A stretch of DNA of 64,000 bases, taken from IMG/VR virus record IMGVR_UViG_3300028596_000001; one strand, given 5' to 3'. Positions 1 to 64,000 of this stretch are shown here, in pieces. The notes beneath the pieces were generated by a model, which saw nothing but the letters and a program-made list of their open reading frames with translations, had not been told where the DNA came from and made no database searches. Numbering within the stretch: position 1 is the first letter of the stretch; every line of letters begins with the position of its first letter. Source of the stretch: a virus (lineage: Duplodnaviria; Caudoviricetes). Made by a program: the position numbers and the translations under genes.

Positions 1-177
1 ACGACGGATTACAAACTTGCTGTTGGGCTTGGTAACTGGAGCGCCAGAAAAGAACGGACCGCAGCGAGGAACGAAGACACGACGGTCATTATCACCGGAG
101 GTTTTGATGACTTCTCCGATGATCCTGCAATCGATTCGCTCCTGGAATGGGTTCCATGGATAAGTGGGGTTAGCCAT
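1..177 (-). CDS. Virion structural protein (tail/baseplate-associated family of phiKZ-like phages), N-terminal 59 aa only; runs off the left edge
   Basis: Not in the ORF track; read by hand: ATG at 177 after an AGGAG SD (190-186), MANPTYPWNPFQERIDCRIIGEVIKTSGDNDRRVFVPRCGPFF. The YP..P....N/R.I..E......R.FVP..GPFF pattern is typical of N-termini of phiKZ-like tail proteins. Confidence 0.7.
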   Translation of the reverse strand, partial: MANPTYPWNPFQERIDCRIIGEVIKTSGDNDRRVFVPRCGPFFSGAPVTKPNSKFVIRR

Positions 178-248
178 CAATAATGCTCCTGTTAAGAATT
201 ACTAGGGCTGAAGGCATTTTATGACCTGCCCCTTACAGTGAAGCTGAG

Positions 249-266
249 GGCTATAAGCTTATAGCC
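249..266. promoter_or_regulatory. Perfect 18-bp palindrome GGCTATAAGCTTATAGCC in a divergent intergenic region
   Basis: Seen directly; lies between the divergent starts at 177 (-) and 306 (+). Function is inferred. Confidence 0.5.
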
Positions 267-305
267 TTAGCATTTTTCATAGAATCCAAAGGAGTTGCAC
301 CCCCT

Positions 306-1544
306 ATGTATACTTACGACAGGGCTGTTGGCATTAGCCGACGTTCTCCTAAAGGTGAAGAACTTCTGGATATTGCAGCTGTTCCGTGCAATACCCTGTT
401 TACTGAATATAGTCGTTTGATTATCGTTGTGGATGACAGTATCGCCCAGCGTAAGGTCTCTGTAGACCTCCAGTACTACTACGTCGAATTGGGCTCCTAC
501 ACTGGGACTATCCAGGAGTGGTTGAATACCAAGACCAACGTAGTACTGCGCACCAGCAATACCCTGCCAGGTGATCGGTATCGTTTCGTTACCACCCACG
601 ACATTCAGTATGAGAACTTTAGCCTTTTGCCTGGTAGTGTTGTCCAAGGTGACGACCGCCAAGACCTGCTGACTACTTCCGATGCGCCCGACATCCGTAT
701 AGTCAAGACCGACGGTAGTGACGTTGATTACGACGCACTAGTCCAGCGTTGCCTGTGGGTTATCAACGGTCACTTGACTCGCGCTATCCCTGGTAACAAA
801 TGTCTGTTCCTGCGTAACGCCGGTAAACACTTTAACGTGTATGACAACATCCACGTTAACGCGCTGAACTTTAATACGGTCAGCAAACTGAATACCTATC
901 CCATTGATCTGGACGATATCAAGTTCGAACTGGTTAATGGTGTGCCGTATCTGCATGTCAAATCTAAAGTACCTCTGCAGGGTAAAACCACATGGATGTC
1001 TATTGGTGGTCGATTGTACCTGGATGACGTTGTGCAGTATCGCGGTAACGACAGCTTTGCTATCCAGATCAATAAGGTAGACTGGTTCACAGCTATCTTC
1101 GACTCCAAGCAATTGATTGACTTGAGCTCGGTTATCGACAGAGACCGCATGGTGGTTGATAAGGACTTCTTCAAAACCGAAGAGTTCTTTACCAACTTGC
1201 TTACCGATCTGTCGTCGTTCTTAATTGTACTCGACAACCCTCACCTGGATGTTAGTCTCGTCCCCATGACTAACTATCTGTATCCATTCACCTACCATAC
1301 GGAAGAAACTCGTCGTCTGCCGATCTTGACAGGCAACGGGCTACTACCGAAGTACTTTACGCGCAGGATTGTAAACAGGAGACTTCTTGATATTGATATC
1401 GGTGTGCAAAGACTGTACGTAAACAACACAACTGGAATCCGCAACGAAGGGAATCTCTTCCATGGATTCAAGAGCAAGTACGCGCCAAGTAAACTCCATC
1501 CGGGGTACTTACTTTATATCCGTGGCATCATTCAAGGGGACTAG
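306..1544 (+). CDS. Conserved jumbo-phage protein, probably virion structural (412 aa)
   Basis: Long ORF with normal codon usage, beta-rich composition, next to structural genes; no catalytic motif recognised. Confidence 0.6.
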   Translation: MYTYDRAVGISRRSPKGEELLDIAAVPCNTLFTEYSRLIIVVDDSIAQRKVSVDLQYYYVELGSYTGTIQEWLNTKTNVVLRTSNTLPGDRYRFVTTHDIQYENFSLLPGSVVQGDDRQDLLTTSDAPDIRIVKTDGSDVDYDALVQRCLWVINGHLTRAIPGNKCLFLRNAGKHFNVYDNIHVNALNFNTVSKLNTYPIDLDDIKFELVNGVPYLHVKSKVPLQGKTTWMSIGGRLYLDDVVQYRGNDSFAIQINKVDWFTAIFDSKQLIDLSSVIDRDRMVVDKDFFKTEEFFTNLLTDLSSFLIVLDNPHLDVSLVPMTNYLYPFTYHTEETRRLPILTGNGLLPKYFTRRIVNRRLLDIDIGVQRLYVNNTTGIRNEGNLFHGFKSKYAPSKLHPGYLLYIRGIIQGD

Positions 1545-1547
1545 TCC

Positions 1548-2105
1548 ATGGGACAAGCTATTAAGGCTTGGGTACTCCTAGATCGACTGAGAGCGATTGT
1601 GACATTGATCGCAGTCGTTATCGGAGCAGGCTTGATCATCTGGCAGTTCGTATCACCACGACCGGTGAAGCTGGATCCTGAAGCACTGAACTCGATCAAG
1701 GAAGCCACCGAACAGATCCGTCGTGCTGCACAGGGCACCGAACAAGTTGTCAAAGACAACGCCCTGTTCAAATCCACGATACAGGATCAAATTAAAAACC
1801 AGACAAAGTTGCGAGACGCAAACTATGACCTACTCTTTGAGGAGTTTGGTGTCGACCCTCTACCGAAGTCTCTTGGGCTTGGTGGCTTTGGCGGCACTGA
1901 TGGCATGCAGCCACAACCCGACCATCTCGGAGGGTTCCATGTACCTCCAGATCCAGGCGGACCAAGTGGCGTACAGCGCCTACGCGACCCAATTGCAGAT
2001 CAACCAAAAGCAGCTGACCGAAGTACTCCCGGAGTTCCAGGAGGTAACTCCCATCCCCCCTCAGAGCAGGGTGAACGACCTGGCGGCGTGGCTGGAGCAA
2101 AATAA
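1548..2105 (+). CDS. Rz: Inner-membrane spanin (i-spanin, Rz-like)
   Basis: One N-terminal TM helix (AIVTLIAVVIGAGLIIWQFV), then a coiled-coil-like periplasmic segment; overlapped in the +1 frame by a lipoprotein gene. Confidence 0.75.
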   Translation: MGQAIKAWVLLDRLRAIVTLIAVVIGAGLIIWQFVSPRPVKLDPEALNSIKEATEQIRRAAQGTEQVVKDNALFKSTIQDQIKNQTKLRDANYDLLFEEFGVDPLPKSLGLGGFGGTDGMQPQPDHLGGFHVPPDPGGPSGVQRLRDPIADQPKAADRSTPGVPGGNSHPPSEQGERPGGVAGAK

Positions 2106-2310
2106 CTGCCTGCTGCCTAACCTTTCACCCACCGAAAGGGTTCATTGTTATCAAGTCACGCGGGTCTTCTTGATTCAAACGACCAAGCAACTTGATGAAC
2201 AAGACATGACGTTGTGGGCTGCGAAGAAAACTATCAAGCAGCTGATCGAAAACATGAACAAGATCATCGACATGGCTCCGAGCCCTGCGAATGAACTTAA
2301 ACCTCCCTAA
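1825..2310 (+). CDS. Rz1: Outer-membrane lipoprotein spanin (o-spanin, Rz1-like), about 161 aa
   Basis: From ATG 1825 (or GTG 1849 behind AGGAG): signal peptide with lipobox LLGLVALAALMA-C; starts inside the Rz-like gene in the +1 frame and extends beyond it. Confidence 0.75.
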   Translation: MTYSLRSLVSTLYRSLLGLVALAALMACSHNPTISEGSMYLQIQADQVAYSAYATQLQINQKQLTEVLPEFQEVTPIPPQSRVNDLAAWLEQNNCLLPNLSPTERVHCYQVTRVFLIQTTKQLDEQDMTLWAAKKTIKQLIENMNKIIDMAPSPANELKPP

Positions 2311-2343
2311 GTTAGTCCCCCAAAGCAGCATAAAACAACTATA

Positions 2344-2376
2344 CCCTCCAGGAGCCTTTACAGGGCTCCTGGAGGG
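2344..2376. terminator. 13-bp hairpin between convergent spanin and holin-like genes
   Basis: CCCTCCAGGAGCC-7 nt loop-GGCTCCTGGAGGG. Confidence 0.7.
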
Positions 2377-2403
2377 GTTATAGCTGCTTATTGGTGTAAC
2401 GCA

Positions 2404-2820
2404 CTACTGTTGCTGCGGATCGTTACCAGGCGTATCGTTACCCCCTTTGTTGGGGGATCTGATAAAGTCTGCTGCACGGTTCCGCAAACGATCGGTGAGA
2501 TCGGTACCTTGCATGATCGTGGAGATGGTCTTGTTGGCGTTAACCCAAGTCCATGCCACTACTACCAGGCCGATGTTAGTCAGCATGATAGTGATCTCAC
2601 TTGGCCAGATACCTTTATCAGATACCGACAAGTGCGTGGTATAGGCGTTGATCACCGAAGTAATGCACATGGTGATGATCGCCAACATACCGCCTAAGTT
2701 ACGAAGAATGATCGTCCACTTGCCGAACAGCTCCCTTTCGATTTCTGCGCCGGCGGCGACGGGAAGATTTGACTGGGGCTGGTCGGACGGGAGGAGCTCT
2801 TCTTGGGGCGAGTCCTTCAT
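2404..2820 (-). CDS. Two-TM membrane protein, candidate holin (138 aa)
   Basis: ATG 2820 with GAGGT SD; hydrophobic segments LGGMLAIITMCITSVINAY and ITIMLTNIGLVVVAWTWV, acidic N-terminus, charged C-terminus; adjacent to the spanin pair. Confidence 0.5.
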   Translation of the reverse strand: MKDSPQEELLPSDQPQSNLPVAAGAEIERELFGKWTIILRNLGGMLAIITMCITSVINAYTTHLSVSDKGIWPSEITIMLTNIGLVVVAWTWVNANKTISTIMQGTDLTDRLRNRAADFIRSPNKGGNDTPGNDPQQQ

Positions 2821-3439
2821 GGAACACCTCAAATTGTTTGCCGATGATTTCGCAACGGAACAAAGCCACGGCAGTTGCGTCGATGGAGTGCTCATCAAGA
2901 AGGTTTAAATCACAATCCCCCGCATCAAGCCAAGCATATTCCAATACGCCTGCTTTTACATCTTCTTTCTGGGTGCCCTTGAAAGCCGCACCCACCACTT
3001 CCTTAGCCAGCATAGGCAGGACATAAGACAAGTGTACTTCATTATCAGTAAACTGTTCCTGCACCATTGACACAAACTGAATCAACTGTTTAAACGTACC
3101 AGGGGAAACCCCGAGGAAGTTGTCTTCACAGATGCCAGTCATAGAACGTGAAATGATCTTTACTTCATCCCAGTCAGTCGAGTAGATACGCAGCAGGTTA
3201 CCCAGTGCGCGGGCCAAAGCCCAGCTACGAGCCAATACACCAGTCTCGTGTGTGTCGTCAAACTGTACCGGGATGTCGTACAGACACCGATCGCCTTTAA
3301 TGGTGTTAGCGTACACCAACTTGAATGGGGTCTGTTGCGTCAAATCAACATCAATGATGCACACCCCCATATTCGTGGTGGAAGGGTCGATGCCGACGAC
3401 CCTTATCACATGAGGGACTTTTACGAAGTCCTTAAGCAT
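2699..3439 (-). CDS. ruvC: RuvC-like Holliday junction resolvase
   Basis: RNase H-fold catalytic motifs VVGIDPSTTNMG, GICED and EHSIDATAVA. Confidence 0.88.
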   Translation of the reverse strand: MLKDFVKVPHVIRVVGIDPSTTNMGVCIIDVDLTQQTPFKLVYANTIKGDRCLYDIPVQFDDTHETGVLARSWALARALGNLLRIYSTDWDEVKIISRSMTGICEDNFLGVSPGTFKQLIQFVSMVQEQFTDNEVHLSYVLPMLAKEVVGAAFKGTQKEDVKAGVLEYAWLDAGDCDLNLLDEHSIDATAVALFRCEIIGKQFEVFHEGLAPRRAPPVRPAPVKSSRRRRRRNRKGAVRQVDDHSS

Positions 3440-4053
3440 ATGAATCCTTGCGTTTCACCCTCGTGCAATTTCACGATCACTACATAGGGTGAGTAATCCA
3501 ATAAAAATTCATCGGGCGCATCGATACTCCAACCCTTGAACACTACCTCGAAACCTGCCGTGGACAACAGACCAAACGTACCGGCCATCCAGCGACCCAG
3601 GTAGTTGTAGTTGTTCAACAACGTAGCGAGGCGATAGTTGACATCGTTCACTACGTTGTAGGTTGGCACCGGGATACCAACAGGCACGTCATTGAGGAAG
3701 TCCAGCTCTTCTTTCAGATCGATCACGAGCGGTGTACCCAGGAACGGGGTGTACTCACGTGGACCGAAAGGATTGTTAAGCGTGACCCGAGGGGCTGGCG
3801 CTACGCTGGACATCATGTTGACAAAGGTCATCAACACGTTGCCGCCTTCCTTGCTGATCAGTTCCAGTTTGATCTTGCCATCTGGACCGACGTAAGCTTG
3901 GGAGTCAGCGTAGTTTTCAGATGCCAGAGGGGACATGGGTAGATACATGTTGTTGATCATACCCAGGGCATCTGGCATGAGCATCCCCTCGGCAAGCGGG
4001 AGGTGCACGGTGTTGGTACCGAGGTTATCGGCCAAAGCTGCTAACACATCCAT
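3421..4053 (-). CDS. Hypothetical protein, probably virion-associated (210 aa)
   Basis: Co-directional ORF in the baseplate-RuvC operon; SD GGAA/AAGA region after the preceding stop. Confidence 0.6.
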   Translation of the reverse strand: MDVLAALADNLGTNTVHLPLAEGMLMPDALGMINNMYLPMSPLASENYADSQAYVGPDGKIKLELISKEGGNVLMTFVNMMSSVAPAPRVTLNNPFGPREYTPFLGTPLVIDLKEELDFLNDVPVGIPVPTYNVVNDVNYRLATLLNNYNYLGRWMAGTFGLLSTAGFEVVFKGWSIDAPDEFLLDYSPYVVIVKLHEGETQGFICLRTS

Positions 4054-4056
4054 GTC

Positions 4057-5004
4057 TTAGTTCCCCTGGCTACCTGCGCTACCGCTGGCGTTGGTGTGCA
4101 GCAGCATTGGTTCGCTGGCACCGTGATCGTAGTCCATGTTCAACGTGGTGTTGTTCAGGGCGTTACGCGCATCACGCTCGGTGAGGAAGTGAGCAGCTAC
4201 AGCACTCAGTACCTCGTTGTAACGGATCACAGCACCGCCACCAGAGGCGCCGTCGGTAACGGTGTCGATACCCCAGGCAATCATGGTTTCGTTGATTGCA
4301 GCGTAGCTGGCGTCGTTGTACAGTACACGGCAGGCGTTAGCCAGTTCCTGGAGGTCACCTTCGTGCAGGGTGCAACCCAGGATAGCCGAGGAGTTGATGT
4401 ACACGTTGCTGACCGGCACGCTACCTACCGAAGTGAAATCAACGGGCTGTGGGTTGAACAGGTCGTCGCGGCTAGGCACCAGAGGCACCGGCAGCTCGTT
4501 ACCATTCTCGTCACGTGTGACTTTGTTCACTTGTGGGTTGTAGTTGTCGAAGTTGATCAGCTTCAGGTAGTAGAAGGCATAGGAATTACCGTCGTAACCG
4601 TTCTGCACCACACGCATGCGGTATTTGGCACGGTTGACGTTATCCAGGTCCTCATCGATAGGACGGCAGATGAACGGGATCGCAGTGAACAGGTTCATGT
4701 CGATCGGCTGGTGCTGGTTGATCTTCATGCGGCTAACGCCCATGGAGTCAGAACCGTTGCAGTTGGCGCCACGGATACCCACACCGAAATACTTCAGTTC
4801 GAAGTCGCCACCGTTCTTCGGACCGATCGATTCCTCAGCGAGAATGTTGTAACGCTCGTTGAGGGTGGTGTACTTGGGAAGCGTGAAAGGCTGGCGCGTG
4901 GCGCAGCACTTCATGATAGTGTTGCCCCAACCAGTGTTCGTCGTTGTCTGGGTAGGAACTTCCGAACGGTTCTGGTCTTGGATTTCTGTTGCGGACAAAG
5001 CCAT
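4057..5004 (-). CDS. Conserved virion structural (baseplate) protein, 315 aa
   Basis: Strong AAGGA SD, highly biased codon usage, downstream of the large baseplate gene; resembles the conserved ~300-aa phiKZ-like structural protein by position. Confidence 0.6.
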   Translation of the reverse strand: MALSATEIQDQNRSEVPTQTTTNTGWGNTIMKCCATRQPFTLPKYTTLNERYNILAEESIGPKNGGDFELKYFGVGIRGANCNGSDSMGVSRMKINQHQPIDMNLFTAIPFICRPIDEDLDNVNRAKYRMRVVQNGYDGNSYAFYYLKLINFDNYNPQVNKVTRDENGNELPVPLVPSRDDLFNPQPVDFTSVGSVPVSNVYINSSAILGCTLHEGDLQELANACRVLYNDASYAAINETMIAWGIDTVTDGASGGGAVIRYNEVLSAVAAHFLTERDARNALNNTTLNMDYDHGASEPMLLHTNASGSAGSQGN

Positions 5005-5016
5005 GGGGGTAATTCC

Positions 5017-5430
5017 TTATAGACGAATAAGCTGGAAGCTTGTCGATTTAAAGCGCATAGAATCTGCGGCTATGACTACACAAAGGTGTTCTTTTTCCGG
5101 CACCAGGTAAGCAATGTCTTCTTCTACCAGACTGTGGCCAGTGTGGCGATTAATCCAATTGGAGATCATCGCCTTACTGTGGTTCACGTCGAAGTCGTTA
5201 CGATACTGCTTGGGAATAGACAAAGACTTCATCCTGCTAAACCCAGACAGATCGACTTTCTCCAGTTCGTAGTAGAGCGCTTCTTGCCCAGGGTGCTGGA
5301 TTAGGAAGACCGCATTACCTTTAGCGTTGGTAGAAACGTGTTGAAAGGTGATCTCGTTGATCACCCGAGGGTCTTTAATGAACAGACCCTCACAGTACTT
5401 CTTCTTAATTAAGGCCAGGACCTTGTTCAT
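5017..5430 (-). CDS. Small structural protein with jumbo-phage tail-associated repeat domain (137 aa)
   Basis: ATGA overlap with the upstream gene; pattern KVDL...WINRHTGHSLVEEDI...IAADSMRF. Confidence 0.55.
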   Translation of the reverse strand: MNKVLALIKKKYCEGLFIKDPRVINEITFQHVSTNAKGNAVFLIQHPGQEALYYELEKVDLSGFSRMKSLSIPKQYRNDFDVNHSKAMISNWINRHTGHSLVEEDIAYLVPEKEHLCVVIAADSMRFKSTSFQLIRL

Positions 5431-7739
5431 TTAGCGTTCAGGACCTCGTAGTCAGTTGGTGGTACCTCGACCCAGTTAGGCTTTTCACCCAGCTTGCCGT
5501 AGTAGGTATCAGGTATCTCGAGCCACTTGGGCTTGGTGGTCAGATCCCCGTAGTACGTATCCGGGATAATCAGCATCTTCGGATTGCTACCGAGTTCGCC
5601 GTAGTAGGTATCTGGGATAATGAACTCGTTAGGCTCATCGTCCCCTACTTTGCGGAAGTAGGAGTTATCCGTCATCCGAACAGCGTAGTACCACGGTTTG
5701 TCCACACGGTTAACCGGCTTGATGTGACCACGATCGGCTAGCGTTTGCTTTGCCGACATATCCGCCACGATAGCCGGTCTGTTAGGCGTGTAGACCTTGA
5801 GCACTGACTCCAAGTTACGAATGCCGTCCATGTTGCTTTGGACGTTGAGCATCACGTTCTCGAAGTTACCCACCAGCTTGTTACCAGGACCAGTCCACCT
5901 GCTATCTCCTACAAACGTCTCGTTGAGCATTTCGGTAACCGACACGTCATCGTCCATTTCTTTAATGACGTGAATGGTGTACGAACTCAGACGGGTCATG
6001 ATCTCGATCAGATCGTTTTGCTTAACCCGCATGTTAGGTTGGATATTGGTATCCCAGCCAGTTACTCGTTTGAAGATGTCCCAGGCAAAAGACTTACACT
6101 CAGCGGCAGTATAGTCGGAGAAGTCGAAGTTGTAGTCTTTCAACAACTGTTGGTAATTGGTGTATTCACCAACCTTGACGATCCCTGACTCGTACACTAC
6201 CTTAGTCGCGTTCTTTACCCGAGCCCGTTTGTTGAGGTCGTAGAACTGACTGTAGAGTTTCTTGTGCTTCCACATCGCCTCGTAAACTTCGAAGGCGTAT
6301 TGGATCAGGTAATCAGGGGCCACAAAGTTAGCCACTGGGAACCAGATATCCCGGATGTCGAAAGCCAAGTACGATGGATAAATGAAGTCCTTACCGCCTA
6401 CATGAACGATCTCAGCAACTGTAGGTGGCTTGATGCGCATCACGTTCTGGTAATAGACCGGGCAGATGTCTACCGGGCTCTTACCGTTACTGTAATCGAC
6501 CAGGTACTTCCAGATGTGGTAAGCATCCGTAACAGGCAGACGTACTTGTCGGCCGGTCTTAGGGTCGTTAACGATTACACGACCTTGGAACTTGTTGTTA
6601 CTCGCCAGGTAGATCCACTCGTTGTACACCACCGACATCAGGGTATCTGCGTGACGGTTGGTGTAGTCGCGCATACTCGACTCGAGGGCTTTGGTAGGCA
6701 GCTCCGAGTGGATACTGTTCTTACCGCGCTCTAGGGCGTCTTCCTGGTAGATCGACGTCTGCTTGTAGTTGTCCTTCGCCAGCGGCTGCTGCTTCATGAT
6801 CAACTGTTCGGTGTTGATATACGCTGGTTCCCGCCCGTAGTCCTCGATGAGGTTCAGGTGGAGCTTGCGGTACAACGGGGTAGGGGTCAGGTCGTCGAGC
6901 TGAGTAGCTGTACCTTCTACCATGTCATACTTAGCCAATGGGATATTCGCTACGGTGAGCAAGTTCTCCATCAGCTTATCAAAGGTGAACATCTGGCCTG
7001 GGTTGTTCTTAATCCAAGCGATGTTCCGGAACAGCCACATTACCTGATGACGATTCAGGCTGTTCTTGTACTTGGAGAAATCCCCGTAGGAATCAATGTG
7101 GCTCCAAATATAGAAATCGTGGCTATGGCGGGTGTACATGTGTTCTATGCGGATGGTGTGGATCGCCTTGATGATATCCGCGTACAGCAGGCGCACCATT
7201 GTAGGTAGGAACAGGTCATCAGTGTAGATGTACTCACTGGTGAGGATCTGGTCCACTTCCGCTTTGATAAAGTTCTGCAACTGAGGGATCAGCTGCGTCT
7301 CGTTCCACATAACCAAATCTTGGTTATAGCGAAGGATCTTATAGTCCTCGGCCTCAATGGTCTCGGTATATGGGATCGGAGAAAGAATGCCACGAATCAA
7401 AGTAGGCTGTGACGGGTACTGCTGGATCAGCCTGCTAAACCAGTAACCCCCCCGAGAATACTCCCGGAAGGTGGCTAAGTGGTAACGAAGGTTTTCTTTG
7501 TTGAAAACAATCTCTTCATCAGTATCCAGTGAGCGGATAACCATCGGGACGTCGGTCTCGTGGTAATCACCGTTCAAGTTCATGTAGTAGCGCCAGGTAC
7601 GCTTGTCTTCACTGACAGGAAGTCCGGCGCGCACTAATGCCTGGTTATATCGCTTAGCCAAGGGCTCAATTTTGATAACCATAGTTCTTGCCAGGGCGAA
7701 TATGTCCCGGAAGAACTTATCTTTATCGGCATTATTCAT
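5427..7739 (-). CDS. Large virion structural protein, probable baseplate wedge component (770 aa)
   Basis: Divergent from the portal as in phiKZ-like phages; aromatic-rich; WKYYxNLxGxYH-type N-terminal motif (WRYYMNLNGDYH); C-terminal tandem repeats. Confidence 0.65.
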   Translation of the reverse strand: MNNADKDKFFRDIFALARTMVIKIEPLAKRYNQALVRAGLPVSEDKRTWRYYMNLNGDYHETDVPMVIRSLDTDEEIVFNKENLRYHLATFREYSRGGYWFSRLIQQYPSQPTLIRGILSPIPYTETIEAEDYKILRYNQDLVMWNETQLIPQLQNFIKAEVDQILTSEYIYTDDLFLPTMVRLLYADIIKAIHTIRIEHMYTRHSHDFYIWSHIDSYGDFSKYKNSLNRHQVMWLFRNIAWIKNNPGQMFTFDKLMENLLTVANIPLAKYDMVEGTATQLDDLTPTPLYRKLHLNLIEDYGREPAYINTEQLIMKQQPLAKDNYKQTSIYQEDALERGKNSIHSELPTKALESSMRDYTNRHADTLMSVVYNEWIYLASNNKFQGRVIVNDPKTGRQVRLPVTDAYHIWKYLVDYSNGKSPVDICPVYYQNVMRIKPPTVAEIVHVGGKDFIYPSYLAFDIRDIWFPVANFVAPDYLIQYAFEVYEAMWKHKKLYSQFYDLNKRARVKNATKVVYESGIVKVGEYTNYQQLLKDYNFDFSDYTAAECKSFAWDIFKRVTGWDTNIQPNMRVKQNDLIEIMTRLSSYTIHVIKEMDDDVSVTEMLNETFVGDSRWTGPGNKLVGNFENVMLNVQSNMDGIRNLESVLKVYTPNRPAIVADMSAKQTLADRGHIKPVNRVDKPWYYAVRMTDNSYFRKVGDDEPNEFIIPDTYYGELGSNPKMLIIPDTYYGDLTTKPKWLEIPDTYYGKLGEKPNWVEVPPTDYEVLNAK
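5450..5625 (-). repeat. About 3.5 degenerate 51-bp (17-aa) tandem repeats IPDTYYGxLxxxPxWxx
   Basis: CCGTAGTA core at 5497, 5548 and 5599, spaced exactly 51 nt apart. Confidence 0.9.
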
Positions 7740-7764
7740 AAGTTAACTCGCTAAAGGATTTCGT

Positions 7765-10700
7765 ATGTCTTACAAAACACGGGCCGTTACGGTGGGTAAT
7801 ACTCCAGTGGACTTTACCAAGGTCAAGAAAAGCTTTTCTAACCTGCCACCGGCTATTCAATCTACACTGCGCAACGCGGTTCCGCGTAACGGACTTACCC
7901 CAGATCGAGGAGACGTTGGCGGCACGGAGACAGTCAACCAGGCGAAGCTGCAACGCCTGAGCGACGTTATCAGTAACAACATCAATGCCGTGACTGACCT
8001 GCGTACCATCACTCCGTATGTTGATAAAGCGGAACTGATTTGGAACACGATCCTGCTTTACCCTAACGGTAAGCAGGACAAGATTTTGACGTACGACACG
8101 GTGTCTTCGCAGTTCAAGAACAATGCGCTACACCTTGAATTGCTTAAGGTTTGGGAAGAATACTTCACCAACGACTATAAGATCGAGGAAGATCTCAGCA
8201 AGATTATCAACGATATCTTGTGGAATACCGGCAGCTACGTACTCTTCAACTTGAGCCGTCCTGGTCTGGATTATTTGATCAACGGCAGCGAGTACGATCC
8301 AAAGAAAGCTCGGGAAGGTAACGAGGCGCACGACATGTACCGTCGTCGCTCTCTGGACGAGCTGAAGAAGGAGTTCGTTGAAGTCAATGGCAAGGTCAAG
8401 GTGAAGAACCTTGGCAAGTTCGTCAGAGACCCAAGCGGTAGTAACAAGAGCAGTGTTAGTGGTCTGGAGGCTATCCTCAGCAACAACATCTCTGACGCAG
8501 GTGTAGAGTTCAACCTGTTCGGTAATGACGTCGACCCTAATGGCGACTTCTGCGTTACTATTACCGACAACCCGGCGTGCCTGTACTTCCAGAAGTTCCG
8601 TGACAACAACCGCCTGTCCAACGCTAACGCGGTGATGGGTGTTGAAAGCATGGACTTGATGGTAGACCAGGTACTCAATGAACCTGAGAAGCTGCGGGAT
8701 CCGATCGAGGATAGCGACACCCGGGTCAAGAAGTCGAAGAAGGCTGACAAGTCTGAAGCTACTACCCAGAACCTGGATGAGCATCAGATCGCTGCTGCTG
8801 CTCGGGAGATCTACAAGGCCCGGAACATCCACAGTCAGCAAATGCAGTTCGTTAAGCCGATTGACACCCTGTCCGTTGCTCCTTACGGTCGTGGTCTCAC
8901 GTGGCACATTCCAAGTGAAGCGGTAATCCCAATTCACTACAACGGTCAGAACAAACGCCAGGGCGACTTCATCTTCCTGCTCGATCCTGAGGAAGGTACT
9001 TTCCTCAAGAACACCGCTGACCCGGAATACTACCAGTCGGTTAACAAGAACAAGTCTGGTATCACCAACAAGAACAAGTCGGGTAGCGAGAACTCCCTGA
9101 TCAGTTCCTTGCGCGTGATCCAGGAAGGTAAGGAATGTGAATTCGACATGTCCGAATTCGTAGACCTAGCCAAAGCTAGTATCATCAAGCAGTTCACTTC
9201 CTCTGTGCTGAGCGACAAAGCTGAGAACATCAGTATCACCATTGACGAAGAGACCAACAAGATCTTCTTGTCCCGTCTGTTCCGTCGTCAGGGTGTACGT
9301 TGCCTGTATGTTCCTGGTGAAGCTGTTACCTACATGGCTTTGAAGTATAGCCGTTTGGGTACCGGTCAGTCCCTCACTCAATTGGCCAAGATGCACATCG
9401 CACGTCTGGCAGCATATGACGTAGCGGATGCTCTGGCTAACCTGGAAGCTGCTCAGCCACATACACTGATGACGCTTACCCACGGTAAGGAAGACGGGGA
9501 TCCGAACAACACTGTCGCTATTGCACGGGCAGCGTTCTACGATCAGAACCCTAAGCTGCACAGTATGCTGTCCAGTGCTCAGTTGTCGGTACCGATGATT
9601 GTAGACTCCCTGCGGGACTCCTCGTTGACCGTTAAGATCAACGCCGGGGATAACCCACTGGTAGCTGCACCAGAGATCGACATGCAACAGATGCAGAAGA
9701 ACTTCTTCCGCCCTGTGGACGATCAGTCTCGTCAGAAGGTAATGAATGACATCGCCAACTACTTCTTCACTCCTCGGAGCTGGCTGGACGTTAGTGATGA
9801 CACGAACAACTTCAAGATCGAGGCGATCACTGAACACGAGATGGTGACCAACCAGGCGGTTAACTGGCAGGCTAGTCTCAGTAACTTCATCGTGGACTTC
9901 GAGAAGAAACATGCTCGGGTAAACGGTCCTTTGATGACTCGGTTGATCAAAACGATCGCTGATAACAAGAAGTACTGGAAACCTGACAACAGTAAGGAAA
10001 AGATCGAGGGTGATGACTCTTCCGTGATCAAGATCTTGCTGGCTGACTTCTTTACTGGCATCAACGTTAGCTTCCCACAACCGTCCAACATTGAGACCAC
10101 TGATAAGCTGAAGAACCAGCTCGACGCGATCGATTCGTTGGTACAGAAGTGGATGGAGATCGCCAGTAGTTCTGAAGTGCTTAAATCGGTTGCTACTTCG
10201 TTGGGTCTGTCTAGCGACGTTGCCAACGGTGAAGAAGTTATCAAGCACGTCAAGGCGTTCTTCTACGCTGAAGCCTTCAAACGCTACAACGTTCCTATGC
10301 CATTCGACGAGATCGTCAATGATGGTAAAGGTGGTGGTATTGCTTCTCTGGTACACGGTATCGTGCATCAACAGATCAACGCACAAGAGTTCTACGTGCA
10401 GTACGTCACTGAGAAGCATAAAGCTACTCAGGCATTCCTCAAGTCCAACAAGAGCAAGCTGGAGAAGCTCCTACAAGAAGTACAGGAAGCTGCTCCGGGT
10501 GCTGAGTTGGGTGACGACGGTCTGCCAGTCGGTGGGGTTGATGACGGCACTGGTGTAGACGCTGGTGCGGAAGGCGGCGATGAGGGTGGTGGTTACAACC
10601 CATTCGGTGGTGACGCAGACGCCGGTACCGATGACGGTACTACTGGTCCTGACGACACCCCGGCTCCTGATGAGGACACGGCTCCTACAGAAGACGCTGG

Positions 10701-10833
10701 TACTGAACCGGCTGCTACTGAAGAAACCGAAGAATCAGAAGAAACTGAACCGGACGCAACGGAAGATAGCACTAAAGGTAGCAAAGATCCAAGCTCTCCT
10801 AACTACGATCCGTTCACTGGCGGTAAGGCGTAA
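7765..10833 (+). CDS. Portal protein (phiKZ gp129-like), 1022 aa with acidic C-terminal tail
   Basis: Size, helical composition and position divergent from the baseplate gene match phiKZ-like synteny; several G-x-E sites (EGNEA, SGLEA, AGVEF, MGVES) in the N-terminal third; AAAGGA SD. Confidence 0.7.
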   Translation: MSYKTRAVTVGNTPVDFTKVKKSFSNLPPAIQSTLRNAVPRNGLTPDRGDVGGTETVNQAKLQRLSDVISNNINAVTDLRTITPYVDKAELIWNTILLYPNGKQDKILTYDTVSSQFKNNALHLELLKVWEEYFTNDYKIEEDLSKIINDILWNTGSYVLFNLSRPGLDYLINGSEYDPKKAREGNEAHDMYRRRSLDELKKEFVEVNGKVKVKNLGKFVRDPSGSNKSSVSGLEAILSNNISDAGVEFNLFGNDVDPNGDFCVTITDNPACLYFQKFRDNNRLSNANAVMGVESMDLMVDQVLNEPEKLRDPIEDSDTRVKKSKKADKSEATTQNLDEHQIAAAAREIYKARNIHSQQMQFVKPIDTLSVAPYGRGLTWHIPSEAVIPIHYNGQNKRQGDFIFLLDPEEGTFLKNTADPEYYQSVNKNKSGITNKNKSGSENSLISSLRVIQEGKECEFDMSEFVDLAKASIIKQFTSSVLSDKAENISITIDEETNKIFLSRLFRRQGVRCLYVPGEAVTYMALKYSRLGTGQSLTQLAKMHIARLAAYDVADALANLEAAQPHTLMTLTHGKEDGDPNNTVAIARAAFYDQNPKLHSMLSSAQLSVPMIVDSLRDSSLTVKINAGDNPLVAAPEIDMQQMQKNFFRPVDDQSRQKVMNDIANYFFTPRSWLDVSDDTNNFKIEAITEHEMVTNQAVNWQASLSNFIVDFEKKHARVNGPLMTRLIKTIADNKKYWKPDNSKEKIEGDDSSVIKILLADFFTGINVSFPQPSNIETTDKLKNQLDAIDSLVQKWMEIASSSEVLKSVATSLGLSSDVANGEEVIKHVKAFFYAEAFKRYNVPMPFDEIVNDGKGGGIASLVHGIVHQQINAQEFYVQYVTEKHKATQAFLKSNKSKLEKLLQEVQEAAPGAELGDDGLPVGGVDDGTGVDAGAEGGDEGGGYNPFGGDADAGTDDGTTGPDDTPAPDEDTAPTEDAGTEPAATEETEESEETEPDATEDSTKGSKDPSSPNYDPFTGGKA

Positions 10834-10857
10834 AGCAAAAAAAAGAAACAAGACTAC

Positions 10858-10890
10858 TAACCCCTACCCACCATTGGTGGGTAGGGGTTA
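10858..10890. terminator. 15-bp bidirectional hairpin terminator
   Basis: TAACCCCTACCCACC-ATT-GGTGGGTAGGGGTTA; on the minus strand followed by the U-rich tract opposite A8 at 10837-10844. Confidence 0.85.
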
Positions 10891-10897
10891 TGTCTGC

Positions 10898-11275
10898 TTA
10901 GGCTTTAGGTTTGAAGAAACTCACGCTATCGATAACTTTTTCCTGCCTGTCGTTGACAAGAGTTACCATGACCTGGAACTTGTCGCACATGATCCGCTCA
11001 CCTACCAGATCATTGCTCATCTCCAAGCGAATGAACACTTTGTCAGAGAAGACTTTATCACTATCATGGGCCAGTACTTCCAGCAGCATGGTCGTGATAC
11101 GGTGGATCAGGTTAGGCATGCGCAGCAGTGGCTTTGGCCAATTACCGCTACGGCGGATCTTGGCGAACAGATCAATGATCGCTTGTGGATCTACGTGGGC
11201 TGGTACGTCATCAACCGGTCCGCGAAATACTTCAGAGGCTTTTAGTACCGCGGGAAACTGATTAGCTGTAGTCAT
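10898..11275 (-). CDS. Hypothetical protein (125 aa)
   Basis: AAGGAAG SD, fills the gap before the terminator. Confidence 0.65.
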   Translation of the reverse strand: MTTANQFPAVLKASEVFRGPVDDVPAHVDPQAIIDLFAKIRRSGNWPKPLLRMPNLIHRITTMLLEVLAHDSDKVFSDKVFIRLEMSNDLVGERIMCDKFQVMVTLVNDRQEKVIDSVSFFKPKA

Positions 11276-11290
11276 AGCTTTCTTCCTTTA

Positions 11291-11794
11291 TTAGTAAGCG
11301 ACATGTTGATTGTAATAAACCATCCAGTCCACACCACGTACCTGGACGCACATACCTTCTTTAACTCCGTAAGGACCTTCATGGAGTAGTAGGAGGAGTT
11401 CATACTGGAAGCGACCAGAAATATAAAGGTCACGTTCCATCAAAGCTAACACTACTTCTCGAGCTATCTCCATAGGTTTACGCCTGAGTGCTTTATTACC
11501 TCTGTGCAAGAACGGCTCAAGCTCGCGTTCAATCGAGTTAAGAAGACTCACCCCACCTTCGAACCGGCCGAGCGCATTCAGATCCAGTATGATGTGATGC
11601 GGGAGTTCTGGTTTAAGCGCAGGACCAGCAATAGGGGTGGTGCGTAGGCGGTGTTGCAAGTACTTCTTGAGATGTCCGCCAGAAGGCCTTGGTTTGTCTT
11701 TAGAGGTCGTTGTGTCGTAGACGTTGTAGTACGTCAACAGATTAGCCAACTCTGGCAGGGAGAGCTTATCGAGGTCTTTATCGGTAACTGACAT
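11291..11794 (-). CDS. Hypothetical protein (167 aa)
   Basis: AAGGAG SD before ATG 11794. Confidence 0.7.
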   Translation of the reverse strand: MSVTDKDLDKLSLPELANLLTYYNVYDTTTSKDKPRPSGGHLKKYLQHRLRTTPIAGPALKPELPHHIILDLNALGRFEGGVSLLNSIERELEPFLHRGNKALRRKPMEIAREVVLALMERDLYISGRFQYELLLLLHEGPYGVKEGMCVQVRGVDWMVYYNQHVAY

Positions 11795-11821
11795 TACAAC
11801 TCCTTCTTCGACAAAAAAGAA

Positions 11822-11838
11822 AGGCCCACGAGGGGCCT
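11822..11838 (-). terminator. Intrinsic terminator
   Basis: AGGCCC/GGGCCT stem followed on the minus strand by TTTCTTTTTT. Confidence 0.7.
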
Positions 11839-11866
11839 AAAGGGGAAACAGCAGTCAGCTGTTAGG

Positions 11867-12328
11867 TTAAGCTTGTTTACGCGCTTGGTATTCAGCGTTC
11901 CAGGCGTCGTGCTTTTCTTTAGCAGTAGCTTGCATCTCGGCTACCTTCTCCATCGAAACCAGATCGGTTTCTTTCAGCTGGCTATCAACCAGGTAATGGA
12001 CGTTAGCCAGGAAGGAGCTGCAGAACAGATTGCCGGTTTGAGATTCGTTGTAGTTCAGGATGGCTTGGTCCATGGTGTTATCGAATACTTCGACGCAACC
12101 ACCGACGCTGTCACGGGAGATGTGAGCTTTGCCGTCTTTACCGAGGTACAGCAGGTTCAGCGAGAAGTACTTAGCTTGAACCAGAGCTACTGGAACCAGG
12201 TGATCACCTTTTACCAGAGTGGCGATGCCGTACACAGCGCGCTCGCCAGCGCCACGGTGATCATCTACTACTACACCGTTGTTAGCGTTAACAGCAGCAA
12301 CAACAGCAGCGAAAGTTTGCATAGTCAT
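11867..12328 (-). CDS. Hypothetical protein (153 aa), stand-alone, probably early gene
   Basis: ATG 12328 with AAGGA SD; own upstream AT-rich region and downstream terminator; strongly biased codons. Confidence 0.75.
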   Translation of the reverse strand: MTMQTFAAVVAAVNANNGVVVDDHRGAGERAVYGIATLVKGDHLVPVALVQAKYFSLNLLYLGKDGKAHISRDSVGGCVEVFDNTMDQAILNYNESQTGNLFCSSFLANVHYLVDSQLKETDLVSMEKVAEMQATAKEKHDAWNAEYQARKQA

Positions 12329-12396
12329 GGTGAGATCCTTTTTACTATAAAGAGAATATAGCAATTCAAATGAATTACTGTTCTTGATTCACCCTA

Positions 12397-12413
12397 GTTA
12401 TATAGACCTGAGA
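12397..12413 (-). promoter_or_regulatory. Degenerate copy of putative phage promoter motif (TCTCAGGTCTATATAAC)
   Basis: Differs from the motif at 62825 mainly by transitions; lies between a terminator and a gene start. Confidence 0.35.
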
Positions 12414-12444
12414 TCCCGTAGAAATTAAAAATACAGCATAGCTA

Positions 12445-12472
12445 CCCTACCTACCCGAAAGGGTAGGTAGGG
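12445..12472 (-). terminator. 12-bp hairpin terminator after the nvRNAP operon
   Basis: CCCTACCTACCC-GAAA-GGGTAGGTAGGG; T-rich tract follows on the minus strand. Confidence 0.8.
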
Positions 12473-12507
12473 ACTATAACTAAACTAATTGCGCAATTAA
12501 CTCAGCC

Positions 12508-14886
12508 TCAATTGAGACCCAGCAGCACCAGCGCTTTCTGAGTGTCAACATGACGCAACGTGGCCACGTTACGATCACCGAGGGTATAGCTGAACAGCCA
12601 GACGTTGTTCGAACCACTGAAGCGGATCAGCTTATCACGGTAGATCTCATCTTGCAGAACATCTTGGTCCTGGTCTTCCACGACGATTTCCATCAGACGG
12701 AAGATTTCAGGGAAGGTGCTGCGCTTGATGTATTGCGGTACGTTGACTTCTTCGTAGTACGGACCTTTGTTGCCTACGACGTTAGCCATGTAGAAGCTAC
12801 GGATGACGTACAGGTTGACGTCGTCTTTCAGCTTGTCCAGAGCGCCCATCTCTTCACGAGGAACCAGATGCGGGTTGGCCTTGTGGAAGAGTTGCAGATG
12901 GCGGTTCAGGTAGCTGTCAGGTTTGATACCGACGAAGACGTTGAACGCGGTCTCGTCATTCTTGTGCAGCTCGTTGTACAGGTCGTCGATGTCAGCAGCC
13001 AGGTTATCGATCTGGAGCTTACCACCACCGCCTTTACCGTCTACCACGTTGTAGCCGCACTCGTTGGCCAGCCACTGGTTGCAGATCTCGGTCAGGCGAC
13101 CGTTGATGAAAGTGCACAGGCCGTTGTCCAGGACACCTTCGCGGAACAGATTTTTCAACTTCTTGGCAGCTTCATAGAAGCTTGGACGGTCAGCTACGGT
13201 CAGCTGGCTGTCGGCGAAGACGAACGGAGCGTCCAGGAACAGACGTTCTTTATCTTCGGCAGAGGCACACTCGTAAGTGTTCCACTCGGTTAGGTTGTCG
13301 AAGACTGCGGCGGAGGTATCTTTGAACTTGCTGGTGACACGGCTGGTGATCAGATTAACGTTGTTGATGATGGCAACCGATTCTTTCTCAACGATTGGCT
13401 CGTCGATAACAATCGCAGGGATGCCTTCACCGAGGGCCTTGACGCTTTCAACTGGAACTTCCAGCTTGTCATCTTTGGCCACTTCAGCGAGTGGAGCAGC
13501 GATGACCATGTAGGCGTCGTTGTCGTTATCTGGCTTGTCCAGCAGCGGCAGCAGCAGAGCTGGGTTGGTAAGTACTCTTGTCACATCGAGATTCTCAGCA
13601 CGAACTACATGACTGAACCACCCGTTGTCTGCCTGCAGATCGATTACCACGATACGGAAGCAGCCGTGCATCAGAGCTTCCTCTTGACGCATTTCCGGGT
13701 GACGTTGGAAGACGCGTTGGATTTGACGCCAATCGCTTTCTGGAATGAAGTAGTGGTTCGGACGACCGGTCGGACGGAAGTAGCGAGGAAGATCGAACTC
13801 CCGCATGTTGTTCCGGTCTAGGTTTTGCAAATCGTTACGGATAGTACCCCAAGTCATACCCACCTCGTTAGAAACATTATGGTTAGCGGCCGGTTTACGC
13901 GGCGGCTCCTGGTTAACTTTGTAACCATGATAAGCTGCAGCGTTACGTTTGATCATCGCCGTAAGACTGTTATGGTCTTCGGTTTGGTAGACTTCAGTCC
14001 GCGCCTGCTGCGGAACAAAGCCCAGGTATTCCGCATAGTTGTTCGGGTCATAGACTCGAGCATACTCCACGGGTGTGCTGATGTGGCTTACAAAGTTCAA
14101 GTTGGCATAAGGGAATGGTGCGTCGAAGGTTTCCCACATCTTCGAGAACTGTTCCTTAATGCCGTCAAGGTTTGCCAACTGCTGTTCTAGCGTTTTCGGG
14201 AGTCGATGGTTAAACGACAAACCCTTCTTCGTGTTGAACAACCAGTTAAGCAATTCCAGGAACAACACGTGATAGCAAGCGAGTTGAACTGCGTTGTTGA
14301 AATCCTGCTCAGTCCACTGCTCTTTATTACTGCGGCGCATTTCTTCGATCAGCAGATAACCGAAGATCACAGTACCCTGCATAGCGATAGTGTGATGGAA
14401 CGTCGCGATCTTGTTAACGTCAGCAATGAACTCTTTCTTCAGCGGGCAGGGATACCCAGTTTGCTGATCCAGTACGAACTGTTCTTTAACTTGCTGATAG
14501 TTCTTGTAGAACACTGCAGTCTCGCGACGGCTCATGTAGTACAGGAACTTTACCATGGGCTCTTCGACCTTACCGATATAGTACTCGATAGTGTCGGAGT
14601 CAACAGCCCCGCTACCTTCTAGCATCCCTGCTAGTACATCGTTATGCTCCACGCCACCGTTGTGGGTCTTCCAGTTGAAGCCGGTGGGTGATGCGCCGGT
14701 AGTACTCATACCACCAGCGAGCAAACCTTTAATAGTGTTGCCTGGGATCAGCGCTGCCGCGTTACCCATTTGAGGACTTAAGTTAACACCGCCCACACCG
14801 CGGTGCTGCATTCCTGCTGGCGGGGCTACGTCCAGATTGATACTGCCAGGACGCATGCCACTTGTCGGGCGTAGGGAATCACTCAT
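12508..14886 (-). CDS. Conserved hypothetical protein (792 aa) translationally coupled to the nvRNAP subunit
   Basis: ATGA overlap with 14883; G/P/M-rich disordered N-terminus followed by a globular body. Confidence 0.75.
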   Translation of the reverse strand: MSDSLRPTSGMRPGSINLDVAPPAGMQHRGVGGVNLSPQMGNAAALIPGNTIKGLLAGGMSTTGASPTGFNWKTHNGGVEHNDVLAGMLEGSGAVDSDTIEYYIGKVEEPMVKFLYYMSRRETAVFYKNYQQVKEQFVLDQQTGYPCPLKKEFIADVNKIATFHHTIAMQGTVIFGYLLIEEMRRSNKEQWTEQDFNNAVQLACYHVLFLELLNWLFNTKKGLSFNHRLPKTLEQQLANLDGIKEQFSKMWETFDAPFPYANLNFVSHISTPVEYARVYDPNNYAEYLGFVPQQARTEVYQTEDHNSLTAMIKRNAAAYHGYKVNQEPPRKPAANHNVSNEVGMTWGTIRNDLQNLDRNNMREFDLPRYFRPTGRPNHYFIPESDWRQIQRVFQRHPEMRQEEALMHGCFRIVVIDLQADNGWFSHVVRAENLDVTRVLTNPALLLPLLDKPDNDNDAYMVIAAPLAEVAKDDKLEVPVESVKALGEGIPAIVIDEPIVEKESVAIINNVNLITSRVTSKFKDTSAAVFDNLTEWNTYECASAEDKERLFLDAPFVFADSQLTVADRPSFYEAAKKLKNLFREGVLDNGLCTFINGRLTEICNQWLANECGYNVVDGKGGGGKLQIDNLAADIDDLYNELHKNDETAFNVFVGIKPDSYLNRHLQLFHKANPHLVPREEMGALDKLKDDVNLYVIRSFYMANVVGNKGPYYEEVNVPQYIKRSTFPEIFRLMEIVVEDQDQDVLQDEIYRDKLIRFSGSNNVWLFSYTLGDRNVATLRHVDTQKALVLLGLN

Positions 14887-16541
14887 ACTTTACTTTCTCT
14901 AAATCTGAGTCGTCGTTCTGATTTTTCGTACAGCTCCTTGAATTGAGGGTCCAGGGCTGTTACTTTGTCGTTGATCAGATAGACACATGGTAGTAGGTAA
15001 GCACGTCCGTCAGGTCCCGGAGAGGACACTCGAAGATGGCTGTTAACAAACAGCTGCGAAGTGTGGATGTGAGTTGAACTGTCGTTCGCGTCAAAGTCAC
15101 CCTTCTTCTTATTCTTGGACGAACTGGTGAACACTTTATCCTGCGGCATACATCCCAACATGTAATCGACGAAGGGTACGTCAGTCGGGGTGGCTTCCTG
15201 GATCAGGTTAGTGGTTCGTGCGTTGTCGATTTCTTTTACATGGAAACGACTATTAAGGAAACGCGATACCTTTTTCTGACTCAGTTCCGAGTTATTCTTG
15301 ATATCGTGCTTGAAGTTGTTCGCCGCGGTGATGAGTTTATCCATCGTGAATTCGAGGCTAGCAAGTTCTTTGTGGAACATAGTCGCACGGTCTGTCGTCT
15401 GAACGATCTCACTACGATTGGTGATAATGTAGTTAAAGAGATCGAAGATGTCGGACGCTACGATGTTCTGGGCTGCGAACTTCTTAATGGAGTCCTCATC
15501 CAGGTAATCGTTGATGGAATCGAAGTGATCGTACATCAAACGCATGATGTACTCATTGGAGTCACCACTCTTAACCGAAGTACGTCCGATTAAAAGCTTC
15601 CAATAATCAGGATCGTCGATCCGATCGATGTCAAAGTAGCTCGACATGCAATCAATTACAAACTGCAAAGATGCAGCATACTGCAAACCCAAAGTGTTCA
15701 GGGTCTTACGCTTACTCGATTTGTTTCGAATAGCGATACCCAGATCTTGGTTTACATATTCACCCAGGAATTTCGGGTTAGGGGATTTCGACCGCGTAAT
15801 GATTTCCCAACGGTCCTCGGCTTTGCACTCATCAATGAGCACGTCAACCGGACCCAGTTCATACTCACATTCCCCGAACTTCTCCATGGCCTTGGTAAAG
15901 CCCATGTTGGCAAACACGTACCAAGCCAGCAGCGGAATAGGAACGTTCTTGCTGGTGATTTTCCGGGAGTCTGTGGGGCTGTAGAACCGGTTACTGGCCA
16001 AGTTGATACTGGCCGTACTCGTCATTACCTGTCCACCGTGGTTGAACACGTAATCGTAGTTGTAATGTTCAATACCAATCTTGAACTTAAACCCGAGCAC
16101 TTTCACGAACAGAGAGTTTTCTTTGGTAACTGGTAACCCTCGTTCGGCTAGGACGATTTGCAAACTGTAGTGCACACCACGCAACCAAATGTCCCCATAC
16201 TTGTCACAGTACGGCAACATGGTGTAAGCATGCATCTTGATCATCTGGCCAGATTTGTCCCGATACTCAAAATTCAGCTTCACCGGATAAATGGTTTCCT
16301 TATGGATATCATAAATCTTGGTGCTGGAGTTGATCAAATACTCGATGTACTCACGGGGAGACACACGCTTTACATCTATGAAAAATACGCCTCTCTTCTC
16401 AATACTCTTGAAGATAATCCTGAGCGCATTATCGTAGTAGCGCAGGGCTCCCTCAAACTCCTTGAGGTGAAAACCCTCCGTGATAGTTTGATTGAACTTA
16501 GGCTGCCTTTCTTTAATACGCTCGGCGAGTAGGTGAAACAT
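14883..16541 (-). CDS. rpoB: Non-virion RNA polymerase beta subunit, N-terminal part (phiKZ gp123-like)
   Basis: Beta-like motifs LPYCDKYGDIWLRGVHY...VLAERG and C-terminal HTSQLFV...SSPGPDGRAYL; two genes downstream of the MCP as in phiKZ. Confidence 0.8.
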   Translation of the reverse strand: MFHLLAERIKERQPKFNQTITEGFHLKEFEGALRYYDNALRIIFKSIEKRGVFFIDVKRVSPREYIEYLINSSTKIYDIHKETIYPVKLNFEYRDKSGQMIKMHAYTMLPYCDKYGDIWLRGVHYSLQIVLAERGLPVTKENSLFVKVLGFKFKIGIEHYNYDYVFNHGGQVMTSTASINLASNRFYSPTDSRKITSKNVPIPLLAWYVFANMGFTKAMEKFGECEYELGPVDVLIDECKAEDRWEIITRSKSPNPKFLGEYVNQDLGIAIRNKSSKRKTLNTLGLQYAASLQFVIDCMSSYFDIDRIDDPDYWKLLIGRTSVKSGDSNEYIMRLMYDHFDSINDYLDEDSIKKFAAQNIVASDIFDLFNYIITNRSEIVQTTDRATMFHKELASLEFTMDKLITAANNFKHDIKNNSELSQKKVSRFLNSRFHVKEIDNARTTNLIQEATPTDVPFVDYMLGCMPQDKVFTSSSKNKKKGDFDANDSSTHIHTSQLFVNSHLRVSSPGPDGRAYLLPCVYLINDKVTALDPQFKELYEKSERRLRFRESKV

Positions 16542-16567
16542 CCTGGTATCCCCAAAAGTGTTGTGCT

Positions 16568-17698
16568 TTATGACCAGAAGAATCTAAATCCTGCTAGACA
16601 AATGCCGACAGTTGCTCCGACTGTTTTCAGCGCGTCTGATACCCAGGACAAAATACTTCTTTGCTTTGCTTGCTCCAGCGCGTGTTTGTCACGCGTTTCT
16701 TTCCTACGCATTTCCGCCTTTACACGGGCGATTTCTTCTTTGTTGCTATGGTCAGATCGGGCATGCTTGTCTTCAGCTGCCTTTATATCTTGTTTTAACC
16801 GAGCTAGATCCATCGCATGAGATTGCTTCATATGAGTAATCTGTAGTGATAAATCGCTTACCTGGTCTTCCGCTTTCTCTAGTCGGATAGTAGAATCCCT
16901 CAGCAGTTTCTTTTTATCATCCAGCTCTTTGGAGATATCTTTGACCCTGCTCTCAGCTTCGAGATACCTTTCGGTATTACCATATTTCATGGCGTCCGCT
17001 TTCGAGGTGAAGATTCCGAGACTATCTAACAAGTCATCAGTCATGTTATCAAAACTGTAGAATAGCAGTTCAGGTAGCTTTTCACCAATGGAAATGCCTA
17101 TATACAATCCGGCACTATCCTGCTCGTTTTGCACCACTGGCACTTCAGTGGCACGACCGGCAACGTTTACGTAGAAGGGTTTTTGCGTCCGACGGGGATC
17201 AACCACATAAGCACAATAGTGGATGGCGAACCGTGGATTATTGCGTTGGAGTTGAGCAATTGAATCCGCAAGGTTAGTAGTAGGGACGTTGAGCGCGTCC
17301 TTGTTCTTGTGGCCAGAACCAGGATAAATAGTCAGGCCGAGCATCTCACTGTGGATGGCTGTGGTGTCATCTGCGAACCTAGCCCCCAAAGTAATCTTTA
17401 CCGACACCGTGTCATTGAGTGTCCGGAAATAAGTTGCTTCACTATTCTTGAGACGTTCTACTTCCTCCTTTAACCGATCCATGATTTCCCTGTCCAGTTT
17501 GGTCAAGGCGTGGCTTGGATCGATGTGGATAGTTTCGAGATTGATGTTAACCAGTTTGACTACTAGGTACTTGTCTTTCTCGAAGGTGGGCTCATCACGT
17601 TTACGAACAATGCAACGCAACCCACCTTTATGTACTACAACGAGGTCACAGTCAGTGCCCCCGTTAATAATCTCGCGTTCCAGCTTGAAAGAATTCAT
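16568..17698 (-). CDS. Coiled-coil protein with C-terminal hydrophobic anchor (376 aa)
   Basis: Likely ATG 17698; heptad-rich segment in the C-terminal third; ends WVSDALKTVGATVGICLAGFRFFWS. Confidence 0.7.
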   Translation of the reverse strand: MNSFKLEREIINGGTDCDLVVVHKGGLRCIVRKRDEPTFEKDKYLVVKLVNINLETIHIDPSHALTKLDREIMDRLKEEVERLKNSEATYFRTLNDTVSVKITLGARFADDTTAIHSEMLGLTIYPGSGHKNKDALNVPTTNLADSIAQLQRNNPRFAIHYCAYVVDPRRTQKPFYVNVAGRATEVPVVQNEQDSAGLYIGISIGEKLPELLFYSFDNMTDDLLDSLGIFTSKADAMKYGNTERYLEAESRVKDISKELDDKKKLLRDSTIRLEKAEDQVSDLSLQITHMKQSHAMDLARLKQDIKAAEDKHARSDHSNKEEIARVKAEMRRKETRDKHALEQAKQRSILSWVSDALKTVGATVGICLAGFRFFWS

Positions 17699-17732
17699 AT
17701 TCCAAACCACCATAATTAGTTTCTCTAACCTA

Positions 17733-17749
17733 ATAATTTAGGTTTGAAA
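17733..17749 (-). promoter_or_regulatory. Putative phage early promoter motif TTTCAAACCTAAATTAT
   Basis: 14/17 identical to the motif at 62825-62841; both lie 34-36 nt before an ATG heading an nvRNAP operon. Confidence 0.55.
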
Positions 17750-17776
17750 TATTCCATTGCGAAAAAAAAAACCTCC

Positions 17777-17812
17777 CCCTACCCTATCCCCGGTTAGGAG
17801 GATAGGGTAGGG
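17777..17812 (-). terminator. Terminator of the major capsid transcript
   Basis: 13-bp stem CCCTACCCTATCC/GGATAGGGTAGGG followed on the minus strand by T10. Confidence 0.9.
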
Positions 17813-17844
17813 AGAAGTCTTCACAATGCCAAACGGGTTAAGCC

Positions 17845-17914
17845 AGCCTCTCCACACCATAGGGTCCTGTTAAGTAAAACTCTTCAGGACCCCGTAGTAC
17901 GTGTCGGGGAGGCT
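17845..17914 (-). other. About 70-nt imperfect hairpin in the capsid 3' UTR
   Basis: AGCCTC/GAGGCT outer stem, ACAC/GTGT middle, GGGTCCTG/CAGGACCC inner stem. Confidence 0.6.
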
Positions 17915-20124
17915 TACGGGTTTGGGACTGGGTTGTTGCCTTCGGTAGCGGTGATCAGCTCGTCCATCTTGGCAGCGAGACCAACCACTTCCACGCGCTG
18001 CTTGGCCAGCTTGGTCAGCAGACCTTCGTCGCCCAGGAACTTGCGAGCGTCGGTGATGGTCAGGGAACCGATGATCGGGTTCAGAGCCCAGTGCTTGTAG
18101 GTCGGCAGGGTCATCACGACACCGAAGTCCTGCTGATCACGAGTCACGTTACCTTGAACAACGATGTTCTCTTTCGAGACCACGACACCGACACCGCCCA
18201 GAGGGTTGATGAAGTCGGAAGTCGAGTTGTTCTTGGTGACGATCAGGATCTGACCGATCTGGCTGTCGAAGTTGGTTTCGATAGCGGTCATGTTGACCAT
18301 CGAGCCCAGAGTACGAGCATCGCCAGTCTTCATCAGGAAGCGACGCAGGTTCTGGTGGACGATGATGTTCCACTCAGGAGCGGTGGTACCGCCGTACTCA
18401 GCGATGGCAGCCAGGCCGGACTTGGTGGTCAGAGCCGAGGTGATGTCGCTCAGTTCGTTGGTGAACACAGCCGATACTGCATCGAACACGCCGGTGGAGT
18501 CAACCACGGACACCACGTCTTCCAGGGTGATCGAACGGTTGACAGCCGAAGCAGTCACGTAGTGCATGCCAGGCAGCACGTTCGAACCTTGGTTGTTCGA
18601 CACGACAGGGTGACCGTCGATCGAGGTGATGTACTTCAGGTGTTCCTGAGCCATGTCGAAGGCTTTCTTCGAGCACTGGTTGTTGATCGCGACCGACATC
18701 TGCTGGATGGCGTAGTCCAGGGAGTCCTGGTTCACGTCTTCCTTGCTGATTGGGTACTTGACCGACACAGGCGAACCGCGGCGAACCGACAGGTGCTTGT
18801 CAGCGTCGAACACTTCGATACGGTAGCCGAAGTTACCGCGCGACAGGTTGTTGACGTTGGCGCGGGTTTTGATACCCGATACCGAGCCCTTGGTCAGCAG
18901 CTTGATCAGCGCCTTCTGGGTGTCGTCACCACGACCACGGTCAATAACGTTGCCGGTGGCGATGTGGGTCAGAGCCGAGATGGTCACGTGACCGCCGTTG
19001 AGGCGCATGGTGTTCTTCTGGCGCTGGAAGCTGCCCTGCATCGACACTTCGAGCATCGGCTGGTAGCCAGCGTCTTTGAACGCCTTGAACAGGGTTTCGC
19101 CGACACGGTTGCCGTCTTTGTCCAGTACGGCGAAGCCGTTGAACTGGTTCAGCAGCATGCCCAGCTGGCGGTCGTCCGAGGACTGGCCGTTGGTGGTCGG
19201 GTTGAAGGTGTTGTTCGACATCGCTTTGGTATCGATGAAGAAGATCTTCTCGACGCCGTCGATGGTCGCGGTCAGCTGCAGAGCTTCACCGGTGATCGAG
19301 TTGGACTCGATTTCGTCGGTGCTGGTCCAGGCGCGCTGGCCAGGAGCTTGGCAGAGGCCCAGGAAGTTCGGGATGACGCTCGGAACTTTCAGGTAGCCAG
19401 TCAGGTGGTTCTCGCGGCCGTAGGCGTCAGCTTCCGGGTAGGTAGCAGGCCATGGGGCGATGGTAGCGGCGTCAACGAACAGCTCGCGAACGTCATCACC
19501 GGCGTCTTCCGGGTAAACCGGGTAGATGGCCAGGACTTCGTCTTTGAACATTTCGCCGGTACGCAGCAGGCCGAAGATTGGCTTCAGCTCGGAAGCTTGC
19601 TGCCAGGCGTTGTTGCCGTAGGCATAGTTGCCCAGGCCGGCAGCGCGGACCTTCAGCAGAGCGCCTTCGTCTTCGTAGCGAACGGTGATGGTCGAGAACA
19701 GAGCTTCGGCCGCAGGGGTCTGCAGGTGGCTCTGGGCGTTCAGGGTCATGTTCGCAGCTTTGATGTCTGCTTCAGAACCGCGGAAGTTCTGCATGGAGAA
19801 GCCTTCCAGACCACCAACGGTGGAGTAGAAGTCTTCGGTCTTCTCGACGATCTCACGCAGGTCGCTGGCAGCGACTTTGTCGGTACGAGCCATGGAGCTC
19901 TGGAACGCGGCGTAGGTCTTGTCGTTCAGACGACTGTGCAGCATGCCCATCAGGTTTTGGCTTTCGACGCCTTGCACCTGGGCGAGACCGACTTTGTCGG
20001 CGAACTCGCTGAAGCTTTCGACACCGGCGTGAGCCGACAGTGTCTGGTTTTGTACAGCCGAACGGATCAGGTGAAAGAGGTTGCCCTCGTTCTTCAATCC
20101 GGTTTTGATCTCTTTGTAGGCCAT
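17914..20124 (-). CDS. Major capsid protein (phiKZ gp120-like), 736 aa
   Basis: Size, extreme C/G-ending codon bias, AAGGA SD, N-terminal G-x-E propeptide sites (AGVES, QGVES, GGLEG), position next to DnaB, strong terminator. Confidence 0.92.
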   Translation of the reverse strand: MAYKEIKTGLKNEGNLFHLIRSAVQNQTLSAHAGVESFSEFADKVGLAQVQGVESQNLMGMLHSRLNDKTYAAFQSSMARTDKVAASDLREIVEKTEDFYSTVGGLEGFSMQNFRGSEADIKAANMTLNAQSHLQTPAAEALFSTITVRYEDEGALLKVRAAGLGNYAYGNNAWQQASELKPIFGLLRTGEMFKDEVLAIYPVYPEDAGDDVRELFVDAATIAPWPATYPEADAYGRENHLTGYLKVPSVIPNFLGLCQAPGQRAWTSTDEIESNSITGEALQLTATIDGVEKIFFIDTKAMSNNTFNPTTNGQSSDDRQLGMLLNQFNGFAVLDKDGNRVGETLFKAFKDAGYQPMLEVSMQGSFQRQKNTMRLNGGHVTISALTHIATGNVIDRGRGDDTQKALIKLLTKGSVSGIKTRANVNNLSRGNFGYRIEVFDADKHLSVRRGSPVSVKYPISKEDVNQDSLDYAIQQMSVAINNQCSKKAFDMAQEHLKYITSIDGHPVVSNNQGSNVLPGMHYVTASAVNRSITLEDVVSVVDSTGVFDAVSAVFTNELSDITSALTTKSGLAAIAEYGGTTAPEWNIIVHQNLRRFLMKTGDARTLGSMVNMTAIETNFDSQIGQILIVTKNNSTSDFINPLGGVGVVVSKENIVVQGNVTRDQQDFGVVMTLPTYKHWALNPIIGSLTITDARKFLGDEGLLTKLAKQRVEVVGLAAKMDELITATEGNNPVPNP

Positions 20125-20211
20125 GGAAGGAATTCCTTACAGACTGAGGACAGACAGACAAATATATTTGTTTGTGTATACAGTGCTACACATAACATAT
20201 ATTCGCGTGGG

Positions 20212-20760
20212 TTACGGGTTTTGCAAACCGAGCAGCTTATAAACCACAGCCAGAGAGAATTCTCCCAAAGCTGGTTCGACGATTTTCCCGAAGTGGGACT
20301 CCAGGTAACCGCAAGAGTTGAAAATGCATTCGAGCAACGCTCCAGAGAATGTTGCCGATTCAAGCTCAGTCCAACCTGCGAGCTTATCATCATTTTCAGT
20401 GTTGAACGCAAAGACCAAGACATTGGCCCCAGAGTTCAGGTAAGAGAAGGAGGCCGACGAGTTGATGAATTCCGATAAGCTTTCACCATCCACACTATTA
20501 AATGCTTCTTTCAGCATACCTCCTTCATAGTCTTTCTTGAAAAGCATTTCCGGATCGAGCATGGGGACTCCAAGCTCTTGTGCGATCCGATGCTGGAATT
20601 TGAGGATCTGACCGATCTCGTTGTAGGTGAGCTTTTGATGATATGTCTCAATAGCTGCCAGATCTCGCAACGGAATCGATACCCGGTCCAATAGGCGAGC
20701 CATCGCGTTGGTCAGGAAGAACACATGAACCGAAGGCCCATTGGGGGTCCTGAGTATCAT
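20212..20760 (-). CDS. Hypothetical protein between DnaB and MCP (phiKZ gp119 position), 182 aa
   Basis: AGGAG SD at 20773-20769; synteny. Confidence 0.65.
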   Translation of the reverse strand: MILRTPNGPSVHVFFLTNAMARLLDRVSIPLRDLAAIETYHQKLTYNEIGQILKFQHRIAQELGVPMLDPEMLFKKDYEGGMLKEAFNSVDGESLSEFINSSASFSYLNSGANVLVFAFNTENDDKLAGWTELESATFSGALLECIFNSCGYLESHFGKIVEPALGEFSLAVVYKLLGLQNP

Positions 20761-20768
20761 CTTTTTTG

Positions 20769-20778
20769 CTCCTAGGAG
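20769..20778. promoter_or_regulatory. Palindrome CTCCTAGGAG supplying an AGGAG SD on each strand
   Basis: SD-to-ATG spacing 9 nt to 20788 (+) and 8 nt to 20760 (-). Confidence 0.75.
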
Positions 20779-20787
20779 TTAGTCTGA

Positions 20788-22320
20788 ATGAATGACTTGC
20801 TGGTGTTGGTCAAAGTGTTGTCGGCAATTTACCAAGCCAAGAAAATTAATGACGCCAATTTGCTTAAAGAGTTGGAAGAACTCTTCGAAGAACTTCCATC
20901 TCCTCCACCAGAAGTTTTTGTTCAGAACAAAGACGTCAGGGAAGGCATTAAAGCGACTATCCACTGGCTGTTTAAACAGCCAGATGATGAACCAATCATA
21001 AAATCAGTATTGATGCAGCGTGTACGTATCTTTGCTGCTGGTAATGATGACATTAAACTGTCCATCGAAGACGGTCTGGAAGACTTCGATGACGAAGGTA
21101 TGGTTCGTAAGGTTATCTACAAACAGATCACCGAGATCCGTCTATCGTTAGAAGACAAAGGTTTCGCCGATAAGTGGAAGAAGGCGATCAAGAACTACTT
21201 CTACAAAGACCACACCGAAATCTCCAAGGAAGACTGGGTTGCTCTGTCGGATATCATTAACGACCGGATGGCTACGCTCTATGAAGAGAAGCAGTCAGAG
21301 GTTATTAGTGAAGTAAGCACTGAAGACCCTACCAGCTTCCACAGCATCATTCAGCTGGCTAAGCAAGAGAACAGTAACGAAGGTATTCTCAAGACTGGTA
21401 TCCAGGCGCTTAACCTGGCTCTTAGTCCTGATGGTGGTTTCCGTCGTAGTAAGTTCTATTTGCTCAACGCCCTGACCAACCGTGGTAAGTCCCTCACTGT
21501 AGCGCACCTGACAGCCTCTGTGGGCCTTTACAACAAACCGATGCTGCGTAACAAGTCCAAGATTCCAACGATCCTCCTGGAGTCCGCAGAAGACACCATG
21601 GACCTGATCATCCAGCGTATGTACAAGTTGGCCATCAGTGTTACTACTGACGCAGAGCCAGACTTCAACATCGCTGACCAAGATGACATCGTTGAAGCGA
21701 TCGTGAACTGCTTCAAGAAGAACGGTTGGGTCTTGATCATGAAAGTGATCGACTCGAACAAAGACACAGCTGCTGCAATGTTCGACCGTGTTCGTCGTCT
21801 GCAACTCAAAGGCCACGAAATCATCTTCTTCGCTTACGACTACTGCGCGCTGCAGAACTACGATAAGCTGCCAGGAGAAACCAAGTCGGATAAACTCCAA
21901 TTGCACGTCCGCAAGATCCGTGCCTTCATGATCAGTCATGGTATCTGCTTTGCTACTCCTCACCAGTTGAGCCCAGATGCGAAGAAGCGTCTGCAAGAGT
22001 CTGATGAAGAGTCCGAAGTTTACTTTGCTCGTGAAGTAGCTGGTAAGTCGTATACCGAAACTTCCACCAAGATTACCAACGAAGTGGACGTTGAGATTAC
22101 CTTCCACGTTGCCAAGACCTCGTTCAAGAACTACTGGACGTTCTGTGTTGGTAAACAGCGTGGTGAAGGTTGCTTACCAGAACACCGTTTCGCTATCTAT
22201 GACATCGACCCAGTAATGGGCTTGAAGCATGATATCAACGGTAAACCCGCGTTCCGTCGCAGTTTGCAGACGAGACTGAACGACATGGGTGAGATTGAGA
22301 ATGACTTTGATGCTCTCTAA
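20788..22320 (+). CDS. dnaB: DnaB-like replicative helicase (phiKZ gp118-like)
   Basis: SF4 motifs: GILKTGIQALN..LSPDGGFRR, Walker A variant ALTNRGKS, Walker B FFAYDY, ATPHQLS, VGKQRG. Confidence 0.92.
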   Translation: MNDLLVLVKVLSAIYQAKKINDANLLKELEELFEELPSPPPEVFVQNKDVREGIKATIHWLFKQPDDEPIIKSVLMQRVRIFAAGNDDIKLSIEDGLEDFDDEGMVRKVIYKQITEIRLSLEDKGFADKWKKAIKNYFYKDHTEISKEDWVALSDIINDRMATLYEEKQSEVISEVSTEDPTSFHSIIQLAKQENSNEGILKTGIQALNLALSPDGGFRRSKFYLLNALTNRGKSLTVAHLTASVGLYNKPMLRNKSKIPTILLESAEDTMDLIIQRMYKLAISVTTDAEPDFNIADQDDIVEAIVNCFKKNGWVLIMKVIDSNKDTAAAMFDRVRRLQLKGHEIIFFAYDYCALQNYDKLPGETKSDKLQLHVRKIRAFMISHGICFATPHQLSPDAKKRLQESDEESEVYFAREVAGKSYTETSTKITNEVDVEITFHVAKTSFKNYWTFCVGKQRGEGCLPEHRFAIYDIDPVMGLKHDINGKPAFRRSLQTRLNDMGEIENDFDAL

Positions 22321-22353
22321 CGTGATCTAAAGCGTATATAAGCAGACATAACC

Positions 22354-22388
22354 CTATACCCCTAACCCGCTGAGGGTTAGGGGTATAG
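22354..22388. terminator. 15-bp hairpin between convergent genes
   Basis: CTATACCCCTAACCC-GCTGA-GGGTTAGGGGTATAG. Confidence 0.8.
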
Positions 22389-22414
22389 TAGGCTTTATTT
22401 CGCGTTTTAGGAGC

Positions 22415-22858
22415 TTATGACCCCAGCTGACCGATACCTACAGTGGGGAACAAAGTTTCCGCTGCCGCACCCTGGGGTGTTCTAATGCTTTCGGCAAAAC
22501 TGACCATTTTGTCAATGGTTCCCTGTTTATGCTCTTCAGCGAGACGCATGAAGTTTTCAGTATTACCGAGCATGTTGATATACGCCATCAGTTCACCAAT
22601 TACAAACAATCTCCATCCGATGTCTTCATAGGCGTCGTTTTGACTGACAGCGTCAAGCAAAGCAACCGCACCGCCAACAATCCCTTTAGGGTGCTGATCG
22701 AACTCGCGAACACCAATCAGCTTCTCCATCTCGTCTTTAAAACGACGACGGCGTTCAATTTGATCCACCATTTCCTTGCTGGCCTGTTCGACGCTTACCC
22801 CTGGTTCAGCCCCTTCCAGTTTCTCGGCGTAGCCTTTCAAGATGTCGTTCACGCTCAT
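22415..22858 (-). CDS. Hypothetical helical protein (147 aa)
   Basis: GGAGAAGGGA SD region before ATG 22858. Confidence 0.7.
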   Translation of the reverse strand: MSVNDILKGYAEKLEGAEPGVSVEQASKEMVDQIERRRRFKDEMEKLIGVREFDQHPKGIVGGAVALLDAVSQNDAYEDIGWRLFVIGELMAYINMLGNTENFMRLAEEHKQGTIDKMVSFAESIRTPQGAAAETLFPTVGIGQLGS

Positions 22859-22998
22859 GTCCCTTCTCCAATGATGATGTCGTACGTAGGGAGTATACTC
22901 CCTACTACTCCGCTTAGCCTATATGCAGAAAACACCCAGCCTGCCCCCACCCGCTTTCGCAGATAGTTCTCTCCTAGTGTATAACCTAGATTACCCAG

Positions 22999-24339
22999 TT
23001 AGGAAACAGCGTATTCCTCATCGCTCACCAGGAGCACCAAGGTACTGTGTTCCCGGAAGACTGGTTCCAAGCTTTCAGTGTCGGTTTGGTATTCACTACG
23101 GACTGCCCCCACACTACCTTCCTTGTACATCAAGGACTCACTGCCACTCATGTAGTAGTAACGCACGGGCATGCACGGATCTATCATCAGACCGTTCGAG
23201 TTATGCCATGGTACCGAAGTAGTGTTGATGTCGTTGAGGGCGTTAGCGCTGAGGTGCTTGCACAGGTTACCAGTCGGGAGGATCTCGGTGGGGATCCATT
23301 CCTCACCAGAAGCACGAGACTTGGTGCGGTATTCTGACAACGAGTCCGAACTGGTAGTTACCGCCACACCTTTGTTGTAGTAGCTGCCGGTTTCACCCAT
23401 GGCAGCATCGGAAGTGATGATTCGCTTACCAACACCTTTAGTTTGGCGTTTAATGTCGGTATTATCACTGTTCATTGCCGAACCGGTAGAGAAGATAGTG
23501 ATGGACTTCTCATCCATGATCCAGGTGTTCTTCAGAGTAGGGAACACGTTCTCTGGGAGACGGTAGACGTTCAATACTCGACGAGCCTTCTCAAAGCGGC
23601 CGGTACGGTACAGCGGATAAACGCGCCACTGGCCTTTACGGTAGTACATCCCCATGCCAGTGTTGTAGAAACCGAACTCTTCGTTATTCTGGAGGAAGTC
23701 GCCCAAGTCAATCAAGCGAGTGCCGAACGGAATCACGATTTGTTTGAAGACCCGATCGTTGTCAATCGGATATTCGATATCCACACCTTTCCAGGCATCC
23801 GCTCCGGTAAGGTTCAATTGTTCTCCGTACTCACACAGTTTATCGTGCAGTGCGTTGTCCAGGGTAGACATCAAGAAGATATCTTGCGCTGGTTCGTTAC
23901 GGAGTTTGCCGAAACCGAGTTCATACAGCTGGAAGCTAATGGTGATCAAGTTGGTCTGGTCTTTGGTACTCAGGTCAGCTTGAGCAGTGTGGGTGCCTTC
24001 CATCTCTGGGTTGTCACTATCCAGAGGAGTGGCTCGGTACTTCTTCATTACTTGGTCGATACCTTCCCGTTCCACTACCTCGATGATGAGGTTGTCGCGG
24101 TAAGGGAGGATATCTTTGTTGTAAACGCCAGGTTGGATCTGGACACGGATGGTAAGGTCGTCACCCCGTCCCGTTACGAACGAACTCATGCGAGCCATAC
24201 CGTTAGGCATAATCAACGGTATTTGCGCAACTGGGGTGACCGCCATTGCAGAAACATTGAATAGTCTTTCGTTGTTCTGAGTCTTCTGAACGTAATTGAC
24301 AAATTCAATAAGGTTCTGTAAGGAACGGGGTGCTTCCAT
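22999..24339 (-). CDS. Virion structural protein, probable baseplate hub (phiKZ gp101-like), 446 aa
   Basis: Beta-rich; G.YNTGMGMYYRK.W.VYPLY motif of the phiKZ-like hub family; last gene of the structural block. Confidence 0.6.
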   Translation of the reverse strand: MEAPRSLQNLIEFVNYVQKTQNNERLFNVSAMAVTPVAQIPLIMPNGMARMSSFVTGRGDDLTIRVQIQPGVYNKDILPYRDNLIIEVVEREGIDQVMKKYRATPLDSDNPEMEGTHTAQADLSTKDQTNLITISFQLYELGFGKLRNEPAQDIFLMSTLDNALHDKLCEYGEQLNLTGADAWKGVDIEYPIDNDRVFKQIVIPFGTRLIDLGDFLQNNEEFGFYNTGMGMYYRKGQWRVYPLYRTGRFEKARRVLNVYRLPENVFPTLKNTWIMDEKSITIFSTGSAMNSDNTDIKRQTKGVGKRIITSDAAMGETGSYYNKGVAVTTSSDSLSEYRTKSRASGEEWIPTEILPTGNLCKHLSANALNDINTTSVPWHNSNGLMIDPCMPVRYYYMSGSESLMYKEGSVGAVRSEYQTDTESLEPVFREHSTLVLLVSDEEYAVS

Positions 24340-24341
24340 GG

Positions 24342-25097
24342 TTAACCTGCCTTGAAGATCCAGTTAGGGTCAGATGCATGCGCCATTTCGTGGGCGAACA
24401 ACGTATCCTGTCTCTGGAGCGGTGATTGGGTGTATGTTGGGGCGAATGGATCGAACGGCGACGGCATGTACGACTGAGTCGAATGCACAGCGTGCTGCGG
24501 AGCGATCTCATCGAGGTGACTGTAAAAGCTAATCCCTTCGTCACGACTACGAGCATGCATACTGGTCATGCCGAACAACGCACGGAAACCAGCCAAACCA
24601 CGATCTTCCAATTGGGAGTCGAGTTCGTACTGTTTGTTGTTAGCTTCCCGTTTAACAAAAGGTTTGATCTTTTTGTATTCGTTGAACAGCAGGTATGCAA
24701 AGTTCTCCAGTTCCCTGAGTTCAGTAAACGACGGACTCTTGAACTCAGGGACGTTCTTGATGATCTCACACCACAGAGCAATATACTCGATGATCGAGTC
24801 GTAGATCTCTACGATGCTTTTACTGGGCTTCTCGAATCCGAAGTCGTATACATCCTGGATGTTCCCCAGCAGGTCTAACAACTGGGGAATCCGGTATACA
24901 CGCATCTGCTTCTCTGAGTAGAAGTTGGTATCGTTAGCGAAGCCCTCCTGGGTGTAGGTAGGGCGATTCCGCAACTGATCCAGGGTCATCAACTTCTCAG
25001 GGGCAATCCAGATCCGGTAGGTGCGGTTCTGCAAGATGTTGTAAAGGAAGATCAAACGCTCCCTTACAAACTCGTAACGAGAATGAGGCATTGTCAT
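24342..25097 (-). CDS. Conserved hypothetical protein (phiKZ gp100 position), 251 aa
   Basis: ATGA overlap with the upstream gene; synteny. Confidence 0.6.
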   Translation of the reverse strand: MTMPHSRYEFVRERLIFLYNILQNRTYRIWIAPEKLMTLDQLRNRPTYTQEGFANDTNFYSEKQMRVYRIPQLLDLLGNIQDVYDFGFEKPSKSIVEIYDSIIEYIALWCEIIKNVPEFKSPSFTELRELENFAYLLFNEYKKIKPFVKREANNKQYELDSQLEDRGLAGFRALFGMTSMHARSRDEGISFYSHLDEIAPQHAVHSTQSYMPSPFDPFAPTYTQSPLQRQDTLFAHEMAHASDPNWIFKAG

Positions 25098-26401
25098 GAA
25101 GGAACTCCAAAACGACGGCTAAGTTGGATCAGTAGAATCAAAATAGCGCCATGATAAAGCTGCAGACGTGGGGTAAGCTTGAAGAACTCTTCCTTGCAGT
25201 ACTTCAACAGTTTCTTACGAGGAACCAGGTGATCTCGCAAGATCTCGAACACCAGCTCTTCGAACTCACCCTGTGGGGTGCCAGCGTAGAACTCATCGGA
25301 GAACAGGTAGTTGCTTACCTTGGACTCCGGGCTAGGACGCAGGATAGGGAAACCGTCCATGTTGAAGTACTCTTTATACAGCTTGTACTCCTCAGGGTCG
25401 GTGCAGATGAAATACGTAAACTTACTGGAACGCAGGTTACCGTACAGACGGCTGTTAACCAGGCGGTCGACACTGATCATCGTAGCGCCTGGTTCACATT
25501 GCGACAGCAGGTTGAAATCTCCCCGCAGCAATACTTCCCAGATGTTGATCGTTCCGTACATCCCGAAGTCACGTCCGCCATACTGGGTAGAGAACTGAGT
25601 GATAGTCGGATACATGGTCCGCATATCAGGTTCAATTACCGCACAGAGGAAGTTAACCAGATACTGGTCGTAGACGTAGCCACCCTTGATCTCGGTGTTA
25701 CCACTGACGTTGTAGGCAATGGTTCGCTCTGGGTTCCACCAGAACTTACGCATGATCCAGTTAGCGATAGTGGTTCGCCAGTTGAACAGCTCGCCTTCGA
25801 GGTCGAACTCTTCTGGAGATACCAACGAAGCACCACCACTCAGAGCAGAGTCCTTCGAGTACACCAGTTCAGCTACTACACGACGTTCCAGTTCCTGAGC
25901 CCAGTACTCCTGGAGGATACCGACCATACGCCAGGTAATGTGCCAGACCTTGTTCGCAGTGAAGGCAGGTGGTTCTACCTGTTCAGTGATCTGGAAGAGC
26001 CCAGCGCGGCCGTCAGTGATCTCTGCGATGAACACGTCACCACGGATAGGTGGGGCGCCGAAAGCTACCCAACCGCTACCAGCAACACTCGATTCCGCTT
26101 TCTCAGGGTTAAAGTCAAACGACCCATCCCCTTCGAACTTGATGATCATCTTGCGGATACGGTCGTAGCTCTGGTAGGTAGCCGCGTTATCCGGATCGAA
26201 AGGTGCTGCCTCTTCATCAGCTGCAAAGTGCTGACGGTAATACTCAACCAGAACCGGGGTACCCTGCACCATGCTGAGCAAGGAGGTTTCTGGTTGGTAG
26301 GTACCTACTACGATCGAGTGCCGATATTGTTCGGCATAGATCTTGGGAGCTTCTGGTTCTGGGGGAATTTCACTTCCCAGGGGTCCGATATCGAATGACA
26401 T
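25094..26401 (-). CDS. Virion structural protein (phiKZ gp99-like), about 435 aa
   Basis: GAGG SD favours ATG 26401; PPIRGDVFIAEITDGRAGLFQI motif of the neck/tail-junction family; synteny. Confidence 0.6.
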   Translation of the reverse strand: MSFDIGPLGSEIPPEPEAPKIYAEQYRHSIVVGTYQPETSLLSMVQGTPVLVEYYRQHFAADEEAAPFDPDNAATYQSYDRIRKMIIKFEGDGSFDFNPEKAESSVAGSGWVAFGAPPIRGDVFIAEITDGRAGLFQITEQVEPPAFTANKVWHITWRMVGILQEYWAQELERRVVAELVYSKDSALSGGASLVSPEEFDLEGELFNWRTTIANWIMRKFWWNPERTIAYNVSGNTEIKGGYVYDQYLVNFLCAVIEPDMRTMYPTITQFSTQYGGRDFGMYGTINIWEVLLRGDFNLLSQCEPGATMISVDRLVNSRLYGNLRSSKFTYFICTDPEEYKLYKEYFNMDGFPILRPSPESKVSNYLFSDEFYAGTPQGEFEELVFEILRDHLVPRKKLLKYCKEEFFKLTPRLQLYHGAILILLIQLSRRFGVPS

Positions 26402-27935
26402 CACGTACATCCTCAATAAGGTAAGCGTTAAGTCCCATTTCCATCATGTACGAGTTCCACCATTCGCCAGGCAGACCACGACCTTTATGGATACCGCGAC
26501 GAATGATGTTAGCGTGATTAGCCCAAGGCTTCTCCAACGCAGGCCATTCAAAGCCAGGGAACAACGTAGGCAGAATAGCTTCGTCTTCTGGATTGTTCTG
26601 GAGATCGTCCCAGAAGCTCTCCAGATAGTCGCGTACGGCGTGATCGATACTTACGACCATGCGATACTTGTTCTTCATGTTGACGTCGCCAGAAAGGCTT
26701 ACAGTGCCGTCCTCGGCCATAGTCAAACGATCAGGCATCACCTGGAGGTCTTCAGACCACACGGTTACCAGGAACGGGGACTTGAACTGGGTGAAGATAA
26801 TGTCCCGACGACGCAGGATGTAGTTCTTTACTCGTTCGTTCCATTGGAACCCTGGAATCTCGAAGATACTACCCAGCACTTGGTCCTGTTCGTCCTTAAC
26901 GTTGAGACGCACCTGGAGTACTGGCTGAATCCAATCGCCGCCTGGCATAACCCAAGGATCGTGCAGCGGGAGTTTCAGGTAATAAGGCGCCTGGTACTTA
27001 CGGGTATCAGTGAGTGCCTTACCAAGAGACATCTCCGGGTTTGTCCGGACGTTGAACTTCTGGGTGAAGCCTTCATCAGGACGAGGGATCCAGATGTGGT
27101 CGATCTCATCCTGGTAGACGTTCAGCGGGTATTCCAGTTCCCAACCAACGAACTCTTGGAAGTGGAACATGTACCCCACTTCTACTTCGTACTTACCGAA
27201 CATATCCGCATTGCGGGTTTGCCGCACGGTAGGTTCCTTGAAGGAGATCCCGATGTTATCCAAACGCATCGGTACAACCAAGCGGGTATTGTTCTGTGCC
27301 GGGTCGCTGGCGTACAGGAACGGTACCTTCTTGTATTGGGCGAACCAAGTACCGAAGTCTGGAGTAGTCGGATCGTTCTTTACCAGCAAGCGGTGTACGT
27401 TCTCGAACAACGCGATAATAACGTTGTTGACCACCAGGTGGACCGTAGCACTGAAGTTGAAGTCAACCACTTGTGCCGCTTGTGCCCGGTTGATACGACG
27501 ACGGAACTGGTCTGCAGACTTCGAGCTGTTGAAGTGCGCGATTACCGAGACGTTTACTACCCTGCCCGAGAAGGAAGGGTACATCAACATCGGCTGTTGG
27601 TCATGGGTCATCCATACCGGACGTTCGGTCATCTCCCGACGTTGGTTAGCATAACCACTGTTAAACGGAGTGTCTTCGTATTCAGCTACTACGAAGATCT
27701 TGTTACGGAACATGCCGTCAGTGTACAGGGTGGTACGTTGACCATCTCCTGCACGACTACCCAATACTGGTGCAATGTCATTACGCCCGTTGAAGTAGAT
27801 CTCTGCCGTGGATTCCAGGCCGTAGAACTTCAACATACGACGCAAGGAGTCGAGGACCGCTGGTCGTGAAAACGACTTGTAGTCTTCCTCCGAATACATC
27901 GTTGATTTCAATAGTGCCATATAAACCTCAAGCAA
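26370..27935 (-). CDS. Virion structural protein (phiKZ gp98-like), 521 aa
   Basis: GAGGT SD; size and synteny. Confidence 0.6.
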   Translation of the reverse strand: MLEVYMALLKSTMYSEEDYKSFSRPAVLDSLRRMLKFYGLESTAEIYFNGRNDIAPVLGSRAGDGQRTTLYTDGMFRNKIFVVAEYEDTPFNSGYANQRREMTERPVWMTHDQQPMLMYPSFSGRVVNVSVIAHFNSSKSADQFRRRINRAQAAQVVDFNFSATVHLVVNNVIIALFENVHRLLVKNDPTTPDFGTWFAQYKKVPFLYASDPAQNNTRLVVPMRLDNIGISFKEPTVRQTRNADMFGKYEVEVGYMFHFQEFVGWELEYPLNVYQDEIDHIWIPRPDEGFTQKFNVRTNPEMSLGKALTDTRKYQAPYYLKLPLHDPWVMPGGDWIQPVLQVRLNVKDEQDQVLGSIFEIPGFQWNERVKNYILRRRDIIFTQFKSPFLVTVWSEDLQVMPDRLTMAEDGTVSLSGDVNMKNKYRMVVSIDHAVRDYLESFWDDLQNNPEDEAILPTLFPGFEWPALEKPWANHANIIRRGIHKGRGLPGEWWNSYMMEMGLNAYLIEDVRDVIRYRTPGK

Positions 27936-27939
27936 ATAA

Positions 27940-27972
27940 ACTATAACGGGAGGGGCGACCTCCCGTTATAGT
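27940..27972 (-). terminator. 14-bp hairpin terminator
   Basis: ACTATAACGGGAGG-5 nt-CCTCCCGTTATAGT followed on the minus strand by TTTATTTG. Confidence 0.8.
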
Positions 27973-27978
27973 GAGCTA

Positions 27979-28686
27979 TCAGGACTTCTTCGATTTGAAG
28001 CGAATACCGAAGTTACCGTGCTCGGTACCCACGACGGTGTATTGAGTAACACCATCGTCACTCAGTTCACGCACCGGGTTTGCAGACAGATCTTCGTGCA
28101 CCAGGACTTCAAGACCACCGCACTCTTCAACGTGACGGCAGATCGCATCGACAGCTACGTCAGTCAAGTAGCCATCTACAACGATATCACCAGCTACTTC
28201 GATCGGCTTGCCGAACAGGATGGCAGCATCACGCATTAAAGCAGTGTTGGGGTCGTGCAGTTCTTTGGTAGCTCGTGCATCACGGTCGACAACGATGAAC
28301 GTGAGGGTACCAGTCAGGAACACACTGGTAGGGGCGATAGGAACAACCTCGGTATAGAGGGGTTCGCCATCGAACTCTACCGTGGTGTCACCAACGTTGT
28401 AGTCCACACCGCTGAGCAACGGGAGCCGGAACTGCTGAGAGAAGCGCTGGACAACTGCATCCAACAATTCGCCTTCACCTGCCTCAATACGGAAGATGTT
28501 GTTGTTCAGGCGTTCCGCTGGAGAAACCTTACCGATAGACGCCAGCACGGTTTCGTTATCCAACGTGAGGACTTCTGCTTCGCTCTTGGTTGCATCAATC
28601 GACGTAACCTTACGCAGCTCAGAACCCGGAGGAAGCGCACTGAACAGAATGCCCAGCATGTTTGGATGGACGTTATCAATACCCAT
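27979..28686 (-). CDS. Hypothetical structural protein (235 aa)
   Basis: 1-nt overlap with the upstream gene; contains FSQQFRLPLLSGVDY...IAPTSVFLTG repeat-domain pattern. Confidence 0.6.
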   Translation of the reverse strand: MGIDNVHPNMLGILFSALPPGSELRKVTSIDATKSEAEVLTLDNETVLASIGKVSPAERLNNNIFRIEAGEGELLDAVVQRFSQQFRLPLLSGVDYNVGDTTVEFDGEPLYTEVVPIAPTSVFLTGTLTFIVVDRDARATKELHDPNTALMRDAAILFGKPIEVAGDIVVDGYLTDVAVDAICRHVEECGGLEVLVHEDLSANPVRELSDDGVTQYTVVGTEHGNFGIRFKSKKS

Positions 28687-30182
28687 TATTTCTTCCCTTT
28701 GGTTGCCTTAGGCGCGGCCTTAGCAGCTGGTTTGGCTGCAGGCTTGGCTGCCGGGGCAGCGGCTGGAGCAGCTTCTGGCGCAGCGGCGTCAGTAGTGTTA
28801 CCGCCTTCTTTGGTGAAGATCTTCGGGTTGATACCCTTGATTGCTTTCTGGATACCCTTAACGATCTTGTTCTGCGCACCCGCAGCGACCTTGATTTCCT
28901 TAATGGAAGCCTTGGCCTTAGCGATCTTGTCGGTAACGTTGGACTTGGCGTTATTGGCCACTTCCTTGTTACTGCCGTTCGCAGTAGCAACTTTGCTGTT
29001 GGCTGCCTTGAGTTCGTTCAGAGCGGTTTGGGCTTTGGTCAACTTCTCGTTGATTTTGCTACCCTTGCCGACCTGCTTGTTCAAGATAGCCTGCAGACCG
29101 TCGATAACCCGGCTAGCGTCAGCAGCGGTATTCAGACCAGCTACGACCTTGCCCATGGCACCGGTGGTGTCAACTTGGGCTGCCAGAGCGAGAATACCTT
29201 TCTTGGCTGCGTCGTTAATACGAGCGCCCTTGTTAGGCATCGCCTGAATAGCCTTTTTGTTGTTCTCACCTACGTCTTCGGCTTCCTTGGATTCTTCCTC
29301 AGCCTTGTCGGAAGAGAACAGATCAAAGAACGACTTCAGCGCATCCCGGCACCACTCGTAGGCAGCGGTACCCATCTCCTTGATGGAGTCCAGGAAACCT
29401 TCTTCGTTACCCTGGTAAGCACGCAGCTTGAGGTCGTTGGCGAAGAACACACCGGCAGCATATTTAGCCGCAGGGGTATCACGTCCGCTCAGGAGATCTT
29501 CCATCCCTTCCAGAACAGCGATAGGGTGATCGAGCTGGCAACCGCATTCACACCCAGCATGGCCGCCGCATTCGTTGCCCTGGATAACGAAGTCATCCGG
29601 CTCCAGCGGGTAGACGTCTTGGTAGTCAGCAGGGGCGAACTCTTCCACACCGGCCAGCATGCCACGATGGGTAGTGACGAACACATCGACGATTTCCAGG
29701 ATCTTCTCGGCGTAAGTGAAACGCGAGATGTGGAATTGCAGGGCGTCGCATTCCTCTTCCCGATCGAAACGCTCAGCGATGTTGTCGAGGAGGTCGTTGG
29801 CTTCATTAACCCACAGGTTAACACCCGACTCTTCGTCTGCGTCGTTTACCTTGTTACCCAAAGCACACACAGTAATCGCAATGCTGCGCGAGTCTTCACG
29901 GATAGCGTTGTGAAAGTCCGCATGCAGTTTGATCAGGTAGGTGTTGAGTACTTCGTTTACCTTCAGCTCGGAAGCGTCGTAGTAACCGATCGAGTTACGC
30001 ATGTGATCGATGATCTGGTGGGCCCGGCGTTTAACTGCCTGGTTATCCATCTCATCGAAGTAGCCGTTGTCGTAACCCAGGGTGTTCAGGACGCGCCAGA
30101 GAGCTGGGTTGTTTTCGCTAGTAGGACGAACCGAGGTGCCGAGCATAACACCAAGGAGTCCAAGTTCCATTAAAGTACGCAC
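28686..30182 (-). CDS. Inner-body/ejection head protein paralog (498 aa) with Cys-rich propeptide and Ala/Lys/Pro-rich tail
   Basis: Five G-x-E sites, last one YQGNE followed by an amphipathic helix; C-terminal AAPAAKPAAKPAAKAAPKATKGKK. Confidence 0.7.
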   Translation of the reverse strand: MRTLMELGLLGVMLGTSVRPTSENNPALWRVLNTLGYDNGYFDEMDNQAVKRRAHQIIDHMRNSIGYYDASELKVNEVLNTYLIKLHADFHNAIREDSRSIAITVCALGNKVNDADEESGVNLWVNEANDLLDNIAERFDREEECDALQFHISRFTYAEKILEIVDVFVTTHRGMLAGVEEFAPADYQDVYPLEPDDFVIQGNECGGHAGCECGCQLDHPIAVLEGMEDLLSGRDTPAAKYAAGVFFANDLKLRAYQGNEEGFLDSIKEMGTAAYEWCRDALKSFFDLFSSDKAEEESKEAEDVGENNKKAIQAMPNKGARINDAAKKGILALAAQVDTTGAMGKVVAGLNTAADASRVIDGLQAILNKQVGKGSKINEKLTKAQTALNELKAANSKVATANGSNKEVANNAKSNVTDKIAKAKASIKEIKVAAGAQNKIVKGIQKAIKGINPKIFTKEGGNTTDAAAPEAAPAAAPAAKPAAKPAAKAAPKATKGKK

Positions 30183-30193
30183 TGGTTTATTCC

Positions 30194-30619
30194 TTATTCA
30201 ATGAAGACCGAAACGATGCCGGAGTACAGAACTGCTCGACGAGCATCGATAATCATAACACCTTCCATCAAACACAAATCTACTTCTTCGCGGGGAAGAT
30301 CGTACAAGCCCACCAAACGCTTCCAGTTGGTGAAATGCACACCGAGTGTGTCCATGGCAGGAACAGAGTCAGGAAACCCCTCAGAAACGATTTCAGGGGC
30401 TCCTGTGGGCATTTCAGTAATGCAATCACCGAACTCAATGTCAACAACACTTTGGTTGGTATTGTCGAACAGTTTACCGAGATCTACCTTCTTGATAAAC
30501 AGTGGGCCATTGGCGTTGACGAACTTGAACAGCTTGTCATTAACCGGGGTCACCGTACCGTAAAGATCGTCAGTGAACTTACCGACGATCTTTTTCAGGC
30601 TAAGGGTTTCGAGTCTCAT
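30194..30619 (-). CDS. Hypothetical protein (141 aa)
   Basis: ATGA overlap with the upstream gene; GAGGA SD. Confidence 0.65.
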   Translation of the reverse strand: MRLETLSLKKIVGKFTDDLYGTVTPVNDKLFKFVNANGPLFIKKVDLGKLFDNTNQSVVDIEFGDCITEMPTGAPEIVSEGFPDSVPAMDTLGVHFTNWKRLVGLYDLPREEVDLCLMEGVMIIDARRAVLYSGIVSVFIE

Positions 30620-31713
30620 TTAGCGTCCTCGGTCTTTGCTTCGCTACCATCTTTCTTCACAGCAGCGTTAGCTACGGACAGTGCCGCGTTAATTGCTCTA
30701 TAAAGAAGAGTTTCCAGCAGCTTGATGTTAGCCATGTTGGTGGTCAGCGTCTGCTTAACCTTGTCGGCCAAAGCTTTAGCTGCAGCTTCGTTTTCCAGCT
30801 CCAACGAATTACCCAGCTTGAGGGCATCGTTAACACGCTGAACAAACACGTTTTCCATTTCCACCACTTCTTTGGTGAATTCACCATAAAGATTGTTGGT
30901 GGTTTGGATGGCGCCCAGAATGTTCTCTACGACACTGACTGTAGCTTTGAAGGTAAGGCCCTTAGCACTACGACCAATCTTGGGATTAGCATTGGTAATA
31001 AGTTTACCACCCTTGCCGTGCCCCAGAATGACACCGGCCAGGAAAGGGCCTGGTTTGATAACCTCGGCCAACTTGGTAGTGAACACTGTTTCGGCTTTGG
31101 CCATGTCTTCTTTAGCCTTGCTCAGCTGAGCATGGTTAATCAGTACAGTCCCGATAGCACCAGTGTGTTCCTTGAGCGCTTTGATATACCCACGCCCTTC
31201 ATTCTTGATAGCGTTTTCAATTTCGGTCAGCTTGCTTTTGATCCAACCGATATCGTGCCCAGGTTTACCCTCGGCGTTCCAGATGAACTGGTAGTCTTTA
31301 GGGTAAGGGATATCACCCTCTTTAACACCCTTGATCTTGATGGTCTTCTCCAGCTTGTCAGCGGTCTGGTCAACCATGCGTTGTTTGCTGGTGAAGAAAC
31401 TGAAGACCCACTTGAAGAACTTCTTGATGTTCTCGACGATCCAGGTCAGACCATTTTTAATACCGCCCCAAATACCCTCGTTACCAGAGTACAGGCTAAC
31501 GTCACGACGAACTGCTGGCATGTGAGTCATCACCCACTGGTAGTAACCTTCGGTACCGGTTACGTCAGCTTTGGTGTCGTACTCATCAGACAGTTCTTCT
31601 ACTTCTTCCTCTGCGTGTTCCGCAGGTTCTTTGGCGTGTTCGGTTTCCCACAGTTCCATAACTGTAGGAGTGTTCACATAACGAAGTGGCAACACATATT
31701 CAGACATGTTCAT
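30616..31713 (-). CDS. Inner-body/ejection head protein paralog (365 aa)
   Basis: Acidic propeptide, TGTEG and SGNEG sites, then IWGGIKNGLTWIVENIKKFFKWVFSFF amphipathic helix. Confidence 0.72.
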   Translation of the reverse strand: MNMSEYVLPLRYVNTPTVMELWETEHAKEPAEHAEEEVEELSDEYDTKADVTGTEGYYQWVMTHMPAVRRDVSLYSGNEGIWGGIKNGLTWIVENIKKFFKWVFSFFTSKQRMVDQTADKLEKTIKIKGVKEGDIPYPKDYQFIWNAEGKPGHDIGWIKSKLTEIENAIKNEGRGYIKALKEHTGAIGTVLINHAQLSKAKEDMAKAETVFTTKLAEVIKPGPFLAGVILGHGKGGKLITNANPKIGRSAKGLTFKATVSVVENILGAIQTTNNLYGEFTKEVVEMENVFVQRVNDALKLGNSLELENEAAAKALADKVKQTLTTNMANIKLLETLLYRAINAALSVANAAVKKDGSEAKTEDAK

Positions 31714-31781
31714 ATACCCTTGAGAATAAACGAAGGCAACCTATAGCATTTCAACGAAAATGCAAAAAAAAAGAAACATAA

Positions 31782-31815
31782 ATAACCTATCGGGGCCAAC
31801 GCCCCGATAGGTTAT
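31782..31815 (-). terminator. 15-bp hairpin terminator
   Basis: ATAACCTATCGGGGC-CAAC-GCCCCGATAGGTTAT; T-rich tract follows on the minus strand. Confidence 0.88.
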
Positions 31816-31845
31816 CCGTTACGCAGGTATTACTTAAGCCGAGGC

Positions 31846-33138
31846 TTAAGCGTTACCGAAGCCCAGGTGGGCAGCAACGCCGTCCAGCACAGCGCCGGCG
31901 CGGTTGGTGGCGTGACGGTCGAGGACCGCAGCAACCTTGGCAACCAGGGCGTAGGTGGCTTTAACCACGTTCACCTTGCCGTTAACATCGGACTCTTTGT
32001 CGGAGTCACCAGCTTTGATGTTGTTCAGCTTGCCGATGATCTGGTCACGGGTGCTGTTGGTGGCTTTGCTGGCCAGCTTGTCGTCGCGCAGAACGGCGAG
32101 ACCGGCTTTCACGCCGTCCAGAGCAGCAGTCAGACCGGACTTGTCGACTTTGGCCTTGGTTTCGCCAGTGCTCAGTTTCTTGGCTTCCGGCGCCTTCATC
32201 ACGTTGATGCTGACGGAACGGATCGCGGTGGCAGCTTCGGCGAACGAGGTGATGGTTGGCTCGGAGAACGAAGCCGACATACGGACACCAGCGCGCTGGG
32301 AAACGATGACGTCTTTCGAACCTTGCTTCTTCTCGTTGTACTTGCCGAAGTCCTTGGCGTCGGCCTTGAACTGCGAGGTCATGCTGTCGTAGGCGGTCTT
32401 CAGACCGGCAACGGTCATGCCGTCAACCTTGCCAGCTTCAGCGGCCAGGCCGTCAACGCTGTTACGGGTACCGGTCATGCCGCCCTTGTCTTTCTTCGAA
32501 GCGTTGGCCAGGCCATCGTTCGCGTAGTCGACGTAGACGTTCCAGCCGCCGAGCTTGATCTTGTCTTTGATCTTGCCGCCGCCGTTCAGGCGTTTGCGCA
32601 GCTGATCTTCACGACGAGCCAGGGCATCGACCTTGCTGCGCATGGAGACGAAGAAGTTGATGATGGTGTTGAAGATGTGCTTGATGAAAGCAACAGCTTT
32701 GGCACCCCAGTTCTTCAGGGTCTCACCGATGGCTTCGATACCGGTGCGGGCCATCAGGTTGGCGGTGGCAGCATCGGACATCGACTCGGCACCAACGCGG
32801 TCACCGGCGTATTCGCAGCCGAGCTTGCCGGCCAGGCGCAGAGCGCGGTTGTAGGTGTTGGAGAAGGCGATGGAGTTGAAGTTGCCGCTGTTCAGCATGG
32901 ATTCCATGCCTTCAACGGATTCTTCCAGATCTTCCACGGTTTCTTCCAGGTCTTCGACCTTGTCGACCAGCTGGACGATTTCAGCGGTTTGCTCTTCGAT
33001 GACAGCGGTCAGTTCGCTGACTTCGGCCACAACGGCTGCTTCTTCGGCATCACCAACGATGGTTGGGGAGTGTTGGCCTTCTTCGGCCAGGCCCAGTTCT
33101 TCGGCGCCCATGTATTGCAGAAGCGGATCAAAGCTCAT
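31846..33138 (-). CDS. High-copy inner-body protein (phiKZ gp93 / SPN3US gp53-54 family, phiKZ_IP-like), 430 aa
   Basis: Very acidic propeptide with MGAEE, EGMES, VGAES, TGIEA; basic helical mature part; codon bias as strong as the MCP; own terminator. Confidence 0.8.
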   Translation of the reverse strand: MSFDPLLQYMGAEELGLAEEGQHSPTIVGDAEEAAVVAEVSELTAVIEEQTAEIVQLVDKVEDLEETVEDLEESVEGMESMLNSGNFNSIAFSNTYNRALRLAGKLGCEYAGDRVGAESMSDAATANLMARTGIEAIGETLKNWGAKAVAFIKHIFNTIINFFVSMRSKVDALARREDQLRKRLNGGGKIKDKIKLGGWNVYVDYANDGLANASKKDKGGMTGTRNSVDGLAAEAGKVDGMTVAGLKTAYDSMTSQFKADAKDFGKYNEKKQGSKDVIVSQRAGVRMSASFSEPTITSFAEAATAIRSVSINVMKAPEAKKLSTGETKAKVDKSGLTAALDGVKAGLAVLRDDKLASKATNSTRDQIIGKLNNIKAGDSDKESDVNGKVNVVKATYALVAKVAAVLDRHATNRAGAVLDGVAAHLGFGNA

Positions 33139-33186
33139 GATGTTACCCTTTTTCGTTAACGAAAGGAAAGTGTGTTTGGAAACGTT

Positions 33187-34191
33187 TCACACGAAGACAC
33201 CCAGTACACCATGAATGTACCGGTCAGTATAGCTGATTACTCGAGGAGTGAATCCGCTATAAAATGCGAGAGCTGCTGGTTCACCACCTAGCAAACGCTC
33301 TGCATCATTCTGAGCACTCTTGCTCACTTTCTCCAACTTACCCATGTTGCCTTCAACAGTCTTGACCATTTCGCCCCAGGACTTGATGAAAGACAGGTAA
33401 CTGTCGAAAGTATTTTTAAAGCGTTTGTGCATGTTGTTCACTTTGTCCAGCTTAACCAACAAAGCGTTGACTTCAGACTTGGACATGTTGACGCTTTCGG
33501 CTTGACCCTCAGGTCCGTCACCGTTCATAAGATATTTGTGAGCACTAACCTCATACTCCATAACCTTACTACCAGGCAATATGGCCGACCGATAGATTCC
33601 TCCATCGTGACGGGGGAAGTCCAACACCGGATACTTCAAAGCTTCGTACTTGTCGATCACCTTGTAGATATCTTCGGTCGTGGATACATTCCGCAGCCCA
33701 CGTAGAACACCCATACGGGCATCCAGGAAGGTGAGGAGATCCTTACCATGTTTATCGATGATTTCCAACGTGTGGATAAGAGTATCCATATCCTTGGACA
33801 GGTCACCAATCTCTCCATCGCTGGTCAATTGCTTAACTTTGTCTTTGGAGAACTTGATTTCGTGTTCTTCCGAACGCGAGAACTGTTGGATGATCTTCTT
33901 GATCAACACGTCGTTATCACTGAAAGCACGGATGAGCAGTTTACCGGCTCCTCCCAATACAGTGGCGAAAGCGCCGACGGTCTTACCGCCTACCCAGCCT
34001 ACTGTAGTGAGCAAACCACCGCCCAGAGTCCCCATGCCTTCGCCTAGCGTCCCTAATACTTCTTGGTAACCTTCGTTACCAGTAACTGCGTTCTGTACAT
34101 GCACGGCGAGCCTGGTGAGCTCATGGAGTTCGTACGCCATATCAGCGTGATTCTCCATACCCTGTGCATATAACAGTTTCAACTCGCTCAT
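33187..34191 (-). CDS. Inner-body head protein paralog (334 aa)
   Basis: QGMEN and TGNEG sites, then a Gly-rich amphipathic segment. Confidence 0.7.
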   Translation of the reverse strand: MSELKLLYAQGMENHADMAYELHELTRLAVHVQNAVTGNEGYQEVLGTLGEGMGTLGGGLLTTVGWVGGKTVGAFATVLGGAGKLLIRAFSDNDVLIKKIIQQFSRSEEHEIKFSKDKVKQLTSDGEIGDLSKDMDTLIHTLEIIDKHGKDLLTFLDARMGVLRGLRNVSTTEDIYKVIDKYEALKYPVLDFPRHDGGIYRSAILPGSKVMEYEVSAHKYLMNGDGPEGQAESVNMSKSEVNALLVKLDKVNNMHKRFKNTFDSYLSFIKSWGEMVKTVEGNMGKLEKVSKSAQNDAERLLGGEPAALAFYSGFTPRVISYTDRYIHGVLGVFV

Positions 34192-34200
34192 GCAGCCCCC

Positions 34201-35511
34201 TTATTCTGGGAGGTTAACAGTGATCGACGTATTGCACAGTTCAATCAAACCATTGAAGATCAGCACCAGGTAGTTGTTAACAGCCGCACGGTTAACCAGC
34301 AGCTCTACCTGATTCTTCCGAACAATGGAAGTAAACGCGGTCTGGACTTTGTCCTTCATATCATCGGACATTGGCGACTCATAGATACCTTTGACGATAT
34401 CGTTGAAGTCGTTGTCGTTGATCTTGTAACGGTCCATACCTTCTGTGGTTTTACGCCAAGCCTTGAGGGTCTCGCGCATGAGCTTGACCAGTGTCTTGAT
34501 CGTGTCGCTAGAAAGCGTCTTGATCGCAGCACCGATCTTTGGATACTCAACCGGAGAGTTGTTCTCGAACCCGACCATGTCCAGATCGATGTAACCTTGG
34601 ACGTAACCGATTACCTGCTCGATGCTGGTAGGAGAGGTATTAACCTTTTCCTGACGCACATCGAGGAAGTAAGCACCACCCATAAGTTCTACCGACTGCT
34701 TGGCTACTACGCTCGAAGTAGTGTGATCCTTGTTAGGATACGAGCACTCTTTGAAGCGAGCCGAAACAATCGACTTAGGCAGCAACAGGAAACGTTCCTT
34801 GGCTTCGTCGTCCGTCAGTCCATCGAACCCACCGAAGTAACTCAGTGTGTTGTTCAGGACTGCACGGTTGGCCAGGTAATAGTTGTTGGTGAGGGCCGAG
34901 ATCGTGGCATTCAGTTTAGTGAGACCACTAACCCAGTCCTCGTTAACCTTACCACCAACCTTGAACTGGTTGAACAGTCGGGTACCCAGCAGGATGGTGT
35001 CGGTGCCAGCTTTGAAGCTAGGCGCGGCGTTGATGTCCTTTTCCAGGATATCGATCAACGACTCCAAACTTTCCGTCGACTGGGTAAACAACAGGTAGGA
35101 TTCACGGAAACCAATACCGATCTGAGCGGATATCTCCTTAGCCTTGCGGTAGAAGTCCCCCAGGAAGCTCTCACAGCCCTGTAGACGCGTTCTGATGAAT
35201 ACTGCGGGCATCAGAGTGTGTCCGAGGCATTCGACGCCCTGAACCTGTCCCAGCTCGTCTGCAGGAATATCCACATCCGAACGGGTCAGGTAGTTGTCCA
35301 TTTGTTTGGCCAACGGGACGTCGAGCTTGTGCTCGTCGATATTGGTCAACACTTTCTTGACCAGCTCAACACGGTCTTTACGGTCGTCCAGTCGTTCCTG
35401 AAGGATTTGCAAAGCAGCCGTGTCTTGCGCCTTCTCTACCAGCTCAGCAGATTTGACTGTACTGATAACAGCCATTTCTGCTGCAAGCTGCAGATCATTT
35501 GCGTCAGGCAT
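34201..35511 (-). CDS. Inner-body head protein paralog (about 436 aa; phiKZ gp92 position)
   Basis: ATG 35511 with GGAG SD; QGVEC and QGCES sites. Confidence 0.7.
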   Translation of the reverse strand: MPDANDLQLAAEMAVISTVKSAELVEKAQDTAALQILQERLDDRKDRVELVKKVLTNIDEHKLDVPLAKQMDNYLTRSDVDIPADELGQVQGVECLGHTLMPAVFIRTRLQGCESFLGDFYRKAKEISAQIGIGFRESYLLFTQSTESLESLIDILEKDINAAPSFKAGTDTILLGTRLFNQFKVGGKVNEDWVSGLTKLNATISALTNNYYLANRAVLNNTLSYFGGFDGLTDDEAKERFLLLPKSIVSARFKECSYPNKDHTTSSVVAKQSVELMGGAYFLDVRQEKVNTSPTSIEQVIGYVQGYIDLDMVGFENNSPVEYPKIGAAIKTLSSDTIKTLVKLMRETLKAWRKTTEGMDRYKINDNDFNDIVKGIYESPMSDDMKDKVQTAFTSIVRKNQVELLVNRAAVNNYLVLIFNGLIELCNTSITVNLPE

Positions 35512-36010
35512 AGTAGGACTCCCCGCCGTGCAGCAAGAAGATCCGCCCCACAGCAATAGGTCCGATGCCAGCCAACAGACGATAGAGATCGAAGTCGAAC
35601 AGCTTCAGCCCATTCTTGAGCAGAGGATCCAGGGAACTGCCTTCACGACCAGTAGGGGTATAAACCGCATCGTGGTAGTGTGACAGGTTCTTCATCCGCT
35701 CTTCGTGGATGCTGATTGAGGTGTTGATCGACAGGTGCCCGATCTTACCATTGAGGTAGTTCAGGATATCCCGCACCAGCCCAGCCAGAGGACCATCAGC
35801 GTTAGCACGCAGCCACTGGGAGAACGTGTCACCGGTCAGGCGACGTACCAAACGAATGATCTCAACAGGAACGTGGCCCTTGAGGACCATGTTGAAATCT
35901 ACCAAACTATCCCGACGCAAGGCAGCAAGGTTTTTGAAGATGGTGGCCATCTCCGCATCGTTGACTTGGTCGAAGAAGAAACCATTGGGGCCCATCCGAT
36001 AAGCAGTCAT
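35504..36010 (-). CDS. Conserved hypothetical/virion protein (168 aa; phiKZ gp91 position)
   Basis: TGATG overlap; synteny. Confidence 0.6.
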   Translation of the reverse strand: MTAYRMGPNGFFFDQVNDAEMATIFKNLAALRRDSLVDFNMVLKGHVPVEIIRLVRRLTGDTFSQWLRANADGPLAGLVRDILNYLNGKIGHLSINTSISIHEERMKNLSHYHDAVYTPTGREGSSLDPLLKNGLKLFDFDLYRLLAGIGPIAVGRIFLLHGGESYYA

Positions 36011-36897
36011 CAGTCGTAGCTCTTGATGATTTGTTCGATGGCGTGTTCGTTCTTGATGATCCGCTCTTGGTAGATCTCGATCTCGCGATCGATTTGCGGA
36101 TCATTGGTACCGTCACGGCGGTTGATCGCCTGGGAGATCTTCATGGCGTGCTGTTGGTTCTTCGCACGCATGTTGTCGATCCGCATCAGGTTGATGTTCT
36201 TCATGCCCAGACCAACCCAGAACGCAGGGTTCAGGTTGTGGATACCGAAGCCTTTACCAACCAGATCGGTGGTGCCTTGGCCAGCGGTGGACTCGAGAAC
36301 GTCCAGAGACACTTCGCTGACTTCTACGTCCGGGATCTTCTCCAGGGTTTGCAGAACCAGGCGACCGCCTTTCAACAGCTCGACGGTGAAGTGCTTGTAG
36401 AACTCGAGAGTACCCTGCATCCACTTTTGATCGTGCACGCTCAGGTACTTGTTCGGATCAACCTTGTTCAGATTGATGGTCAGGCAGACGTCGAAGATCT
36501 TGCCGGTGAACTCCAACCAGTAGTTGATATACTCGACCAGGTTGAGGATGTTGGCTTGACGCAGGGTCACCAGTTTGCCATCCCAGACCTTGGTGTTGTA
36601 GCCACGAATCATCTTCTCCAGACCAGGAGTGATGTGTTTGATCGCAGCCAGACCGAATTCGAGATCACCCAACAGGGACGAACCACGGAAGCCTTTGTCC
36701 TGGACATGGCGCAGCAGCGACTTGGTCAAAGTCCAGCTACCGGCCACTTCATCGAACTGTTTGTTAAGGTTGTTCGCCTTAACGTTGTCGATGTTGGCCA
36801 TCAGGTCGTTGACGCTGACAGTGATACCTGCCAGGAAGGTGTGGAGTTCACCCTCGTTGAAAGTCTTGACCTTACCGGTATAAGACAGAATATCCAT
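36010..36897 (-). CDS. Inner-body protein (phiKZ gp90-like), 295 aa
   Basis: TAATG coupling to upstream gene; size and synteny. Confidence 0.65.
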   Translation of the reverse strand: MDILSYTGKVKTFNEGELHTFLAGITVSVNDLMANIDNVKANNLNKQFDEVAGSWTLTKSLLRHVQDKGFRGSSLLGDLEFGLAAIKHITPGLEKMIRGYNTKVWDGKLVTLRQANILNLVEYINYWLEFTGKIFDVCLTINLNKVDPNKYLSVHDQKWMQGTLEFYKHFTVELLKGGRLVLQTLEKIPDVEVSEVSLDVLESTAGQGTTDLVGKGFGIHNLNPAFWVGLGMKNINLMRIDNMRAKNQQHAMKISQAINRRDGTNDPQIDREIEIYQERIIKNEHAIEQIIKSYD

Positions 36898-38006
36898 TAC
36901 ATGCCTCCGTTGAGCAGCTTGACGAGGTCGGACAGATTGTTCGAGCCCATATCTTTCTTACCTTTCAGCGCCAGGTCTTTACGGGTGTAGATCTCTGGAC
37001 GCGATTGACCGTGGGTGTAGAAGGTGAAGATACCGCGGTCTTCGTTGCAAACCACGATGGTGTTCGCCTTCACAGCCTTGAAGATCTCGTTGCGCGAGTT
37101 CTCGTTGGCGAAACGACGACCGATCGACAACTCGAGTTGGTTGGCGGTGTCCTGAGTAAAGATGAAGGTGTTCGCCAGGTTGTTAACGGAAACAACACCG
37201 GTACGAACGGCAGCGACGCGGTTACCCGACTCGTTGCTCATCGCTTCACGGTAATACCCGGACATGTCCTCGTTCTTGATCTTGAAGCGCTCTTTGATGA
37301 TGTCCTTACCGGTCAGCAGATCAGGTACGGTGATCTCCTTGGTTTGAACCATCAGGAAACGAGCGAACATGCCGTCTTCGATCTTGGCCGCCGAGAACAC
37401 ACGGGTCAGGCTGGCTGGATCGATAGGCACAGGGATCTGACGGAAGGTCAGAGGGAAGTCGATGTCCTTACCGCTGGCGGTAGGCAGGGTAGCCACGACC
37501 GTACGACCCACCGCCAGAGGGGTGTATTCGTTCAGGTCAGGCATGTTCTTACCACCGACGTTAACGGTAGGAATGAACTCCTTCTCTTCCTTGGCTTTCT
37601 CTTCTTTGGTCTTGATGTTGTTGTCGTGGGCTTCGATACCCGCGAGGCACAACAGACCGGCGCGCTTCGGATTGATGGAACCAATCAGGTTCTCAACCTT
37701 CACGCCCATCGCTACGGAACTCTCCATCGACAGGTGGGTGAGAGTAGCGACGATGTCACGCAGGTTGACGATTTGCATCAGGTCATTCATGTACTCCTGG
37801 TGCAAAGAAGTAGCTTCGATTACCACCATCGGAGCCACGATAGAACGCGCCGCGCTCTCGTGAACCGAGGTGGTGGAAACCACATTGTATGCCTGCCTGA
37901 CATTGTCCGCTGCGTTGGCTGCGGAGGTGATATCTTTGCTGTCTGGGTAGAGTTTGGAGGCCACACCCAGAAACAGAGATCCCAGGTTCAAAACTGCAGA
38001 GATCAT
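36897..38006 (-). CDS. Inner-body protein (phiKZ gp89-like), 369 aa
   Basis: GAGGT SD; AGIEA site; divergent from the baseplate pair as in phiKZ-like phages. Confidence 0.65.
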   Translation of the reverse strand: MISAVLNLGSLFLGVASKLYPDSKDITSAANAADNVRQAYNVVSTTSVHESAARSIVAPMVVIEATSLHQEYMNDLMQIVNLRDIVATLTHLSMESSVAMGVKVENLIGSINPKRAGLLCLAGIEAHDNNIKTKEEKAKEEKEFIPTVNVGGKNMPDLNEYTPLAVGRTVVATLPTASGKDIDFPLTFRQIPVPIDPASLTRVFSAAKIEDGMFARFLMVQTKEITVPDLLTGKDIIKERFKIKNEDMSGYYREAMSNESGNRVAAVRTGVVSVNNLANTFIFTQDTANQLELSIGRRFANENSRNEIFKAVKANTIVVCNEDRGIFTFYTHGQSRPEIYTRKDLALKGKKDMGSNNLSDLVKLLNGGM

Positions 38007-38039
38007 GAAAATTTACCTCTATTTGTAAGAGAAAAGACG

Positions 38040-39107
38040 ATGGCAGATAACCCGCTCAACGGATGGTTTGATGGGACTCCAGGTAACCAGAAACCAGGCC
38101 GAGATCTAGATCAGTCCAGCTATGAGGATTGGCTTGACTTTGCGTTCCGAGAGAACGGTGGACCAGGCTACCGATCAGCAATGATCAACATGTTGCGTGG
38201 GGCAAGGATTCTGGGCCCCGGGAACCAACAGGCCCCCATCCCCGACGACACCATAGGATTGGTTTTCATGAACCGTCCTAAACTTAATTTGTCCGACCGA
38301 AATATCCAGGAACATCCGCAATTACTTACTCTTATCAGCCCTCCGCAGAATAGTCTTTCTGCTTATATAAAGGGTCTATTAGATCCTAACTGGGCTCGTG
38401 GTAATAGCGGCATGGTAGAATTCCTCGATCCCTTGTATCCATGGATCGCCCCTGTAAGTAACCTGATCAAGGTGTGCAGCGGTTTCCCTGACGTTAGTCT
38501 CAACGTGGCCCGCTCCACGCCCGGTATTCGTAAAGAAGTCTATCAGTACGTTGACGGCATCTTGCCAGTTAACTACGACTTCGATATGTCGATGTCCTTC
38601 TTCCCTATCAAGCACAACATCTTGGCGAACATGTTCGATGTGTGGAACCATTACATCGACGGGGTTTCCACTGGTGACGAAGGGATGGAGCCTTATGCTG
38701 AAGCGCTTATTCAAAACTATCGTGATTTCGACGCTACTATCTTCACGATCATTCTGAACAAGAACCTGCGTAACGTGGAAGGCATTTACAACAACGGTTA
38801 TTGCTGGCCTAACACTTACCCGTCTGGTGCGTTCAGTTCCATTGACCGTACGCAGGATACCTTGCGCGGCCAGGGGCAGGATGAGCTAGAGATCCGCTTC
38901 CCTAGTGTGGGTTTCCGTTATAACAACTTGAAGGTGGTGGATCGGTTCAACCGGATCACTTTGGAATTCAACCCGAACATGATGCCAGGTATTCGTGAAG
39001 AGAACTACCGCAAGCTCGAAGTAGCCGAGTACTTTGCTGGTGGTTACCACGCCTATCCTTGGATCAATCCATTGAACATGGAAATGGAATACTGGAGTCC
39101 CAAGTAA
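38040..39107 (+). CDS. Virion structural protein, tube-like baseplate component (phiKZ gp88-like), 355 aa
   Basis: Real start MADNPLNGW at 38040 within the 37005 ORF; GLVFMNRPKLNLSD motif; tube-fold-like beta pattern. Confidence 0.6.
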   Translation: MADNPLNGWFDGTPGNQKPGRDLDQSSYEDWLDFAFRENGGPGYRSAMINMLRGARILGPGNQQAPIPDDTIGLVFMNRPKLNLSDRNIQEHPQLLTLISPPQNSLSAYIKGLLDPNWARGNSGMVEFLDPLYPWIAPVSNLIKVCSGFPDVSLNVARSTPGIRKEVYQYVDGILPVNYDFDMSMSFFPIKHNILANMFDVWNHYIDGVSTGDEGMEPYAEALIQNYRDFDATIFTIILNKNLRNVEGIYNNGYCWPNTYPSGAFSSIDRTQDTLRGQGQDELEIRFPSVGFRYNNLKVVDRFNRITLEFNPNMMPGIREENYRKLEVAEYFAGGYHAYPWINPLNMEMEYWSPK

Positions 39108-42049
39108 TGGCCATTAGTCAAGATCAACTTATTGCTCTGGCGGATAACCCAGAGCGTGGTATCGATACCATCATCAACGATATCGAGAATACCTGGTTCG
39201 ATAAACGGGTCCAGCTTAACAGTAAAACCCACCCAGCTATCTTTGCTGCGGATCTGATCATTGGCACCTCGTATGGCGTGCTGAACCGTATCGACGACTC
39301 GATCAGTCGTAACTTTGCAGACCATGCGCGGAACATCTCTGACCTGGCCAAGCACATGGGCGACGAAGAGAAGATCGGTCTGTTCGGTAACCCTAGTAAC
39401 TGCACCATGGTTCTGGGTATTCAGATCAATGCCTTTAATAACCTGGCCAAGGATAAGACCGTTACGGTAGGCAAGGTTACCACCACGTACAAAATGCTGT
39501 TGTTCCCCAAAGATACCGAGATCATCATCAACGGCTATTACTTCGCCATTGAGAACGGCATCGAGATCCGTTACAAGGAGTCTTCGGGTTACCAGGTAGT
39601 GTATGACGATAGCACACCTAACTCCCAGGCTCCTATCCGTGACAACGTGCTCAAACGTGGCTTCAAAGAAGAGAACGGTCAGATGTTCTTGGTTATCCAA
39701 GTTCCTGTTCGTCAACTCCGCTGTTTGGCTACTGAAGGCCTGACCTCCAACGCCTCGTCTGGTTGCCGTGGGAACATCGAATACCCGGATAACCTGTATA
39801 ACGTTCGTGCCTTTATTCGTCGTGGTTCTAACCCGAACGTGTTGCAGGAAATCAAGGTAGCCTTCGACCAGGATGTGTTCGACCAGAACAACACCACGCT
39901 GTCGCTGAATATCGACACCACCAACAAGACCTTCAACTACGAGATCCCCGACGTTTATATCCAGGATGGTAGCGGTGTTGGCACAGTCCACATTTATACC
40001 TACACCACCAAGGGTGATCTGGTTAAAGACTTCCGTGAAGTACCGTTGAAGGAGATCGTGGTCAACTACCAGGACTACCGTTATGGTGCTGGGCGTCTTG
40101 GTCCTTATTCGGAAGGTTTGCGTAACTCTGGTGCTATCGCTTGGGGTGTCACTGAGATGACCCGTGGTGGTACTAACCCAAGACCGTTCCTGGAAGTCAA
40201 GGAAAGCTTCTTGCAGGGTCGTCGGGTACGTAATCTGCCTATCACCGAGAACAACCTGGAAGGTACAGTAGAAGGCTTCGGCTATAACTCGGTTAAGAGT
40301 ATCGATTACCTCACTGGTCGCCAGTACTCGATTACCAAGGAACTGCCTAAGCAAAGCAACAAAGACTTCTACGCTCCTATGGCGTGCTTTGTGGGTAGTC
40401 ACCTCACTTCTGCTAACCAGTTGGTGGCAAGTGGTGTGGTGTTGGATAACGGTAAGCGTATTACCATTCCGCACAACGTATTGTTCGACGTCAGTGCTTA
40501 TACCACTCAGCTGGTTACCCAGCCGATCAAGGATAAGTATCTGGGCCTGTCCAACGAAGCGCTGGTGGAGCTGGTCAGTAATAAGACCTTGGTCTACACC
40601 CCGTTCTACTACGTGATGGATACCACCAACAACCAGGCGGTATTGCGTACCTATCACCTGGACAGCCCGAAGTTCGGTTACCAAACCTTTGTGGCCGAGA
40701 ACGACGCTCTCAACATCGAAGTAGGTGTTGGGCAAATCGACATGGTCCATCAGGAAGACGGTTACCTGATCACCATCGTTACCCAGAGCAGCCAGAGCTA
40801 CAAGGAACTGGACAACGATGCGGTCGGTGTACAGATGTCGATGAACATTGTCGACTCTGAGTCGTTGGCTAGCCTTAAGGCTACGTTCTACGGTGTTACT
40901 GAAGCCGGTGAGCGTATCTGGCAGTTCAAGTTGAAGACCAACTTCGACCTGGACATTAACGACGTACTGTACTTCAACAACCTGTGGATGTTCGGCCAGC
41001 AGCAGTACAGTGTTGGTACTCCGCTCGATATGAACATGACGTTCATCTTCACCATCAGTGGTGACCCTACTGCCACAGACACTCCGTCCGATCGCAAGAT
41101 TGAACAGAGCATGTTTGCTGACAACCAGGTAGCCATTATCGAGACTTCTTATTCGGTTGTTATCGGTAGCCGTCTGGGCAACCTGTACAGTCGGATTCGT
41201 CCATTGGTTGGTGAAGGTCAGTACAAGCGCTATGAACAGGACGTGCCTGAAACCTACCCTGCTGATGTATTGAAGCGGGATGACGAAGGCAAGTTGATGT
41301 TTGACGGCCAAGGTGAAGTCATCGTCGAGCATCGTGCTGGCGAGATCATGTACAACAGCGCTGGCAAGATCATTCTGCGTTACCGTAAGAATGACTTCAT
41401 CCTGGACAGTGCTGGTCAGCGTATCCCTCTGGCACCACGTGAACTCCTGCATCACTTCGACTTCATTGCGTTTGATGCGGCTTACTACTTCAGTCGTGAT
41501 GATTACGACAAAGAGTTTGCTCAGGAGACCAAGGACCACTTCGTCCATGTAGTCGGTGCGGATATGAGTTACTTCGACACATTGACTCTGGACCGTACTG
41601 GGTTGTTCTACCAGCCGCGTAGCAAGATCGGTCCGGTACAAGTGTTGGTCAACAGTAACTACCAGATGTACCTCAAGCAAGACCTGAGTTTCGTGTTGGT
41701 GTACTACTTGACTCAGGGTGGCTACAAGAACCAGAACTTGAAAGACTCGCTGTTGGCTAGCAGTCCTAAAGTGATCAACGAAATGCTGGACGGTGCTACA
41801 ACTATCTCCACCGCAGAGATCATCCAAGCTTTGCGGAACAACGCACCACCTGAAGTAGTGGGCATCAAGCTCAACGCTTTGGCAGGGGATAGCACAGTAG
41901 ATATTATCAGTAACGAAGACTCGCTGACCGGTTTCAGTGTTCGTAAGTTGCTGAAGCTGACCAGTGACCAGTTGGTGGCGGTACAAGAGGCGATCGATAC
42001 CTCGTTCATGCCTCACGACCGTGCAATGGTAAGTATGGGCCAAGTATAA
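39107..42049 (+). CDS. Large baseplate protein (phiKZ gp87-like), about 980 aa
   Basis: TAATG overlap at 39105-39109 with TGGAG SD; beta-rich; synteny. Confidence 0.65.
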   Translation: MAISQDQLIALADNPERGIDTIINDIENTWFDKRVQLNSKTHPAIFAADLIIGTSYGVLNRIDDSISRNFADHARNISDLAKHMGDEEKIGLFGNPSNCTMVLGIQINAFNNLAKDKTVTVGKVTTTYKMLLFPKDTEIIINGYYFAIENGIEIRYKESSGYQVVYDDSTPNSQAPIRDNVLKRGFKEENGQMFLVIQVPVRQLRCLATEGLTSNASSGCRGNIEYPDNLYNVRAFIRRGSNPNVLQEIKVAFDQDVFDQNNTTLSLNIDTTNKTFNYEIPDVYIQDGSGVGTVHIYTYTTKGDLVKDFREVPLKEIVVNYQDYRYGAGRLGPYSEGLRNSGAIAWGVTEMTRGGTNPRPFLEVKESFLQGRRVRNLPITENNLEGTVEGFGYNSVKSIDYLTGRQYSITKELPKQSNKDFYAPMACFVGSHLTSANQLVASGVVLDNGKRITIPHNVLFDVSAYTTQLVTQPIKDKYLGLSNEALVELVSNKTLVYTPFYYVMDTTNNQAVLRTYHLDSPKFGYQTFVAENDALNIEVGVGQIDMVHQEDGYLITIVTQSSQSYKELDNDAVGVQMSMNIVDSESLASLKATFYGVTEAGERIWQFKLKTNFDLDINDVLYFNNLWMFGQQQYSVGTPLDMNMTFIFTISGDPTATDTPSDRKIEQSMFADNQVAIIETSYSVVIGSRLGNLYSRIRPLVGEGQYKRYEQDVPETYPADVLKRDDEGKLMFDGQGEVIVEHRAGEIMYNSAGKIILRYRKNDFILDSAGQRIPLAPRELLHHFDFIAFDAAYYFSRDDYDKEFAQETKDHFVHVVGADMSYFDTLTLDRTGLFYQPRSKIGPVQVLVNSNYQMYLKQDLSFVLVYYLTQGGYKNQNLKDSLLASSPKVINEMLDGATTISTAEIIQALRNNAPPEVVGIKLNALAGDSTVDIISNEDSLTGFSVRKLLKLTSDQLVAVQEAIDTSFMPHDRAMVSMGQV

Positions 42050-42061
42050 AGCTATAAACCT

Positions 42062-42097
42062 TACTACCCCTAGCCCTTAACGGGGCTAGGGGTAGTA
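42062..42097. terminator. 15-bp hairpin between convergent genes
   Basis: TACTACCCCTAGCCC-TTAACG-GGGCTAGGGGTAGTA. Confidence 0.8.
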
Positions 42098-42104
42098 TAG
42101 GCCT

Positions 42105-42845
42105 TTATTCCGCGATTACTTCCAAGGTAGAAGCCAACTGGGTCAAGTACTCAGCGAACAAGTACGTGAAGTTGATTTCTGCCAGGTACGACTTGGTGCT
42201 GTACTGCACACCGGCCAGACTAGGATTGTCGCTACCTTCTTCAGGCTCACGGTTACGACGTTCCACTACCTTGTGATGCGCTTCCTTGAGGTCAGGGAGG
42301 AAGTCCGTGATGAACAGATAGTCCCCGTCTTCCACAAGCTGGGATTCCACCTTGTAGTCTTTCCACGCACTGGCTTCAGCTGCTTCTTCAACGCTCAGGG
42401 TAAACGAGTTCCAGCGGATGCCCTCGATATAGATGAGGACGTTACGACGGAATTCGTTATGAGCATTCAGCGCCACTTCGTTGTTGGGATCGAAATGGCT
42501 CAGCTGCTTCAGGATTACACCGATGTAGTTCTCGATGTAATGCTGTGTATCCAGCATGAAGGTAATGCCAGGCTTGGTAGGACCGGCGATGTTATCCAAC
42601 GCATACCCAGGCAAACCAGCGTAACGAATGATCGAGGAGTTCTCAGCGGGGAACGACGCCGACAACTGAGCTACCAATTTCTTGGCTTCAGGTGTCTCAC
42701 CCCAGATACCTTTAATGATCACCCGAGCAGCCCCGAGGGTCACACCTTTGTCCAGCGCACTACGGATCTGCTCGAGGTTACCCGCGCATTCCTGGATAGC
42801 CACTTCTGCGGCGGTACGAGAAGTTACGATAGTTTCCCAGTTCAT
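42105..42845 (-). CDS. Hypothetical protein (246 aa)
   Basis: ATGA overlap with the upstream head-protein gene. Confidence 0.65.
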   Translation of the reverse strand: MNWETIVTSRTAAEVAIQECAGNLEQIRSALDKGVTLGAARVIIKGIWGETPEAKKLVAQLSASFPAENSSIIRYAGLPGYALDNIAGPTKPGITFMLDTQHYIENYIGVILKQLSHFDPNNEVALNAHNEFRRNVLIYIEGIRWNSFTLSVEEAAEASAWKDYKVESQLVEDGDYLFITDFLPDLKEAHHKVVERRNREPEEGSDNPSLAGVQYSTKSYLAEINFTYLFAEYLTQLASTLEVIAE

Positions 42846-44392
42846 ACGGTTTTACCCCAGCCGATTTGTCGAGTGAAGTTGTTGTAGACTTCCTTGAGGT
42901 TCTTCATGTCGGCTTGTGCGTAGTTGTGGAACTCAGCACTGAGCTTTTCCATGAAGGTCTTGGCGTCTGCATCTTTGATGAACATCAAGGGCTGAGGGCG
43001 ACCCTTGCTATCTACCAACGGTTTATGACCATTCTTCTTGGCGTCTGCGATCGACTTCTTCATGGTCTCGATGTCACCCAACACGCCACCGTAGTAGAAG
43101 GCGTGCGCACGGTTATGCCATTCGATCAGATTGGTCGCTTGTTTCTGCACAACGATCAGCGCCTGGGACACACTGAAGCAGAACTGGGTAAAGCTTCGCA
43201 CCTCGATGGTCATTCGCTGATATTCAGTAATCAACTGATGTTCAGTCGGGATAGACTTGAAGTTGAAGAAGTCGTTCATGTCCTTGATCTTTGCAGACTC
43301 AGACTTGTCGACGATATTACCGAGTTCTTTCCAGTTGATGCCAGACAGGTCCAGCTCGTTATCGGAGATCTGTTGATAACGTGCGTTCAGGCCCTGGATC
43401 GTAGCCATGATCACCGGAATATCTTGAGGAGGCAGCTCCAGCTTTTCGGTGTGGATGGTTTGCTTGAGCTTAGCACGGACTTTGTCGAAGCCCTCGGTCA
43501 GTTCTTCGTTGGTAAACTTGAGCTTATACAGCTCTTCGTAAACCTTGCCGACGATCTCACTGATAGGAGCAACGTCCAACCCAGCTTTGACTTCCTGGAT
43601 AGCTTTGGTAACCCGGTTAACTTCTGGCGAGCTAGCGAGGCTGATAGCTTCACCACGGCTTTTACGAACCATGGTAGCCTTATGCTCGTCAGCGATAACC
43701 TTCTTCAGACGACGGACGTTCTGTTCAACCGAGTTACTAGCCTGGCGCAGTTTGGCTACTGCTTGTTGCAACAGAGGGAGAGCAGCACTGAGACCATTAA
43801 TGGAATCAACGTCTTTGTCCATCTTGCTTTTCAGCAGCATGACCTGGAGCACTGGACTCTTACCAGCAGGCAGTTCACCCAGGTAGTTCTCCACGTTGTA
43901 CTGACCAACAGGGAAACCCAAACCTTTGAGCGTAGCGGCGAACTCTTCCTTGAGTTCTTCCAGGTTATCGTCGATAGCCTTGGTGATCCTGGCGCTCTTA
44001 CGGAAGCCGAAGAACGTCTTGACCCCGTCTACCACCCAGTCGATGGCCATACGGATGTACTTGATGATCCCTTCGATTACCACTTGGAATCTGTCAGCGA
44101 TTGCCGAGAAGAAACCTTCAGCACCAGTGCGGGCGTTACGTTCCGATGGGAAAGGGTCGTAGCTGGATGTGTTGGGTAGGTCCATGAGGCGCGCTACGTC
44201 TTTCGACAGCTTGCGCAGCGAGAGTTGTTCAAACCCTTGCATCATGACGGTGCCTTCGTCCTGACCGGTCTCTTTGTAATACTCATCGAGATCGATGCGC
44301 TGCTTGCCTTCCCCCGGCTGATAGGAATCAGTAGGAGCTGAATTGCCTACCTGTTTGTAGGAATCCAACTGGGAAGTTGGTTCATCACTCAT
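42842..44392 (-). CDS. Head/ejection protein paralog (516 aa; phiKZ gp86 position)
   Basis: QGFEQ and TGAEG sites, then an amphipathic helix FFSAIADRFQVVIEGIIKYIRMAIDWVVDGVKTFF; long helical body. Confidence 0.7.
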   Translation of the reverse strand: MSDEPTSQLDSYKQVGNSAPTDSYQPGEGKQRIDLDEYYKETGQDEGTVMMQGFEQLSLRKLSKDVARLMDLPNTSSYDPFPSERNARTGAEGFFSAIADRFQVVIEGIIKYIRMAIDWVVDGVKTFFGFRKSARITKAIDDNLEELKEEFAATLKGLGFPVGQYNVENYLGELPAGKSPVLQVMLLKSKMDKDVDSINGLSAALPLLQQAVAKLRQASNSVEQNVRRLKKVIADEHKATMVRKSRGEAISLASSPEVNRVTKAIQEVKAGLDVAPISEIVGKVYEELYKLKFTNEELTEGFDKVRAKLKQTIHTEKLELPPQDIPVIMATIQGLNARYQQISDNELDLSGINWKELGNIVDKSESAKIKDMNDFFNFKSIPTEHQLITEYQRMTIEVRSFTQFCFSVSQALIVVQKQATNLIEWHNRAHAFYYGGVLGDIETMKKSIADAKKNGHKPLVDSKGRPQPLMFIKDADAKTFMEKLSAEFHNYAQADMKNLKEVYNNFTRQIGWGKTV

Positions 44393-44789
44393 GGCACGAC
44401 TCCAGTTCCTTGATCAGGTAACCGACCAGCTCGCTGAAGCCTGGGGCTTTGGAAGCGTCAACTTCGCCTTCCTTGGACCACAGGGTGAACTGCTTGGCGC
44501 ACGGCAGGCTACCGGTGTTCGCCATGCTGCCGGCGATCAGGTTGATACGGGTAAGGATCGACTGGTGAATGAAACGGCCGTTGATAGGCGAAACGCTGTT
44601 CCACTTTTCCAGCTGGTGGTAGAGAACCTTTTCCATGTCGGCCGTGAACACGCCACCAGACTTGAAGGCTACCGCCAAACCAGCACGGATGTAAGCTTCG
44701 TTGAGCATGTGGCTTTGTTCTTCTGGACAGAACACACCTTGCTCGGTGTACGCCTTTTTAACTTCCAACACGTGGATGAGATGAGACAT
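44385..44789 (-). CDS. Conserved small virion protein (134 aa)
   Basis: AAGGAG SD; 8-nt overlap with the next gene. Confidence 0.65.
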   Translation of the reverse strand: MSHLIHVLEVKKAYTEQGVFCPEEQSHMLNEAYIRAGLAVAFKSGGVFTADMEKVLYHQLEKWNSVSPINGRFIHQSILTRINLIAGSMANTGSLPCAKQFTLWSKEGEVDASKAPGFSELVGYLIKELESCHE

Positions 44790-44800
44790 TGTTTAGCTCC

Positions 44801-46165
44801 TTAAGCCAAAGATTTGAGGCGTTCCGCCAGTACAATCATTTCGTTGTTACCCAGGGCTTGGGTGAAATGCTCGAGTTCTTGTTTCTTGAAATCAGCACCA
44901 GCAAACATCCAGCCGGCGAAGCGTTTAACGAAGGTACCTTCATACCAAGGCTTGATGGCCTTGTTGATCTCCAACAGCTTCTCGATGTCGGCAACCAATT
45001 CAGTACGTTCGTTAGCAGGCATGCCTTTAACTTCTTTCAGCTTAGCGATAAGCTGGCGCACGGCATCTTCGAACCGTCGATGGTTGGAGTTGTACACACC
45101 AGAGAAGCCTGGAGTGAAGTACGCCAAGATCAGCGTCAGTACAAAGATGAAGATACCGCCAAGGGCCAACGCAGCACCGGGAATACCCGCAGCCACCATC
45201 AGAACCAATTGGGGGAAGAAGAGCGCGCTGGTAAACAGAGTATAAACGATACCGGCGGTGAACATGTCGAGCAGGATGGTAATGCACCCCTGGTCCACCA
45301 GAACACCGATAGCAGCGATCACACCTTTGCCGCAGCCCATACGGATAGCGTAAACGTCAGCGATAACTTCGCTAGACATCTGTTCTACACCCAGGGACAG
45401 AGCGCGAGTAGTATTCCGCTGGTTGACCAGTTTATTGAAATACATGATCGCAGTATGCTCGTCACTGTTCTGTGCCAGCTCTTGCAATTCAGCTTGTTTG
45501 TCCGGACGGAGGTCCATCACTGCACTCATGTCTTGCAGGACCACAACACGTTCTTCAGGCGATGCCTTGCCTTGATAGAAGCGCAGAGCCGCTTTACCGA
45601 TAACGTTATCGGCAGCAACGGTGAACATCAGCGCACAGCCACCGTAGCAGTGGCCTATCTCGTGAGCAATGGCTCCAGTCAGAATCCCAGCGATCGACAC
45701 GTTGTACTTTTGAATCTTATCGCTAGGGAAAGTATCCGAAAGGTTAACGTTAATCCGCATGGTGATTGGCAGATCACAGAAGGCACCTTTAACCTTGCCA
45801 GTACGGAAATCTACTTCCCCTTTGAACACTTTGTTTTTGTTCTGGACGAACCACTTGTAAAGGGTGGTCTCGGTAGACTTGAGGAGCCCATCCAGCCCAG
45901 CGCTGTTGAGTACATGGTTTGGCGAGAAGTAACCGACGTCTACGGAAAGGTTACCCTCTTCGACCAGCTCGATCTTGACGTTACGGAAACCAGTGAATTC
46001 TTCAATGATGTCCTTAATGCCCTTAACCGAATCCTTGGAGAGAGTATTGGTGTTATTAATATTGTTTTCCAGGAACCCTGAAAGTTTTACGTAGAAGTCA
46101 TCACTCTGAAAGTTGATGAATTCCAAACCTTCCCTGGGTTGGGTAAGGAACGACATGGACAGCAT
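44801..46165 (-). CDS. Virion protein with HExxH zinc-metalloprotease motif and membrane segment (454 aa; phiKZ gp84 position)
   Basis: GAIAHEIGH, downstream EVIADVYAIRMG, long hydrophobic stretch, N-terminal EGLEF site. Confidence 0.7.
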   Translation of the reverse strand: MLSMSFLTQPREGLEFINFQSDDFYVKLSGFLENNINNTNTLSKDSVKGIKDIIEEFTGFRNVKIELVEEGNLSVDVGYFSPNHVLNSAGLDGLLKSTETTLYKWFVQNKNKVFKGEVDFRTGKVKGAFCDLPITMRINVNLSDTFPSDKIQKYNVSIAGILTGAIAHEIGHCYGGCALMFTVAADNVIGKAALRFYQGKASPEERVVVLQDMSAVMDLRPDKQAELQELAQNSDEHTAIMYFNKLVNQRNTTRALSLGVEQMSSEVIADVYAIRMGCGKGVIAAIGVLVDQGCITILLDMFTAGIVYTLFTSALFFPQLVLMVAAGIPGAALALGGIFIFVLTLILAYFTPGFSGVYNSNHRRFEDAVRQLIAKLKEVKGMPANERTELVADIEKLLEINKAIKPWYEGTFVKRFAGWMFAGADFKKQELEHFTQALGNNEMIVLAERLKSLA

Positions 46166-46244
46166 AAGAACACACCCCTCATATTTTTAACTGGGTCGCT
46201 ATGGTTATAGCGCAAAATTCGAGACATAAAATGCAGGCATTTCC

Positions 46245-48047
46245 ATGACTCCGAACATTTCACCCATTGTGGCCAAAGTTTGTAAAAGTGCTGGCTACAG
46301 TGAGCACAAATACGACAAAAGCCAAGACCTGTTGTGTGCCAAGATTACCAACATCCACGAGGACGGTAGTCGCTCTAATTCGTTCATCGCAATTAAGAAC
46401 TATAAGCAACCTTTTTGGATTGTGAAGGACACCCACCGGCACTTCAAACAACACAAGGATTACATCAAAGAGTCGATGGTGCGTGAGTACAACCAACCAC
46501 GCTGCCGTATCCCTTTTGAGGTCAAGAAACAACTGTACGGGGCTGCTGATAACAAAGCGTCCATGTACGACGTTAAGAAAGAACAGTTCGTGTTTGGTTT
46601 GGACCAGACTCCACCTGTACACTTCAAGCGTCGGTTCTTTGAGAAGTATGGTGAGATCCAGGAGAAGGAACCATACACTCTAGCGGCATTCGACGTCGAA
46701 GCAGATATGGATGATCCGGAACAACCGATCATCTGTGCTTCGGTAACCATGAAAGATAAGGCTTACTTCGCCGGTGTCCGTGGTTGGTATAAAGAGGACA
46801 ACGACGAGGACATCCTAGACAAGCTCAAGGAAGCAGAAGAGAAGTACGTCAAGGAACACGTTGAGCGTCGTAACTGCAAGATCGCTTATGAACTGTTTGA
46901 CACACCTGGTCAAGTAGTAGCCGCCTGTATTGGCAAGTTCCACGAATGGGAACCTGACTGGGTAGCTAGCTGGAACGCAGCATACGACATGGAAGCTTGC
47001 GAGAAGGCCTTGATTAAAGAAGGTTATGATCTCGCTGACGTTTACTGTGACCCGCGTGTACCTAGAGAGTTCCGTTCCTACGAATATAACCCTGGGCGTA
47101 CGCACAAGGTTAAAGAGAACGGTGACCGTACTCCTTTGGAACCGCAAGAGAAGTTCCCGAGTGTGCGTTGCCAGGCTACTTGGAAATGGGCAGATGCCAT
47201 GTCGGTATATGCTATCAAACGTTTCCCATTCGGCAAGTTGGAAAGCTACTCGCTGGAAGCCATCTCTAACCGTGAAGAAGTTCCTGGTAAGCTGTACACC
47301 GATGAAGGTCGTCAATGGGGCAATGGTTCGCCTCAGTGGCACCGGAACATGCAGCGTTACCAGAAGTACTTGTACTCGATCTACAACATCGCGGATAACT
47401 GGCCGATTGAAGAGATCAACGAGAAGACCTTCGACTTCACTCTCTCGTTACCAATGCTGCTACGCTACTCGGAGTACTTCAACTTCGTGTCGCAACCTAC
47501 ATTGATCTCGGATACTCTTTCCTTTGTTGCGAAAGAGCACGGTTATGTTTGGGGCAGCACTCCGCCTAAACGTGACACCTACTTCAGTGATCGCCTGCCT
47601 ACTCTGGGTGACTGGATTGCTCTCCTCGATACTGAGAAGAACGCCAGCCAAGGTAGCTTCCTGTTCGAGGGTCTTCTGGATGTTCAGAGCCAAGGTCGAG
47701 GGGCTACTTCTGACTTGGACGTGGAGGGTGCTTACCCAACTGGTACTCTGACTGGTAACGTAAGTAACGCTACCACGATGATGGAAGTGTATCGTATCCA
47801 AGGGGCTGATGCCATGCAGCTGCGTGAGATCGCTGTTAACTACGCAAGTAGCCCAGCGGCTAACGCAATCGGTTTGGGCCACGCTCTGTATCGTTTCCCG
47901 AAAGTAAGCGATATGGTAGAGGTGTTCGAACGTTGCCTGCGCGAACGTGGTATGGAAGACGTTCTGTACAAACTGCAGAATGCTGAAGCGGCTAATGCTC
48001 CTGTGATCGACGAAACACTCAACCCTGACCTGCCAATGGCAGCATAA
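46245..48047 (+). CDS. polB: Family B DNA polymerase, exonuclease plus motif A half of a split enzyme (phiKZ gp82-like)
   Basis: ExoI FDVEAD, ExoII SWNAAYD, ExoIII YNIAD, Pol motif A-like DLDVEGAYPT; motif C absent. Confidence 0.88.
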   Translation: MTPNISPIVAKVCKSAGYSEHKYDKSQDLLCAKITNIHEDGSRSNSFIAIKNYKQPFWIVKDTHRHFKQHKDYIKESMVREYNQPRCRIPFEVKKQLYGAADNKASMYDVKKEQFVFGLDQTPPVHFKRRFFEKYGEIQEKEPYTLAAFDVEADMDDPEQPIICASVTMKDKAYFAGVRGWYKEDNDEDILDKLKEAEEKYVKEHVERRNCKIAYELFDTPGQVVAACIGKFHEWEPDWVASWNAAYDMEACEKALIKEGYDLADVYCDPRVPREFRSYEYNPGRTHKVKENGDRTPLEPQEKFPSVRCQATWKWADAMSVYAIKRFPFGKLESYSLEAISNREEVPGKLYTDEGRQWGNGSPQWHRNMQRYQKYLYSIYNIADNWPIEEINEKTFDFTLSLPMLLRYSEYFNFVSQPTLISDTLSFVAKEHGYVWGSTPPKRDTYFSDRLPTLGDWIALLDTEKNASQGSFLFEGLLDVQSQGRGATSDLDVEGAYPTGTLTGNVSNATTMMEVYRIQGADAMQLREIAVNYASSPAANAIGLGHALYRFPKVSDMVEVFERCLRERGMEDVLYKLQNAEAANAPVIDETLNPDLPMAA

Positions 48048-48051
48048 CAGC

Positions 48052-48094
48052 TATAACCCTACCCAGGCTCCCGAAGGGCCTGGGTAGGGTTATA
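48052..48094. terminator. 17-bp hairpin between convergent genes
   Basis: TATAACCCTACCCAGGC-9 nt-GCCTGGGTAGGGTTATA. Confidence 0.82.
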
Positions 48095-48101
48095 TACACG
48101 C

Positions 48102-49184
48102 TTACAGACCGAACAGAGCGATCAAGTCGCCGTGTACGGTACGCAGACGGTGGTTCGATACTTCGATCAACTTCGCAACTTTCACCGCTTGGTTGACGAT
48201 AACCCGCAGAACAGCAACTTCTTTCTTGAGCTCTGCTTTGTCCTTACCTTCCTTGGCCTTCTTCATCCGGGCTTCGGTTTGGGTCAGGATGGTTTGCATC
48301 TTGCCTTTACGCTGGTTGAACGCTTCACCCAGAGCCTTCATGGCGTCGACGTTGGCCTGAATAGTTTTGCCGAATGCAACAACCTTCGGTACGGTATCCA
48401 GGGACAGCGCCTTTTCCAACAGAGGGATGAAGGTGTTGTCTTTAACCAGGATCTTGTCGATCTCGGCTTCCAGCTCGATGTTGAGGTGGGCAACTGGGTG
48501 GTCGGCGCTAGCAACGGTGTTAGTAGCCGAGTGGTATTTCTCGTTCTTATCGTCATTGACGATCTTCTGGAAACCACGTTTAGCAGCAACAGCGTTCTTG
48601 ATACTTTGCTCGACCTTCTGCCGACCCTTCTTGTTCATCTTGGCGATCTTCGCCAGGGCAGCCTTGATGGCAGCGCGAGCCTCTTTTGGAGACTTGGCTT
48701 CCTTCAGAGCTTTGGCAGTAGCCTCGTCACCGTTCTCGGAAGCGATAGCAGCCATTTTGCCGGCTTGCTTCTTCGCGTCTTCGTCGGACTGAGTACCATT
48801 CTCGGCCGCTTGCGCTTCCTTGTTGTTCTCGTCGACTTCTTTCTTGGTGGTTTCTGCTTCTTCAGCATTGTCACGACCAAAGAAGAAGTTCCACACCGAC
48901 TTGAACATCTTGACGATCCAGTCCCATGCGGCCTGGATACCACCACCGATGGTGCCAAAGATGCTTTCGTTGCCTTGCAGAGCGTTGAGCGGGATAACAC
49001 CATTGGCGTACAGCACGCCTTCCAGATAGCGCTGAGAGGCGGTCAGAGAGATGCTCTCACCACCAGCTACCGCATCCATCTGATCGACCGAGTCGTCCAG
49101 GGCATCCAGCATTACGTTTACTTCAGGGACATCGGGTACTTCAAAAGTAGCCGGGTCCGGTTCGTAGCTTTCGATGTCGATCAT
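48102..49184 (-). CDS. Head/ejection protein paralog (360 aa)
   Basis: Acidic propeptide, AGGES and QGNES sites, amphipathic helix AAWDWIVKMFKSVWNFFF; similar to the 28686 gene after the cleavage site. Confidence 0.72.
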   Translation of the reverse strand: MIDIESYEPDPATFEVPDVPEVNVMLDALDDSVDQMDAVAGGESISLTASQRYLEGVLYANGVIPLNALQGNESIFGTIGGGIQAAWDWIVKMFKSVWNFFFGRDNAEEAETTKKEVDENNKEAQAAENGTQSDEDAKKQAGKMAAIASENGDEATAKALKEAKSPKEARAAIKAALAKIAKMNKKGRQKVEQSIKNAVAAKRGFQKIVNDDKNEKYHSATNTVASADHPVAHLNIELEAEIDKILVKDNTFIPLLEKALSLDTVPKVVAFGKTIQANVDAMKALGEAFNQRKGKMQTILTQTEARMKKAKEGKDKAELKKEVAVLRVIVNQAVKVAKLIEVSNHRLRTVHGDLIALFGL

Positions 49185-49196
49185 GATGCGCTCTTT

Positions 49197-49979
49197 TTAC
49201 TTGGCGGCTACGAGGGAGTTGAAGTACTTGGTAACGTTCTGCTTGCCAACGTTCTTCATGTGCTGAATCACGAAGGCGATGTCGATACGCGACCCCAGGT
49301 GATGACGGCTGTTCCAGTTGGTGGCGACCTTGGTCAGGAAGGTAATGTACGCTTCGTAACGGTTGATCGAATCCTGTGGGTACTTACCGGCCAGGCCACG
49401 GATGAAGCGCAGGGCATCACCGGAACGGAACAGCTCTTTGTTCTCGATGATTGCACGCACCAGGGCGTCAGTAACCAGCTTGAACTCGTCGTAGTCCAGA
49501 GAGGTGGAGTTACCGACGGTTTCCATGAAGGTAACCTGTTCTTCGTGTTGAGCCTTGGTGTCAGCGAAGCCCAGTTCACCGCGCAGGTGTTTCAGGTGCT
49601 TGGCCAGGCGAGCCATCATGATGTTGGTAACAGCGGTACCGTTAGCGTTGGTCATGTCGGCGGAAGCAACACGAGCGGCTGGGGTTTCCAGGTTGGCTTC
49701 ATCGTTAGGCGCGTCAGCCTTGACGATAGGACCGGCCGGAGGAATCGCAGGAGCGGCTGGAGCAGCTTGTTCCTGTTGTTCAGGCTTGTCTTCCTGGCCG
49801 TCGACCTTTTCGACCACAGGAGCGATGTACTCGCCTGCTTGGTCTTGTTGTGCGAGACCGGCTTCGACAGCCGAAGCATCTTCGGCTTTAACGATGATCT
49901 CGCCTTCTTTGACTGCGAGTTGTGCCATACCGCCAGCAGGACGGGTGGTCTTGCCAGTTACTTCTTTTTCAGTTGCCAT
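49197..49979 (-). CDS. Hypothetical protein with Ala/Pro/Gln-rich N-terminal half (260 aa), probably virion
   Basis: GAGG SD, strong codon bias. Confidence 0.7.
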   Translation of the reverse strand: MATEKEVTGKTTRPAGGMAQLAVKEGEIIVKAEDASAVEAGLAQQDQAGEYIAPVVEKVDGQEDKPEQQEQAAPAAPAIPPAGPIVKADAPNDEANLETPAARVASADMTNANGTAVTNIMMARLAKHLKHLRGELGFADTKAQHEEQVTFMETVGNSTSLDYDEFKLVTDALVRAIIENKELFRSGDALRFIRGLAGKYPQDSINRYEAYITFLTKVATNWNSRHHLGSRIDIAFVIQHMKNVGKQNVTKYFNSLVAAK

Positions 49980-49992
49980 GAGAAAAGCCTCG

Positions 49993-50008
49993 ACTATTTC
50001 GAAATAGT
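49993..50008. promoter_or_regulatory. Perfect 16-bp palindrome ACTATTTCGAAATAGT just upstream of an SD
   Basis: Seen directly; ends 2 nt before the GAGG SD of the 260-aa gene. Confidence 0.5.
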
Positions 50009-50033
50009 GAATAAAACCTGATGCTGATCAGCA

Positions 50034-50073
50034 TAAAATACCCCCTACCCTTAACGGGGTAGGGGGTATTTTA
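50034..50073 (-). terminator. 17-bp hairpin terminator
   Basis: TAAAATACCCCCTACCC-TTAACG-GGGTAGGGGGTATTTTA. Confidence 0.85.
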
Positions 50074-50079
50074 CTATGC

Positions 50080-50514
50080 CTACACTTTAATCTGTTTTGG
50101 ATCGATGCCAGCTTTATTCAAGAGATCCAGTTGATCCTTGGGTAATCCTTGTTGTCTAGCTTGCTGTTCCCGTTTGGCTGCCTCTGCTTTCTCTCGTTTA
50201 TTAAGTCCTGAACTAACCGCTTCCAAGAATTCGTCCACGACAACGGCAGGGAGAGTCAAGAAATCCTTGGGATCCATGAGCTCCTTCAGTTTGTGGTATC
50301 CGTAGTGCTCGCCAATTTGCTCAAGCGACCACGGATGGAAGAAGTCATTCTCAGCAGAGAAGTACCCAATAGACGAGAAGGGAGTTCGAGTCTTCTGGTT
50401 GTAGTACTCAAGGTTAAGATCAACCATCATCTTCTCATTGAGTGCTAAAGCCTCGGGAAGCATGTGTTTCGTTGAGCGTCCCAACAACTGCTTGGTAACG
50501 CCCTCATGCACCAC
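50080..50514 (-). CDS. Downstream (T-like) part of a tail/baseplate assembly chaperone pair; probably made as a -1 frameshift fusion
   Basis: Weak GTG start with no well-spaced SD; its frame is open upstream across the slippery site at 50625-50631; resembles short T4 gp51 / lambda T-type partners. Confidence 0.65.
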   Translation of the reverse strand: MVHEGVTKQLLGRSTKHMLPEALALNEKMMVDLNLEYYNQKTRTPFSSIGYFSAENDFFHPWSLEQIGEHYGYHKLKELMDPKDFLTLPAVVVDEFLEAVSSGLNKREKAEAAKREQQARQQGLPKDQLDLLNKAGIDPKQIKV

Positions 50515-50549
50515 GCTAAACTCGATCTTCCCTCCCGGACGGACGCGCG

Positions 50550-52295
50550 CTATTCGGAGAGGGCTTTTGCCTTTGCTTCCAGACTTTCGGTTGCGGCGTT
50601 CATCATGAGCAACTGGATATGGGTAAAAAAACTCATGATCGGGTCGATCGGAGTGTACCCCAACTTACGTTCTTTCAGACCTTCCGGATCTTCGAGCTCC
50701 GCCTGGTTCTTCTTGCACTTCGGACAGTCGAAGTTCTGAAGGGCGACGAAAGACTTCGACAAGAACGGAGTCTTGTTGATGATGTCTTTGGTCAGTACCA
50801 GGTTCAGATACTTGGACTCCTTGATGACCTCCAAGAGACCTTCGTTGAAGTCGTTCTGGTCACGAGCACGATCGCGATCCAGGACAATGTCCTTTTCCTC
50901 GCTGTTCGGCGGAGCGATACCAACGAAGAGGTTCACCCAGTGGATGTACTCAGTGGCCCCCAGGTCGGTGTAGAGCATGTTGCGCTGGGTTTCGTACTCT
51001 TCTGGATCGATGATCTTGGTACGCAGGTCTGCCAGCATCGGCGAGATACGACCGGAGAAGTAGTCGAAGGTCATGAAAGCGTCTGCCAGCGAAGGCGAGG
51101 CCAGTTCCATGTAGATCGACTTGTCTTCGTTGTACACCTTGGCAGTGTCCAGACCGAAGTTGGCCTTCTTGATCAGCGCCAGCGTTTCATCCGCGGTGTA
51201 GGTCACCTTGTGGTTGAACAGGTTGGCGTAGATCGCAGACTCTTCATCAGTGTCGTGCCAGTCGCGGTGGTGAACGATCTTTTCCGGATCGACCAGCTGG
51301 AAGTCTTTCCAACCACAGCCAGGCGCAGCACAGATCAACTGCATGTGCACACCCTTGTTGGTGTACGCGCGCAGCAATGAGGTGGTCAGTACGTCGATAT
51401 CCGTCCAGCGGATAATACGAGCCAGCTGGGAGAAGTCACCGATGTCGCTGATGCTCGAGTAAGTGATACGCGAAACGATGAAGTTCCAGATCACTCGGGC
51501 GGCGGCAACACGAGCCAGGATCACACTGTTGTTGTTGACTTGGCGGACGTAGCCCTTGATCGCCGTCTTGATGTCGTTGATCAGGTTACCCATTTCCATC
51601 TTCGACGGACGGGTGATGATCAGCTTGGTGAACGAGTTGCGCAGTTCGATATCGAACATCAGCTTCCCGTCTTCAGCATTGATCGACCGGCGGCGCATGA
51701 TCTCGGAGTCTTTCAGGTTCTTGGTGTTGAGGCCTGGTTTACGACCGTTGATGTCGGAGGTAACCAAACCACCGCGGTCACAGACGTTGGAGATGCCTTG
51801 CTCACGAATAGCGTTGGAACGCATCTTCACTTCGTCGAGGAACTCGGTGTAGAAGGAGATCATGCGCGAGGCCATCTCTTCTGCATCGTCTACCGTCAGG
51901 TCTGGGTAGTTCTTCTCGACAAAAGCTTCCCAATCGAGTTCTTGCTTCTTCGCTGCAGCAGAAAACTGCATCGGATCGGCGTCGGCCATACGGCGCATGG
52001 TCATCAACTGGATAAACGGCTGCATCAGCTTGGCCGAGTTATCACGCGATGCTTTGCTGTTGCCCAGGAACACCGTGATATAACCTTGGGCGATCTCGTC
52101 TTCAGTGAGTTCGCGAACAAGACACGTCTGAGGAATCAGACGCTTCTTCATGGTGGTGTTTTCGGCGGTGTGCACTTCGTTGAAAGTCGCCGGAGTCACC
52201 TGGGGTTTCTGTTCTGCTGGAGCCGCGGCTGGAGCTGGCGCAGCAGCTGCTTCTTCTGCTGGTCGTTGACCGTTAATCTCTTCTGACATCATCAA
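50550..52295 (-). CDS. Probable tail/baseplate-hub assembly chaperone (T4 gp26-like), 581 aa
   Basis: Disordered Ala/Pro N-terminus, paired Cys motifs CAAPGC and CPKC, followed by a short partner ORF. Confidence 0.6.
   Translation of the reverse strand: MMMSEEINGQRPAEEAAAAPAPAAAPAEQKPQVTPATFNEVHTAENTTMKKRLIPQTCLVRELTEDEIAQGYITVFLGNSKASRDNSAKLMQPFIQLMTMRRMADADPMQFSAAAKKQELDWEAFVEKNYPDLTVDDAEEMASRMISFYTEFLDEVKMRSNAIREQGISNVCDRGGLVTSDINGRKPGLNTKNLKDSEIMRRRSINAEDGKLMFDIELRNSFTKLIITRPSKMEMGNLINDIKTAIKGYVRQVNNNSVILARVAAARVIWNFIVSRITYSSISDIGDFSQLARIIRWTDIDVLTTSLLRAYTNKGVHMQLICAAPGCGWKDFQLVDPEKIVHHRDWHDTDEESAIYANLFNHKVTYTADETLALIKKANFGLDTAKVYNEDKSIYMELASPSLADAFMTFDYFSGRISPMLADLRTKIIDPEEYETQRNMLYTDLGATEYIHWVNLFVGIAPPNSEEKDIVLDRDRARDQNDFNEGLLEVIKESKYLNLVLTKDIINKTPFLSKSFVALQNFDCPKCKKNQAELEDPEGLKERKLGYTPIDPIMSFFTHIQLLMMNAATESLEAKAKALSE
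50625..50631 (-). other. Candidate programmed -1 frameshift slippery heptamer T TTT TTT
   Basis: Frame 0 reads AGT TTT TTT ACC; the -1 frame from here has no stop until 50080. Confidence 0.7.
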
Positions 52296-52300
52296 TACCC

Positions 52301-53086
52301 TTAGTTAATGTCTTTGATGGAGGCGCCTTCGGTGAGCAGCTCTTCCAGATCGCTGGGAGCGTCTTCACCGGCAGGGATGAATTCTTGTTCGGTTTCGTCA
52401 GCCGCATCTTCCGGCGCGTCGATCTGAGTCATGGTGCGATACAGGTGCTGGACCTTGTTCAGACGCTGATCGTGCATGCGCATGGCGAAGTCCAGATCTT
52501 TCTCACCTGGCTCCATGTGCTCACGGGCGTATTCGTTGATCAGCGCACCGTGTTGCTTGAGGGTCTCGTTGTAGACATCCGGCGCAGTGGTCTTGATCAT
52601 CTCGACCATGTTGTCCATGTAGTGGACGTAGATATCCGGGAAGTCTTCGAACTTCTGGCCTTCTTCCATGAGGACACGCATGACCATCATGTCTTCAGCG
52701 ATCTTGACCAGGGCCTCATCGTAGCCTTCCATGCGCTTGCGATCTTCGACAGTCAGTTCGAACTTGCCTTCGCTGGCGAGGATGTCAGCAATTTCGACGG
52801 CCGAGTGGATCGGGGCGATCAGGTGGATGGCGTCGAGCATGCCGGTAACGATTTCTTTGTTATCCGGGCCTGCGTCACCACGACCTGGGTTACGAGCCAG
52901 TTCACGGTACTTCTCGGCGGTGGCCAGAACACCGTTGGCTGCCACTTCGTCGATCAGTTGCTCCTGAGAAGGCACGTCGTATTTACGATCGAAGCGTGCT
53001 ACCGAACCGGCGCCAGGTTTCTTGACACGTTTGGCTTTCTTGCGCTTGTCACGTTTGGCGGCCATGCTTTGATTTTTAGTGCCCAT
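52301..53086 (-). CDS. Conserved hypothetical protein (261 aa), basic N-terminal arm and acidic helical body
   Basis: AAGGA SD; AAKRDKRKKAKRVKK. Confidence 0.7.
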   Translation of the reverse strand: MGTKNQSMAAKRDKRKKAKRVKKPGAGSVARFDRKYDVPSQEQLIDEVAANGVLATAEKYRELARNPGRGDAGPDNKEIVTGMLDAIHLIAPIHSAVEIADILASEGKFELTVEDRKRMEGYDEALVKIAEDMMVMRVLMEEGQKFEDFPDIYVHYMDNMVEMIKTTAPDVYNETLKQHGALINEYAREHMEPGEKDLDFAMRMHDQRLNKVQHLYRTMTQIDAPEDAADETEQEFIPAGEDAPSDLEELLTEGASIKDIN

Positions 53087-53124
53087 GAATGCTATGTTCC
53101 TTATCGACCTGTGGTGGAAAAGAT

Positions 53125-54081
53125 ATGCTTATTAATGCAGAAGAAGCTGTTTTGGTAGAAGACGACGAAGACCTCGCCGCTTCAATTATCGGTGGTCCGT
53201 GGACTCTCTTTAAACAGAGCATCCCTGAACCCCAAGCCAAAATATTGGTCCAGGCGTTTAATTTAATCCTGCTCGCTGATACCACGGCTGGCAAGGAGGA
53301 CGAACTGGATCCCGATGCGCTGTTGGGTCACCCTACCTCTATGTTGCCGGTAGACGTTAACAACTTGCTGGTTGATGATGCTGTAAGCCTCGTAAACAAG
53401 AAAGCGCATATCTACGAGATGCTTATCGACAATACAATGTACTTGCTGCGTAATCTCGGTTTCACATTGGACGAAGATTACGTAACAGCAGAAATGCTGC
53501 CATATCTCTGTAAGATAGGGCACTTCTTCTACGAGATGCAAGGCTACCAAGATTTGATCGGTATTGCTGGTGCTTTGGAGTCGCCAGATATCCCTACAGT
53601 GGATCGCTTCCTGTTGGTGCTGGAACGTTACTTGGGTGAAGATGCTGATATGACCCCTTACGAGATGCTCATCTCTGACGTCTCGGAAGTCTGCCTGAAG
53701 GCTATCAAAGACAGCCTGGAAGGTGAAGACGTCTCTGTTGGTATCCCAGACTCCCTGATTCAACGTGTGAAGGCGAATCTCCTGGTTCTCGAAGGTACCC
53801 TAGCTTATAACCACATCCGCTCCAATGGACAGCTTGGGGGCTCTCTGGATAGCTTCCTCAACTTCTTCCATAAAGAGCTGCGCCCACTCCAAGACGAACT
53901 GACTGGCGACAACGTACATGCTTACGTCAAGGAACTCATCGGGTTCTATTTGATCAGCGACGTTAACTCCAGCCAGATCAAAGAACGTTTACTTACCACT
54001 ACATACGAGTTGACAGACGACCACCTGACAATGGTTAAAGTAGAATCCCTTATTAATCAGTTGGTATTCCCTAATGAATAA
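53125..54081 (+). CDS. Conserved hypothetical/virion protein (about 318 aa) co-transcribed with the vRNAP subunit
   Basis: Likely start MLINAEE at 53125; 8-nt overlap with the next gene. Confidence 0.65.
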   Translation: MLINAEEAVLVEDDEDLAASIIGGPWTLFKQSIPEPQAKILVQAFNLILLADTTAGKEDELDPDALLGHPTSMLPVDVNNLLVDDAVSLVNKKAHIYEMLIDNTMYLLRNLGFTLDEDYVTAEMLPYLCKIGHFFYEMQGYQDLIGIAGALESPDIPTVDRFLLVLERYLGEDADMTPYEMLISDVSEVCLKAIKDSLEGEDVSVGIPDSLIQRVKANLLVLEGTLAYNHIRSNGQLGGSLDSFLNFFHKELRPLQDELTGDNVHAYVKELIGFYLISDVNSSQIKERLLTTTYELTDDHLTMVKVESLINQLVFPNE

Positions 54082-55369
54082 GTTAGCCTTCCTTAAAGTC
54101 TGGCTGGCCAACCAGGGCTACGCAGAGAAAGCCGCAGTTCAATCGGTTATCTCGGTACAGTTCGAAGACGAAGAGTCGGCTGGCGCTTTCAAGCAGGTTC
54201 CTTGGGCAGTATATGTAGAAGAGGGCAAGTACCACGTACTGATCGACGGGGTCCCTAACGTTATCGAAGGGGATGTCTCGCGTCCTCTGTTTGTTAACGA
54301 CGACTACATCGATCTGCCGGGTGACTTCCATCCAGTACTGCGTGGTGCCAAGACCGACACTACCTTCGGGTTACTGTTTTTCAACATCGTCTTGTTCTGG
54401 GAAGTCTTCGGTGAGAAGGTCCCGTACATTAACCAGGAGTTCACTACCGGTCTGATTCGTGGCTATTTGTCCGATCTGATGGTAGACAACCCGAAGGAGG
54501 GTGAAGAAGTTCCTCCTGGTAAGGCTTCGGTAGACGACTGCATGAAGTTTACCCGCCATTGCAACTTCCTGGAGGGACTGGGAACCTACTTCGTGCGTCC
54601 TGGTGGCAATGAGATGCTCACCATCAGTCCTAAGGTGCTTAAGCGTAAAGAAGAGCTCCTGGCTCAGCTTAAGGCTGATGGCAAGATGAACGACCCGGTA
54701 GCCGTTACCAAGGCTATTGATGAACTGGTGCAGATGGACCGCGAAGAGATCATGAATGGTCCCGGCGCTACCTTCATCATTAACGATGCGTTCATCAGTA
54801 ACGCCCGTAAGCGTATGTTCATTGCCTTCGGTATCGAGCCTAAGGGTGATGGCTGGGTATTCCTGCACATGTCTCTTGATGAAGGCATGGACCCTGAGGA
54901 GATGGTTGCATACATTAACACCGCTGTTGCTGGTTCGTACTCGCGTTCCATGTCTACTGGTGAAGGTGGTGCTCAGGTTAAGGAAGTACTGAAGCTGGTA
55001 GGGCGCCGTAAGGTCGCTGCGGTTGATTGCGGTACCAAGCTGGGTGAACCTATCGAGCTTAACCAATTCAACGCTAAACGCTGGGCTGGTAGCTTCTACA
55101 TCGTTAATGGTAAGACCGAACCTCTTACCGCAGAAGTGGCCAAGGCAAACATCGGTAAGACCGTCTCTATCCGTACTCCTAACTTCTGTGCTCAAGATGA
55201 AGGTAACTTCTGTGCGCAGTGCTGTGGTACCGGGTTGGGTAAACTGGCTAACCGTTTGAGTGCCGAAGTAGTAACCATCCCTACCAAGATGATGTTAGGT
55301 CGAATGAAGGCACAACACATTGCTGGCGCCAAGACTACTCGTCTGAATCTGTCTACCGCAATCAAATAG
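54074..55369 (+). CDS. rpoC: Virion RNA polymerase beta' middle fragment (phiKZ gp80-like)
   Basis: Bridge-helix-like RSMSTGEGGAQVKEVLK, DCGT, Zn site RTPNFC...FCAQCCG, trigger-loop-like end TKMMLGRMKAQH. Confidence 0.88.
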   Translation: MNKLAFLKVWLANQGYAEKAAVQSVISVQFEDEESAGAFKQVPWAVYVEEGKYHVLIDGVPNVIEGDVSRPLFVNDDYIDLPGDFHPVLRGAKTDTTFGLLFFNIVLFWEVFGEKVPYINQEFTTGLIRGYLSDLMVDNPKEGEEVPPGKASVDDCMKFTRHCNFLEGLGTYFVRPGGNEMLTISPKVLKRKEELLAQLKADGKMNDPVAVTKAIDELVQMDREEIMNGPGATFIINDAFISNARKRMFIAFGIEPKGDGWVFLHMSLDEGMDPEEMVAYINTAVAGSYSRSMSTGEGGAQVKEVLKLVGRRKVAAVDCGTKLGEPIELNQFNAKRWAGSFYIVNGKTEPLTAEVAKANIGKTVSIRTPNFCAQDEGNFCAQCCGTGLGKLANRLSAEVVTIPTKMMLGRMKAQHIAGAKTTRLNLSTAIK

Positions 55370-55390
55370 CAAAAAAGAAAGGACCTCCCT

Positions 55391-55422
55391 CTACTCCTAC
55401 TCCCAAATGGGAGTAGGAGTAG
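55391..55422. terminator. 14-bp hairpin between convergent genes
   Basis: CTACTCCTACTCCC-AAAT-GGGAGTAGGAGTAG. Confidence 0.8.
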
Positions 55423-55436
55423 TAAGGGTTATTGTT

Positions 55437-56036
55437 TTAACTACGTTGGAAAAACATATCGTTCTGGAAAGACAGGGTTACTGGGTCCAGAAAGTTCCAC
55501 GGGGTAGGATCATTGTTCAACTCATAATCCTCCAACAGCTTGGCCAAAGTCACATCGGATTTCATATTGGCTACTGACGCCGGGATAATGCAGAACGCTA
55601 CACGATCTGGGTAATGCATGGCGACAAATTTGAAGCCTTGGGCTACCAGAGGATCTTCGAACACGAATCTCAAGGCAAGTGTTTCCCCGATATCGTTCTT
55701 AGCCTCGATAATCTCGATGGCATCGGCCAGCTTAGTACAAATACGCCCGTGGATATCGGAGTTGCATTCGTATTCCTCTTTGGGGAGGAACACACCGCAT
55801 TCCACGTTGATCTGCTCGATGACCTCTAGGAGATAATCGATACTGACATCGAATTGATGCTCTGGGTATTCTTGGATGCGTTCCTGATCGTCAAGCGTAT
55901 TCATCGCCCCAGGCTTCCCAGCTGCCAGGATGATCATGATAGCTTCGATGAGGATAAACCCCATGAACTCATCGCTGATATCGCTGTACAGCTCCTCCTT
56001 AGCCGCGTGATCCAGTCTGACGACGAAGTTGTGCAT
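55437..56036 (-). CDS. Hypothetical acidic protein (199 aa)
   Basis: AAGGA SD; accessory codon usage. Confidence 0.65.
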   Translation of the reverse strand: MHNFVVRLDHAAKEELYSDISDEFMGFILIEAIMIILAAGKPGAMNTLDDQERIQEYPEHQFDVSIDYLLEVIEQINVECGVFLPKEEYECNSDIHGRICTKLADAIEIIEAKNDIGETLALRFVFEDPLVAQGFKFVAMHYPDRVAFCIIPASVANMKSDVTLAKLLEDYELNNDPTPWNFLDPVTLSFQNDMFFQRS

Positions 56037-56042
56037 TTCCCA

Positions 56043-56447
56043 CTATCCTTCATCCAAATCGATGATCATCGAAAGCCCGACTGTAGTAATCGAGTTAATG
56101 CTGAACGTCTTACCCTTGTACGGAATGAGCGTCTTCAAAGCTTCCTGGAAGCCAGGACTCTGCTCATAGTTGGCAAACGATCCATACAGCTCTTGCGCCT
56201 CCATCTCGTAGAAACGCTGGATGTCTGCCGGTTTGGTCAGATGTGGTGGCGGGGTCAGGTAATACTCCACCAACTGACGGGCATTGTTCTCAAACGGGGT
56301 CGAGGTCATGATCGATCTGACCCGGCCGTCGAGCAACTTCTGAACCAGCCAGTAGTTATGGCATTCCTCAATCCCTGGGGTAGGGATAAAGAGTGTCCCG
56401 ACTTTAGGTTGCATGGCTGGGAAAACTGGTAGGGTTGCAGTACTCAT
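56043..56447 (-). CDS. Hypothetical protein (134 aa)
   Basis: ATGA overlap; GAGGT SD. Confidence 0.65.
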   Translation of the reverse strand: MSTATLPVFPAMQPKVGTLFIPTPGIEECHNYWLVQKLLDGRVRSIMTSTPFENNARQLVEYYLTPPPHLTKPADIQRFYEMEAQELYGSFANYEQSPGFQEALKTLIPYKGKTFSINSITTVGLSMIIDLDEG

Positions 56448-56938
56448 GCTGAGGTACCTCGTATGTGTAATACGATGACGTTGCCGTAGATGATAACATC
56501 CACTTCCCGCGAGTTCACCGACTCGTAGAGGAGGTTGATGTTCTCCTTGTTCAACTCAATGATTAGCTCAAAGAGTTGTGCTGTGGCCTCGTAATAGTTA
56601 TTGAATTGGCCGATGGGGTCTTGGATAAACCCCCGTGTTTCCTCCCATGTTAAAAAAGCACCGATATTGGTTTCACCATCAGAGTCATACAGGATCTCCT
56701 TTAGGGGATCGTAGTACCAAGAATCGTCCGTGGCTTCTTCAGGATCAGCGAAGTCCAACAAGAACTTCTCTAGCGCGACCGCAAGGGCTCTGGTCACAAT
56801 GTTGCTGTAAGTCCCGACTTCTGGGGCTTGCAGCACTAGGGAGTGGGTCTTTATTTCTTTTGTTTGTCGGCACATGGCGTCTAACTCTACGTTTCGAGCA
56901 CGATCGTCCCAACACCTGCGTTGATATAAAAAGCGCAT
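56444..56938 (-). CDS. Hypothetical acidic protein (start 56938 or 56875)
   Basis: Fills the gap after the helicase; start uncertain. Confidence 0.6.
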   Translation of the reverse strand: MRFLYQRRCWDDRARNVELDAMCRQTKEIKTHSLVLQAPEVGTYSNIVTRALAVALEKFLLDFADPEEATDDSWYYDPLKEILYDSDGETNIGAFLTWEETRGFIQDPIGQFNNYYEATAQLFELIIELNKENINLLYESVNSREVDVIIYGNVIVLHIRGTSA

Positions 56939-56965
56939 ACTACCGCCTTATGGAGCCACGCCGCC

Positions 56966-58498
56966 CTAAAGCAGCGCGAGGTCCGATTGGAGAGTTTTCC
57001 AGGTCTTCTGTTTAGCGGCGAAGGCCAACCTGCGTTTCTGCAGGCAATCTCCATGTTTGGGGATGTCCACACAAGCCGGGAAGATAAACCGTGGGGTAAT
57101 ACGTCCACCGAACTTACCGAGCAAATTGCGTAGTCGTCCGATCATCTGTTTATTACGTTGAATAGAGAACACAGTGTGAAAAGATATACAAGTAACCAAC
57201 CCAGGGATATCTTTACCCGTACCGCAACTACCAGGAGTCGTGATAAGGTTCTCGTGCTCCATGTACTTCTTCGGTGTCTTTTTATCCAACGTACCCAAGA
57301 ACGTGTCGAAGTCTTCGCCAGGGTATCGCTCCCTGAACTTGTCCCTCATTAATAGACACATCTCCACTAGCGTGAAGAAGAATATGCATTTGGTACCTTC
57401 CTCCTTCACGTCTAAGTAGAACATCCGGTACATTTCATCAGCCAGCTCGAAGTAGAAGTCTGTCAACTCCTTACTCTTGAGGATGGATTTCTCCAAGGCG
57501 ATGTCGTTGTAGCTACCGAACTGTTGGGTTTGAACTTTGAACTTACGTACGTTCATGCTGTACAGGTAAGCGATAATGTCGATGTAGTTCTCCGGGTCAG
57601 GTTCTTTAAGCCTGATCTTGATCGGAGCCACAGCGGCATACATCCGGTTAAGGAATGGATCGTCACCTTTAAGCGTAGCCGACAGCATGAAAGTCTTGTG
57701 CACGTTGCCGTACATCATCGACAGACACACTTCATGGAACGACTCGTGAGATTCGTCGATAATACGCAGCCCAGGGTTGATATTAGCGATGATCTCGTCG
57801 AGGCAAGGTAGATTACCGTCCTTGCGCCGAGCACGCATGTACGTGCTTATACGGGTCGTAGGGAGGATCACAATCTTCGGATTGAGTTTGCCTTCCTTTA
57901 TAAGCTCTCCCAAACGCGGGAGGTCAGTGAATTCCCAAACCAAGATATCCTTGGCATCCACATCAAACATCTCAGCCAGGTCTTTCTGCCAGATCGGGAT
58001 ATAACGAGGCTGGATAGTAATCAGTGCACGCTTGCCCAACTTCATCATCGCATACAGCGACATGTAAGTCTTACCACCACCGGTAGGAGCGGCGTTAACT
58101 TTCAGCGGCCCTGGAGCTAACTGATAGTTGATCCACTCATGTTGGTGCTCGCGAGGCGTGTCGAATTGCTTCTTGATCTTGAACTCTACATCAGCGCCAA
58201 AGATCTCTGGCTCTTCTTCTATCTTTACCCGGGCTTTGTTGAACCCGAATGTACCACATAACCGCAACAGATCGTCCAGTACGCTCCTTGGCATCCTGTA
58301 TTCAGTGCGATCGTTGTTAGTCCGTGCAAACACATGGGTTGGCACCCAGCGCTTCTTACGGCTGTTAGGGATGGCCTCCTGACCATACTTAGTTAGCTCC
58401 GCCTTACAGTACTTGCGGAGTAGGTTCTCGAAATCCATGTGGAAATCGAATATTCGGATGTAATTGTTTGCGAGACTGATCGTAGCAACAGAACGCAT
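56966..58498 (-). CDS. SF2 DExH helicase, UvsW-like (phiKZ gp75-like)
   Basis: APTGGGKT, IIDESHE, MLSAT, TPGSCGTGKDIP, QMIGRLR. Confidence 0.9.
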   Translation of the reverse strand: MRSVATISLANNYIRIFDFHMDFENLLRKYCKAELTKYGQEAIPNSRKKRWVPTHVFARTNNDRTEYRMPRSVLDDLLRLCGTFGFNKARVKIEEEPEIFGADVEFKIKKQFDTPREHQHEWINYQLAPGPLKVNAAPTGGGKTYMSLYAMMKLGKRALITIQPRYIPIWQKDLAEMFDVDAKDILVWEFTDLPRLGELIKEGKLNPKIVILPTTRISTYMRARRKDGNLPCLDEIIANINPGLRIIDESHESFHEVCLSMMYGNVHKTFMLSATLKGDDPFLNRMYAAVAPIKIRLKEPDPENYIDIIAYLYSMNVRKFKVQTQQFGSYNDIALEKSILKSKELTDFYFELADEMYRMFYLDVKEEGTKCIFFFTLVEMCLLMRDKFRERYPGEDFDTFLGTLDKKTPKKYMEHENLITTPGSCGTGKDIPGLVTCISFHTVFSIQRNKQMIGRLRNLLGKFGGRITPRFIFPACVDIPKHGDCLQKRRLAFAAKQKTWKTLQSDLALL

Positions 58499-58516
58499 CT
58501 AAGTACCTCTTTGAAA

Positions 58517-58547
58517 CCGTAAGGAAGGGGGTAACCCTCCCTTACGG
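58517..58547 (-). terminator. Intrinsic terminator after the nvRNAP beta/beta' genes
   Basis: On the minus strand CCGUAAGGGAGGG-UUACC-CCCUUCCUUACGG-UUUC; the plus-strand A/C mismatch becomes a G.U pair in the RNA. Confidence 0.75.
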
Positions 58548-58556
58548 GAGGTCCCC

Positions 58557-60569
58557 TTACGACACCGCGTGTTGGAAGAAGGTCTCCAGCGGACTTGGTT
58601 GACGATCCTTAACCAGGAAGGTTTTGATGTTGGACAGAACCCCTTGTTGGCCTTCTGCGATCATAAGACCGCCGGCCCCGCGATTCTTGACACACGTCAT
58701 AAAGTTCTCAAAGTACTTCTCACCACTACCCAACGCCAGCTTGTAGTTGAGCTCAGACGGCTTCTTACAGAGCAAACAAGCCAACATCGTCTCAGCGTGT
58801 ACGATGTTGATTCCTTTGGTCTCTTGGTTGATGAGAGTCCAGAACTCTCCCAACACTTCCCCGAAGATCTTCGGAGTAACCGGCTGTGCTTTCCAGGTGC
58901 TGTTGCGCTTGTTGAAGGTCATGAAGTTTTCTACGCGGCCACGATGCGCGTCCAGACTTTCACGGGTGAAGGGCAGTACGAAGATCGGATCTTTCCAGTT
59001 CCAATCCTTGAGATCCACGGCGATGTGTTTCTTGTCCAGGATTTCCCAGCCACGGTCCAGGATGTACTGCAAGAAGCCCAGGGAGAACCGCGAGTTACGC
59101 GAGGCCACCGACGTCTGTGCAGAATGCTGCTGGATAGTTTTACCGCCGATCATGATGTCTTCGATCTCGTACTGGAAAGTAACGTCGCTGAAGTACGACA
59201 ACTTATCCAGGCCGATTTCATCCAACACATCCAGAGAACGGAGGTCGGACAGATCGCGAACAATAGACGAGCGCAGGATCAACCGCGTACCCGGCACACA
59301 CAGTTCCGACTTGAGGAAGATCTCGTCGCCGTTGGAAGTGATGATGCCACGGTCTCGTGCAGCTGGCTCGAAACGACGAGTTACAGCGTTACGGATGAAG
59401 TGCTTGGTAGACAGCATCTTCTGACCGAGTGGGTTACAGATAGTAGTAGCAGCGAACATACCAACGTTGGCATCCCGACGCATGATTGCGTTGTACGGGA
59501 TACTACCTTTCATGGCGCCGAAACACTTGCCACACGGCATACCATCCACACCTGAGTTACAGAACCCAATAGTGCGGAAGGCGATGGTTTCGCCAGCTTT
59601 GATCTTGCGTACGGTTTTGTGGTCAATCAGTTCCAGCTGACCATCTTCCAACAGGCGATGCTTGCCCAGCATTGCCACGGCCATTTCAGTACTGGCGATT
59701 CGGATCTCTGCCAGATCATTCGAACCACAGTCATGGGTATGCAGGATACCCTGGATGACCGCTGTAGCCAAGTGAGTCTTCCGGTGGAACCATTCGGAGT
59801 CCTTCAAGCCACGGCCGTTAGAGATCAGCGACATCCCGGAGGATTTACCGTCACCCAGCACGTCCGTCTGGTTTACGATACCTTCCGCATAGTTGCTCAT
59901 GATCGGGTTAGGCAGAATGGTGTTAGGCAGGTCGAATACAGCACCCCGCACAATCGCCAGCTGGTAAGCCTGGTTGATACTAACCCCACCGGTACGGGCC
60001 ATCAGTGCCACGGTATTGGTGTTGAGGGACTCAGCGGTCTTGATGTACTCGCTGAACAGCTGTTCCCCATCGTCAATACTTACTTCGCAGCTCTGTACCT
60101 TATTACGGATATCAACGATACCTGGATCCAGCATGAGTTCGTCAACGCACTCTGCACGAGCAGAAAGAATCGAACGTTCACTCATTACAGTGATCATGTT
60201 GTTGAGCTTTGCTTGCCAGGCATGGATCAACCGTTTGACACTGTCCATCTCCAACGGGTCATCGACTTGTGGGCCGACGATACCCAGTACATAGTCCAGC
60301 GGGATCTTCAAGGTCTTGTCGTTGTAGACAATGTTCTTGTGCTTCTCATCCCGTGGGGAAGGGATCAGCTCGGAGACGTGGTACGGCACCTCCGGATACT
60401 GCCGGTGGATGATCATCCCCTGCCAGGTGAGCATCAGTGCGTACGTATCAGACAAAGCCACGTTGCCTTCGTCGTCAGTTACATCTACAGCTCTTCGATT
60501 GTTACGCCAACGCAACACATCCATTTCGGTAAGGTTGGCAAAGTCCCGGAGATTTACTTGCATGCCCAT
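58557..60569 (-). CDS. rpoC: Non-virion RNA polymerase beta' C-terminal subunit (phiKZ gp74-like)
   Basis: HDCGS, Zn site FCNS...PCGKCFG, trigger-loop PLGQKMLSTKHF; 1-nt coupling to the beta gene. Confidence 0.88.
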   Translation of the reverse strand: MGMQVNLRDFANLTEMDVLRWRNNRRAVDVTDDEGNVALSDTYALMLTWQGMIIHRQYPEVPYHVSELIPSPRDEKHKNIVYNDKTLKIPLDYVLGIVGPQVDDPLEMDSVKRLIHAWQAKLNNMITVMSERSILSARAECVDELMLDPGIVDIRNKVQSCEVSIDDGEQLFSEYIKTAESLNTNTVALMARTGGVSINQAYQLAIVRGAVFDLPNTILPNPIMSNYAEGIVNQTDVLGDGKSSGMSLISNGRGLKDSEWFHRKTHLATAVIQGILHTHDCGSNDLAEIRIASTEMAVAMLGKHRLLEDGQLELIDHKTVRKIKAGETIAFRTIGFCNSGVDGMPCGKCFGAMKGSIPYNAIMRRDANVGMFAATTICNPLGQKMLSTKHFIRNAVTRRFEPAARDRGIITSNGDEIFLKSELCVPGTRLILRSSIVRDLSDLRSLDVLDEIGLDKLSYFSDVTFQYEIEDIMIGGKTIQQHSAQTSVASRNSRFSLGFLQYILDRGWEILDKKHIAVDLKDWNWKDPIFVLPFTRESLDAHRGRVENFMTFNKRNSTWKAQPVTPKIFGEVLGEFWTLINQETKGINIVHAETMLACLLCKKPSELNYKLALGSGEKYFENFMTCVKNRGAGGLMIAEGQQGVLSNIKTFLVKDRQPSPLETFFQHAVS

Positions 60570-62788
60570 TACTTGTTATCTCCATCTTCAGCCTGTTCGT
60601 TCTGAATCATTTCGGCCAGAACGGCATCTTCATCCATACCCATCATCGCTGGATTGAACATACGAACTTCTTCAGTACGGTCAGTCGCCAGTTCTTGACG
60701 CAGGCCATAGCCAGAGTCAGATAGCATGCTTGCCGACATCTGTACCGCACCGTTGAGTGAATACTCTTCCGGCTTAACGATCTGATCGATATCGAACGGA
60801 TCCTCCGCACGGATAATCCGGCGGGTAACACGAGTCCGTAGTTCTGGTGAGTTCGCCAGGGCCAGGTTCTTATTGACCTCTTGTGCACCAGACTGACTGA
60901 TACTCAAGCGACCTTCAGTTTCACCTTTGTTACGGTTAGGCTTGTTCTGCAAGATGTCCGAGTACTTGTGTACATCGTTTGGCTTGGTCGGCATACCGAA
61001 TGGGTTAGCCAAAGGCAGCGATTGCGCAGACATGTCAGTGCCGAACTTGTCCAACAGCATCATGTGCTGGTGGGTGATCAGTACCGGGTTGTCGGACATT
61101 ACTTCTTCGCCCAAGGAGTCAGTGAAGATAACTCGCTCAGGTTTGTACGCGTAGACTTCACGCAATGCACGAATGATCGCTACACCGTACAGCTTGGTGT
61201 TACTTACCACATGCACACTGATCTGGGTCTTGGCTACGTGATCCACGTACTCGACGATGGTCGCCGGTTCGAAGATGGTTTCACGCACCATTTCACCAAA
61301 CTCTGGGAACCCGGTATCGAAGAACTTCAACAGTCTTGCGAATGCCTCTTCGTAATCACCAGCTTTGCGCAGCGCTACAACTTCACGATGCACATGCATG
61401 TTAATGAAGTTGATGCTCTGCTCCATGAGCATGGAGAAGATCTGCCGGCGGAATGCAGGAACGTTGTTGATGATCACATCTGCAACGGTACCGTCAGCAT
61501 AACGCGGGGCCATGTGTTGTGGGATGATCTTAACGATTACCCCTTTGTCACCGTTCATGCCGGTCATCTTGAACTTGACCTTGCCCGGGACCATTTCACG
61601 TAGAGTGATGGTCACGTTCCAGTCTTTCAGTTTGACGCGCTTGTTGCCACGGAACAGTGGGTTAACTTTACCCAAGCTACTTTTGGTATAGTTAGCAAAG
61701 GCCAGGCGGATGAAAGTATCCAGCTGGTTAGACAGTGGCAGGTCGTTACCGGCGTTAGCACTCAGACGAGTGTTGTACCAGCGGATAACGCTGTTCCACA
61801 TGTCATTCTGCCGACGCTCGTAGCGATCCATCTGCTTGGTATGGGTCTGCTCGATGTAATCAGTGGACCGGTTATTGCTACGGTCCTTCATGCGCTCACT
61901 GAGTACTTCCACCGCCATCACTTCCGAGTTGATCGGAGCGTAGAACAGGATGTCGTGGTTTAGGTCAGGGGTACGCAGGGCACGTTTGGTCAGGGTAGTA
62001 AGTGCAGTCTTGCTGTTGCGCTTACGGAAGCCCATGACGATACCGTCAGGACGAATACGTTCGCCCGACTCTGGCAGTACCTTTGGATCATCATCGGAGC
62101 CGTTCAGCATCAATGGAACGTAGTCTTCTTCGTTCCAGCTGAAGTTACGTACGTGCTTGAACATGCATTTAAGCTTTTCATAAGCACAGACGTCAGTAAT
62201 CGCGATACCGTCCTCCTCGTTATAGTGGAACGAGCCTGCACAGACTTTAAGGTCCATGCCGAACATCCACTCCCCGGTCTTACTGATCCGCGGACTATGC
62301 CCGAAGACAGTACCTTTAGGGAAACGAGCACCTTTGTCGATCTTGGCCATGATGGCTTGATCGTAAACATATTCAAAACCGATGTATGTGTTCTGGGTGT
62401 TGTACTTAGGCAGCTCCAGAATGTCATAAGCGTTCAGCTCATCGTTCTTAAAGAGCAGCCACATTGCACTCCACTTGTCAGTTACGTCACCGCCTACGTT
62501 CGGGCTATGCACGTAAAAGACTTCTTCAACGATCATGTTCGATGGTGCTTCAATACGACGGGCACCTTCCGCATACTGGTACTCTGGACCAGCAATGATT
62601 TTGCGTTCACTACGTCCTACGGTATCTACCGATTTAGGGATCATGTTGCCGACCATGTACATACGAGTCGGCGAAGAAATCCACGGGAACACTACCAGGT
62701 TCGAACACACGCCTTGCAAAGCAGGGTGCATTTCATTCTCGCGCCCCAGATATTGGTACTTAGGGTTATCGCTCAGGTTACCACTCAT
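60569..62788 (-). CDS. rpoB: Non-virion RNA polymerase beta C-terminal subunit (phiKZ gp71-73-like), uninterrupted
   Basis: RMYMVGNMIPK, YNEEDGI, KFKMTGMNGDKGVIVKI, GTVADVIIN, GETEGR; AGGAG SD. Confidence 0.92.
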   Translation of the reverse strand: MSGNLSDNPKYQYLGRENEMHPALQGVCSNLVVFPWISSPTRMYMVGNMIPKSVDTVGRSERKIIAGPEYQYAEGARRIEAPSNMIVEEVFYVHSPNVGGDVTDKWSAMWLLFKNDELNAYDILELPKYNTQNTYIGFEYVYDQAIMAKIDKGARFPKGTVFGHSPRISKTGEWMFGMDLKVCAGSFHYNEEDGIAITDVCAYEKLKCMFKHVRNFSWNEEDYVPLMLNGSDDDPKVLPESGERIRPDGIVMGFRKRNSKTALTTLTKRALRTPDLNHDILFYAPINSEVMAVEVLSERMKDRSNNRSTDYIEQTHTKQMDRYERRQNDMWNSVIRWYNTRLSANAGNDLPLSNQLDTFIRLAFANYTKSSLGKVNPLFRGNKRVKLKDWNVTITLREMVPGKVKFKMTGMNGDKGVIVKIIPQHMAPRYADGTVADVIINNVPAFRRQIFSMLMEQSINFINMHVHREVVALRKAGDYEEAFARLLKFFDTGFPEFGEMVRETIFEPATIVEYVDHVAKTQISVHVVSNTKLYGVAIIRALREVYAYKPERVIFTDSLGEEVMSDNPVLITHQHMMLLDKFGTDMSAQSLPLANPFGMPTKPNDVHKYSDILQNKPNRNKGETEGRLSISQSGAQEVNKNLALANSPELRTRVTRRIIRAEDPFDIDQIVKPEEYSLNGAVQMSASMLSDSGYGLRQELATDRTEEVRMFNPAMMGMDEDAVLAEMIQNEQAEDGDNK

Positions 62789-62824
62789 GCTATCTGACTC
62801 CTAATTACAACTGTCATCTAATTG

Positions 62825-62841
62825 ATGATATAGGTTTAAAA
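62825..62841 (-). promoter_or_regulatory. Putative phage early promoter motif TTTTAAACCTATATCAT
   Basis: 14/17 identity with 17733-17749; 36 nt before the nvRNAP beta ATG. Confidence 0.55.
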
Positions 62842-62872
62842 ATGTATACCCACATTAATAGAGGCGGTTACC

Positions 62873-63202
62873 ATGCCTATCGGTTCCCTGAACAGCAGTG
62901 CTAGTAAAGAGATTTTTTATACGCCTCGTTATAAAACGTTGGTAAGATCCTTAAAGGAAATCCTGCTCAAACAAGCGCAGGCTCTACCTATACCTAACCC
63001 CAATGACCGTTTTGCCTATCGTTATGATTTTTATCGGCTACTGCGAGAACTGGGTGTACAAAGTCACATGCATTGGACCATTGCTTTTATCAATGGCATC
63101 GAAGATCCGTTCAAAGATAACAGCTCCAAGGTCGAGATCTTCAACATTCCGGAAAGTATTGTACTTGCCGCTATATCCCGAAGTAATACACGACAAGGTT
63201 AA
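62873..63202 (+). CDS. Small protein with T4 gp53/LysM-like baseplate-wedge signature (phiKZ gp70 position)
   Basis: GAGG SD; HWTIAFINGIEDPF resembles the W.I...N.I.DP motif of gp53-like proteins. Confidence 0.6.
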   Translation: MPIGSLNSSASKEIFYTPRYKTLVRSLKEILLKQAQALPIPNPNDRFAYRYDFYRLLRELGVQSHMHWTIAFINGIEDPFKDNSSKVEIFNIPESIVLAAISRSNTRQG

Positions 63203-63215
63203 AAATAACTGAAAT

Positions 63216-63247
63216 CCAGTACTCCCGGCATTAGCCGGGAGTACTGG
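63216..63247. terminator. 14-bp hairpin between convergent genes
   Basis: CCAGTACTCCCGGC-ATTA-GCCGGGAGTACTGG. Confidence 0.8.
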
Positions 63248-63260
63248 TACAGTCACGCAA

Positions 63261-64000
63261 TTACCAAACGTACGAACCTGCTGCACCACTATCTTGTACT
63301 ACCGAGGTAGTACCGGAAGTAGTAGCCGGACCGGAGAAACCGCCACCCATTTGCAGGGCCATCATCATCTGCGGGTTCATGCCTTGCATTGCCAACAGAG
63401 CTGGGTTCATCATGCCCATGTTGGCCATACCTGGCATACCCATGCCGGCCATACCCATACCAGGAACTGGGATACCTGGGATACCGCCTACGGCAGCACC
63501 TGGGTTTTCAGTACGCATCATCATGGAACCCGACTTGGTGCAGTAGTAGATCACTGGCACGTTGGTCAGGGTGTTGATAGCGTGGTGGATAACCTGGTTG
63601 GCATTGTAGTCGATCTCGTAACGGATCCAACGGTCACCGGCCATCATTGCTGGTGGAGTGGTGTTGAAGCCGTTGATGACCGCGCCAGCAGTTTGCTGTT
63701 GGTTACCGTTGTTCTGGTTGACGTTATGCTGCTGCGGTTGAGTCACCGAAGAGTTAACCGAGAACATGCTACCCATGCCACTCATCATTTGACTGTGTTG
63801 AGCAGTCTCTTCTTGAGTGTTGTGGGTGTTGTAGTCCAACGCCGGGATCTGGTTGTAGATCTCTGGCAGACGCTCCAGGTCTTCAGTCCAGTTCAGATCG
63901 ATTGGGTAGATACCCAACTTATCGAAGTCGGCACGGAACAGGTTCTGGATACGGTTCAGCTGTTCGGCGATAGCCTCGAAGCAACCGCAGTACGAAACCA
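63261..64000 (-). CDS. 3' part of a gene entering from the right edge; probable PicA/Imp1-like nuclear import factor (phiKZ gp69 position)
   Basis: Frame is open to the window edge (VSYCGCFEAIAEQLNRIQNLFRADFDKLGIYPID...); two genes upstream of nvRNAP beta as gp69 is in phiKZ; low-complexity C-terminus. Assignment is by synteny only. Confidence 0.55.
   Translation of the reverse strand, partial: VSYCGCFEAIAEQLNRIQNLFRADFDKLGIYPIDLNWTEDLERLPEIYNQIPALDYNTHNTQEETAQHSQMMSGMGSMFSVNSSVTQPQQHNVNQNNGNQQQTAGAVINGFNTTPPAMMAGDRWIRYEIDYNANQVIHHAINTLTNVPVIYYCTKSGSMMMRTENPGAAVGGIPGIPVPGMGMAGMGMPGMANMGMMNPALLAMQGMNPQMMMALQMGGGFSGPATTSGTTSVVQDSGAAGSYVW

Follow-up and report, generated by a model that had tools for sequence, protein, structure and literature searches.

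The question raised by this locus is whether two adjacent open reading frames (ORFs) on the minus strand of a tailed-phage sequence (IMG/VR record IMGVR_UViG_3300028596_000001; the 64,000-nucleotide stretch that was analysed is called the window below) are two genes, or a single gene with two products. Genome records list the locus as two hypothetical genes. The original prediction, made from the letters of the DNA, had instead proposed a programmed -1 frameshift that fuses a 581-codon Cys-motif protein to the next ORF, in the manner of the tail chaperones of other phages, and had named an alignment of orthologs as the check. This comparison revealed the slippery site and an open overlap in every ortholog examined, and the locus is very probably a programmed -1 frameshift. 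Its elements are as follows:

50550..52289, minus strand: frame-0 gene for the 579-aa short form (P0002), based on the ORF list, its translation and the protein on record
50625..50631, minus strand: slippery heptamer T_TTT_TTT in the X_XXY_YYZ register (frame 0 ATC ATG AGT TTT TTT ACC)
50083..50631, minus strand: -1 frame as it would be read after a slip, 183 codons counted from Phe-Phe (P0034), which would add 181 new residues
50553..50624, minus strand: dual-coding overlap, THIQLLMMNAATESLEAKAKALSE in frame 0 and YPYPVAHDERRNRKSGSKGKSPL in frame -1
50550..50566, minus strand: near-invariant nucleotide block AAGCCCTCTCCGAATAG at the frame-0 stop, from an alignment of 10 relatives
50515..50549, minus strand: stretch annotated as intergenic, coding in the -1 frame (RIARVRPGGKIEFS)
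50080..50514, minus strand: 144-codon ORF as called from GTG, with its stop at 50082..50080

The protein on record begins at ATG 52289, an alternative TTG at 52295 gives 581 codons, and the frame closes with the TAG at 50552..50550. The T TTT TTT that had been noticed in frame 0 (AGT TTT TTT ACC) is indeed present in the X XXY YYZ register at 50631..50625; its codons are Ser553-Phe554-Phe555 numbered from the ATG, and the TAG comes 81 nt after it. In this gene only 21% of the Phe residues are encoded by TTT, in line with the remark that TTC predominates. The -1 frame, said to open about 10 codons upstream, does so at a TAA 11 codons 5' of the heptamer and has no stop thereafter until 50082..50080; the peptide that it carries into the 144-codon ORF includes FFYPYPVAHDERRNRKSGSKGKSPLRIARVRPGGKIEFSVVHEG. 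The translated fusion has the anticipated length of 738 aa from the TTG and 736 aa from the ATG, and yields a predicted junction peptide ...IDPIMSFFYPYPVAHDER for the window phage. This phage was detected in soil and wastewater DNA runs only, with no RNA run on record.

The best explanation, which we consider likely on comparative grounds, is that of one gene with two products made by a -1 ribosomal slip, the long form being predicted. Most ribosomes would stay in frame 0 and end at the TAG, with the 579-aa short form as their product. A fraction of the ribosomes at T_TTT_TTT, with tRNA-Phe in the P and A sites, would move back by one base and, now in the -1 frame, translate the “intergenic” stretch together with the 144-codon ORF, giving a long form of 736 aa that consists of residues 1–555 and a 181-residue domain. 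T_TTT_TTY belongs to the H_HH.U_UU.Y class, which ranks with the -1 motifs of highest efficiency in E. coli (PMC4066793). No upstream SD-like stimulator is evident at the heptamer, no downstream stimulatory hairpin is common to the eight phages that were folded (z-scores against shuffles being mostly insignificant), and RNAalifold recovered 0 pairs downstream of the site in 10 relatives. A stimulatory element is dispensable for low-level frameshifting.

A DNA-level search of the phage collection gave no match to the locus, and a protein-level search was therefore required. A single-protein search for related loci recovered two close loci only; tblastn with the window protein reached EL gp47 (37% identity, E 2e-124) and others, and did not recover phiKZ. 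The membership of the 579-aa protein in the phiKZ gp77/EL gp47 family (phrog_4585) rests on these tblastn matches and, for phiKZ gp77, on synteny; the record of PhiPA3 likewise ties its gp074 to phiKZ gp77 and EL gp47. The comparison set comprised the window and 25 named phages that represent every chimallivirus clade (26 genomes), along with 9 metagenomic relatives. The named set spans more than 15 genera with proteins 20–40% identical, and includes phiKZ gp77/gp76.4, PhiPA3, EL gp47/48 and SPN3US; vB_PQ1 (L017) was excluded because its assembly is broken up by errors.

An in-register N_TTT_TTY is kept in all 26 genomes and in the 9 metagenomic relatives. The complete T_TTT_TTY motif is found in 25 of the 26, the exception being PhiPA3 with the imperfect heptamer G_TTT_TTT, and 12 genomes from three large clades keep T_TTT_TTC with its six-T run. 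The downstream ORF is in the -1 phase in every one of the 26 genomes, and the -1 frame is open in all of them, as it is in the 9 metagenomic relatives. It crosses “intergenic” gaps of 8–236 nt unbroken, with 28–104 codons separating the site from the annotated start of the small ORF. For instance, phiKZ has ACT TTT TTT ACT followed by an open -1 frame over a 218-nt gap; its fused translation predicts FPHLIPIDMLSTFFYFGGLEVK(PDGVVNDLR) across the junction and peptides from the gap, LEATFTEDSGHILHPNFGYDK among them. Per genome, a site would arise by chance with a probability of 0.01–0.25 where Phe-Phe is conserved, and an open -1 frame with one of 1e-5 to 0.4; when log10 probabilities are summed over the 26 genomes, the site reaches about -26 and the open frame about -59, on an assumption of independence that is only partly true. 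Judged by these alignments, the combination of heptamer, phase and open frame is far beyond chance, and the frameshift appears to be ancestral to the whole chimallivirus family (e.g., phiKZ gp77 + gp76.4, EL gp47 + gp48 and SPN3US).

The gap and the extension also have the features of coding sequence. Measured from Phe-Phe, the extension is 153–185 aa in all genomes; the annotated small ORFs have 69–149 aa and start with ATG, GTG or TTG. Variability by codon position in the gap, read in the -1 frame, is 0.52/0.48/0.66, i.e., highest at the third position, and indels in the gap among relatives are multiples of three. The overlap has a flat profile (0.36/0.32/0.31) as opposed to 0.28/0.23/0.50 upstream, and its frame-0 and frame -1 peptides are both conserved in relatives. 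The block AAGCCCTCTCCGAATAG at the frame-0 stop reads KALSE* in frame 0 and KSPLRI in frame -1, and GAAGCCCTCTC from this block recurs in EL, RisingSun and FishSpeaker; it may reflect dual coding or represent a signal. At the protein level, the match of the phiKZ extension to phrog_12109 sets in at residue 29, inside the annotated gap, and the extension domain is homologous between the EL-type and phiKZ-type clades (hhalign probability 91%, E 9e-7). The match of the 144-codon ORF to phrog_19747 starts only at its residue 25. The extension gave a poor structural model (pLDDT 55) and an Atlas feature search with it found no match. The 144-codon ORF would be the C-terminal part of the long form and no separate gene.

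Directly past the end of the -1 ORF lies one further element:

50035..50066, minus strand: GC-rich hairpin followed by a T run

This hairpin, which was also called on the plus strand at 50048..50065, is probably a transcript terminator; no terminator-like site was found between the heptamer and the small ORF. In phiKZ RNA-seq data the values of PHIKZ076.4 are several times those of PHIKZ077 when compared as printed in the table (supplement, PMC12571901), which may mean that the distal part is also transcribed separately. The phiKZ antisense screen yields no phenotype, as both of its oligomers against PHIKZ077 are flagged as toxic, and neither PHIKZ077 nor PHIKZ076.4 has an entry in the phiKZ Grad-seq supplements.

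The layout could also be that of two ordinary genes, the small ORF being translated solely from GTG 50514 or an internal ATG at 50463, in which case the T run would do no more than encode a conserved Phe-Phe, and an open -1 frame would have no function. Such a reading agrees with the two-gene annotation in all public records, with the excess of phiKZ gp76.4 over gp77 RNA values, with the precedent of T4 gene 26, whose second product, 26', arises from an internal start, and with an SD-like GGGAGGG (50536..50530, minus strand) 5' of the GTG. This run, however, ends 15 nt from the GTG, the very spacing that had been noted at the outset; neither GTG 50514 nor ATG 50463 is conserved in close relatives, between which the starts vary, and the homology of the extension sets in 5' of the annotated starts. 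Together with the -1 phase in 26/26 genomes and gaps of up to 236 nt that lack a -1 stop and evolve as coding sequence, this makes the two-gene reading very improbable. Even less credence, to the point of being negligible, can be given to a homopolymer sequencing or assembly error or a recent mutation that split one gene. Homopolymers are error-prone, contigs from two samples end near the T run, and in SEGD1 both parts share one frame; but the two-frame layout recurs in 35 independent genomes and assemblies, contig X3 from another sample spans the whole run and is identical over it, and the frame-0 tail past the run is conserved and ends at a conserved position, such that the comparative data refute this account.

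A slip could alternatively take place during transcription, with the phage or host RNA polymerase inserting one U in the T run and the same protein products resulting. Chimalliviruses have their own multisubunit RNA polymerases, and slippage by these enzymes on such runs is conceivable. Moreover, no ribosomal stimulatory RNA structure was found, and seven-T runs are slippage-prone and avoided in all frames in E. coli (PMC4066793). Against selection for run length, 12 of the 26 genomes hold a C in the last position and so have only six T; since U_UU.C slips better than U_UU.U (PMC4066793), the retention of T_TTT_TTC fits the heptamer rule. The in-register T before both Phe codons is likewise kept in 25/26 genomes. 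Transcriptional slippage is accordingly held to be improbable, if less so than the two-gene reading. We infer that slippage occurs, with the ribosome and not the RNA polymerase as its site; a ribosomal -1 slip is the most likely mechanism.

As to the function of the products, the frame-0 protein is marked by two Cys pairs:

51315..51332, minus strand: first Cys pair, C320-x4-C325 (LICAAPGCGW), without variation in the 41 sequences of alignment A2
50715..50726, minus strand: second Cys pair, C522-P-K-C525, with C522 invariant and C525 present in at least 90% of A2

The two pairs probably form a four-Cys metal site. An AlphaFold model of the frame-0 protein (pLDDT 86.4, pTM 0.85) was matched by Foldseek to gp77-family members in BFVD at TM 0.6–0.77, and to many BFVD entries named ‘baseplate hub subunit / hub assembly protein’ (E 1e-4 to 5e-2; TM 0.45–0.56 by target and 0.25–0.3 by query). 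Fold matches in AFDB and the Atlas are also T4-type baseplate hub (assembly) proteins and clusters bearing PF12322 (TM 0.42/0.45 for the Atlas PF12322 cluster), and the Atlas further returned Phage_TAC_4 and Phage_TAC_15 rows at TM 0.47 and 0.41 by target over about 105–113 residues. Foldseek against the PDB and VIA-align gave no meaningful structural match. T4 gp26 and gp51 belong to Pfam PF12322 (T4_baseplate; NCBI name ‘gp26 family baseplate hub assembly chaperone’), and the PF12322 HMM, which recovers gp26 at 9e-64 and gp51 at 4e-52, matched 0/41 gp77-family members at E<=1. Alignment with the gp26/gp51 profile by hhalign reached a probability of only 1.6%. The resemblance to T4 gp26/gp51 suggested by the original prediction finds some support in the predicted fold and in the layout of the Cys pairs and Phe-Phe; the profile-level link that was to be sought did not materialize, and the likeness is supported at the level of the modelled fold only.

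The gene is flanked in all clades by genes for a virion RNA polymerase subunit, a head structural protein, small unknown proteins and a DNA polymerase, and the gene order beside the virion RNA polymerase subunit is shared across the gp77 family (phiKZ gp77, EL gp47 and PhiPA3 gp074). It was not located between tube and tape-measure genes in any record examined, and the protein has no match among the TAC Pfam families. The phiKZ record notes gp79–81 and gp83–97 as structural; gp77 bears no such note. PicA/Imp1 (phiKZ gp69) was considered as a counterpart, given the RNA polymerase genes close to the locus, and rejected, the syntenic phiKZ gene being gp77 and not gp69.

Chances are about even that the protein is a non-virion assembly chaperone and a fold relative of T4 gp26/gp51, which act in baseplate hub assembly. 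Such a chaperone would use the short/long logic of lambda G/GT, in which the extra domain would bring in another partner. The frameshift could also be real in a protein that is no tail or baseplate chaperone and serves another process, such as the phage nucleus, head or ejection-protein assembly, or replication, its likeness to gp26/gp51 amounting to no more than a shared scaffold that contains a zinc ribbon. We take this to be a serious possibility, if somewhat short of an even chance: the gene lies between the virion RNA polymerase/head genes and the DNA polymerase in all clades, PF12322 and the TAC families lack a sequence-level link to it, the fold matches are weak (TM 0.25–0.3 by query and at most 0.56 by target), and RSL2 and FLC1-1B are devoid of the second Cys pair. 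Speaking for a chaperone are the dozens of independently named baseplate-hub entries that rank just under the family members, fold lists in which no other functional class shows up, and the order of Cys pair, Cys pair and Phe-Phe as in T4 gp26.

A search of the literature on frameshifts or tail chaperones of Chimalliviridae, jumbo phages or phiKZ gp77 revealed no description of this frameshift, and neither did the records; the literature mentions of ‘gp77’ that came up refer to genes of other phages. The family includes intensively studied models (phiKZ, PhiPA3, EL, SPN3US and Goslar) and candidate therapeutic phages. Should the frameshift be real, one of the core genes of these phages would have a second product that has gone unrecognised, hundreds of genome annotations would need correction, and antisense, transposon and CRISPRi screens that treat the ORFs separately would need to be re-read. 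The frameshift is directly testable with existing proteomics data, and the gp77 family is a concrete candidate for the chaperone that assembles the tail or baseplate of jumbo myophages.

Known systems resemble the locus in different respects. T7 gene 10 slips at a U-rich site, G GUU UUC. Like E. coli dnaX (tau/gamma), it uses a late -1 frameshift for two forms (10A/10B), as is proposed here; but in T7 the slip places a short tail on a capsid protein, whereas here a whole conserved domain would be placed on a non-structural protein. In dnaX the frameshift truncates the protein, in contrast to the gain of a domain here, and is stimulated by an SD-like element and a hairpin, none of which was found at the gp77-family site.

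T4 gp26 shares with the window protein the order of a Cys pair, a second Cys pair and a Phe-Phe near the C-terminus (C82/C84, C187/C190 as C187PEC190, and F204 F205 in gp26; C320/C325, C522/C525, and F554 F555 in the window protein), and a local BLAST aligns its CPEC...GLKE with CPKC...GLKE. The window protein is 2.5 times larger than gp26/gp51, with an extra N-terminal helical part, and T4 gene 26 reads TTC TTT and is without a slippery site. A T4 gene 26-25 frameshift, considered in view of the gene 25 start, which lies in the -1 phase on the gene 26 stop, was rejected for the same reason, TTC TTT not being slippery.

The -1 frameshift of tail chaperones is conserved in lambda (gpG/gpGT), P2 (E/E+E') and Mu (Levin 1993, Xu 2004, reviewed in PMC5009743). 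Of the proposed analogy to lambda G/GT, the short/long logic holds up: the heptamer lies near the 3' end of what would be an assembly gene, short and C-terminally extended forms with a common N-terminus are predicted, the downstream ORF is without a start of its own, the layout is conserved despite sequence divergence, and the products are probably absent from virions. Other parts of the analogy do not: lambda G has about 130 aa, compared to about 580 aa here with an extension of about 180 aa, the lambda heptamer is G_GGA_AAG and not T_TTT_TTY, the TAC Pfam families are not matched, and the lambda gene is situated between the tube and tape-measure genes, unlike that of the gp77 family. The G-T frameshift has been described as conserved in long-tailed phages ‘except T4’ (PMC5009743), and the present locus hints at an evolutionary link by which T4 gp26/gp51 might be connected to the lambda G/GT paradigm. 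In its boldest form, which we put forward tentatively and rate as less than an even chance, the gp77 family would supply the long-missing chaperone for tail or baseplate assembly in phiKZ-like phages and would be truly related to T4 gp26/gp51, as an enlarged version, with recoding essential in every nucleus-forming jumbo phage. The G/GT principle, by which an abundant short form is joined by a rare frameshifted one that recruits another partner, would then operate in the T4-type hub-chaperone lineage itself, which, if true, would account for T4 as the apparent sole exception.

The gene pair lies on the minus strand of the window and comprises a large frame-0 ORF of the gp77 family (phiKZ gp77, EL gp47 and PhiPA3 gp074), followed by a small ORF of 144 codons:

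52295 to 50552..50550, minus: large ORF, TTG to TAG (ORF reading)
52289, minus: ATG at which the recorded protein begins (P0002, 579 aa)
50631..50625, minus: T_TTT_TTT heptamer in X_XXY_YYZ register (sequence)
50514, minus: GTG start of the small ORF as called, 35 nt past the frame-0 stop (ORF reading)
50066..50035, minus: GC-rich hairpin with a T tail, after the second (-1 ORF) stop (sequence)

Frame 0 reads ATC ATG AGT TTT TTT ACC, 24 sense codons ahead of its stop, which sets the heptamer in register. In the -1 frame the last stop ahead of the heptamer is a TAA 11 codons upstream; from the heptamer onward this frame gives FFYPYPVAHDERRNRKSGSKGKSPLRIARVRPGGKIEFSVVHEG..., stop-free to the TAG at 50082..50080 (P0034). 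TTT accounts for only 21% of the Phe codons of the large gene, and the SD-like GGGAGGG ends 15 nt upstream of GTG 50514. The T run is identical in a contig from an independent soil sample, where it is covered without any difference. Re-reading the window thus bore out everything that the original prediction of a -1 frameshift had stated about the heptamer, the open -1 frame and the GTG start. No element resembling a terminator was found from the heptamer to the small ORF. A terminator scan does label the T-run site itself 'terminator-like', because a small 5-bp hairpin (GATCGACCCGATC, 50637-50649, minus) stands 5 nt upstream of it; the T run itself probably accounts for this call.

Searches with TBLASTN recovered 69 phage records matching the large protein at 26-37% identity, including EL, RisingSun/Joad, FishSpeaker, the Miami-like Klebsiella phages, Vibrio Gorgonvirinae, Aeromonas phages, pEt-SU, AH04 and N1M2. 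PhiKZ was absent from these matches; its syntenic counterparts are gp77 (533 aa) and gp76.4 (80 aa), which neighbour gp80, coding for the virion RNA polymerase, and the head gene gp79, and the PhiPA3 record itself ties gp074 to phiKZ gp77 and EL gp47. A search with phiKZ gp77 matched 226 records, covering the remaining clades. We then read the locus in 25 named phages, which with the window make 26 genomes, as well as in 9 distinct relatives of the window taken from metagenomes. Every genome has T_TTT_TTT or T_TTT_TTC in register over two Phe codons, except PhiPA3 (G_TTT_TTT), with 33-120 nt from heptamer to frame-0 stop. In 26/26 genomes the downstream ORF has the -1 phase, and in all 26 this frame runs without a stop from the heptamer to the small-ORF start as annotated, a stretch of 28 to 104 codons spanning nominal 'intergenic' gaps of 8 to 236 nt. 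The conserved slippery site and open overlap that had been anticipated among orthologs are therefore found throughout this set. Based on each gene's own codon usage and -1-frame stop density, the per-genome chance is 0.01-0.25 for the site and 1e-5 to 0.4 for the open frame; the log10 probabilities sum to -26 and -59, respectively, values that overstate independence because the genomes are related. Even with ten independent lineages the signal would be overwhelmingly beyond chance, and synonymous sites are saturated between genera. One record, Pseudomonas phage vB_PQ1 (PQ516283), was set aside as unreliable for frame analysis: the region is split into many short ORFs, the RNA polymerase subunit being broken into four pieces and the gp77 homolog likewise into several, a pattern typical of uncorrected long-read errors.

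As far as the sequence record goes, the downstream ORF appears to have no life of its own. The extension counted from Phe-Phe measures 153-185 aa in all genomes, and the annotated small ORFs measure 69-149 aa, with ATG, GTG or TTG starts at non-homologous places. Neither GTG 50514 nor ATG 50463 is conserved among close relatives of the window (31-80% identity in the extension), and upstream of both these relatives share the peptide SPLRIxRxxPGGKxEFSVVHEGxTxxLLGK. Similarly, the phrog_12109 match of the phiKZ extension begins at extension residue 29, and the annotated gp76.4 start falls at about residue 88. Codon-position differences across the locus were as follows.

Mean pairwise nucleotide difference at codon positions 1/2/3
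200 codons upstream, frame 0: 0.28/0.23/0.50
Overlap, frame -1: 0.36/0.32/0.31
'Gap', frame -1: 0.52/0.48/0.66
GTG to ATG, frame -1: 0.45/0.26/0.59

The flat profile of the overlap is as would be expected from two coding frames. The EL-type and phiKZ-type extensions match in profile-profile comparison (hhalign probability 91%, E 9e-7, 95 columns); this homology indicates that the added domain, and hence the frameshift, dates to the ancestor of the family. The frame-0 tail is also conserved (FFT.xQL..., ending in E-x-L-S in many clades), so that the short form looks functional as well. All records examined annotate two genes at the locus, SEGD1 excepted. Enterobacteria phage SEGD1 (L023:2925-2960) diverges from SPN3US (L025:2226-2260) over 18 nt immediately ahead of the T run and carries one extra base in this patch, which places the N-terminal part and the extension in a single 795-codon ORF. 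Two ORFs are retained in about 30 further SPN3US-like records; the SEGD1 ORF reflects either an error in sequencing or a natural variant making the long form only.

Together, these observations make it very probable that the recoding is real. On T_TTT_TTY, a -1 slip would leave tRNA-Phe perfectly paired again in both sites. A systematic E. coli study placed H_HH.U_UU.Y heptamers with the most efficient motifs and ranked U_UU.C and U_UU.U as the best tetramers after A_AA.G; IS elements use U_UU.U_UU.C (PMC4066793). Transcriptional slippage at the T run would yield the same protein product; however, three large clades hold T_TTT_TTC, with only six T and C fixed at the last place, as the heptamer rule would predict but selection for a long homopolymer would not. 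We accordingly regard slippage by the polymerase as unlikely and a ribosomal -1 frameshift as the likely mechanism. Downstream of the site no stimulator emerged: folds of single sequences are unremarkable in most phages, and RNAalifold predicts no pair in ten relatives. At the frame-0 stop (50566..50550, minus) these ten share the nearly invariant block AAGCCCTCTCCGAATAG, which recurs in EL, RisingSun and FishSpeaker and reads KALSE* in frame 0 and KSPLRI in frame -1; its conservation may reflect this double coding or a signal. In the minimum-energy fold of the window, the block can pair with the SD-like GGGAGGG (50530-50536).

The distal part may additionally be made as an independent product, for which T4 26' offers a precedent. 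In the RNA-seq table for the phiKZ pair (NC_004629 71442-73504; L018:11443-13505), PHIKZ076.4 has values of about 8,000-13,000, whereas PHIKZ077 has about 1,300-2,100 in the same columns, as listed (PMC12571901 supplement). Read at face value, this several-fold excess suggests that the distal part may also sit on a separate or more stable RNA, with a transcript start or a stable 3' fragment possibly lying inside the phiKZ 'gap'. Both antisense oligomers against PHIKZ077 were toxic by themselves (PMC12571901).

Neither the large protein nor any of 41 family members has a Pfam match, and the PHROGs matches are families of unknown function. In the 41-homolog alignment C320, C325 and C522 are invariant and C525 nearly so, giving two Cys pairs about 200 residues apart. 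Ralstonia phage RSL2 and FLC1-1B lack the second pair (CPxC) in the C-terminal 50 residues of the large protein but have retained Phe-Phe, the heptamer and an open -1 frame; the putative metal site is thus not universal in the family. The AlphaFold2 model from this alignment is confident (pLDDT 86.4, pTM 0.85), and the extension modelled alone is poor (pLDDT 55). Residues 1-30 (52200-52289, minus) are low-complexity, Ala/Pro/Glu-rich (AEEAAAAPAPAAAPAEQKP) and disordered in the model; the 'ZipA-like cell division protein' label that the RisingSun and ZPAH34 homologs carry probably goes back to a stretch of this kind. The large-protein model had no significant match among solved structures. Among viral models, family members came first (PS1, Special G, RSF1, phiEaH2 and others), followed by a long series of about 250-aa entries from T4-like and other myophages, whose names are baseplate hub subunit, hub assembly protein or hub assembly chaperone (E 1e-4 to 5e-2, probability 0.8-1.0, TM by target 0.45-0.56). 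AFDB clusters and the ESM Atlas agree weakly with a hub-type fold, the latter listing one PF12322-carrying cluster (TM 0.42/0.45) and two tail-assembly-chaperone families (TM by target 0.47 and 0.41 over about 110 residues). In the phiKZ record the genes around gp77 are marked as virion proteins but gp77 is not, a thin hint that would suit a chaperone; an assembly-chaperone function is plausible, with the chances about evenly balanced.

Searches of the available literature found no description of a gp77-family frameshift, in line with the original prediction, which was aware of none in the phiKZ-like group. That prediction had also pointed to T4 gp26 and gp51, both members of PF12322. In T4 gp26 (...KCTCG...(100 aa)...CPECGKTHAHVIRGLKEFFELL*), as in the gp77 family, two Cys pairs are followed by Phe-Phe, in gp26 right at the C-terminal end, and the SPN3US protein has CPACGKTHG at the corresponding place. 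The T4 26/25 junction (L039:2803-3429) mirrors the chimallivirus arrangement, gp26 ending in ...GLKEFFELL* and gene 25 starting on the last base of its stop, in -1 phase; but the Phe codons are TTC TTT, which are not slippery, and a frameshift there was rejected on this ground. The likeness is one of Cys pairs, Phe-Phe and, tentatively, fold, but not of Pfam family or profile (hhalign probability only 1.6%). Because of this value and the missing slippery site in T4 gene 26, we file the gp77-family protein, on its model, as putatively fold-related to the gp26/gp51 hub-assembly chaperones and not as a proven member. A review describes the lambda-type tail-chaperone frameshift as conserved among long-tailed phages "except T4" (PMC5009743). 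From lambda G/GT, which had been proposed as the type of this system, the gp77 locus differs in protein size, family, gene position and heptamer type; what would be common to both is the logic of a bulk short form and a rare long form that carries an extra domain, with both forms absent from the virion.
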